Source of the DNA: a virus
DNA length: 37,662 bases
IMG/VR virus record: IMGVR_UViG_3300042922_000419
Location: 1 to 37,662 of that record
Strand: one strand, 5' to 3'
The notes beneath the pieces are model-generated. The model was not told the DNA's origin, made no database searches, and worked only from the letters and a program-made list of their open reading frames with translations. Positions within the stretch are counted from its first letter, which is position 1. Each line of letters begins with the position of its first letter. Shown one piece after another: positions 1 through 37,662 of this stretch. Position numbers and translations under genes: made by a program.

Positions 1-88
1 AAACTTAAAAAGATATCACAGTTTAAATCTTATAAAAACTTCAAACGGATATTCTAAGTTTATAACTGAATTACCAAAGCCAATTTAA
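1..88 (+). CDS. Partial 3' end of the 748-aa ATPase gene (duplicate created by the terminal repeat)
   Basis: Identical to 37536..37623. Ends ...ELPKPI-TAA at 86..88, with no upstream start inside the window. Confidence 0.9.
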   Translation, partial: NLKRYHSLNLIKTSNGYSKFITELPKPI

Positions 89-94
89 AAATTT

Positions 95-126
95 AAAAGA
101 ACTGCCATAATCGACAGTTCTTTTTT
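95..126 (+). terminator. Rho-independent terminator of the ATPase operon (second copy at 37630..37661)
   Basis: Stem AGAACTG (98..104) / CAGTTCT (115..121), flanked by an A-run upstream and T6 downstream. Confidence 0.75.
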
Positions 127-127
127 G

Positions 128-361
128 ACGTCAAAAATACGTCAAATATTTAATTCACTTTGGTGTTTTTCTGTTCGTATTGTAAAATTATAGAAATTCA
201 ATTTTTAGTTGTAATTTCAATTTAAATGTATTAAAATGTATTTTGTGATGGTTTATATCATATTCATTATGGAAATTAATTTCAACACTAATTTTATTTG
301 GAAACTACGGGTTTTGTTAACTGGCGACAATAAAAACGGCAAAAATTTTCTTTAAAAAAAA
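128..361. promoter_or_regulatory. Candidate attP / integrase arm-site region
   Basis: 234-bp non-coding stretch next to int. Contains tandem ACGTCAAA(A/T)AT x2 (128..149), AAATGTATT x2 and three AATTTCAA-like repeats. The att core was not identified. Confidence 0.35.
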
Positions 362-1447
362 TTAGAAGATAGAATTAACCGCTTTTTGCGCCTTAGTCAT
401 CATGTCACTTGTAAAGTGTGAGTAAGTATCAATGACTACTTGAACAGTATCACCCATAAGCTCAGCTACAGTTTTAAAATCAACTCCATTTGCAACAAGC
501 ATTGAAGCGTAAGTATGCCTTAAATCATGTATAGAAATGTCATAACCGTTTTTTTTAAATCTTGCGGTTAAATTAGAGCAAGTGGAATCAGTTCTTTTAT
601 ATGAAATAATTCTGCCGCTAATATTAATAGGATGTTCCTTTTTATATTTAAGTAGTGCATCCAAAGTCTTAGGAGGAATTGGAATCTCTCTATTAGAATT
701 TGTACTTTTAACAGGGCCGATGCCACATGTCAATGGTTTTTTAATTATTAATTTCCACTGTTTATTAATATTCATAGTGGATTTTTTTTCGTCAATGTCA
801 TTCCAATTTAGCCCTAATATTTCTCCTATCCTAAGACCACAGGTAGCAGCCAACAAGGAGATTATATAATAATGTTTGTATTTCACCATTTTGTTTAATA
901 GATCATTTAATTCTGATTCAGTAAGCGCTTTTATTTTCTTTTCTGTTTTAATTTTAGCAGGCATAGAAACATCGCCAAATGGATTGTCTTTAATGATTTT
1001 AAGAGGCGATATAGCATAATTAAAAATTACCTTCATTTTAGCTACATAAGTTTTAATAGTGCTTTGCATAAGTTTATTTCTTATCATGTTATCAACACAG
1101 TGTTGAATTTCTAATGTTCCTATTTCGGCAACTTTGCTGTCTTTAATATTTTCAAAATGTTTAAACGCACCATCATAACTTATCAATGTGTTTGTTTCTT
1201 TATGCAATTCAGCGTGCTCTATAAAATAATTAAACAATTCATTTAATTTTGTTTCTTTCAATTCAGGATTAATATATTTAATAGTTTCTTCTAATTCTTT
1301 TACTACATCTTCAATCCATGGCTTAGAAGCTTTCTGTGTTTTAAATCCTTGCTTTGATTTCTGTTTCCATCTTCCAGTAGCATCTTTATAACTGATTATC
1401 GCTTGTATACCTTTGTCTTTTTCTCTGTACGTAACATTGTAATCCAT
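362..1447 (-). CDS. int: Tyrosine recombinase / phage integrase
   Basis: Motifs LRIGEILGL, HDLRHTYASML and DTYSHF match the R..HxxR..Y catalytic set. Start set at the second ATG (1447), which follows AAAGGAG; the track ORF extends to 1471. Confidence 0.9.
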   Translation of the reverse strand: MDYNVTYREKDKGIQAIISYKDATGRWKQKSKQGFKTQKASKPWIEDVVKELEETIKYINPELKETKLNELFNYFIEHAELHKETNTLISYDGAFKHFENIKDSKVAEIGTLEIQHCVDNMIRNKLMQSTIKTYVAKMKVIFNYAISPLKIIKDNPFGDVSMPAKIKTEKKIKALTESELNDLLNKMVKYKHYYIISLLAATCGLRIGEILGLNWNDIDEKKSTMNINKQWKLIIKKPLTCGIGPVKSTNSNREIPIPPKTLDALLKYKKEHPINISGRIISYKRTDSTCSNLTARFKKNGYDISIHDLRHTYASMLVANGVDFKTVAELMGDTVQVVIDTYSHFTSDMMTKAQKAVNSIF

Positions 1448-1465
1448 TTTAATCTCCTTTTTCTG

Positions 1466-1494
1466 TTGCATTTTTAAGGAGCTTTTGTTATAAT
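1466..1494 (+). promoter_or_regulatory. Sigma-A-type promoter TTGCAT-17-TATAAT facing away from int
   Basis: TTGCAT 1466..1471, 17-nt spacer, TATAAT 1489..1494, with TG at -15/-14. Confidence 0.45.
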
Positions 1495-1499
1495 TTATT

Positions 1500-1558
1500 T
1501 ACTTACATAAATAAAAGCTCCAACTTTTTCCGTACTGTTACCGCAGTACGGTTTTTTT
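1500..1558 (+). ncRNA. Candidate ~58-nt small RNA, antisense to the int leader
   Basis: Lies between the promoter above and a strong plus-strand terminator: 8-bp stem CCGTACTG 1530..1537 / CAGTACGG 1544..1551, followed by T7. No plus-strand gene is present to terminate. Confidence 0.35.
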
Positions 1559-1609
1559 ATATTATAAGCCAATAAATAAATTTTAGCAAATAAAAAATAG
1601 CCGTAAAAG

Positions 1610-1909
1610 CTATTTAGAATTATTTACATATTTTTTTAAATTTATAAATCCTTTTTCTAAATCATTTAAATATTCTTGTAAAGCCTTTTTGCTTACATTA
1701 CTTTTACTATCATTTCCAACCAAGAAATCAACAGTCACTTCAAAATAATTTGCTATTTTTATAAGAGTTTCAATGTCTGGCTCGTTGATACCTCTTTCAT
1801 ATTTAGAATACGCTGAAGCATCTACGCCGATTACTTCAGCTATTTCGCTTTGAAACAATCCTTTTCTATCTGTTCTTAATTTTTTCAATCTATCGCTAAA
1901 TATGCTCAT
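1610..1909 (-). CDS. XRE-family HTH regulator (repressor candidate 1)
   Basis: HTH_3 signature LFQSEIAEVIGVDASAYSKYERGINEPDIETLIKIANYFEVTVDFLVG. Sits next to int. Confidence 0.85.
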   Translation of the reverse strand: MSIFSDRLKKLRTDRKGLFQSEIAEVIGVDASAYSKYERGINEPDIETLIKIANYFEVTVDFLVGNDSKSNVSKKALQEYLNDLEKGFINLKKYVNNSK

Positions 1910-1995
1910 TGGTTGCCACCCTGTAATTTTATAAGAAAATTATACACAAATTACCAATTTTGCACAACTAAATGGCTAAAACAGTCAGCAAAAAT

Positions 1996-2024
1996 TTGAC
2001 AAAGGATAAAAAAGCTATTATAAT
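1996..2024 (+). promoter_or_regulatory. Perfect consensus promoter TTGACA-17-TATAAT (P1)
   Basis: TTGACA 1996..2001, 17-nt spacer, TATAAT 2019..2024. Confidence 0.7.
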
Positions 2025-2062
2025 ATTACAAAGAATAACGTTTCGACATAATAACAAAATTA

Positions 2063-2091
2063 TTGACAAAGATTTACAAAGGGGTTATAAT
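2063..2091 (+). promoter_or_regulatory. Perfect consensus promoter TTGACA-17-TATAAT (P2, tandem to P1)
   Basis: TTGACA 2063..2068, 17-nt spacer, TATAAT 2086..2091. Both promoters begin TTGACAAAG. Confidence 0.7.
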
Positions 2092-2147
2092 CAAAATAGA
2101 CAATTATTCGAACAAACGTTCTATAAAATTCGTGTAAGAGGTGAAGT

Positions 2148-2285
2148 ATGGGGGATACTGAATTTGAGAAAGAACTAAATGAATTGCAAGACCTTTTGAA
2201 AGAATTAAACAATATTAAAGTTGTTAGAAATATTAAATGTTTAGTAAAAGATTACATAGAAGAAACAGAAAGAGCAATTTCCTGA
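2148..2285 (+). CDS. 45-aa hypothetical protein (MGDTEFEKELNELQDLLKELNN...)
   Basis: The ATG follows AGAGGTGAAG and the ORF is below the track size cut-off. Predicted helical, no signal peptide. It converges on the 3' end of 2287..2649. Confidence 0.45.
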   Translation: MGDTEFEKELNELQDLLKELNNIKVVRNIKCLVKDYIEETERAIS

Positions 2286-2286
2286 T

Positions 2287-2649
2287 TTAAAGGAGATCGC
2301 TCTTTAATAATTTTATAATAGGTCTTAATTTTTCTCGCTGCTCTAAAGTTAAATCTTTAATATCTCTAAATATATCAAGCAGCTCGGGATCATCAGCATC
2401 TAATATTGTTTTTCCTAATGCTCTAAAAGGATTTGGTTCTTCAATTAAATCAGCTTTTGTAATATTAAAATAATTTGCTAACATTTCTATTTTATCAATT
2501 CGAGGGTATGTGTTGCCATTTACCCAATCCGTAAATGTTGAATAACTTACAGATAGCGCATCGGCTATTTCTTTTCTTTCTTTACCACTTAATTCAATAT
2601 ATTTCCTTAAATTTTTTGAAATCATTTCTTTATTGCCTAAATTGTTCAA
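2287..2649 (-). CDS. XRE-family HTH regulator (CI-like repressor candidate 2)
   Basis: ISKNLRKYIELSGKERKEIADALSVSYSTFTDWVNGNTYPRIDKIEMLANYF plus a C-terminal extension. Divergent from the Cro-like gene. Confidence 0.85.
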   Translation of the reverse strand: MNNLGNKEMISKNLRKYIELSGKERKEIADALSVSYSTFTDWVNGNTYPRIDKIEMLANYFNITKADLIEEPNPFRALGKTILDADDPELLDIFRDIKDLTLEQREKLRPIIKLLKSDLL

Positions 2650-2723
2650 GATTACACACCTCCAATATTTATTATATCTATTATACTAAAAAATACAAGA
2701 AAAATTTTAAAGTTTTACGAAAT

Positions 2724-2757
2724 AACCGTTGACAAAACGGTTTAATCGTTATATAAT
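2724..2757 (+). promoter_or_regulatory. Early rightward promoter with overlapping palindromic operator
   Basis: TTGACA 2729..2734, 17-nt spacer, TATAAT 2752..2757. Inverted repeat AACCGTT (2724..2730) N5 AACGGTT (2736..2742) straddles the -35. Confidence 0.7.
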
Positions 2758-2800
2758 CATATTACAGGTTGAAAAAATTATCAAAAAGGAGAAAAAAATA

Positions 2801-3004
2801 ATGGCGATAACATTAAAAGCTGCAAGAGTTAATAAAAACTTAACTCAAAAACAAGCAGCAGAAAAGCTTGGAATTTCGGCAGATAGCTTATGGAACTATG
2901 AAAATGGAAGAAGTTATCCTGATGTAAAAGTTATAAAAAAGATGGAAGAAGTGTATAGTGTCTCTTATAATGACATAAATTTTTTGCTTACAAATAACGG
3001 TTAA
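2801..3004 (+). CDS. Cro-like XRE HTH regulator (67 aa)
   Basis: LTQKQAAEKLGISADSLWNYENGRSYPDVKVIKKMEEVY. Start moved to the ATG at 2801 after AAAGGAG, because the track start at 2729 lies on the -35 box. Confidence 0.85.
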   Translation: MAITLKAARVNKNLTQKQAAEKLGISADSLWNYENGRSYPDVKVIKKMEEVYSVSYNDINFLLTNNG

Positions 3005-3009
3005 ACCGT
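2996..3009. promoter_or_regulatory. Second copy of the operator half-sites (AACGGTT a AACCGT)
   Basis: Same half-site as at 2724..2742, in the opposite arrangement, overlapping the cro stop codon. Confidence 0.4.
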
Positions 3010-3059
3010 AAATAATGTGCGTAATACATAAAAATAAAAGAAAAATGGGGGTGCTTTAA

Positions 3060-3254
3060 GTGGCAGGTAGATTAGTATTCTACGTTAGAAAAGAGAAAGA
3101 AAGAGCAAAAGAAGGAACGAAGGTAGTTAGGATTTACGAAGAGGACTACAATTTTATTGACGATTTATCAAAGAAGACAGGATTAAGTAGAAATGCAGTA
3201 ATATCAAAATTTATAGAACTTGGAAAGGAAGAAATGGAATTAAGAGAGGAGTAA
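3060..3254 (+). CDS. Small DNA-binding protein, possibly RHH/CopG-like
   Basis: GTG start after GGGGGTG. Motif LSKKTGLSRNAVISKFIELG. Assignment is tentative. Confidence 0.45.
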   Translation: MAGRLVFYVRKEKERAKEGTKVVRIYEEDYNFIDDLSKKTGLSRNAVISKFIELGKEEMELREE

Positions 3255-3257
3255 GTT

Positions 3258-3560
3258 ATGTCAGACAAATTGTTAACACAACAAGAACTCGCTGAGCGCT
3301 GGCAAGTATCAGTAAGAGCAATAGAAAACTGGAGAAAAGATGGAATAATTCAACCAGCCAAGGGAGTTCCGGCAATAAGATTTACAGAGCAACACATCTT
3401 AGAGCTCGAAGGTGTAAAACTTGACAGAATGTCACCTTTGGAACGAAGAAGACTCGAGTTAGAAATCGAAAAGCTAAGACTTCAAAATGAAAAACTCAAG
3501 GGAATTATAGGTAAAGTTTTAGCTGAAACATCACAAATAATAAGTATGGAGGCAAGTTAA
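3258..3560 (+). CDS. MerR/excisionase-type HTH protein (possible Xis or early regulator)
   Basis: LLTQQELAERWQVSVRAIENWRKDGIIQP followed by a coiled-coil tail. Confidence 0.55.
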   Translation: MSDKLLTQQELAERWQVSVRAIENWRKDGIIQPAKGVPAIRFTEQHILELEGVKLDRMSPLERRRLELEIEKLRLQNEKLKGIIGKVLAETSQIISMEAS

Positions 3561-3764
3561 ATGAATTTAAGCTATTACGCGGACCAGTTCGCAATGGTAA
3601 GTGAATGTAAGAACGAAGACGCAAGAAACAGACAATTAACTATATTAATGAACAATTTAGAGCGTGAATATGACATACCAGCTTACAATGACGAGGCTTT
3701 TAATGTATCTAATCCAGGTATCATGGATCTATATAGAGCTGTTAGCACTGCAAGAAATTTATAG
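3561..3764 (+). CDS. Hypothetical early protein (67 aa)
   Basis: TAAATG coupling to the upstream gene, co-directional packing. Confidence 0.55.
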   Translation: MNLSYYADQFAMVSECKNEDARNRQLTILMNNLEREYDIPAYNDEAFNVSNPGIMDLYRAVSTARNL

Positions 3765-3776
3765 GAGGTAATTTAA

Positions 3777-3989
3777 ATGTGTGATTTTGAAAATGTAAAA
3801 GGTTTTAAAGAATTAGATCCAAAGAGACAGGAATTATTAAAAAATACATATCAAAGACATTTTGATTGTATGAGTGGTTGGATGAAAGAAAAATGGGCTC
3901 CTCAGACAGTTGAAGCAGCTGACTATGGTGTAAAAGTAATAATGCCTGGTACATGGTTTCACTACAACTGGAAAGGTGAATGGTATTAA
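3777..3989 (+). CDS. Hypothetical early protein (70 aa)
   Basis: AGGAGG upstream of the ATG. Confidence 0.55.
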   Translation: MCDFENVKGFKELDPKRQELLKNTYQRHFDCMSGWMKEKWAPQTVEAADYGVKVIMPGTWFHYNWKGEWY

Positions 3990-4112
3990 AAACTAAATAA
4001 CTGATGACAAAGAAGAGCTCAGGCTCTTTATAAAAACAGTTTTTTAAAACAAAAAGGTCTAACGTACATTATATGATAGCAATTTTAAAAATAGAACTAA
4101 GGAGGATGTGAA

Positions 4113-4238
4113 ATGCAAAAGAAAAAAAACAAGCAGTTTTGGGACAGGTTCTGTGATGATAATGATTTAATAAAATTCAAAATCATTTCATGCGTGATTT
4201 TAGCAATCGGATTTCTAATTTATGATGGGAGGTTTTAA
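4113..4238 (+). CDS. 41-aa small membrane protein
   Basis: AAGGAGG 7 nt before the ATG. One hydrophobic helix, IISCVILAIGFLIY. Its stop overlaps the next start (TAAATG). Below the track cut-off. Confidence 0.45.
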   Translation: MQKKKNKQFWDRFCDDNDLIKFKIISCVILAIGFLIYDGRF

Positions 4239-4649
4239 ATGAAAGTTATCAAAATAACAACTAATAATGTAATAAGTGTAGTTGACATCCAGGAGCCAAC
4301 GTTAAATGACATGCAGGAGCAAGTAGGAGGATTTATAGAAACAGTAAGGCCTTTTGGATTGAGCTTATTGGACGTGCCAGGTAACAGGAATTTACTCATG
4401 ATTGTTAATGAGGAAGGGCGTTGTATAAGGTTAGACATAAATAAAGCAGGCAGTAGTCTTTATAATGACGGCATTAATTATCCATTTACCGGATTTGAAC
4501 CTATCGTAGGTGACATCTTATTTATGTCAGAAGGTTTTGTAAACGGTGAGCCAGATATTATAGGTTTATCAGATGAACAGGTACAAGCTTTAATATCTGA
4601 ATTAATTAATAAGTTTGATTTTTTAAATATGGAGCTGATGAATGAGTGA
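4239..4649 (+). CDS. Hypothetical protein, N-terminus resembles DUF3846
   Basis: MKVIKITTNNVISVVDIQEPTLNDMQEQVGGFIETV recalls DUF3846 proteins of phages and conjugative elements. This is from memory only. Confidence 0.55.
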   Translation: MKVIKITTNNVISVVDIQEPTLNDMQEQVGGFIETVRPFGLSLLDVPGNRNLLMIVNEEGRCIRLDINKAGSSLYNDGINYPFTGFEPIVGDILFMSEGFVNGEPDIIGLSDEQVQALISELINKFDFLNMELMNE

Positions 4650-5275
4650 AAGACAATGACAGATACTCAGATGTTGACATTTGCACCCTTTATAGGCGAG
4701 GTTCAAGCATATCAATTCTTAACCAGTTAACAGGCAAAAGTAATTTTGAGATAAAAAATATATTAATGAATGGGGGCTATATAGAAATGAATAACGAAAG
4801 AAAAGAAAATATTTTAGAGAAATACAAAGAGGGTTTAAGTGATGTTGCTATAGCAAGAGCTACAGGATATCCACAAAGCCAGGTGTCAACATTCCTCAGA
4901 GGTCAAGGTTTACCAGCTAATGGAAAGTTATTTGGTGGAAAGGCTAAAAAACAAGAAGAAAAAGTTGCTGTTGTGGAAGAAATTAAAACAGATCAGCCAG
5001 AAGTTAAACAGAACGATGAAAAAACATATACTTACAGTCCTGAAAATGGATGGAATGAAATACGTTCAGATGAAAAAAACGAGGTGGAAATTATGAAAAA
5101 CTCAGAAAAAGAATTAGTAATAGAATTAGAAAATATTGAAACTAAGGATATTGATTGGAAAGTAGTGAGTGAAAATCTTGAAAAACGCATCGAAGGTGGA
5201 CAAGTTAAAAATGACAAATATAATCTTGCATACATAACATTGGACATCATCAGAGAAATTTGGAGGAGTATATGA
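4646..5275 (+). CDS. Hypothetical protein with internal HTH-like segment
   Basis: GTGA overlap with the upstream stop. Motif GLSDVAIARATGYPQSQVSTFL. Acidic C-terminal half. Confidence 0.55.
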   Translation: MKDNDRYSDVDICTLYRRGSSISILNQLTGKSNFEIKNILMNGGYIEMNNERKENILEKYKEGLSDVAIARATGYPQSQVSTFLRGQGLPANGKLFGGKAKKQEEKVAVVEEIKTDQPEVKQNDEKTYTYSPENGWNEIRSDEKNEVEIMKNSEKELVIELENIETKDIDWKVVSENLEKRIEGGQVKNDKYNLAYITLDIIREIWRSI

Positions 5276-5472
5276 CAGTAACAGTTAAAGTTGATAACGG
5301 AAAAATCGAATGCTCCTATGATTCTAATAAAGACAAAGACAGATTCTTGTTAGCTTTTAATACAGGACCATTTGGTGGTATAGCAGTAAAACTCAATAAA
5401 AGCGACTTGCCAGAGTTAATAGATACTCTTCAAAAATTCGAAGACAGTTTGAAGTCTACGACAAGGAGGTAA
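5272..5472 (+). CDS. Hypothetical protein (66 aa)
   Basis: The ATG at 5272 follows GGAGG and forms an ATGA overlap with the upstream gene. Confidence 0.5.
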   Translation: MTVTVKVDNGKIECSYDSNKDKDRFLLAFNTGPFGGIAVKLNKSDLPELIDTLQKFEDSLKSTTRR

Positions 5473-5482
5473 TTGAAATAAA

Positions 5483-5716
5483 ATGGATGAGAACTGGTGT
5501 GCATTCTACATAGCAATTATGACAAATTCGACTGTAGAACAGGCATTTACTCGGTGGAAAGGGGTTAATGATTATAACAATTCAATATCTCAGGATGATG
5601 TAAGAGATATGATTGAAATGAAAAAAACAATGACATATAAGCAAATTGGTGAAATTTACGGCATCACTGATGGCGCTGTTAATAAAAGAATAAAGCGCTT
5701 CAAGGGGGCGAGCTGA
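5483..5716 (+). CDS. Small sigma-70 region-4/LuxR-like HTH protein
   Basis: MTYKQIGEIYGITDGAVNKRIKRF. Confidence 0.55.
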   Translation: MDENWCAFYIAIMTNSTVEQAFTRWKGVNDYNNSISQDDVRDMIEMKKTMTYKQIGEIYGITDGAVNKRIKRFKGAS

Positions 5717-5904
5717 TGAAAGTCATATGCACTATCTGCAATTATGAATGAGATGCGTCAAAGTATGTAATTGAAAGCAGTTATATTTGTCCTCATTGTA
5801 CATGGAAAATTAAGAGAGATATAAAAATTAAGTTAGGAGGTAAAAAGAAAAGTGTCAAATCGCATGGAGACTATCATTGGAAATTACAAGGAAATTATTA
5901 TTGA
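5716..5904 (+). pseudogene. Zinc-ribbon ORF interrupted by an in-frame TGA (5749..5751)
   Basis: MKVICTICNYE-TGA-DASKYVIESSYICPHCTWKIK...: CxxC lies before the stop and CxxC after it. The ATG overlaps the upstream stop (TGATG). Confidence 0.4.
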
Positions 5905-6232
5905 AGACGGTGATATTTCAAAAGAGCAGCTTCTACAAATGTTACGTTTAGATAATTACATCCCGGATAATTATAAGAATGAAGATGGTTTTGAAAAAAT
6001 CGCTAACAAAATATTGATTAAAACTACTAAAGCTAAGGAAATGTCTGAAAAATTTGAGCGACGTTTGAAATTATTTAATCAAGGGCACAGCATTTCAGAA
6101 ATAGCAGTTATGGAAGGAGTTATTTATCAAACATTAAAATATTGGTTTGTGGCTAATGGATTATTTAAGTCAGAAAATAAAAGAGGTCGCCCTGTTGGTA
6201 GCAGAACGACCAAGTCCCAAAGGACTGCATAA
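5852..6232 (+). CDS. HTH DNA-binding protein (126 aa)
   Basis: GTG start 11 nt after AGGAGG. Motif GHSISEIAVMEGVIYQTLKYWF plus a basic tail. Confidence 0.55.
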   Translation: MSNRMETIIGNYKEIIIEDGDISKEQLLQMLRLDNYIPDNYKNEDGFEKIANKILIKTTKAKEMSEKFERRLKLFNQGHSISEIAVMEGVIYQTLKYWFVANGLFKSENKRGRPVGSRTTKSQRTA

Positions 6233-6273
6233 AACTATAATAAGTATAACAAATTTATTGCGAGGTGTAAACA

Positions 6274-6558
6274 TTGGATGTAATTAAATGTCCTGCATGT
6301 GGCAGGGATCATAATATAAATAAGCAGCATAGAGTTAAATGTATTTGTAAATCGGACCTGGTAGTTCTTAAAAACGGTAAAAGTAAAGTCCTTGTAAGAG
6401 AAGAGGACAAGCCAAAGGTAAAGTCGATTAAATGTAAAAATTGTATTTATTTCTATCCAACGAAGGAAATAATGGGAGATTGCATGGATCTTGAGCTGAT
6501 GAAGAGAAATGTTAATGGTGATTGCATAACAGTATGTAAAAGATTTAAGGGAAAATAA
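6274..6558 (+). CDS. Cys-rich zinc-ribbon protein (94 aa)
   Basis: TTG start. CPACG...CICK...CKNC...CMD...CITVC. Confidence 0.5.
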   Translation: MDVIKCPACGRDHNINKQHRVKCICKSDLVVLKNGKSKVLVREEDKPKVKSIKCKNCIYFYPTKEIMGDCMDLELMKRNVNGDCITVCKRFKGK

Positions 6559-6572
6559 ATGGAGGATGTAAT

Positions 6573-6824
6573 ATGAAAGCTACAGGAATAGTTAGAAATA
6601 TAGATGAATTAGGAAGATTGGTTATACCTATGGAACTTAGAAAAACTATGGAGATTACACAAAATACGCCAATTGAGATATTCACAGAGGGAAATAGCAT
6701 AATTCTTAAAAAATATGGCAAAAAGTGTGAGTTTTGCGCCGAAGAGGATTTGAGTAAATTGAGCGATTTTAAGGGCAAAAATATATGCAAGAGCTGTTTA
6801 TCAGAAATAAATGGGAGGTATTAA
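6573..6824 (+). CDS. AbrB/SpoVT-family transition-state regulator paralogue with C-terminal CxxC..CxxC
   Basis: MKATGIVRNIDELGRLVIPMELRKTMEI...IEIFTEGNSIILKKY aligns closely with the AbrB N-terminal domain. The tail is CEFC...CKSC. Confidence 0.85.
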   Translation: MKATGIVRNIDELGRLVIPMELRKTMEITQNTPIEIFTEGNSIILKKYGKKCEFCAEEDLSKLSDFKGKNICKSCLSEINGRY

Positions 6825-6825
6825 A

Positions 6826-7053
6826 ATGTTTAATTTATTCAAAAAGAAACAAGATGAAACAGTTGAAAGTTTAGCAAATAAATTAATCATGAAGTTAAAA
6901 GAGGAAGGGAAGTCTATAGCTTACCCTGATATATCAGAAGGCCTTGGTTCTGTATCGATATTCGCTCACGATATAGGAACTGAAGTAGCATCTTTAAGCA
7001 TTGAATCTAACAATTGGAAAGTAAAAGTAAAACCATATTTTGAAAAATTTTAG
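6826..7053 (+). CDS. Hypothetical protein (75 aa)
   Basis: The ATG at 6826 follows GGGAGG. The track ORF starts earlier, inside the abrB-like gene. Confidence 0.5.
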   Translation: MFNLFKKKQDETVESLANKLIMKLKEEGKSIAYPDISEGLGSVSIFAHDIGTEVASLSIESNNWKVKVKPYFEKF

Positions 7054-7062
7054 GGGGATGAA

Positions 7063-9039
7063 ATGGAAATTAAATTACAAAAGTTAAATGTTAAAAATTT
7101 CAAAGGTATAAAAAAATTAGAAATAGAATTCGGACAAACTACTAATATTTACGGTGAAAATGCATTAGGTAAAACAACTATATTTGATGCTTTTACATGG
7201 TTGCTATTTGATAAGGACAGTTCAAATAAAAAAGATTTTAATATTAAAACATTAGGTAAGGATGGCGAAGCTTTACATGGATTGGAGCATGAAGTTGAAG
7301 GAGCTCTTACGGTTGACGGTAAATCATTAGAGTTAAAGAAAGTTTTTACTGAAAAATGGGTTAAGCAGCGTGGATCTGTAGAGAAAGTTTTTTCTGGCCA
7401 TGAAACAAACTACTGGATCAATGAAGTTCCAGTAAAGAAAAATGAATATCAAAATAAAATTAATTCTATTATCGATGAAACTATATTTAAGCTAATTACA
7501 AATCCATTGTTTTTCAATCTGAATTTGAATTGGCAGGATAGAAGGAAAACTCTTCTTGAAATTGTTGGAGATATTTCGGACCAGGATGTAATTAATAGTA
7601 GTACAGAATTAACAAGGCTTTCAATATTGCTGCAAGACAAAACATTGGATGAATTTAAGGCCATGATTGCAGGTCAGAAAAAGAGATACAATGAGCAGCT
7701 CAAATCAATACCTATAAGAATTGATGAGCTCAGCAGGAACATTCCAACGCTGGAGGTAGACGTTGATTATATAGAGTTAGAAGAGGAGAGAAAAGAACTT
7801 CAGCAAATTATTAATAATTTGGATAATGAACTTACAGACCAAAGAAAAATAGCTATGGAGCTGATGAACGGCTTTAAGAAAAAACAGTCTTTAATAGCAG
7901 GTAAGAGAAATCAGCTTGTCAAAATGGAAACTGATATTGTTAGAGAAAGTTTGAAAAGTTTAAATGATTTAAGATATAAAAAGACGGACATTGAAAATCA
8001 AATAAATAGAAATAAAAGGTTAATTGGAGACATTCAAACTTCCATAACTCAAGATACTGAATTGATTGAAAAAACAAATAAAGCCCTTTCTGATTTAAGG
8101 AATAAATACAGCGAAGTTATTAAAGAAACTTTTGAAAAACCTGATAGAAATAACTTTATTTGTCCAACCTGCAAGCAGAATCTACCAGAAGGTGACATTG
8201 AAAATAAAATTGCATTTATGGAAAACAACTTCTTAATAGATAAAAAATCAAGACTTGAAGATATAAATCAAAAAGGCAAAACCGGAGCTTTAAGAGTTAA
8301 GGAACTACAAAGAGCTATCGGGGAAAGTGAAGATAAATTAAATTCTATAAATGAAAAACTTATTCACCTAAACGCAGAATTAAAGGTAATGACCGCTCAG
8401 ATTGAGCAAGAAGAAAAGATAACAGGTGTTGTGGATTATGAATCGAACGAAGAGTATCAAGTGTTAAAAACTGAAATAGAGAGCTTGGAAAATGAATTAG
8501 AAGACAGTGAGTTTGAAGAGGTTGACTCAAGGAATTTAATCAATAAAAAGCAATCATGCAGCGACAGAATAAATGAAATCAATAAAATTCTAAATAGTAA
8601 ACAGGTCATTGCAGATACGCAAAAGCGTATAGTAGAGTTGGAAGAGCAGCAAGTTGATATTGCAAGCAAAGTATTAGAGCTTGAAGGCCAAGAATATTTA
8701 GCAGAGCAGTTCATCAGGACTAAAGTTGATATGTTAGAGTCAAGGATCAATGAAAAGTTTAGCCAGGTTAATTTTAAAATGTTCAATGAACAAATAAACG
8801 GAGCCTTGGTTGAATGTTGCGACACTCTTATAAAAGGCGTACCGTTCCAGGATGCGAATAATGCAGCGAAGATTAATGCCGGTGTAGATATTATAAATAC
8901 TCTTACAAAGCATTATGATATTACAGCTCCTATATTTGTGGATAATCGTGAGGCTGTAAATAGACTAATTGAAACTGAGAGCCAAGTAATTAATTTAATT
9001 GTGAGTCACGATAAAACACTGAGAGTGGAGGTTTTATAA
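7063..9039 (+). CDS. SMC/Rad50/SbcC-like AAA ATPase with long coiled coil and CxxC hook
   Basis: N-terminal Walker A GENALGKTT, a central heptad-rich region containing CPTCKQ, and a C-terminal PIFVDNREAV Walker B-like motif. Confidence 0.85.
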   Translation: MEIKLQKLNVKNFKGIKKLEIEFGQTTNIYGENALGKTTIFDAFTWLLFDKDSSNKKDFNIKTLGKDGEALHGLEHEVEGALTVDGKSLELKKVFTEKWVKQRGSVEKVFSGHETNYWINEVPVKKNEYQNKINSIIDETIFKLITNPLFFNLNLNWQDRRKTLLEIVGDISDQDVINSSTELTRLSILLQDKTLDEFKAMIAGQKKRYNEQLKSIPIRIDELSRNIPTLEVDVDYIELEEERKELQQIINNLDNELTDQRKIAMELMNGFKKKQSLIAGKRNQLVKMETDIVRESLKSLNDLRYKKTDIENQINRNKRLIGDIQTSITQDTELIEKTNKALSDLRNKYSEVIKETFEKPDRNNFICPTCKQNLPEGDIENKIAFMENNFLIDKKSRLEDINQKGKTGALRVKELQRAIGESEDKLNSINEKLIHLNAELKVMTAQIEQEEKITGVVDYESNEEYQVLKTEIESLENELEDSEFEEVDSRNLINKKQSCSDRINEINKILNSKQVIADTQKRIVELEEQQVDIASKVLELEGQEYLAEQFIRTKVDMLESRINEKFSQVNFKMFNEQINGALVECCDTLIKGVPFQDANNAAKINAGVDIINTLTKHYDITAPIFVDNREAVNRLIETESQVINLIVSHDKTLRVEVL

Positions 9040-9155
9040 TGAATGAAACGGAAGATAATTTAAAAATAAAGCTTAAAGATATATCAATAATCGATACAGG
9101 AACTGCTTTGGTAATAGTTGTGCGTAAAAATGTAAAGGAAGGTGAGGGTAAATAA
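9039..9155 (+). CDS. 38-aa hypothetical protein
   Basis: TAATG overlaps at both ends indicate translational coupling. Below the track cut-off. Confidence 0.35.
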   Translation: MNETEDNLKIKLKDISIIDTGTALVIVVRKNVKEGEGK

Positions 9156-9454
9156 TGGACCACGAAAATTTTATGTACTTAAATAAAAAGGTAGTTAGAT
9201 ATGAACAACTTCAGTCATTTAAGGAGCATTTGAACGATTTTCAACAAGAACTAATCAAAGATAAAGATATTAGAATTGCAATAAGCGATGATGATTATGA
9301 TAAAACTTTTATAGCAGACAATATGGCAAGGAAGTCAGTTTGCATCCATATAAAAGATGAATACGACGAACTCATGAGAGAAATTAAAGACAATCTCATA
9401 GACAGTATTGGAATGACATTAGTAAAAATAAATCAGATCATGGAGGAAATATAA
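9155..9454 (+). CDS. Hypothetical protein (99 aa)
   Basis: Coupled start, co-directional. Confidence 0.55.
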   Translation: MDHENFMYLNKKVVRYEQLQSFKEHLNDFQQELIKDKDIRIAISDDDYDKTFIADNMARKSVCIHIKDEYDELMREIKDNLIDSIGMTLVKINQIMEEI

Positions 9455-9457
9455 ATA

Positions 9458-9928
9458 ATGAATTTAAAAACTACTTTTTATGTAATTCTAATTACAGCAT
9501 TTCTGCTCTTTGGAGGACTTGCGATTAAAATGATATGGTTTCCAGTTAATACTGTACAACAAAGCGTTGATACTGCATATGAAGTTGTAGATAAGACAAT
9601 GACAGGTGAAAATGCAATTGCTAATTATGAGTGGTTTAAAGAACAGGAGGCTTATATAAGACAATGCGTAAAGAATGAACAGATATCGCAAGAAGAGTAT
9701 GATTTGTATGTTTCAATGTTACCAACTGATAGGACTACATGGGACAGGCAAGATAAAGACGAAGAAGGCAGTTTAAGGAATAGCTTATATGCACTTCAAA
9801 AGCTTACAAATAAAGCAATGGAAGATTATAACGCTCGTGCAAGTATGGAAAACAGAGCAATATTTAAAGATAATTTACCAAGTAATATTACGAGAGCTTT
9901 TTACGCAGGAATGGATTTAACACACTAA
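9458..9928 (+). CDS. Membrane-anchored protein (one N-terminal TM)
   Basis: FYVILITAFLLFGGLAIKMIWF followed by a soluble domain. Confidence 0.65.
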   Translation: MNLKTTFYVILITAFLLFGGLAIKMIWFPVNTVQQSVDTAYEVVDKTMTGENAIANYEWFKEQEAYIRQCVKNEQISQEEYDLYVSMLPTDRTTWDRQDKDEEGSLRNSLYALQKLTNKAMEDYNARASMENRAIFKDNLPSNITRAFYAGMDLTH

Positions 9929-9943
9929 AAATCAAAGGAGAGA

Positions 9944-10489
9944 ATGATGAAAAAAATATTAATAGTAATTTTAAGTTTAGTAATGATTTTAGGATTGGTT
10001 GGATGTTCAGTAGATGTTCCGGTAAGAGAGAAGAATTCAGTAGAAAAAGCAACGATAGCAAATGAAAAATCTGTTGCAACTTTAATAGGAAATGACAAAT
10101 TACCTACAATAACGAAATCGTTGGAAAGAGAAAATATTAAGCGTAGAGTAGAATTTATTAATCAGCCGGATAGGATTGGTTATCTATACTTATTATCTGA
10201 CAATGGACAACTTATTAAAGAGGTTCAAGTATTAGGAAAAGCAAGTAGTTTAAATAATTATATAACACCAATGGAACAATTGACATTAGGAAAAATTGAC
10301 GATTATCCATCTGAAACATATGTAACTGAAGCTCCTGATTTAGATGGTACTTGGGGAACAAGACCTGAAGGGATATTCTGGTTTACGCCTGATGGAGTAT
10401 ATCAAGAATGGACTGGATTGTATTTATACAGTAGTGAAAGAATGACTTTTACAACAAAACCGTTACTAATAGAAAATATCGAAAAATAA
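9944..10489 (+). CDS. Lipoprotein (181 aa)
   Basis: Signal peptide MMKKILIVILSLVMILGLVGC with an LVGC lipobox. AAAGGAG ribosome-binding site. Confidence 0.75.
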   Translation: MMKKILIVILSLVMILGLVGCSVDVPVREKNSVEKATIANEKSVATLIGNDKLPTITKSLERENIKRRVEFINQPDRIGYLYLLSDNGQLIKEVQVLGKASSLNNYITPMEQLTLGKIDDYPSETYVTEAPDLDGTWGTRPEGIFWFTPDGVYQEWTGLYLYSSERMTFTTKPLLIENIEK

Positions 10490-10504
10490 AAAGGAGGAAA
10501 TACA

Positions 10505-11239
10505 ATGGCAGCACAAAATAAAAATGAGGTAATTAACGCTAAACAAGAAATGGCATATACGTATCAGGTGAACGGTGAGGAATTAACATTAACTCCGACG
10601 GTTGTAAAAAATTATCTTACAAGAGGAAATGGTGCTATTACAGGTCAAGAAGCAGTTTTATTTATGAACCTTTGTAAATATCAGAAATTAAATCCATTTC
10701 TAAATGAAGCATATCTTGTTAAATTTGGCGATCAACCTGCTCAACTTATAACTGGTAAGGATGCATTTATGAAAAGAGCTGAAAACCATGAACAATTTGA
10801 TGGTTATAGAGCAGGTCTTATTATAAATAGAGATAATGAAGTTATTGAAGTTGAGGGAAGCTTTACAATTCAAGGTGACGTACTTTTAGGAGGTTGGTGT
10901 GAAGTCTACAGACTGGACCGAAAAAATCCTATAATAGCAAAAGTAAATATCGAGGAATACAACAAAGGTAAAGCTCTTTGGAAGGACATGCCTAAAACAA
11001 TGATTAGAAAAACTGCAATGGTACAAGCTTTGAGAGAGGCATTCCCGGCTAACCTTGGAGGCATGTATGTTGAAGAAGAAATGACATTTGAGCAAGCTGT
11101 ACCGGTTGAAGATAAGGTTAAGGAAGAAATTAAGCAAGAAGCAAATAAAAAGCCTTTGATAATTAAAAACGATAAGCCTCCAGTAGAAGAGTTTCAAGAT
11201 GCAGAGGTCATTGATCCAGACGAGGAGCCAGACTTTTAA
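10505..11239 (+). CDS. recT: RecT-family single-strand annealing recombinase
   Basis: LNPFLNEAYLVKFG and KTMIRKTAMVQALREAFP core motifs, with an acidic C-terminal tail. Confidence 0.85.
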   Translation: MAAQNKNEVINAKQEMAYTYQVNGEELTLTPTVVKNYLTRGNGAITGQEAVLFMNLCKYQKLNPFLNEAYLVKFGDQPAQLITGKDAFMKRAENHEQFDGYRAGLIINRDNEVIEVEGSFTIQGDVLLGGWCEVYRLDRKNPIIAKVNIEEYNKGKALWKDMPKTMIRKTAMVQALREAFPANLGGMYVEEEMTFEQAVPVEDKVKEEIKQEANKKPLIIKNDKPPVEEFQDAEVIDPDEEPDF

Positions 11240-11987
11240 ATGATTATGAAGTGTCTTGCTTCAGGGAGCGGTGGCAATAGCTACCTGCTCCAATCCTCCG
11301 AAGGGGAAACTTTAATAATAGAGTGTGGTATTAATATTAAGGAAATAAAAAAAGCTTTAAATTTCAACATGAGGAATGTAGTGGGTTGTTTGATAACTCA
11401 TGAACATCTTTGACCACTCAAAAGAAGCATTTAATTTAATGATGTTAGGTGTTCACATTTATGCTTCAAAGGGCACAAAAAAAGCTATTTCGGGTGCGCC
11501 TGAAAGAATGGTTTCTAATACAAACATATTAAAGGAAATGGTCAAAACGAAAATTGGAAACTTTGAAGTTATTCCATTTGGAGTAAAACATGACGCTTTA
11601 GAGCCATTAGGATTTCTAATTACACATGCAGAATGCGGAACTATATTATTTGCAACTGATACATATTACATTCCTTATAACTTCAATGGATTTGACATAC
11701 ATCATGTAATGGTTGAGTGTAATTATTCAAAAGAAATCCTAAAAGCTAATAATCAATTAGAGAAGTTGAAGGACAGGATCATGCATTCTCATTTTGAGTT
11801 GGAACATGTAAAAGACTTCTTTACAGCGAATGAATTTAATGAAGTTAGAGATATAGTGCTTCTACATTTGAGCAATGCAAATAGCAATGCTGAGCAGTTC
11901 AAGGATGAAATAGGTAAGTGGATGAAAAAGCCTGTTTATATAGCTGATAAAGGCTTAGAAGTTAATTTTGATTTATACGAATTTTAG
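11240..11987 (+). pseudogene. MBL-fold metallo-hydrolase split by a frameshift at 11408..11411
   Basis: Frame A 11240..11413 ends ...LITHEHL-TGA, and frame B (track ORF 11400..11987) continues ..FDHSK. Removing one T from cttt restores the HxHxDH motif THEHLDHSK. Confidence 0.75.
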
Positions 11988-11995
11988 GAGGCACT

Positions 11996-12163
11996 ATGTT
12001 TAGTAAATTATTTAGAAAAATTCACAGTAATTATATGGATACACATTATGTTCAAGAGTTCAAAGTACCTGAAGTAAAGCCTAATAAAAGTAAAGTGCTA
12101 ATAGTTGGGTTAGGGAAAAGTGCAACTTATAATATTAAGCAGCCAAAAGGGAAGAAGAGGTAA
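11996..12163 (+). CDS. 55-aa hypothetical basic protein
   Basis: AGGAGG upstream. Below the track cut-off. Confidence 0.4.
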   Translation: MFSKLFRKIHSNYMDTHYVQEFKVPEVKPNKSKVLIVGLGKSATYNIKQPKGKKR

Positions 12164-12165
12164 AC

Positions 12166-12336
12166 ATGGATAAATTCATATTAAAGCTAAATAAACTTAA
12201 CGAATCAGAACGTTTAGAAATATCGACGTTATTAATAAAAGCTGGATACACTGTAAGGCTTAGAAAAGAAAAGACAACAGGAAAAACTTATAATCATTAC
12301 GTTGAATATTTTGAGGAGGGCTCAAATGAAAGCTGA
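12166..12336 (+). CDS. 56-aa hypothetical protein
   Basis: GAAGAGG upstream. Overlaps the next start. Confidence 0.4.
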   Translation: MDKFILKLNKLNESERLEISTLLIKAGYTVRLRKEKTTGKTYNHYVEYFEEGSNES

Positions 12337-12556
12337 CAATAACAATATAGGTAAGAATGGTAGTGGCTGTAGTGATCCTACAGCTTTTGCTGCAATAGCT
12401 AAAGTAACACGTGACGGTAAATTGAAAGCCAGGAACCGCCAACATGATATTGATGATGCTATGCATATTATAAATAGATTTCTTGATATTATTGATTTCA
12501 AACTGGAAGGACGAATAACTTTAATCGATAAACAAACAGGCAGGAGGTATGAGTAA
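12326..12556 (+). CDS. Hypothetical protein (76 aa)
   Basis: The ATG at 12326 follows GAGGAGGG. The track start at 12302 is less likely. Confidence 0.5.
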   Translation: MKADNNNIGKNGSGCSDPTAFAAIAKVTRDGKLKARNRQHDIDDAMHIINRFLDIIDFKLEGRITLIDKQTGRRYE

Positions 12557-12843
12557 TGAACGAGATTGAAGCAATAGAACAATTAAAAATGAAAAGAGTT
12601 TTACTTGAAAGAGATTATTTTTCTCCGACGGATTATAAAGAATTTGATTTAGCAATATCAGCACTTGAAAAGCAGGTTACTAAGAAGCCAGTTGTAGGTG
12701 AGTATGATCATATGCTTGAACAAATAGAAGTCAAATGCCCTTCATGTAGTGGTATGGTTGGAATTAATAATGGTGAGGGAATAGACATATTCTTTGATTA
12801 TTGTTCTGACTGTGGTCAAAAGCTTAGTAAATTGGAGGTTTAA
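12556..12843 (+). CDS. Hypothetical protein with C-terminal zinc ribbon
   Basis: CPSC...CSDC. ATGA-type overlap with the upstream gene. Confidence 0.55.
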   Translation: MNEIEAIEQLKMKRVLLERDYFSPTDYKEFDLAISALEKQVTKKPVVGEYDHMLEQIEVKCPSCSGMVGINNGEGIDIFFDYCSDCGQKLSKLEV

Positions 12844-13398
12844 ATGCGCTACCATTACACGGATAAAGAAACAAAGGAAATTCTAAATAATCTAACAGTC
12901 TTAATCGACACACGAGAGCAGGAAAACAGACATATATTAGAATTTTTTAATAAGAAAAAAGTGAATTTTAAAAGTAAAAAGCTTGATTTCGGTGATTACA
13001 GTTTTATGCTTCCTCCGATGCCAGAGCTTGGAATAATTAAACCTTTATTTTTTGACAATGAAATAGTAGTTGAGCGTAAAGGATCATTGACAGAGCTTTC
13101 CGGGAATTTGACCAAAGACCGTGAAAGATTTGAAAAGGAGCTCATCAGGAAGCAGGGTGCAAAATTCTATTTAATGGTTGAAGACGGCAGCTGGGAGGAT
13201 ATTCAAAGTGGAAATTATAGAACTGAATATAATCCAACAAGTTTTTTAGCAACCTTAAATGCTTACATAGCAAGATATAAAATAGATGTTAATTTCGTTA
13301 CTAAATATTATGCAGGAATGTTTATATATGCATTATTTAATTACCATTTAAGAGAAGTAATATTGAATTACAAGGGAGACCTGGAAGAAGGTGAGTAA
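12844..13398 (+). CDS. ERCC4/Mus81-type nuclease (possible junction resolvase)
   Basis: DTREQ...FGDYSF...VERKGSLTELSGNL fits the GDxn-ERK-x3-D nuclease motif. Confidence 0.55.
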   Translation: MRYHYTDKETKEILNNLTVLIDTREQENRHILEFFNKKKVNFKSKKLDFGDYSFMLPPMPELGIIKPLFFDNEIVVERKGSLTELSGNLTKDRERFEKELIRKQGAKFYLMVEDGSWEDIQSGNYRTEYNPTSFLATLNAYIARYKIDVNFVTKYYAGMFIYALFNYHLREVILNYKGDLEEGE

Positions 13399-13400
13399 CA

Positions 13401-16031
13401 TTGTTTGATTACGACAAAATGTTTGATGCAATTTTGCCACAATTACAAGATAAAAAGAAAAATTTTAATACAAAAGACAAGGAAAACTATAGTTTTAAAT
13501 GTACTCACCATCAAGACAAGACTGCATCAGCCTATATTGCTCACAAAAGTGACGGTGGTATAGTTGCAGGTTGTCGAACATGTGGAAGCAGTTACGGGTT
13601 AAATACTTTACTTTCAGATATTGGTTTAAATAAGATGGACTTTGTAGAGAAAAGCGAGACTTATTTTAGCAAAGAAAATCTTATGAAATATATTAGAGAA
13701 GGTAATGTTGGAAATGTCACAAAAGACGGTGAAAGCTGGATCGTGGATAATGATTATGCTTTTGATAATGCTTATTTTTACAGTGATGAAAGAGGTACCC
13801 TTGTTTCTGTTAAAATAAAGTACAAGCTTGTTAATCCAGCTGCAGATAAAAAGAAAAAGAAATTTGTACAAAGAGTTATTAGAGAAAATAAAATAATTTC
13901 TGCATCTGTGGAAACAGTGGACCAATTGCCAAAGCAATATATTTATAATGCAGCAGGCGTTCAGAATGCCATTAGAAGTAATAAATATGTATATTTAGTA
14001 GAAGGTGAAAAAGACGCTGATACTTTAATTTTTAACGGACTGGTGGCAACGAGTTTTGCCACTGGTGCTGGCTCCATGTTTGATGATTATAAAAGTCAGT
14101 TAAGAGGAGCAAAGCTTGTTATTTGTAGTGACTTTGATGGACCAGGACGAAATCATGTTGAAAAAGTTAGAGAGTTTTTATTTGATGAAGTCCAAAAAAT
14201 GTACATTGTTGAATATCTTCCAGAGCTCTCTAAGGTTCAAAATGATAAAGCTGATGTAACTGATTGGCTCAATGCTGGTCATACAATAAAAGAATTTACT
14301 GAATATGTGTTCGAAAGCTGCTTAGATGTCAAAAATTTTTGGAATCTTCAGGAATACAAAGATTTGGGCTATGGTATATATAAATGCAAAGAAGGCAATG
14401 CATATGATAAAAAGCAATTAACCAATTTCACAATTGATGGCATCAATATAATTAACAGAGTTGACACAGAAGAAGAGTATTTTGAAATGATTATCAGGAC
14501 GCATGACAAGAAGACTCTCAAAAGGCGTGGCAGCATACTTGTTTTTAATGATGTTCGTAAGTTTAGAGATTTCCTTAATTCCTCGGACCTTGTATTCCGT
14601 GGAACTATTGACATATTGATTGACCTGAAGGAATGGTGCTTTAAATACAAAAAGCGTGATACGACGACCGCATATGATGTTGGTGGTATTAGAAATATAA
14701 ATGGTAAATGGTTATTCGTAACATCTGAAGGTAGTTTTGACGGTGATTTTGTATATGACAAATCTAAAATGTATTATGACTATGATAATTTTGAAGCGTT
14801 TCAATATGTTGAACTTCCTACCAAAGAAGAGGTTAAAAAAATATATGAAAGCTTAATTAATTTCAATAAAAAAGAAATTACTTATACAACTTTAGGACAT
14901 GTTGGAGCTATGCTACTGAATGGAAAATATAAAGCATTAGATATTAAGCTTAATCATCTTGCTATATTTGGTGAAGCTGGAGCAGGTAAATCGACTATAG
15001 CAGAAAAGGTAATAATGCCTTTAATGAATTACAACGTAAAAAGTAATGCAAGGGATGTTACTAATTTTGGATTTTTAAAGGAGACTTCTACTAATACTAC
15101 TACTCCATTTTTTGCTGATGAATATAAGCCATCAACATTTATGCTTAAGAAAAATCAAGAATTAAGTAATTTATTCAGAAATATTTATGATGGTAATAGC
15201 AGCGTTAGAGGTAATAAAAATTTACAGACAACCAAGATCACGCCAGTACGACCATTAGTTGTTATAGGTGAGGAAGGCTTTTGGCAGGATGAAACCGCTT
15301 TAATAGAGCGTTCTAATATTATATATGCATCAAAGGCTACAAGGAACGAAGAGAGCTTGCAGCATATCAATAATTTAATAAAAAATAAAGAAATATTAAA
15401 TAAATTTGGAAAATTACTTGTAAAAATTGCATTAGATACTGATGAAAGTAAATTTTTAGATTTTAGAAAAAAATGTGATAATCTTGTTGATTTCAAAGAT
15501 AGAATATTTACTACATTCGCTAACACAGTTCAAGGCCTTAATATTGTTAGAATTGCTTTTAAGTATTACGGTATTGAATTAGATTTCAAGGAAGGTGTTG
15601 AATTCATAAAAAGTAATATCTGTGAAAATGTGCTTCAAAACAATGCAGAAACAAAAACTCAGATTGAAAAAATGTTTGAAATAATAGATGAAATGATTTC
15701 TACTCATGTAAATGTCAAAGATGGCATAAGAGTGGATAAAGAAAGCGGAGTTGTTTATATTTACATCCCTTATATGTATCCAATAATTAAAAAATATTTG
15801 AGGGATTTCAACCGGGAAGAAAATGTACTTGAAAAAAATGACTTCATTAAGCAGCTAAAAGGCAGTAAATATTTAATGACTGATAAAACGATGCCTGTGA
15901 GAATAAATGGAGCTGTTAAAAAAAGTTTTAAATTGAATTTAGATTTATTAGATAATTTGGGACTCGATAATATTTGCACGTTCGAGCCAATCAGCGAAGA
16001 GGATTATGAGCAGATACCTTTTAAGATGTAA
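13401..16031 (+). CDS. Replication protein: zinc-finger and TOPRIM primase fused to a P-loop NTPase
   Basis: CTHHQDKTAS...CRTCG, TOPRIM YLVEGEKDADTL and SDFDGPGRNH, Walker A GEAGAGKST, FFADEY. TTG start after GAAGGTGAG. Confidence 0.8.
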   Translation: MFDYDKMFDAILPQLQDKKKNFNTKDKENYSFKCTHHQDKTASAYIAHKSDGGIVAGCRTCGSSYGLNTLLSDIGLNKMDFVEKSETYFSKENLMKYIREGNVGNVTKDGESWIVDNDYAFDNAYFYSDERGTLVSVKIKYKLVNPAADKKKKKFVQRVIRENKIISASVETVDQLPKQYIYNAAGVQNAIRSNKYVYLVEGEKDADTLIFNGLVATSFATGAGSMFDDYKSQLRGAKLVICSDFDGPGRNHVEKVREFLFDEVQKMYIVEYLPELSKVQNDKADVTDWLNAGHTIKEFTEYVFESCLDVKNFWNLQEYKDLGYGIYKCKEGNAYDKKQLTNFTIDGINIINRVDTEEEYFEMIIRTHDKKTLKRRGSILVFNDVRKFRDFLNSSDLVFRGTIDILIDLKEWCFKYKKRDTTTAYDVGGIRNINGKWLFVTSEGSFDGDFVYDKSKMYYDYDNFEAFQYVELPTKEEVKKIYESLINFNKKEITYTTLGHVGAMLLNGKYKALDIKLNHLAIFGEAGAGKSTIAEKVIMPLMNYNVKSNARDVTNFGFLKETSTNTTTPFFADEYKPSTFMLKKNQELSNLFRNIYDGNSSVRGNKNLQTTKITPVRPLVVIGEEGFWQDETALIERSNIIYASKATRNEESLQHINNLIKNKEILNKFGKLLVKIALDTDESKFLDFRKKCDNLVDFKDRIFTTFANTVQGLNIVRIAFKYYGIELDFKEGVEFIKSNICENVLQNNAETKTQIEKMFEIIDEMISTHVNVKDGIRVDKESGVVYIYIPYMYPIIKKYLRDFNREENVLEKNDFIKQLKGSKYLMTDKTMPVRINGAVKKSFKLNLDLLDNLGLDNICTFEPISEEDYEQIPFKM

Positions 16032-16355
16032 CCTAATTTTGAGAGATGTAACCTGCTTGTAACCTGTTTTTAGGAAAAAAAGTTACAAAAATATTTTTGA
16101 GTGTTGGGCGCTGAATGCGTTGGTATTACTATATATATATAAATATAAATTATAAATTATTATTATATTATATATACTTGTAACCTTTGTAACCTCATTA
16201 ATAAGTATACCTACTTACATGTGAGACATTCTTCCTAACATAGGGTGTGTAAATTTTTTTTGAGGTTACAAAATCAAAAAGTCAAATAGACGTTGGAATA
16301 TCAAGTGTTAACGCATAACTTTGACAGGTTACAAGGGTATTGCAAAAAGGTTACA
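16027..16355. repeat. Iteron cluster with AT-rich core: putative replication origin
   Basis: TGTAACCT at 16027, 16047, 16058, 16189 and 16198. Inverted AGGTTACA at 16263, 16326 and 16348. A (TA)n/AT-only stretch at about 16131..16186. Confidence 0.6.
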
Positions 16356-16364
16356 GGAGGTTTT

Positions 16365-16559
16365 ATGGACGAATTAATTAAAAAATTCAACTTAAACATA
16401 AATCGAATAAGAAAAGCAAATCAATATTTTAAAAACAACAAGGTCAATGCCAAGGCAGAACAGGAGTTGAATAACATCATTATGGATTGCAACGACATTT
16501 GTAATAAGCTCCAAGGCATGGGATTTGATTTAAATAAATTAAACATGGATATTACATAA
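16365..16559 (+). CDS. Hypothetical protein (64 aa)
   Basis: The ATG at 16365 follows AGGAGG. The track start at 16293 lies inside the iteron region. Confidence 0.5.
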   Translation: MDELIKKFNLNINRIRKANQYFKNNKVNAKAEQELNNIIMDCNDICNKLQGMGFDLNKLNMDIT

Positions 16560-16572
16560 CAGGGGTGAGAAG

Positions 16573-17145
16573 ATGGCGAAAGCTAAAATGAATACAAATA
16601 CTAACGATAACGCTAAGATAATTGAATTAACAGCACAGGCTGCAGCTGAAAAAGTAGTATTGGAATTTCAAAAAAAAGGATTATTGAAAGATACTAAACA
16701 ATCAGCATTTCAAAAGACTGAAATTCTTTTATATAATTATAATAGTTTCAAAGACGCTATAAAGGAAAAGCGTAAGCAAATTAAAGAAGTAAAATCATAT
16801 GGCACCAAAGAAAAAAGTAAAAGCATAACTTCATTCAGTTCTGGTGGATCATTTAGTTCCAAGGATGAAGGTGAGAAAATAGATGACAAAGTTGAACAGT
16901 TGGAAAATTCAATTACAATTACAAAAAATTTAATTTCTGTAATTGATAATAGTTTAGAAAAATTGCAAGATGATCAGTACTTTGAAATTATAAAATTAAA
17001 GTACTTTGAAAAGAAAAAAGGTGAAGACATTGCGGAATATTTTAATGTTGAAACTTCAACCATTTCAAGGAATAAAAACAGACTAATTAATGTATTGAAA
17101 ATATACTTATTCAGTGATGATGTAGTTAATGAATTATTTTCATAA
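16573..17145 (+). CDS. Late transcription regulator, sigma-70 region-4/ArpU-like
   Basis: C-terminal GEDIAEYFNVETSTISRNKNRLINVLK. Position is immediately upstream of the packaging genes. Confidence 0.55.
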   Translation: MAKAKMNTNTNDNAKIIELTAQAAAEKVVLEFQKKGLLKDTKQSAFQKTEILLYNYNSFKDAIKEKRKQIKEVKSYGTKEKSKSITSFSSGGSFSSKDEGEKIDDKVEQLENSITITKNLISVIDNSLEKLQDDQYFEIIKLKYFEKKKGEDIAEYFNVETSTISRNKNRLINVLKIYLFSDDVVNELFS

Positions 17146-17172
17146 TGCAATTTCCGCGCAATTTTGGTGCTA

Positions 17173-17201
17173 TGGACAAATCAATATTAAAGGATTATAA
17201 T
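17173..17201 (+). promoter_or_regulatory. Promoter TGGACA-17-TATAAT
   Basis: TGGACA 17173..17178, 17-nt spacer, TATAAT 17196..17201. Confidence 0.5.
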
Positions 17202-17284
17202 TGTATTATCGAAAATTCTGAAAATTGAATCATATGTCGTACGTCAGAGCAAGGATAGCACTTTTCTCAGACAAGAGCTCCGAG

Positions 17285-17312
17285 AGACACTCAATAAAAG
17301 GGTGTCTTTTTT
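17285..17312 (+). terminator. Rho-independent terminator
   Basis: AGACAC 17285..17290 / GTGTCT 17302..17307 followed by a T-run. A second hairpin, GCGATAC/GTGTCGC, lies at 17352..17372. Confidence 0.6.
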
Positions 17313-17458
17313 ATTTAACACATGTACCATGCGTACAAAGTGACTCTGATTGCGATACTCATAAGGTGTCGCTTTCTGTATTAGGTTGATGCAGCAATGC
17401 ATAGGGATATTACTCATAATGTCAAGGGTGGGGACTGAGTAAATAAGAAGGTGATGTT

Positions 17459-17764
17459 ATTAGAAAAGAATTAATAGCAGCAATTAAACAAGGTAATGAA
17501 TTAAAGTTTTATAAAAGTTCTGATTGGAAAAAGAAAAGATATGACATTTTATATAGAGATCAATTCGAATGTCAGAAGTGTAAAGAGCATGGAGGTTTCA
17601 GTAAAGCTAAATGTATTCATCATAAGAAACATTTAAAAGAATATCCAGAGCTTGGACTTACTGATAATAATTTAATAAGTCTTTGCGATGCTTGCCATAA
17701 TGAAGAGCATCCAGAGAAGTTGCATTTTGAAATTAAAAAGCCATTAACAGTTGAGAGGTGGTAA
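17459..17764 (+). CDS. HNH endonuclease (start codon unresolved)
   Basis: CQKC...IHHKKH...NNLISLCDACHNEEH. The frame is open from 17447 but contains no ATG, GTG or TTG. Options are ATT at 17459 after GGTGA, or the ATG at 17454 in another frame. Confidence 0.7.
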   Translation: MRKELIAAIKQGNELKFYKSSDWKKKRYDILYRDQFECQKCKEHGGFSKAKCIHHKKHLKEYPELGLTDNNLISLCDACHNEEHPEKLHFEIKKPLTVERW

Positions 17765-17766
17765 GT

Positions 17767-18018
17767 ATGGGAGTATCAAGGTTAAGTGAGAAGTGTCGCA
17801 AGTGCAAGCATGTAGATACATGTAATCATAAAAGGATGGAAGCATTAGCATATATGAATGAAGTATCAGAGAATGCTGGAATAAATACTTCAGCACCTAT
17901 AATGCAACCGCATGATTATAGAGATATAAAGATAGATGCTAATACTACAGTTACTATTGATTTAGAAAAATTAAAAATGAAAATCAACCAACAACTCTAT
18001 GGAATGCATTTAATATAA
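17767..18018 (+). CDS. Hypothetical Cys-rich protein (83 aa)
   Basis: The ATG at 17767 follows GAGAGGTGG. Motif CRKCKHVDTC. Confidence 0.5.
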   Translation: MGVSRLSEKCRKCKHVDTCNHKRMEALAYMNEVSENAGINTSAPIMQPHDYRDIKIDANTTVTIDLEKLKMKINQQLYGMHLI

Positions 18019-18131
18019 ATATTTAAAATATTATACCCCCGGTCGAAATAAAACGCATTTTAATATGTAACGTGGGAACGGTAAGGGTATCAGACAAGAG
18101 AAAGATTTTAGAAAATTAAAGATGTAGGGAG

Positions 18132-18464
18132 GTGTTTGACATTACTAAACGAAGTGAATTAAAGCGAGATATCTTAGACCAACTTGAAAGAAATGGAGTT
18201 TATGGAAGTCAATACACAGACCTTGTAGAAGATTATATGTCTATGTGGGATATAAAAAACAAATTACAAAAAGATATAAGAAAAAGAGGAGTTGACATTG
18301 AGTGGGATAATGGAGGCGGTCAAAAGGGTGTCAAGAAAAATGACTCATTGACGCAGCTATATAAAATCAACTCTGAGATGCTCAACATTAGAAAAGAGCT
18401 TGGACTGCAGCCAGGAAAAAATAAGGCGGTAACCAATAAAGATGAAGACGACTTGGAAATGTAG
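18132..18464 (+). CDS. terS: Terminase small subunit (P27-like)
   Basis: Position upstream of TerL, overlapping it. LVEDYMSMWDIKNKL...NIRKELGL resembles the P27 family. The GTG start overlaps the SD sequence, so the start is uncertain. Confidence 0.6.
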   Translation: MFDITKRSELKRDILDQLERNGVYGSQYTDLVEDYMSMWDIKNKLQKDIRKRGVDIEWDNGGGQKGVKKNDSLTQLYKINSEMLNIRKELGLQPGKNKAVTNKDEDDLEM

Positions 18465-20118
18465 GCAGAAAGATTATCATCCTTACATAGATAATTATAT
18501 TGATGATTGTCGGAGCGGCAAAACCATAGTAGGCGAAGACATATTATTAGCATTAGACATTGTAGAAGAAAAACTTAATAATCCTGATGTCTTTATTGAT
18601 GTCGAGAAAACAGATAAAGCAGTTGAATTGATAGAGAAATATTTTGAAATCACTTTATTTGACTGGGAGCTTTTTGCCACAGCATTAATACATTGCTACT
18701 ACAAGTCAGATGACACAGTAGTTTTTGATGAGTACCTTATAGAAATGGGAAGAGGCAACGGTAAGAATGGGTTTATAAGTCCAGTTGCTTGGTATTTAAC
18801 AACACATTATCATGGAATCAAAAGCTACAATGTCGATATTATAGCTAATAGTGAAGAACAGGCAGAAACTTCTTTTGATGATGTATATAATGTTTTAGAA
18901 AACTTCAAAGATAAAATTAAGAAATTTTTTTATTGGACTAAAGAAAAAATTTTAAATATAATAACAAATTCTTATATAAAGTATAACACATCAAATGCCA
19001 GAACAAAAGATGGTAAAAGATCTGCATGTTTAATTTTTGATGAAATCCATGAATATGAAAACTATGATATGATTTCTGTTTTTACAAGTGGATTTGGTAA
19101 GAGAAAACATTCCAGAATATTTTATATAACAACGAATGGCCATGTTCGAGAGGGTGTCCTCGATGATAAGTTGAAACTGGCAAAAGATGTATTAAACGGA
19201 ATTATTAAGGATTTAGGATTTTTACCACTACTTTATCACATAGATTCTGAAGAAGAAGCACTTAATCCTGAAATGTGGCATAAAGCTAATCCATCTTTAA
19301 AGTATTTGCCTGAACTAAAAAAACAGATGAATAAAGAATTTATACAAATGAAATACACTCCTTCGATTGAAAGAGATTTTTATACTAAGAGAATGAATTG
19401 GCCAAAAAGCAATGCAGAATTGCCAGTTACTGAATGGGTAAATATAGAGGCAACAAGTAAACCTCTACCAGATCTAAAAGGGAGAAGTTGCACAATAGGA
19501 ATTGACTATACAAAAATTACGGACCTTGCATCCGTTGACATACATTTTAGAGATGGAGATTTAAGGTTTGATATATCTCATTCTTGGCTATGTCTTAAAT
19601 CTTCAGATCTAAAAAGATTGAAAATACCATGGCAACAATGGGCCGATGAAGGAAGGTTAACTTTAGTAGATGATGTTGAAATAAGTCCTACTTTATTAAC
19701 AGATTATATTATAGAAAATACCATGCATTATGATATTAAGGCAGTTGCAGTAGATGATTTTAGGTATGCATTAATTGCAAAAGCTTTAAAGGAAATTGGT
19801 GTTGATAAAGAACATAAAAATTTATATAAAGTTAGGCCTTCAGACATAATGAAAATACAACCAGTTATTGAAAGTATATTTGTAAATCATAATTTTGTAT
19901 GGGGTGATGAGCCTCTTTTGAGATGGGCTACAAATAATACTAAATTAATTGCCTCTGGTAAGAAACAAGGAGAGGACAAGGGTAATTTTGTATATGGAAA
20001 AATCGAAGCAAAGAGCAGAAAAACAGATCCGTTCATGGCTTGTGTTCATGCTACTGTAATTGAAAATTTATTGGATACTGGAGCGAGTGAATATAATGAC
20101 TTGCCAGTTATTACATAA
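18442..20118 (+). CDS. terL: Terminase large subunit
   Basis: Walker A-like GRGNGKNG, Walker B LIFDEIHEY, C-terminal nuclease segment GIDYT..D. 558 aa. Confidence 0.9.
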   Translation: MKTTWKCRQKDYHPYIDNYIDDCRSGKTIVGEDILLALDIVEEKLNNPDVFIDVEKTDKAVELIEKYFEITLFDWELFATALIHCYYKSDDTVVFDEYLIEMGRGNGKNGFISPVAWYLTTHYHGIKSYNVDIIANSEEQAETSFDDVYNVLENFKDKIKKFFYWTKEKILNIITNSYIKYNTSNARTKDGKRSACLIFDEIHEYENYDMISVFTSGFGKRKHSRIFYITTNGHVREGVLDDKLKLAKDVLNGIIKDLGFLPLLYHIDSEEEALNPEMWHKANPSLKYLPELKKQMNKEFIQMKYTPSIERDFYTKRMNWPKSNAELPVTEWVNIEATSKPLPDLKGRSCTIGIDYTKITDLASVDIHFRDGDLRFDISHSWLCLKSSDLKRLKIPWQQWADEGRLTLVDDVEISPTLLTDYIIENTMHYDIKAVAVDDFRYALIAKALKEIGVDKEHKNLYKVRPSDIMKIQPVIESIFVNHNFVWGDEPLLRWATNNTKLIASGKKQGEDKGNFVYGKIEAKSRKTDPFMACVHATVIENLLDTGASEYNDLPVIT

Positions 20119-20135
20119 AGAGGAGGTGAGAAGAT

Positions 20136-21305
20136 GTGAGTTTAATAACATGGTTAGTAAATAGAATTAGTGGAACTACCGAACCGACAGAAGTAGAGAT
20201 TAAAGAATTTTTTAATCTACAGGCCGAGGTTGTTATTAGAAATTTGGCGTTTCAAACCGCTGTTAATCTAATAGCAAATGCAATAAGTAAGTGTGAATTT
20301 AAAACATTTTACAAAAATGAAGAAGTAAAGAAACAAGAATATTATTTATGGAATATCGAACCAAACAAAAATCAGAATTCCAGCGAGTTTATCCATAAAT
20401 GGATTTCTAAACTCTATGAAGAAAATGAATGTTTAATAATTGAAACAAATGGACAACTTTTGGTAGCGGATACTTTTAGTAAAAAAGAGTATGCGCTTTT
20501 TGATTGTCAATTTACTGGTGTAACTGTTAATGGATTTACTTTTAATAAAACATTTCTAATGAATGAAGTAATGTATTTTAAATTAAATAATAATGACATT
20601 AGAAAACTTATTAATGGAATGTATGAAAGTTATGGAAAATTAATTTCTTATAGCATGAATGCATATCAAAGGTCAAGAGGAACAAAAGGTATTTTCAAAT
20701 ATGAAACCTTGCCAGTAACCGGTACTGATGATAGAAAAGCATTTGATGCTTTAATAAATGAAAAAATCAGTAAATGGCTTGCAGGTGATAATGCAGCATT
20801 ACCTTTAGGGCGTGGGCAAGAATGGAAAGAGCTTACACAGAAAACTTATGCGTCTGATAGTACAAGAGATATAAAGGCAATGGTTGATGATATTTATGAC
20901 TTTACAGCCAGGGCGATTTGTATTCCTTCTGTAATGTTAAAAGGTGATACCGCAAGCTTAGGTGACGAAGTAGTGAATAATCTTCTGACATTTTGTGTAG
21001 ATCCTCTGACTGATATGCTGCAGGAAGAAATCAATCGTAAGCGTTCAGGGTATGCTGGATTTAGTCAAGGTACTTATTTAGACATAGATACTAAGTGTAT
21101 TAAGCATATTGACTTATTAAGCGTTTCAACCGCTATAGATAAACTTATTTCAAGTGGAGCATTCAGCATTAATGACATTAGAAAGCTTGTAAATGAAAAT
21201 GAAATTGATGAAGATTATGCAAATCAACATTTTATAACTAAAAACTATGCGTCTGTAGAAGATTTGATTGCATCGTTTAATTCAGGAGGTGACGGTAATG
21301 GTTAA
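20136..21305 (+). CDS. Portal protein
   Basis: 389 aa, located between TerL and the prohead protease. GTG start after AGGAGGTGA. Confidence 0.75.
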   Translation: MSLITWLVNRISGTTEPTEVEIKEFFNLQAEVVIRNLAFQTAVNLIANAISKCEFKTFYKNEEVKKQEYYLWNIEPNKNQNSSEFIHKWISKLYEENECLIIETNGQLLVADTFSKKEYALFDCQFTGVTVNGFTFNKTFLMNEVMYFKLNNNDIRKLINGMYESYGKLISYSMNAYQRSRGTKGIFKYETLPVTGTDDRKAFDALINEKISKWLAGDNAALPLGRGQEWKELTQKTYASDSTRDIKAMVDDIYDFTARAICIPSVMLKGDTASLGDEVVNNLLTFCVDPLTDMLQEEINRKRSGYAGFSQGTYLDIDTKCIKHIDLLSVSTAIDKLISSGAFSINDIRKLVNENEIDEDYANQHFITKNYASVEDLIASFNSGGDGNG

Positions 21306-22206
21306 AATTTCTAATAAGGAGATGATCCAGCCTATTCTAAATAAATTTGAAGGAGGTGAACTAATGGCAAAAGGAATGAAATTAAACTTACAATTATTTG
21401 GAGAAAAACCAAAAACCATTTGGGAATTAAAACAAGCAGTAACTCCAGGTACATTAGAAATGTACATATATGGAAACGTACAAGGTGACTATTATGATTG
21501 GTGGAAAAATGAAGAAGTAGAAAGTGAGACATCTGCAAATCACTTTAGAAATGAACTGGCCAAATATCCTGATGTTACACAAATAGACATTTACATAAAC
21601 AGCTACGGTGGCAGCGTATTTGAGGGAACAGCTATTTACAGCCAATTAAAAAGACATCCAGCAAAAAAAATAGTGCATGATGACGGTTTTATCTGCAGTG
21701 TTGCAGCTACAATTGCAATGTGTGCAGATTGGTTAATAATGCCACGTAATACCATGATGTTTATTCATAACGCAACAAATTACGCATACGGAAATTCTAA
21801 GCAGTTGAGAAAAGCAGCTGATGATCTTGATGTAATTATGCAAGGTAATATTCAGGCTTATCTTGAGAAATCAAATGGTAAGATTACAGAAGAAAAATTA
21901 ATTGAGCTAATGGAAGCGGAAACATGGCTGACAGCTCAGCAGTGCTATGAATATGGTTTTTGTGATGAAGTTTTAGGACAAGAAGTTGATTTGACTGAAG
22001 CTAAGCAATTGTTGCAACAAATGAATAAAACATTAGAGCAACAATTGAATTATAACAAAGCTTTATCAGCGCAGTTTAAAGAATTAGTTGTAGCTCCTGT
22101 ACAAAAAACACCTGAACCGAAAGCGCCACCAAATGATCCAGAACCACCAAAAGAAAGTAAATTTAATAGATTTTTAAATCAAATAAAAAAAAAAGAGGAG
22201 AAATAA
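21298..22206 (+). CDS. ClpP/S14-type prohead protease with C-terminal scaffold-like tail
   Basis: INSYGGSVFEGTAIYSQL, ICSVAATIAMCAD, MFIHNA. The ATG at 21298 follows AGGAGG. Confidence 0.85.
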   Translation: MVKISNKEMIQPILNKFEGGELMAKGMKLNLQLFGEKPKTIWELKQAVTPGTLEMYIYGNVQGDYYDWWKNEEVESETSANHFRNELAKYPDVTQIDIYINSYGGSVFEGTAIYSQLKRHPAKKIVHDDGFICSVAATIAMCADWLIMPRNTMMFIHNATNYAYGNSKQLRKAADDLDVIMQGNIQAYLEKSNGKITEEKLIELMEAETWLTAQQCYEYGFCDEVLGQEVDLTEAKQLLQQMNKTLEQQLNYNKALSAQFKELVVAPVQKTPEPKAPPNDPEPPKESKFNRFLNQIKKKEEK

Positions 22207-22207
22207 C

Positions 22208-23434
22208 ATGAAAAAACTAAAATTACAATTATTTGGAATGAAAAACAAAGATATACTTCAACAAAGAAAAACAGATGCTTTAAATAAAATAGCACAGGCA
22301 CAAAAAGACGACAACATGGAAGCAATGGCTCAAGCTTGGAATGAGCTATCAGAAATTAACCAGGAAGCAGTTATGGAAGAAGCAAAAGGTTTAATTCAAG
22401 CTGCAGATACAAATGTTTTAATTGGAAGAGGCGTTAGACAATTGACATCAGAGGAAAATAACTATTATCAAAAAGTTATTGATGCAATGAGAACATCAAA
22501 TCCACAACAAGCATTAACTGATTTAGATGTTACTTTGCCAATAACAACTATTGATGCAGTATTTGATGATTTAGAAACTACTCATCCACTGTTAGATTTA
22601 ATTGATTTTCAAAACACAAGTGGATTAATTGAGTTCATTGTAAATACAAATGGTGCTGAATTAGCAACATGGGGAACTTTAACATCAACTATCGTAAAAG
22701 AGCTTACAAGTGGATTTAAGAAAATCAACATGAGCTTGCATAAATTATCTGCATTCTTGCCAGTCGCAAAAAGTATGCTTGATTTAGGTCCTGTTTGGAT
22801 GGATAGATATGTTAGATCGATATTAGCTGAAGCATTAGCATTAGGTTTAGAAGAAGCTATTGTAAACGGAACTGGAAAAGATATGCCTATAGGTATGAAT
22901 AGACAAGTTGGTACTGGTGTTGTGGTTACTGACGGAGTTTATCCTTTAAAAGAAACTGTAGCAGTTGTAAGCTTAGATCCTGTATCCTATGGAACATTAA
23001 TAGGAGGGATGGCAGTTGATGCAAATGGAAAGGCAAGAATAATTAATGAAGTAATTATGGTTGTAAATCCAACGGATTATTTAACTAAGGTAATGCCAGC
23101 AACAACTGTAAGAAGCGCTGATGGTACTTATGTAAATAATGTATTCCCATTTCCAACAAGAGTTATACAATCAACTCAACTGACTGCAGGCAAAGCAATA
23201 TTCGGACTTGGTAAAAGATACTTTATGGGAATAGGCACAGCTAAAACAGGAAAAATTGAATATTCGGACGAATACAAATTCCTTGAAGATGAAAGAATTT
23301 ACCTTGTAAAACTTTATGGACATGGTGAGCCACTTGATAATAAAGCATTTGTTTATGCTGATATTAGCGGTTTAGTTCCTACTATTCAAGAAGTATCAGT
23401 AAATGGAATAGTTCAAACTCAAGAGGTGGTGTAA
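22208..23434 (+). CDS. Major capsid protein (HK97-like)
   Basis: 408 aa directly after the protease. N-terminal KLKLQLFG propeptide-type motif. Confidence 0.8.
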   Translation: MKKLKLQLFGMKNKDILQQRKTDALNKIAQAQKDDNMEAMAQAWNELSEINQEAVMEEAKGLIQAADTNVLIGRGVRQLTSEENNYYQKVIDAMRTSNPQQALTDLDVTLPITTIDAVFDDLETTHPLLDLIDFQNTSGLIEFIVNTNGAELATWGTLTSTIVKELTSGFKKINMSLHKLSAFLPVAKSMLDLGPVWMDRYVRSILAEALALGLEEAIVNGTGKDMPIGMNRQVGTGVVVTDGVYPLKETVAVVSLDPVSYGTLIGGMAVDANGKARIINEVIMVVNPTDYLTKVMPATTVRSADGTYVNNVFPFPTRVIQSTQLTAGKAIFGLGKRYFMGIGTAKTGKIEYSDEYKFLEDERIYLVKLYGHGEPLDNKAFVYADISGLVPTIQEVSVNGIVQTQEVV

Positions 23435-23437
23435 TAG

Positions 23438-23812
23438 ATGAAAATTAGGGTAATTAGGTCTTTTGTAGACAAGTACTCTATGAAATCTAAGCCAAAAGGA
23501 ACTGAGTTTGAAGTTACTGAAGAGAGGTTCAGCGAATTAACCGCTGGGCCTCGTGGTATTTTTGTAGAGGAAATTAAAGTAGAAACTCCGGTCGATCCTC
23601 CAAAGGAGCCATCTGAAAACCAAGTACCATCTGCAGATGTAAATCCAGCTGAGCCACCTAAGGAGCTGGAACCACCAAAAGAAGAAGTTATGGAAATTAA
23701 TTTTGATAACATGACTAAAAAAGAATTAGTAGAATACGCAAAAGAAAAAAGTATTGAATTAAACATGGAAATGACTAAAAAAGAAATGATTGAAGTTCTG
23801 CTCAAAAAGTAG
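23438..23812 (+). CDS. Head-associated protein with Pro/Glu linker and HeH/Rho_N-like C-terminus
   Basis: PPKE repeats. MTKKELVEYAKEKSIEL and MTKKEMIEVL helix-extension-helix-like repeats. Confidence 0.55.
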   Translation: MKIRVIRSFVDKYSMKSKPKGTEFEVTEERFSELTAGPRGIFVEEIKVETPVDPPKEPSENQVPSADVNPAEPPKELEPPKEEVMEINFDNMTKKELVEYAKEKSIELNMEMTKKEMIEVLLKK

Positions 23813-23820
23813 GTGATTAA

Positions 23821-24111
23821 ATGGCTTTATTAGATGATTTCAAAGAAAAGCTAAAAATTACATGGAATGATGAAAATACAGGTTTAGAGGATAGTATTTC
23901 AAGTGGTAAAACATACATTCAATCAATAACAGGTACGACATTAGATTTTGAAGTAACTGGAGAACCTCGTACATTGCTGATTGAATATTGTCGCTATGAT
24001 TATAATAATGCAATTGAATATTTTGAAGAAAACTTTGGTAGCAGGTTGTCAAGATTAGCATACATGGAAGAAATTAAAGAGTATCAAGCAGCTCAAACTG
24101 AGGTGATTTAA
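23821..24111 (+). CDS. Head-tail connector (gp6-like)
   Basis: Size and position after the capsid module. Confidence 0.55.
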   Translation: MALLDDFKEKLKITWNDENTGLEDSISSGKTYIQSITGTTLDFEVTGEPRTLLIEYCRYDYNNAIEYFEENFGSRLSRLAYMEEIKEYQAAQTEVI

Positions 24112-24112
24112 T

Positions 24113-24484
24113 ATGATTAAATCCAAACAGGATGCCATGAAAGATGTTGGCAAGGTTTTAAGGCAAAGAATTGATATACAAAAGAAAACTATAACTAAAG
24201 ATTCTATCGGTAATCAAATTGAAGATTGGCAACCATGGAAAAGTTTTTGGATTGAAGCCAATGGATTGTGGGGGGCTGAATATTACGCTGCAGCTACTCA
24301 AAATCAAGAAAACACAGTTGAACTTACTTTGAGATATTGTAAGGATTTAGAGTTGATTAATACTTTTGAATATAGAGTTATTTTTAATGGCAAAACCTAT
24401 GACATTAAAAATATAGATAATATTAAGTACGAAAATACATGGTTTAAGCTCAAAATATTGGAGCGTGGTATAAGTGGCAGTTAA
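24113..24484 (+). CDS. Head closure / head-tail adaptor protein
   Basis: LRQRIDIQKK...DSIGNQIEDW...ELTLRY...RVIFNGKTYDIKNI fits the head-tail joining family pattern. Confidence 0.65.
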   Translation: MIKSKQDAMKDVGKVLRQRIDIQKKTITKDSIGNQIEDWQPWKSFWIEANGLWGAEYYAAATQNQENTVELTLRYCKDLELINTFEYRVIFNGKTYDIKNIDNIKYENTWFKLKILERGISGS

Positions 24485-24845
24485 AATAAGCTATCACGAT
24501 TTAGGATCTCAAATAGTAAGCCAAATTGCTGGTGCTTGTAATTACGCATCTGATGTTGTTGATGCTGCAGGTGAGGAAGTTTCTAAGGAAATGGTAGAAG
24601 AATTAAAAGCTACTTCTCCTGAGCAATTTGGTAAATATAAAAAAGCCTGGACATATACAAGAACAGGCTATTGCAGTTATAAGGTCCATGTTAAAAAACC
24701 GCACTATAGATTAACTCATTTACTTGAAAAAGGACATGCTCTAAGAAATGGTGGAAGATCTAAAGCAATACCACATATAGAGCCTGTTGAAAGAGTATAT
24801 GTTAAGAAATTTAGAGAAAAGGTAGAGGAGGCGTTTAATCTATGA
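24474..24845 (+). CDS. HK97 gp10-like tail-completion protein
   Basis: Position and size, overlapping starts. Confidence 0.55.
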   Translation: MAVKISYHDLGSQIVSQIAGACNYASDVVDAAGEEVSKEMVEELKATSPEQFGKYKKAWTYTRTGYCSYKVHVKKPHYRLTHLLEKGHALRNGGRSKAIPHIEPVERVYVKKFREKVEEAFNL

Positions 24846-25141
24846 TGAATTTACAAGAGTTTTTAGAACAGACAGGTTTACCAGTAGCTTATCATCATTA
24901 TGAAAACCCTCCTAAATTGCCTTATGTGGTTTATTTATTTAATGACAGTGATAATTTTGGAGCTGATGATAGAGTATATAGCAAAGCTGACGACTATGAC
25001 GTTGAGTTGTACTCTGACATCAAGGACCCAGTGACTGAAAAGATATTGGAAGATCTATTTGATGAATATGATATTTACTACGAAAAATCGGAAGAATGGA
25101 TTGAAAGTGAAAAAATGTATGAAGTAATTTATGAAATATAG
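24842..25141 (+). CDS. Tail terminator/completion protein (hypothetical)
   Basis: ATGA overlap, located just before the major tail gene. Confidence 0.45.
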   Translation: MMNLQEFLEQTGLPVAYHHYENPPKLPYVVYLFNDSDNFGADDRVYSKADDYDVELYSDIKDPVTEKILEDLFDEYDIYYEKSEEWIESEKMYEVIYEI

Positions 25142-25155
25142 AGAAGGAGAAAAAC

Positions 25156-25974
25156 ATGAATAAAGTAAAGTTTGGATTAAAAAACGTACATTATGCTGTT
25201 ATTACTGAGTTAAACGGTACAGTAAGTTATGGCTCTCCAAAACATGTTCCTGGTTCTGTTAATTTGGTGCAGAATGCTGCAGGTGAAACTGTAACATTTC
25301 ATGCAGATGACATGGCATATTTTGAGGAAGACACGAATAACGGCTATGATGGAACTTTGGAAATGGCATTGATACCTGATACATTTAGAGTTGATGTTTT
25401 AGGGGATGAAATAGATACAAATGGAGCATTGATTGAAAATGCTAATGCAACAACTAAGAAAATTGCATTGATGTATGAATTTACAGGTGACATTAACAAG
25501 ATAAGACACGTAAACTACAATGTAAAAGTTTCAAGACCTAATATTGATGGTTCTACAAAAACAAATACTAAAGAGCCAAAAACTGAAACTATGAACATTG
25601 CTGTAAGACCTGCAATTGATACTAATGATGTTAAGTCTAAGTTAGAGCAAGGGAAAGCTGGTTATGACACATTCTTTAGTGCTGTATATCTTAAAAATGC
25701 TGCTATTAACACAGTAGCTCAAGCAACTGCATCATTTAGTAAAGCAGCTCCAGCTGATTTAACTATTGATTCAACTTCAAGTGATGGCACTAATAAGGTT
25801 AAAAATGTAATGCTTGATGGTGCAAATATAGGTGGTGTAAACTTAACGCCTACTGGTGTAGATGTAACGATTAAGAGTACATTTATTTCAACTGTAGCAA
25901 TAGGAATACATGTTATTACTGTTGAATTTGAAAAAGGAAATGCAGTTACTGTAACATTGACTGTAACAGCTTAG
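25156..25974 (+). CDS. Major tail protein (phi13-like) with C-terminal Ig-like domain
   Basis: MNKVKFGLKNVHYAVITE...GSVNL...FHADD N-terminus. T/V-rich beta-strand C-terminus. Confidence 0.75.
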   Translation: MNKVKFGLKNVHYAVITELNGTVSYGSPKHVPGSVNLVQNAAGETVTFHADDMAYFEEDTNNGYDGTLEMALIPDTFRVDVLGDEIDTNGALIENANATTKKIALMYEFTGDINKIRHVNYNVKVSRPNIDGSTKTNTKEPKTETMNIAVRPAIDTNDVKSKLEQGKAGYDTFFSAVYLKNAAINTVAQATASFSKAAPADLTIDSTSSDGTNKVKNVMLDGANIGGVNLTPTGVDVTIKSTFISTVAIGIHVITVEFEKGNAVTVTLTVTA

Positions 25975-25984
25975 GAGTGATTAT

Positions 25985-26359
25985 ATGTTAAGTAAAATAG
26001 TGAATATAGATGGTAGAGAGGTAGAGTTTAAGGCCTCTGCCTCTACTCCTCGTTGGTACAGGCTTAGATTTAGACGTGACATCATGCAGGACATGGTGAA
26101 ACTTAAAAAGGCTTATGTAATTAATCAGCAGGAAGGCGCTGAATTTGAAATAACTGATTTAGAAATATTTGAAAATGTTACTTATGTCATGGCAAAACAA
26201 GCTGACAGTTCAATTCCATCTGATATAAATGATTGGCTTGACCAGTTTAATATGTTTTCAATTTATGAAGTATTGCCAGAAATTTTGGAACTATGGTGCC
26301 TTAATGAAGAAAGTCAAATAGAGTCAAAAAAAAACTTGATTCAAGTAGCAGGGAGTTAA
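25985..26359 (+). CDS. Tail assembly chaperone, short form
   Basis: Position between the major tail protein and the tape measure. Acidic, 124 aa. Confidence 0.75.
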   Translation: MLSKIVNIDGREVEFKASASTPRWYRLRFRRDIMQDMVKLKKAYVINQQEGAEFEITDLEIFENVTYVMAKQADSSIPSDINDWLDQFNMFSIYEVLPEILELWCLNEESQIESKKNLIQVAGS

Positions 26360-26535
26360 CTACTCCTCTTTTTTTATTGCGTTGCACTGAGCTTGGACTT
26401 ACAATGGTTGATTTGGATTATTTAACTATCGGATTAGTAACTGATATGCTGATTGAAAGAGCTAATGATAAATATGAATATGATGATGAGGATATTGTAA
26501 GAGAAGCAACACAAGCTGACTTTGACAGGTTTTAG
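25985..26535 (+). CDS. Tail assembly chaperone, long form via -1 frameshift in the A9 run 26326..26334
   Basis: The -1 frame is open from 26308 to the TAG at 26533..26535 and encodes ..LLRCTELGLTMVDLDYLTIGLVTDML... It has no start codon of its own. A AAA AAA is a slippery sequence. Confidence 0.7.
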
Positions 26536-26546
26536 GAGGTGAGATT

Positions 26547-28265
26547 ATGGCAGGAAAAATAAAAGGAATTGTAATTGAAATAGGTGCTGATACCAAACCC
26601 CTTGAGAAAGCCTTGGATGGTGTTAATAAGAAGTCTAAAGATATACAAGCTGAACTTAGACAAGTCGATAGATTATTAAAATTAGATCCAAAGAACACTA
26701 CTTTAGTTGAACAAAAGCAAAAGCTTTTAGCGGAGGCAGTTTCTAATACCTCTGATAAATTAGAAACTCTAAAGGATGCAGAAAGACAGGTTCAAGCTCA
26801 ATTTGCTAAAGGTGAAATAGGTGAGGACCAATACAGAGCCTTACAAAGAGAGATAATCTCTACTGAACAGAATTTAGAGAGCTTAGAAAAGCAAGCAAAA
26901 CAAAGCAATTCGGCTATTAAAGGATTTGCTGATGCTGGAGATAAACTTACTTCAATAGGAAAGAAAATGTCTGTAGTATCTGCAGGTATAGCTGCAGGGG
27001 TGGGAGCTGCTGCAAATTCTGCTTTAGAAAGTGCTGACAACTTAATTAAATTAGCTGACCAGACAGGACTGACTACTACAGAATTGCAAGAATTACAATA
27101 TGTTGGTGGTCAAGTTGGTGTTGAACTTGACACAATAGCAGGAGCTCAAGCTAAGTTAACTAAAGCTATGTCAGGTGCCAGAGATGGCACAGGGGCACAA
27201 GCTGATGCTTTTAAAACATTAGGAATTTCTGTAACTGATGCAAACGGACAACTAAGAAACGCTCAAGATGTAATGGGTGAGACTTTAAATAAACTTAATG
27301 GTATAGAAAATGAAACTGAAAGAGATGCTTTATCCATGGCCATATTCGGCAAATCTGCAATGGAACTCAATCCATTAATGAAGTTAGGGGCCGACGGAAT
27401 AGCCGAAATGAAACAAAATGCTCACGATATGGGTATTGTTATGGATGAGGAAACAATCGCATCTTTAGATAACTTTGGTGACTCTATGGAAGGATTAAAA
27501 TCAGTTTCTATAAGTGCCATAGGTGAAGCTTTAACACCATTTATAGAAAAACTTACTGATATGGTTAATTGGTTCGCAAATCTTGATGGTGGAACTAAAA
27601 GTGCAATATTAACTATATTAGCGATAGTTGCAGCATTAGGTCCTTTGTTAATGATTATAGGCTCTATTTCAACTGGAATATCCGTATTGATACCTATTGT
27701 AGGTGGCGTGATTGCTGCCTTTAGTGCAGGTGGAGTTGCAGCAGGTGTATTAGGTACGGCATTTACAGTTTTAACAGGGCCAATTGGATTAGCAATTGCA
27801 TTTATTGCAGCGTTAATTGCTATGGGTGTTAAGCTATATAAAAACTGGGATGCGGTTAAAGAATATGCCGATTCTTTAAAAGAAAAATTAAAAAACATGT
27901 TTGATTTTAAATGGAACTTACCAAAAATTAAATTGCCACATTTTAATATACAAGGTCAATTTAGTCTTAATCCTCCAAGCATTCCATCATTTGGGGTTGA
28001 TTGGTATAAAACAGGCGGAGTATTTACAAAGCCAAGTGTTATAGGTGTAGGTGAAGGTGGAGAGCCTGAAGGGGTATTTCCTTTATCGTATTTAAAAGGT
28101 TTATTAGGCAGTGGCGAAGGTGGAGCCTCAACTGTAAATCATACAGGCACTATCAGAGTTGAAGGTGTGAGCAATGAGGGACAACTAATAGCTGTTAAAA
28201 ACATAATCGTGGATGAAGTTGTAAGAGATAACAGGCGTATGCCAAATAGACCAAGTTTGTATTAA
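26547..28265 (+). CDS. Tape measure protein
   Basis: Coiled-coil N-terminus, Gly/Ala-rich hydrophobic segment ILTILAIVAALGPLLMIIGS..., 572 aa, follows the chaperone pair. Confidence 0.85.
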   Translation: MAGKIKGIVIEIGADTKPLEKALDGVNKKSKDIQAELRQVDRLLKLDPKNTTLVEQKQKLLAEAVSNTSDKLETLKDAERQVQAQFAKGEIGEDQYRALQREIISTEQNLESLEKQAKQSNSAIKGFADAGDKLTSIGKKMSVVSAGIAAGVGAAANSALESADNLIKLADQTGLTTTELQELQYVGGQVGVELDTIAGAQAKLTKAMSGARDGTGAQADAFKTLGISVTDANGQLRNAQDVMGETLNKLNGIENETERDALSMAIFGKSAMELNPLMKLGADGIAEMKQNAHDMGIVMDEETIASLDNFGDSMEGLKSVSISAIGEALTPFIEKLTDMVNWFANLDGGTKSAILTILAIVAALGPLLMIIGSISTGISVLIPIVGGVIAAFSAGGVAAGVLGTAFTVLTGPIGLAIAFIAALIAMGVKLYKNWDAVKEYADSLKEKLKNMFDFKWNLPKIKLPHFNIQGQFSLNPPSIPSFGVDWYKTGGVFTKPSVIGVGEGGEPEGVFPLSYLKGLLGSGEGGASTVNHTGTIRVEGVSNEGQLIAVKNIIVDEVVRDNRRMPNRPSLY

Positions 28266-28278
28266 GGAGGAAAATATT

Positions 28279-28626
28279 ATGAAATGGGGAACAACTGAAT
28301 TAAATGTAATCAAAGATTCATATATACCTCCTTTTGCAAAACCTAAGTTGAATGTTATTGAGATTTTACCAGGAGCGGATAATACTGCTCCGTCTTCTAT
28401 TATACAACAAGGTGGAAGGGGTAGGTATCAAGTAAGTTTTAATGGTTTTGTCAGAAATAATACAGAATATCAAGCATTATTAGATGACACTATAAATTTA
28501 ACAGAAAGAACCTTTGATGGCGCAGATGGATTTACCATGAATATGATTATTTCTGATTTCACTCCTACTAAAAGAAGTTTATTTCCATTGAAAATAGAAT
28601 ACAGCATGACATTGATGGAGGTGTAG
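28279..28626 (+). CDS. Small distal tail protein (115 aa)
   Basis: Position after the tape measure. Function inferred from synteny only. Confidence 0.45.
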   Translation: MKWGTTELNVIKDSYIPPFAKPKLNVIEILPGADNTAPSSIIQQGGRGRYQVSFNGFVRNNTEYQALLDDTINLTERTFDGADGFTMNMIISDFTPTKRSLFPLKIEYSMTLMEV

Positions 28627-28628
28627 CT

Positions 28629-30731
28629 ATGAGGGAGATACCAAGCGAAGTAGCTACACTTCTAAAAAGTAGGTCCATGATTGGCGCAAATAGGCCAGCT
28701 TGCGAGGTTACAGTTGAGGGTATGAGTAATGGCTCTATTAATTTTGAAAGCTTAGGAGATACAGTTTTTTCACCTCTTGGCACTCCAATTACAAACACTA
28801 TGTATGCAAGCTCTTGCGAGTTGGCAGATGGTAGAATATTGGTCGTCTGGGTTGACGGAACATCTATAAGACAAGGCTATGCAGCAAGTGCTGAAACTTT
28901 GTTCGCTAATGATTGTTTAACAAATAAAACAGACTTATTCACAGGGCTTAACACTGCAACATCAATTCTTTGTGAAATAGATGCAGGACTTTTTTTATTA
29001 GTAGCTTGGAAACAACAAAATGATGATAAGGTAGCTAAATCCTTACTTTATAAAAGTGCTTTAGGCGATGGCTCTGATTGGACCTTACATTCAACTATTC
29101 AAAGTTTAAATTGGTCAACAGCGACAGATCCATTAGGTACTCAAAGAGGCATGACAAAGATTTTTAAAATAGGTAGTCGGTATATTTTGCAGTGTCCTTA
29201 TTTTTACATCAATGGATCTGGTTGGATTTTATCGCAATATGGTATTTATGACTCAACCGATTTGATTTCATGGATATTAAAATTTGCTATTAATACAAGG
29301 GCTAATGGTAATTTTAATAGTGGTTGCAGTTCAACGTTTGTCGAAATTGACAATGTTACATATTGGGCAATGTGGTCAAGTTATGGGGGTCAGAAAATGA
29401 GTTTGATTAAATCCACTGATGGATTTAATTTAAATCAATCAACTGTTTATACAATATCAACGGATCTAAATCCGTATTATGATGTAGCTCCTTATAACTC
29501 ATGCTCTTTATATTTTGATGATGATAGATTTTTAATAATAGGCTCTCAAAAAATAGCATCGCATGAACGGCTAAATATATGGGGTTGCCCTAAAACAGAC
29601 ATAGGAACTCCGACTAACTATATTATTTATGCTCAAACAGCAATAAATTCTCTTTTTCAATCCTCCAATGTAGGACAATTTTTAGAGATATTTGCAAATG
29701 GCAAGATTGTAATATGGGCTGAAGATATTATTTTAGGAATAGAAACGAATAAAATCATCAGTATACCTGTTAAAACAATAGGTATAAATAGAAATAAAAA
29801 TATGGCAGGAAGTCTTAGTTTAGCAATAGACAATAAAAACGGTGAGTGGTCGCCTGATAATACAGTTAATCAAAATGTCCTATTTCCAAACAAAGAAATA
29901 ACAGTTAAGCAAGGATATGGAATAAATTTAATTAATACATTTCAGGGTTTAATTGACAGAATAGAGATGACTACATTTCCGCATGAATTGAAATTATTGG
30001 TTAGGGATAAATTAAAACTTGCTCTTGACCAAACAATTACATGGACAGACGGCGTAACTCATGTAATTTTATTCCAGTCACAGCCTGTAGAAACAATATT
30101 TACAACTCTATGTGGTTATGCAGGACTAACAATAGGAACGATAGAAACAACTGGACTAACTATAACAAAAACTTTTAGTTGGGAAACTTATGCGGATTGT
30201 TTTAGTTTTTTATCTGAATTAGTAGGATTTGAATATGGAGCAGATGAAAACGGATTGATTTTTTTTAGAAAAGATACTACACCTGCAATACCTACAATTG
30301 CTTATGAATTCAAAGAGGGCGAAGATATAATATCATTAGGTTATACGATTGATGACAATGATTTGTATTCAAAAGTTGTTGTGTATGGCAAAGATACAAA
30401 TGACAATGTGTTATTCGCTCAAAAAGAATATTTATCTAAGGATTATTACAATGTATTGCCTCAAAAAGTTATGAAAATTGATGTTTCTGAAGCAAGCACA
30501 GTTGAACAGTTACAAGCTATTGCTGACAGGACAGAAATGTTAATGAGAAGTAGAGTAAGAGAAGTAAGTTTTGCATCATTAGCCATTCCGTGGTTGCAAG
30601 TCGGAGACATTATAAGGGTTACAGAAAGTAGCTCAACTATAAGTGAGTTATACAGGGTTACTGATTTATCAACAAGTATGGATAGCAGTGGATATACAAT
30701 GCAAATTACTTGCTATCATCATAGTGTGTGA
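28629..30731 (+). CDS. Tail tip/hub protein with an extra N-terminal domain
   Basis: 700 aa. The C-terminal half (NKNMAGSLSLAIDNKNGEWSPDN...VKQGYG...LVRDKLKL) resembles gpD/XkdQ-like hub proteins. The N-terminal ~370 aa carries loose Asp-box-like motifs. Confidence 0.6.
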   Translation: MREIPSEVATLLKSRSMIGANRPACEVTVEGMSNGSINFESLGDTVFSPLGTPITNTMYASSCELADGRILVVWVDGTSIRQGYAASAETLFANDCLTNKTDLFTGLNTATSILCEIDAGLFLLVAWKQQNDDKVAKSLLYKSALGDGSDWTLHSTIQSLNWSTATDPLGTQRGMTKIFKIGSRYILQCPYFYINGSGWILSQYGIYDSTDLISWILKFAINTRANGNFNSGCSSTFVEIDNVTYWAMWSSYGGQKMSLIKSTDGFNLNQSTVYTISTDLNPYYDVAPYNSCSLYFDDDRFLIIGSQKIASHERLNIWGCPKTDIGTPTNYIIYAQTAINSLFQSSNVGQFLEIFANGKIVIWAEDIILGIETNKIISIPVKTIGINRNKNMAGSLSLAIDNKNGEWSPDNTVNQNVLFPNKEITVKQGYGINLINTFQGLIDRIEMTTFPHELKLLVRDKLKLALDQTITWTDGVTHVILFQSQPVETIFTTLCGYAGLTIGTIETTGLTITKTFSWETYADCFSFLSELVGFEYGADENGLIFFRKDTTPAIPTIAYEFKEGEDIISLGYTIDDNDLYSKVVVYGKDTNDNVLFAQKEYLSKDYYNVLPQKVMKIDVSEASTVEQLQAIADRTEMLMRSRVREVSFASLAIPWLQVGDIIRVTESSSTISELYRVTDLSTSMDSSGYTMQITCYHHSV

Positions 30732-30739
30732 GGTGATTT

Positions 30740-31033
30740 ATGAATTTAAGTAAGGTTTTAAAACAGAAAAGAGATGAAGAAGACAGGTTAAGAAATAGAA
30801 GTCCCCAGACTGTTTTTACTGAAAATATAGCAGGTGAACAAAATTATAATAATATAGATAGCTTTTTAAAGACTTCAAACATAAAGCAAGGTACAAATGT
30901 AACTATAGACATAGTTGGTAAAGATATAACTATCAATGCAAGTGGTGGCGGTAGTAGTGCAAGTGGGGCATTTGACTTCGGTAAAATTACAGATGCAACA
31001 ACTACGGTTCAAGATTGGGGTGGTTTGGTATGA
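30740..31033 (+). CDS. Hypothetical tail protein (97 aa)
   Basis: Synteny, ATGA overlap with the fibre gene. Confidence 0.45.
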   Translation: MNLSKVLKQKRDEEDRLRNRSPQTVFTENIAGEQNYNNIDSFLKTSNIKQGTNVTIDIVGKDITINASGGGSSASGAFDFGKITDATTTVQDWGGLV

Positions 31034-31590
31034 GTAATCAAGTGCAATTTAGGAGAGGGACAACAGTAGATCATAGTACGTTTACGGGAGCGGAAGGCGA
31101 AATTACGGTAGATACTACAAAAAAGACTTTGGTGGTACATGATGGAGTTACAGCAGGAGGAGCTCCATTAGCGAAAGAAGCTGCAGTATTACCTGCTGGT
31201 GGTTCTGTGGGGCAAGTACTTAAAAAAAATTCAACTGATAACTATGATGCGAGTTGGGGAGATGCTGGAAGTAGTGCAGTTGAGAATTGGATTACTCCAA
31301 CATTTCAAAATAATTGGGTTAATTATGACGCTGTAAGTTTCGGAACTGCAGGATATTTTAAAGATTTATCAGGAGTAGTACATTTAAGGGGTATGGTAAA
31401 AAGCGGAACATTAAACACTGCAATATTTACTCTGCCAATTGGATATAGACCTGCTTATGTTGAAATTAATCCGACAGTGGCAAATGGAAGTTTAGGTCGA
31501 GTTGATGTACTCCCAAATGGAGCGGTTTATTTAGTGACAGGAAGTAATGCAGCAGTTACTCTTGCTGGTATATCGTTTAGAGCTGCTTAG
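31030..31590 (+). CDS. Tail fibre / receptor-binding protein
   Basis: N-terminus QFRRGTTVDHSTFTGAEGEITVDTTKKTLVVHDGVTAGG is the conserved fibre N-terminal motif (Mtd_N/HylP-like). Confidence 0.7.
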   Translation: MSNQVQFRRGTTVDHSTFTGAEGEITVDTTKKTLVVHDGVTAGGAPLAKEAAVLPAGGSVGQVLKKNSTDNYDASWGDAGSSAVENWITPTFQNNWVNYDAVSFGTAGYFKDLSGVVHLRGMVKSGTLNTAIFTLPIGYRPAYVEINPTVANGSLGRVDVLPNGAVYLVTGSNAAVTLAGISFRAA

Positions 31591-31600
31591 GAGGTAGTGT

Positions 31601-31858
31601 ATGAAATTTGTTAGGAAAATAGACGAAAACGGAATGTTTATTGAAGATACATTTGTTGAGGAATTAACAGAATTCACAATAGAAACACCATGCCCACAAG
31701 GGTTTTATAATCCACGTTGGGACGGTGAAAAATGGGTTGAAGGAATGTCACAAGCTGAAATTGATGCAATTAAAAATATGCCTACTGAACAACCGCTGGA
31801 AATAAGAAACAGAGCAGATATTGATTATATAGCTATTATGACAGGAGTTGATTTATAA
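31601..31858 (+). CDS. Hypothetical protein (85 aa), fibre-associated
   Basis: AGGAGG ribosome-binding site, position. Confidence 0.5.
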   Translation: MKFVRKIDENGMFIEDTFVEELTEFTIETPCPQGFYNPRWDGEKWVEGMSQAEIDAIKNMPTEQPLEIRNRADIDYIAIMTGVDL

Positions 31859-31993
31859 TTGTACGATAAAATTAAATACTATTATGATAATGGATTATGG
31901 AGTATTGATAGAGTTTTTAATGTAGTTGGAAAAGCTATAACAGAACAAGAATATCAACTTATTACAGGATTTGTATATCCTGCTATGAGTTGA
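31859..31993 (+). CDS. XkdX-family small protein (44 aa)
   Basis: YDKIKYYYDNGLWSIDRVFNVVGKAITEQEYQLITG matches the XkdX pattern. TTG start. Below the track cut-off. Confidence 0.55.
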   Translation: MYDKIKYYYDNGLWSIDRVFNVVGKAITEQEYQLITGFVYPAMS

Positions 31994-32009
31994 TGAATAG
32001 AGGTGAGGG

Positions 32010-32504
32010 ATGACGGAATATATTGAAAAAGCTTTTACCGGTTTAAAGCCATTTTGGGGAGCAATATTAGCATTTTTAAGTTACATTTGCTTTCCAGACA
32101 AGGCTTTTTTTTATGCAATGATGGCGGTAATTGGTGCGGCATTGTTTGACATAGTAACAAAATCAGTTTGTATTTGTAAAAATAATGGTGGCTATAGTAA
32201 TGCGGTTAAGACTCATAAATTATTTAGTAAAACTTTATGGACTGGGACTGTTACTAAGATATATGCTTATAGCGTTGTTTGTATTTTGACAGGATTAAGC
32301 TATCGTGTAATTTATATACAAGAAGCTGGCATAGTCCTTGGCTCTTTTGTTTATAGCGTTATGTTCATGAGAGAATTTCAATCTAATATAGAAAACTTAG
32401 TAGAAGCTGGTGCAGATTTGAACTGGCTTCTTTTATTTTCTAAGAAGAAAAATAGGGACTTGATGAAGGACTTGGAAGGGGTGGAAGAGGATGAAAATAT
32501 ATGA
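32010..32504 (+). CDS. Holin (multi-TM, 164 aa)
   Basis: Several hydrophobic helices and a charged C-terminus. Sits immediately upstream of the endolysin and overlaps it. Confidence 0.6.
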   Translation: MTEYIEKAFTGLKPFWGAILAFLSYICFPDKAFFYAMMAVIGAALFDIVTKSVCICKNNGGYSNAVKTHKLFSKTLWTGTVTKIYAYSVVCILTGLSYRVIYIQEAGIVLGSFVYSVMFMREFQSNIENLVEAGADLNWLLLFSKKKNRDLMKDLEGVEEDENI

Positions 32505-33114
32505 TGGCGAATATAAAGTAACATCTTGGTTTGGACCTCGACTATTAGCAAATGGGGACAAGCGGACACATAAAGGTATTGATTATGTAGGGCTTACCTC
32601 TAAAAATTTATTAACTGTAACTGATGCAACTGTAATAAGTAGCCAAATTATAACTGACAAAAGCAATTTGACTTGGGAATATGGCAATTACATAATCTTT
32701 GATGATGGCTACGGGTATACCTTTAGATATTGTCACTTATCCAAAAGGCTTGTAAGCAAAGGTGATAAGGTTAAAAAAGGACAATTAGTAGGTGTCGAAG
32801 GTTATACAGGCTATGTATATCCACCAGATGTGAGAGGTAGTCATTGCCATTTTGAAGTTAGAAATTCTAATAATGAGCCAATTAATCCTATGGACTATTT
32901 TGAAATTTTACAAGCAAGAGAGGAAGGAATTAAAATCATGGCAGAAATAAAACGATATAAAAACATTAAGGATATGCCTGAATGGATGCAAGCTTACGTT
33001 AAAAAGTGGGTTGAAAAAGGTTATATAAAAGGTAACGACAAAGGAGAGTTGGATTTCTCCGAGGACATGATTAGAGTTTTAATAATCGCAGAAAGAATGC
33101 AGGGAGGTAAATAA
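32491..33114 (+). CDS. M23-family peptidase endolysin
   Basis: HKGIDY...GYTGYV...GSHCHFEV (HxxxD and HxH motifs) plus a C-terminal ~70-aa extra domain. Confidence 0.85.
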   Translation: MKIYDGEYKVTSWFGPRLLANGDKRTHKGIDYVGLTSKNLLTVTDATVISSQIITDKSNLTWEYGNYIIFDDGYGYTFRYCHLSKRLVSKGDKVKKGQLVGVEGYTGYVYPPDVRGSHCHFEVRNSNNEPINPMDYFEILQAREEGIKIMAEIKRYKNIKDMPEWMQAYVKKWVEKGYIKGNDKGELDFSEDMIRVLIIAERMQGGK

Positions 33115-33115
33115 C

Positions 33116-33457
33116 ATGAACAATGTAACTTATCAAATATTAACATTAGTATTTTCTATATTGAGTTTGGTTTTAACATATTTCTTTGTCCCATGGTTAA
33201 AAGCAAAGATAGGCAATGAGAAACTTGCAAATATAGAAATGTGGGTTGATGTAGCAGTAGCAGCAGCTGAACAGATATTTAAAGCTGCAGGAACTACTGG
33301 ACAGGGTACTGCTAAAAAGATTTATGTAATAGAATTTTTAAAAGGTAAAGGAATTACAATAACGGATCAAGAACTGGATGCATTAATCGAAGCTGCAGTA
33401 TTTGAAATTAATAAAGCAAAGAACTTACTATTTACAGATTTAGCGAATCAAGAATAA
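33116..33457 (+). CDS. LL-H-type holin-like protein
   Basis: One N-terminal TM, then VAVAAAEQIF...GTAKK...LIEAAV, typical of the Holin_LLH family. Confidence 0.55.
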   Translation: MNNVTYQILTLVFSILSLVLTYFFVPWLKAKIGNEKLANIEMWVDVAVAAAEQIFKAAGTTGQGTAKKIYVIEFLKGKGITITDQELDALIEAAVFEINKAKNLLFTDLANQE

Positions 33458-33510
33458 ATAGGGGGTGATCCTTTATCTATAAAAGGTGATGATGCCTTTA
33501 AGAAATTAGA

Positions 33511-33538
33511 ACCAGGCTTAATTGCCTGGTCTTTTTTT
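33511..33538 (+). terminator. Terminator of the late/lysis operon
   Basis: ACCAGGC 33511..33517 / GCCTGGT 33524..33530, then cT7. Confidence 0.75.
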
Positions 33539-33557
33539 ATTTGTCGAAAATTTGTTC

Positions 33558-33586
33558 TTGCATTAATTGTCGAATATTGCTATAAT
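33558..33586 (+). promoter_or_regulatory. Promoter TTGCAT-17-TATAAT flanked by TTGTCGAA direct repeats
   Basis: TTGCAT 33558..33563, TATAAT 33581..33586. TTGTCGAA at 33541 and 33567. Confidence 0.55.
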
Positions 33587-33592
33587 GTAAAA

Positions 33593-33669
33593 AAGGTTAT
33601 CTCCCCCGATAACCTGGGATATTCCCCAATACCCCTTTTATGCATGGTCCTTAGTGGACCTCTTTTTTT
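33593..33669 (+). ncRNA. Candidate ~77-nt small RNA with C-rich loops
   Basis: Hairpin AGGTTATC-tcccccg-ATAACCT, then single-stranded UUCCCC and ACCCC, then terminator GGTCC-ttagt-GGACC followed by T7. No ORF and no downstream plus-strand gene. Confidence 0.5.
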
Positions 33670-33764
33670 GTTTAAATTTCAATAAAATCAACGTCATAAA
33701 ATCGATTTTAACGCACGAAAAACAAGACTTAATGTGTTTATACCTGTTGATTTTGCAATAAAAA

Positions 33765-34118
33765 CTACTCTTCTGCTTTTGTTACTGTTACATCTTCTAA
33801 AATGTAAAAATTATTAAAGACTCCCAAAACTTTATATTTAAAGCTTTCTGAATCAATTGTATATAGACTATAAAATTTATGATCTTCTCTTATAACTGAA
33901 GTGTCAGAAATCATATCAGCAAAAAATCCCATCAAAGAATTTTCAAAGTGAGTAGTTTCGACTACAGCCTCATTATTTTCTGATTTATATTCCTTATAAG
34001 TATCATTGGCTTGTTGTTTATACCATTCTTTATATTCAGCATAAGAAGGATTGGTTGCAGCACCTAATATTAAAATAAATAAAGTTAAAACCGCTCCAAT
34101 AATTAAAACTTTTTTCAT
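33765..34118 (-). CDS. Small membrane-anchored/secreted protein (117 aa)
   Basis: MKKVLIIGAVLTLFILILGAATNPSYA signal or anchor. The ATG at 34118 lies 6 nt after AAGGTG. The track GTG at 34127 sits inside the SD sequence. Confidence 0.7.
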   Translation of the reverse strand: MKKVLIIGAVLTLFILILGAATNPSYAEYKEWYKQQANDTYKEYKSENNEAVVETTHFENSLMGFFADMISDTSVIREDHKFYSLYTIDSESFKYKVLGVFNNFYILEDVTVTKAEE

Positions 34119-34252
34119 ATATATCACCTTTTTTATTTTTTAATATGCTCAAATAAAAAAAGTTTATACTTTTACGAATTAGTAGGTTCTATTTTATGTA
34201 TTAGTGCATATTATTTAGTAAGAGCGATAATTAATTTAAAGGAGTGTTAGGA

Positions 34253-34420
34253 TTGGCTAAATATGTATTAGGATTGAGTTTTAAAGATAATTCAGAGGAT
34301 AAAAAGTTACTCGACTGGATTAATGAGCATAGCAATAAAAGTGGTTTTGTAAAAGATATTTTAAAAAAGGAGATGGAAAAAGAGTTAAGAAGAAAATTAG
34401 GAATTTTTACAATGGAATAG
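34253..34420 (+). CDS. 55-aa protein, possible small regulator (first gene of the operon)
   Basis: TTG start after AAGGAG. LAKYVLGLSFKDNSEDKKLLDWINEHSNKSGFVKDILKKEM. Below the track cut-off. Confidence 0.4.
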   Translation: MAKYVLGLSFKDNSEDKKLLDWINEHSNKSGFVKDILKKEMEKELRRKLGIFTME

Positions 34421-34546
34421 TAAAAGCTCCCCCAGTGCCTGGACAGCTATTATAGGGAGAGCCAAAAACCACCACCGACAAGAGGTAGTCTATTATTATG
34501 CTACCACAAATTTATAAAAAATCAATCGAATTTTGGAGGTAGTTTT

Positions 34547-34759
34547 ATGGAAACGAAAAAAATATCTGGTATTTACGAATTGAACTTACCGTCATATGTT
34601 TTAGAAGATGTAGAAAACCGAATTCAAGACTGGTTAAGTATGGGAGGAAAAGAAGAGGATCAATACATCCAGCGCCAAATTTATTATGCTTTGTTGGTTG
34701 CAGATAAAATAGAAAATCAAGAAATGCACATTTTTGGAGGTAGTGGATATGAAATTTAA
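34547..34759 (+). CDS. Hypothetical soluble protein (70 aa)
   Basis: GGAGG ribosome-binding site. Overlaps the next gene by 11 nt. Confidence 0.55.
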   Translation: METKKISGIYELNLPSYVLEDVENRIQDWLSMGGKEEDQYIQRQIYYALLVADKIENQEMHIFGGSGYEI

Positions 34760-35147
34760 TGAATTAAAAAAAACGCACAATGGCGCTATGATTTTTTCCT
34801 TTGCTCGTAACCTTCGCATAAGTAAAAATATGCAGGCAATAGCCAAAAAATGCAAGTCCCACGAAGATTTGTTCCTAAAAGTGATATTTTTATGTTTCAT
34901 TTTTATATTTAATTCGACAATAGCATATGCGGATACAGGAAAAGGGTTAACTTTATATTACAAGTTAGCGGGAGGTGCCGTTAAACTGATTTTAATATTC
35001 AAGGGTGCATTTGAAGTTGTTCAGGCGTGTATTAATGGCGACGTACAAGGTGCTAAAAAGAATTTGATAGGTTATTTATTAGCATTTGGTAGTTTATATC
35101 TATTGCCAACTGCATTTGATGAAATCGAAATAATGTTCAGGGATTAG
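34749..35147 (+). CDS. VirB2/TrbC-pilin-like membrane protein (132 aa)
   Basis: Long leader ending FIFNSTIAYA|DTG. The mature ~70 aa has two hydrophobic helices around the polar loop CINGDVQGAKKN. The call is based on topology only. Confidence 0.45.
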   Translation: MKFNELKKTHNGAMIFSFARNLRISKNMQAIAKKCKSHEDLFLKVIFLCFIFIFNSTIAYADTGKGLTLYYKLAGGAVKLILIFKGAFEVVQACINGDVQGAKKNLIGYLLAFGSLYLLPTAFDEIEIMFRD

Positions 35148-35157
35148 GAGGAATTTT

Positions 35158-37662: not shown

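Follow-up and report, generated by a model that had tools for sequence, protein, structure and literature searches.

In Staphylococcus aureus, prophages and islands carry small RNAs (sRNAs) such as SprD and SprX, and some of the RNAs carried in this way direct C-rich loops against Shine-Dalgarno sequences. One class of Gram-positive sRNAs is recognized by unpaired UCCC motifs, which in RNAIII, RsaE and others bind to Shine-Dalgarno sequences, and the members of this class prevent the ribosome from binding (PMC2790875). In LhrC, the UCCC site is present three times, in a loop, in a linker and in the terminator loop, and the three sites are redundant (PMC4132741). Prophage-carried sRNAs have been described as well, SprY being one example (PMC8501977).

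We analyzed a 37.6-kb phage genome from IMG/VR (37,662 nucleotides in full, referred to here as the window), following up an original prediction that positions 33541-33669 encode a stand-alone phage sRNA with three C-rich motifs. The anatomy of this stretch is indeed best explained by a self-contained gene, but conservation reaches only to near-identical relatives, the targets put forward within the phage do not stand out from shuffled controls, and homology to RsaE/RoxS was not found. The reading that we favor, with a rough probability of 0.45, is that 33541-33669 is an sRNA gene acting through C-rich seeds. That a discrete RNA of ∼75 nt is made from the unit appears probable from its sequence signals. 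The class to which such an RNA would best be assigned is that of the low-GC Gram-positive C-rich-box sRNAs, LhrC/RsaE-like by analogy of mechanism and not by homology.

The candidate locus and its phage

The genome was recovered from soil and is complete with terminal redundancy. The phage is temperate, with an integrase gene (int) at 362-1471 on the minus strand, and its early promoters are perfect TTGACA-17-TATAAT sites, which clearly shows that it relies on host signals of the sigma-A type. Several of the closest named relatives of the holin come from Sedimentibacter assemblies, and the probable host is therefore an anaerobic Firmicute resembling Sedimentibacter. A search of named phage and plasmid records with 33100-34200 gave no DNA match.

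A cargo region separates the lysis cassette from the integrase and contains the DUF4359-like gene on the minus strand and the T4SS-like operon on the plus strand (Table 1). The candidate would be an independent transcription unit in this region, a non-coding “moron” placed between the lysis terminator and the convergent membrane-protein gene. The lysis terminator, which the original prediction had correctly located upstream of the promoter, is also found 3′ of the holin gene in two relatives, L005 and L009. A second plus-strand terminator follows this strong one after 130 nt with no ORF in between, and transcription starting between the two is therefore the simplest explanation.

Table 1. Coordinates of the candidate unit and of the neighboring features in the window.
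Feature	Position	Strand	Description
Lysis cassette, end of late operon	holin 32010-32504; M23 endolysin 32491-33114; LL-H holin 33116-33457		
Lysis/late-operon intrinsic terminator	33511-33530 + T7, to 33538	+	7-bp GC-rich stem, -12.6 kcal/mol; left border of unit
Direct repeats TTGTCGAA(A/T)AT	33541-33551 (TTGTCGAAAAT); 33567-33577 (TTGTCGAATAT)	+	Flank the -35
Candidate promoter	33558-33586	+	Sigma-A-type; TTGCAT (33558-33563), 17-nt spacer, extended -10 TGcTATAAT (TG 33578-33579, TATAAT 33581-33586)
Hairpin 1 (5′-terminal)	33594-33601 pairs with 33608-33615	+	8 bp, loop UCCCCC (33602-33607), -8.8 kcal/mol
Variable 15-nt segment	33615-33629	+	Carries UUCCCC (33622-33627), forms weak hairpin 2
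Linker ACCCCUUUUAUGCAU	33631-33645	+	ACCCC 33631-33635, third C-run 33632-33635
Hairpin 3, intrinsic terminator	33646-33660 + T7 33663-33669	+ only	GGUCC-UUAGU-GGACC, 5 bp, -7.6 kcal/mol
DUF4359-like gene, convergent	33765-34127	-	Small N-terminally anchored or secreted protein, 113-120 aa
T4SS-like operon	from 34253	+	Next plus-strand gene after candidate RNA unit

Several other features of the surrounding region were observed. At 33458-33470, the last holin stop codon is followed by AGGGGGTGATCC, which looks like a very strong Shine-Dalgarno sequence and has no ORF after it; we take 11 of 12 positions to be complementary to the 3′ end of 16S. L009 has GGAGGTGATCC at the equivalent place (minus strand, about 1010-1020). 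In the late-operon 3′ UTR, this sequence could possibly act as a ribosome-binding element that stabilizes the mRNA. A contig of a relative from subsurface metagenomes (X2/X3) has a 285-nt insertion at 33499-33510, directly before the lysis terminator. The T4SS-like operon includes a 748-aa VirB4-like ATPase (35377-37623, plus strand), residues 371-732 of which match PADLOC mad8, a component of the MADS defence system (E = 2.7e-13).

Promoter and upstream sequences

The original prediction described a good promoter, TTGCAT-17-TATAAT, bracketed by two direct repeats. Both hexamers and both repeats are present, but the -35 agrees with the consensus TTGACA at only 3 of 6 positions, and the repeats bracket the -35 and not the whole promoter. 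A consensus scan did not list this site because of its poor -35, and the strength of the promoter therefore rests on the extended -10, which is perfect. Host sigma-A-type transcription from such a promoter would yield a transcript about 75 nt long; we infer this transcription together with its ends, a start at about 33593 and a stop at roughly 33668. In L005 the promoter is identical except for 33587 G>A, just after the -10.

Across both strands of the genome the extended -10 motif, TGNTATAAT, occurs 4 times against 5.7 expected, which is not above chance, and the consensus scan found 8 promoter-like sites where 12.8 were expected. Counts of this kind are what would be seen if AT-rich DNA, rich as it is in promoter-like sites, had supplied fortuitous or weak hexamers here, and if the stretch held terminators only, with hairpin 1 ending the DUF4359-like gene and hairpin 3 backing up the terminator of the lysis operon. 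We regard that explanation as unlikely, and one reason lies in the same motif. On the plus strand TGNTATAAT has just two copies, both intergenic (this unit and 1466-1558). In each case TTGCAT precedes the motif by exactly 17 nt, and a short ORF-less stretch with a plus-strand terminator comes after it, while the remaining two copies lie within genes, on the antisense strand, and have no -35. The terminators-only explanation leaves the -35 common to both intergenic extended -10 sites unaccounted for.

The second of these sites forms an orphan unit of its own at 1466-1558 (plus strand), with TTGCAT-17-TGtTATAAT, about 58 nt without an ORF, and then an 8-bp hairpin followed by T7. It lies upstream of int and is antisense to the presumed int leader, a minus-strand transcript.

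The TTGTCGAA(A/T)AT repeats are a possible operator, and TTGTCGAANAT has a single other exact match in the genome, inside a gene. The first repeat overlaps a weak LexA-box-like sequence, CGAAAATTTGTTCT (33545-33558), which has 2 mismatches and abuts the -35. LexA-like sites number 6 genome-wide against 3.3 expected, which is not significant. The best LexA (SOS) box-like site of the genome, CGAACAAACGTTCT, is found at 2109-2122, just downstream of tandem early promoters and upstream of a 45-aa ORF.

Fold and composition of the predicted RNA

No credible plus-strand ORF within the unit appears in the ORF list; the one small ORF considered reads only MHGP-stop and was rejected. The ORF-less stretch with an 8-bp hairpin, a C-rich loop and a downstream intrinsic terminator is present much as originally described (Table 1). 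Folding the RNA (76-78 nt), one of the checks suggested with the prediction, gives z = -3.4 for the window. The predicted RNA would thus consist of a stable 5′ hairpin displaying UCCCCC, one or two single-stranded C-runs and the intrinsic terminator. The loop motif of hairpin 1 has an unpaired probability above 0.9 in the alleles of both the window and L005. UUCCCC and ACCCC, which had been described as single-stranded, are both there but are only partly unpaired in the window (probability about 0.4-0.8), because of the weak second hairpin. At the level of sequence, the locus shares with the C-rich-box class its own promoter, the lack of an ORF and its own intrinsic terminator, and the loop UCCCCC supplies a UCCC-type motif in a loop or single-stranded region.

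The composition of the unit is a statistical oddity in this genome. Runs of four or more C occur seven times on the plus strand in 37.6 kb, three of them within the 33 nt of 33603-33635, and a cluster like this one was reproduced in 0 of 3000 shuffles. The C content of the RNA is 29%, against 12.7% for the genome. This cluster is left unexplained if the stretch holds terminators only.

Read as G-runs, the cluster is equally unusual, and the functional strand could in principle be the minus strand, where GGGG, GGGG and GGGGG in the 3′ UTR of the DUF4359-like gene would form a sponge for host C-rich sRNAs or a site for a protein or the ribosome. A precedent exists in Bacillus subtilis, where the C-rich sRNA RoxS has a G-rich sponge (PMC8216469). 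However, this reading does not explain a conserved plus-strand promoter and a terminator present on the plus strand only, and two of the G-runs are paired in the minus-strand fold. It also counts against it that no C-rich sRNA is known in the presumed host group, and we consider it very improbable indeed. A minus-strand G-quadruplex was rejected, there being only three G-runs, and a CRISPR-repeat mimic, an attP or oriT, a DnaA box and a riboswitch were dropped on reading the sequence.

The terminator also bears on whether the promoter could instead drive the T4SS-like operon at 34253, antisense across the DUF4359-like gene in an excludon-like arrangement, with the hairpins and terminator serving as a regulated attenuator. 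The terminator stem in the window is short, so some read-through is likely, and a strong plus-strand promoter is not evident in 34128-34252. Yet an alternative antiterminator fold was not found, no Rfam riboswitch or leader match was found, the terminator is stronger in L005, and the related T4SS-like operons of L007/L008 and L100 lack the unit. An operon leader of this kind is quite improbable, and the self-contained sRNA gene remains our preferred reading of the plus strand.

The convergent gene and the opposite strand

The original prediction overlooked the DUF4359-like gene, which converges on the unit from the minus strand and, judged from the arrangement of the two, would make cis-antisense overlap unavoidable if both are transcribed. 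This gene appears to belong to the T4SS-like module. It lies at the edge of the module in opposite orientation in L005, L007/L008, L100 and the window (33765-34420), and its other flank varies among relatives (a holin, a XerC-like integrase). A defence-system check of the DUF4359-like protein gave no match.

With -9.7 kcal/mol and a U6 run behind it, hairpin 1 was scored as terminator-like on the minus strand, while hairpin 3 does not qualify; hairpin 1 read backwards is likely to be the terminator of the DUF4359-like gene. Neither hairpin has U-runs on both strands, and the order of the two is inverted relative to their own genes. The minus-strand transcript meets no U-tailed hairpin before 33615-33588 and should therefore cover the whole RNA gene, reaching at least 95 nt beyond the stop codon in the window. 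With each terminator beyond the other, the two transcripts, if both are made, would be complementary over about 75 nt. In L005, hairpin 1 is the first U-tailed hairpin after the DUF4359-like stop codon. These properties of hairpin 1, and the fact that most relatives lack the unit, would suit a pair of terminators without an RNA gene. The order of the terminators would then be “wrong”, each lying past the other and forcing an overlap, and a stronger terminator already serves the lysis operon. The DUF4359 homologues elsewhere also use other terminators, close to the stop codon.

The layout, a short RNA that is convergent with and complementary to a neighboring transcript, resembles two known arrangements. 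The OOP RNA of lambda is 77 nt long, has its own promoter and terminator, and is complementary to the 3′ part of the neighboring cII mRNA. The 3′-overlapping type I antitoxin RNAs are likewise short, with their own promoter and terminator, and convergent with a neighboring mRNA. The candidate differs from both in that its overlap is with the 3′ UTR only, its neighbor is not a small toxin, and homologues of that neighbor are found without the RNA.

Following these examples, the RNA might act in cis, controlling the stability of the DUF4359-like mRNA through its 3′ UTR, or the two promoters might interfere. The expected coverage of the whole RNA gene by the minus-strand transcript fits this explanation, as does the antisense position of the other TTGCAT/extended -10 unit (1466-1558) relative to the int leader, and in L005 the stop codon abuts the T-run of the RNA. 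On the other hand, the overlap in the window lies at least 95 nt past the stop codon, and the C-run cluster is neither needed nor explained. In four DUF4359 homologues (L007/L008, L009 and L100) the stop codon is not followed by an RNA unit, so that the RNA is not an obligatory partner of this gene. The minus strand also has no small hydrophobic toxin ORF: ORFs in 33590-33765 encode only 19-21 aa, are not hydrophobic and lack a Shine-Dalgarno sequence. A type I toxin-antitoxin system was rejected on the same lack of a toxin opposite the RNA and on the lack of co-occurrence of the RNA with DUF4359 homologues. We consider control in cis distinctly unlikely.

Relatives and distribution

Apart from the window, the unit is carried by L005, a near-identical relative on a 1.6-kb soil contig. 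In a block of 179 nt (33436-33614) running from the 3′ end of the holin gene through hairpin 1, L005 has one change (33587 G>A), while the flanks have diverged by 15-50%. The sequence of hairpin 1 is identical. L005 lacks the 33615-33629 segment, and with it UUCCCC and the weak hairpin, and the ACCCCUUUUAUGCAU linker with ACCCC is retained and fully unpaired. The terminator is kept despite indels, with another loop and a longer stem (AGGUCCA-GUGA-UGGACCU, -10.5 kcal/mol), and the RNA of L005 folds with z = -4.05. From this comparison, the constant parts are the promoter, the 5′ hairpin, one linker motif and the terminator, and a third C motif is optional; of the three C-rich motifs in the original description, the loop motif and ACCCC are thus shared by both alleles, but UUCCCC is not.

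L005 also lacks the spacer 33670-33765, which brings the DUF4359 stop codon into contact with the T-run of the RNA. In the window this spacer is a 95-nt AT-rich sequence with a AAAATCGATTTT palindrome, and metagenome contigs of X2 and X4 contain part of it (33684-33752) in different surroundings, so that the spacer could be a short element that is mobile or repeated.

Further evidence of retention in near relatives comes from Logan contigs (DNA) of four metagenome runs in three studies, which cover parts of 33453-33806; none of the public runs listed for the locus is an RNA run. The X2/X3 contig from the subsurface runs (928 nt) covers 33510-33806 with a gap count of 19, which fits the L005 allele exactly, and it probably lacks the 15-nt UUCCCC segment.

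Beyond these sequences, the unit was absent from more than 90 related-phage loci searched with blastn, nhmmer and the covariance model R1, L005 being the sole carrier. The loci comprised three and then 80 holin-linked loci from IMG/VR, two VirB4-like loci, the loci of the 4 DUF4359 homologues and eight holin-linked contigs from public assemblies. In other relatives the space after the lysis terminator holds unrelated cargo, and no analogous C-run or G-run cluster was found in the AT-rich relatives. A pattern scan with the exact hairpin gave 0 matches in IMG/VR. A looser hairpin pattern gave 0 matches in IMG/VR, 8 in JGI metagenomes, all GC-rich chance matches, and 1 in GTDB genomes, a chance match in a Caldisericota coding region.

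The original prediction had suggested looking for conservation with compensatory changes in related phages and for a match in Rfam, and it had likened the RNA to RsaE/RoxS. The unit is confined to near-identical relatives (L005 and the contigs of the four metagenome runs), and between the window and L005, the one homologue sequence, no base pair shows compensatory changes. A recent mosaic exchange, in place of selection, could account for the conserved block equally well, and for both reasons the conservation in L005 gives only modest support. No Rfam family reaches its gathering score over the whole window, and at E <= 10 the region 33400-33800 has only chance-level matches to terminator-like sRNAs, with neither RsaE nor LhrC among them. 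We therefore set aside the candidate as an RsaE/RoxS homologue, given the lack of an Rfam match even at E <= 10, and as a member of the LhrC family, for which there was no covariance-model match.

Predicted targets and mode of action

As an sRNA acting in trans, the RNA would pair through its exposed C-rich motifs with G-rich ribosome-binding sites and block the initiation of translation. The original prediction proposed phage targets on the basis of three G5 runs at translation starts (2150, 3047 and 7053). We scanned 66 phage translation starts by cofold-based binding energy; plain duplex energies gave unrealistically long duplexes. The best predicted pairing, at -16.6 kcal/mol, is with the 45-aa ORF at 2148, across its Shine-Dalgarno sequence and AUGGGGG, followed by gene 17767 (-16.3 kcal/mol) and gene 16573 (-15.3 kcal/mol). 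Shuffled-seed controls, made with the 30-nt middle of the RNA only, gave an equal or better best score in 62 of 106 cases, and the two best pairings depend on the segment that is missing from L005. The proposed phage targets thus do not stand out from controls. The three G5 runs are present as described, but they carry no statistical weight, because any C/U-rich stretch pairs with a Shine-Dalgarno sequence and because G-runs are enriched at starts: 7 of the 35 runs of four or more G lie at translation starts, a general property of Shine-Dalgarno sequences. Host mRNAs are more likely to be the targets than those of the phage.

A more elaborate possibility joins both strands. The RNA and the convergent gene could form a phage-borne, self-titrating pair in which a C-rich sRNA is held in check by the G-rich 3′ UTR of the DUF4359-like transcript, to which it is perfectly complementary and which would act as a sponge. 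The sRNA would possibly be under SOS/LexA control through the box-like site that abuts its -35, and it would silence, at their G-rich ribosome-binding sites, either host mRNAs or ORF 2148, the first of the early-lytic ORFs, which lies behind the best LexA-like box. If true, the T4SS-like cargo module would have its expression tied to the activity of the sRNA. We give it little credence.

Comparison with known regulatory RNAs

If the predicted sRNA is real, the C-rich-box riboregulators would reach beyond cultured Bacillales and into a phage whose hosts are uncultivated anaerobic Firmicutes of soil, and a further temperate phage would be found to hold regulatory RNA cargo beside its lysis genes. 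Phage-carried regulatory RNAs can reprogram the physiology of the host or provide a further level of immunity. The candidate is of a kind already known, and its narrow distribution keeps its present value low.

The known RNAs resemble the candidate in different respects. Like the candidate, SprY of S. aureus is an accessory regulatory RNA on a temperate phage (PMC8501977), and it is expressed from the prophage. The two are unrelated in sequence and differ in host, and SprY has been verified experimentally whereas the candidate is a prediction. LhrC of Listeria monocytogenes (PMC4132741) is closer in architecture, in that it is small and stand-alone, is transcribed from its own promoter to its own terminator, and carries several C-rich motifs in a stem-loop and a linker. 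The redundant UCCC motifs of LhrC bind G-rich ribosome-binding sites, an activity that for the candidate is predicted only. There is no sequence or structure homology between the two (Rfam was negative), the candidate has no C motif in its terminator loop, and it is about 75 nt long compared to about 100 nt for LhrC. Unlike LhrC, it is also phage-borne and present in a single copy. RsaE/RoxS and the C-rich-box sRNAs of Staphylococcus and Bacillus (PMC2790875) resemble the candidate in having a hairpin at the 5′ end, C-rich motifs that are unpaired and a stable terminator. While RsaE is a conserved chromosomal gene of the Bacillales and the candidate is confined to a few near-identical soil phages, the mechanism of RsaE/RoxS, occlusion of the Shine-Dalgarno sequence, is the same as that proposed here for the phage RNA.
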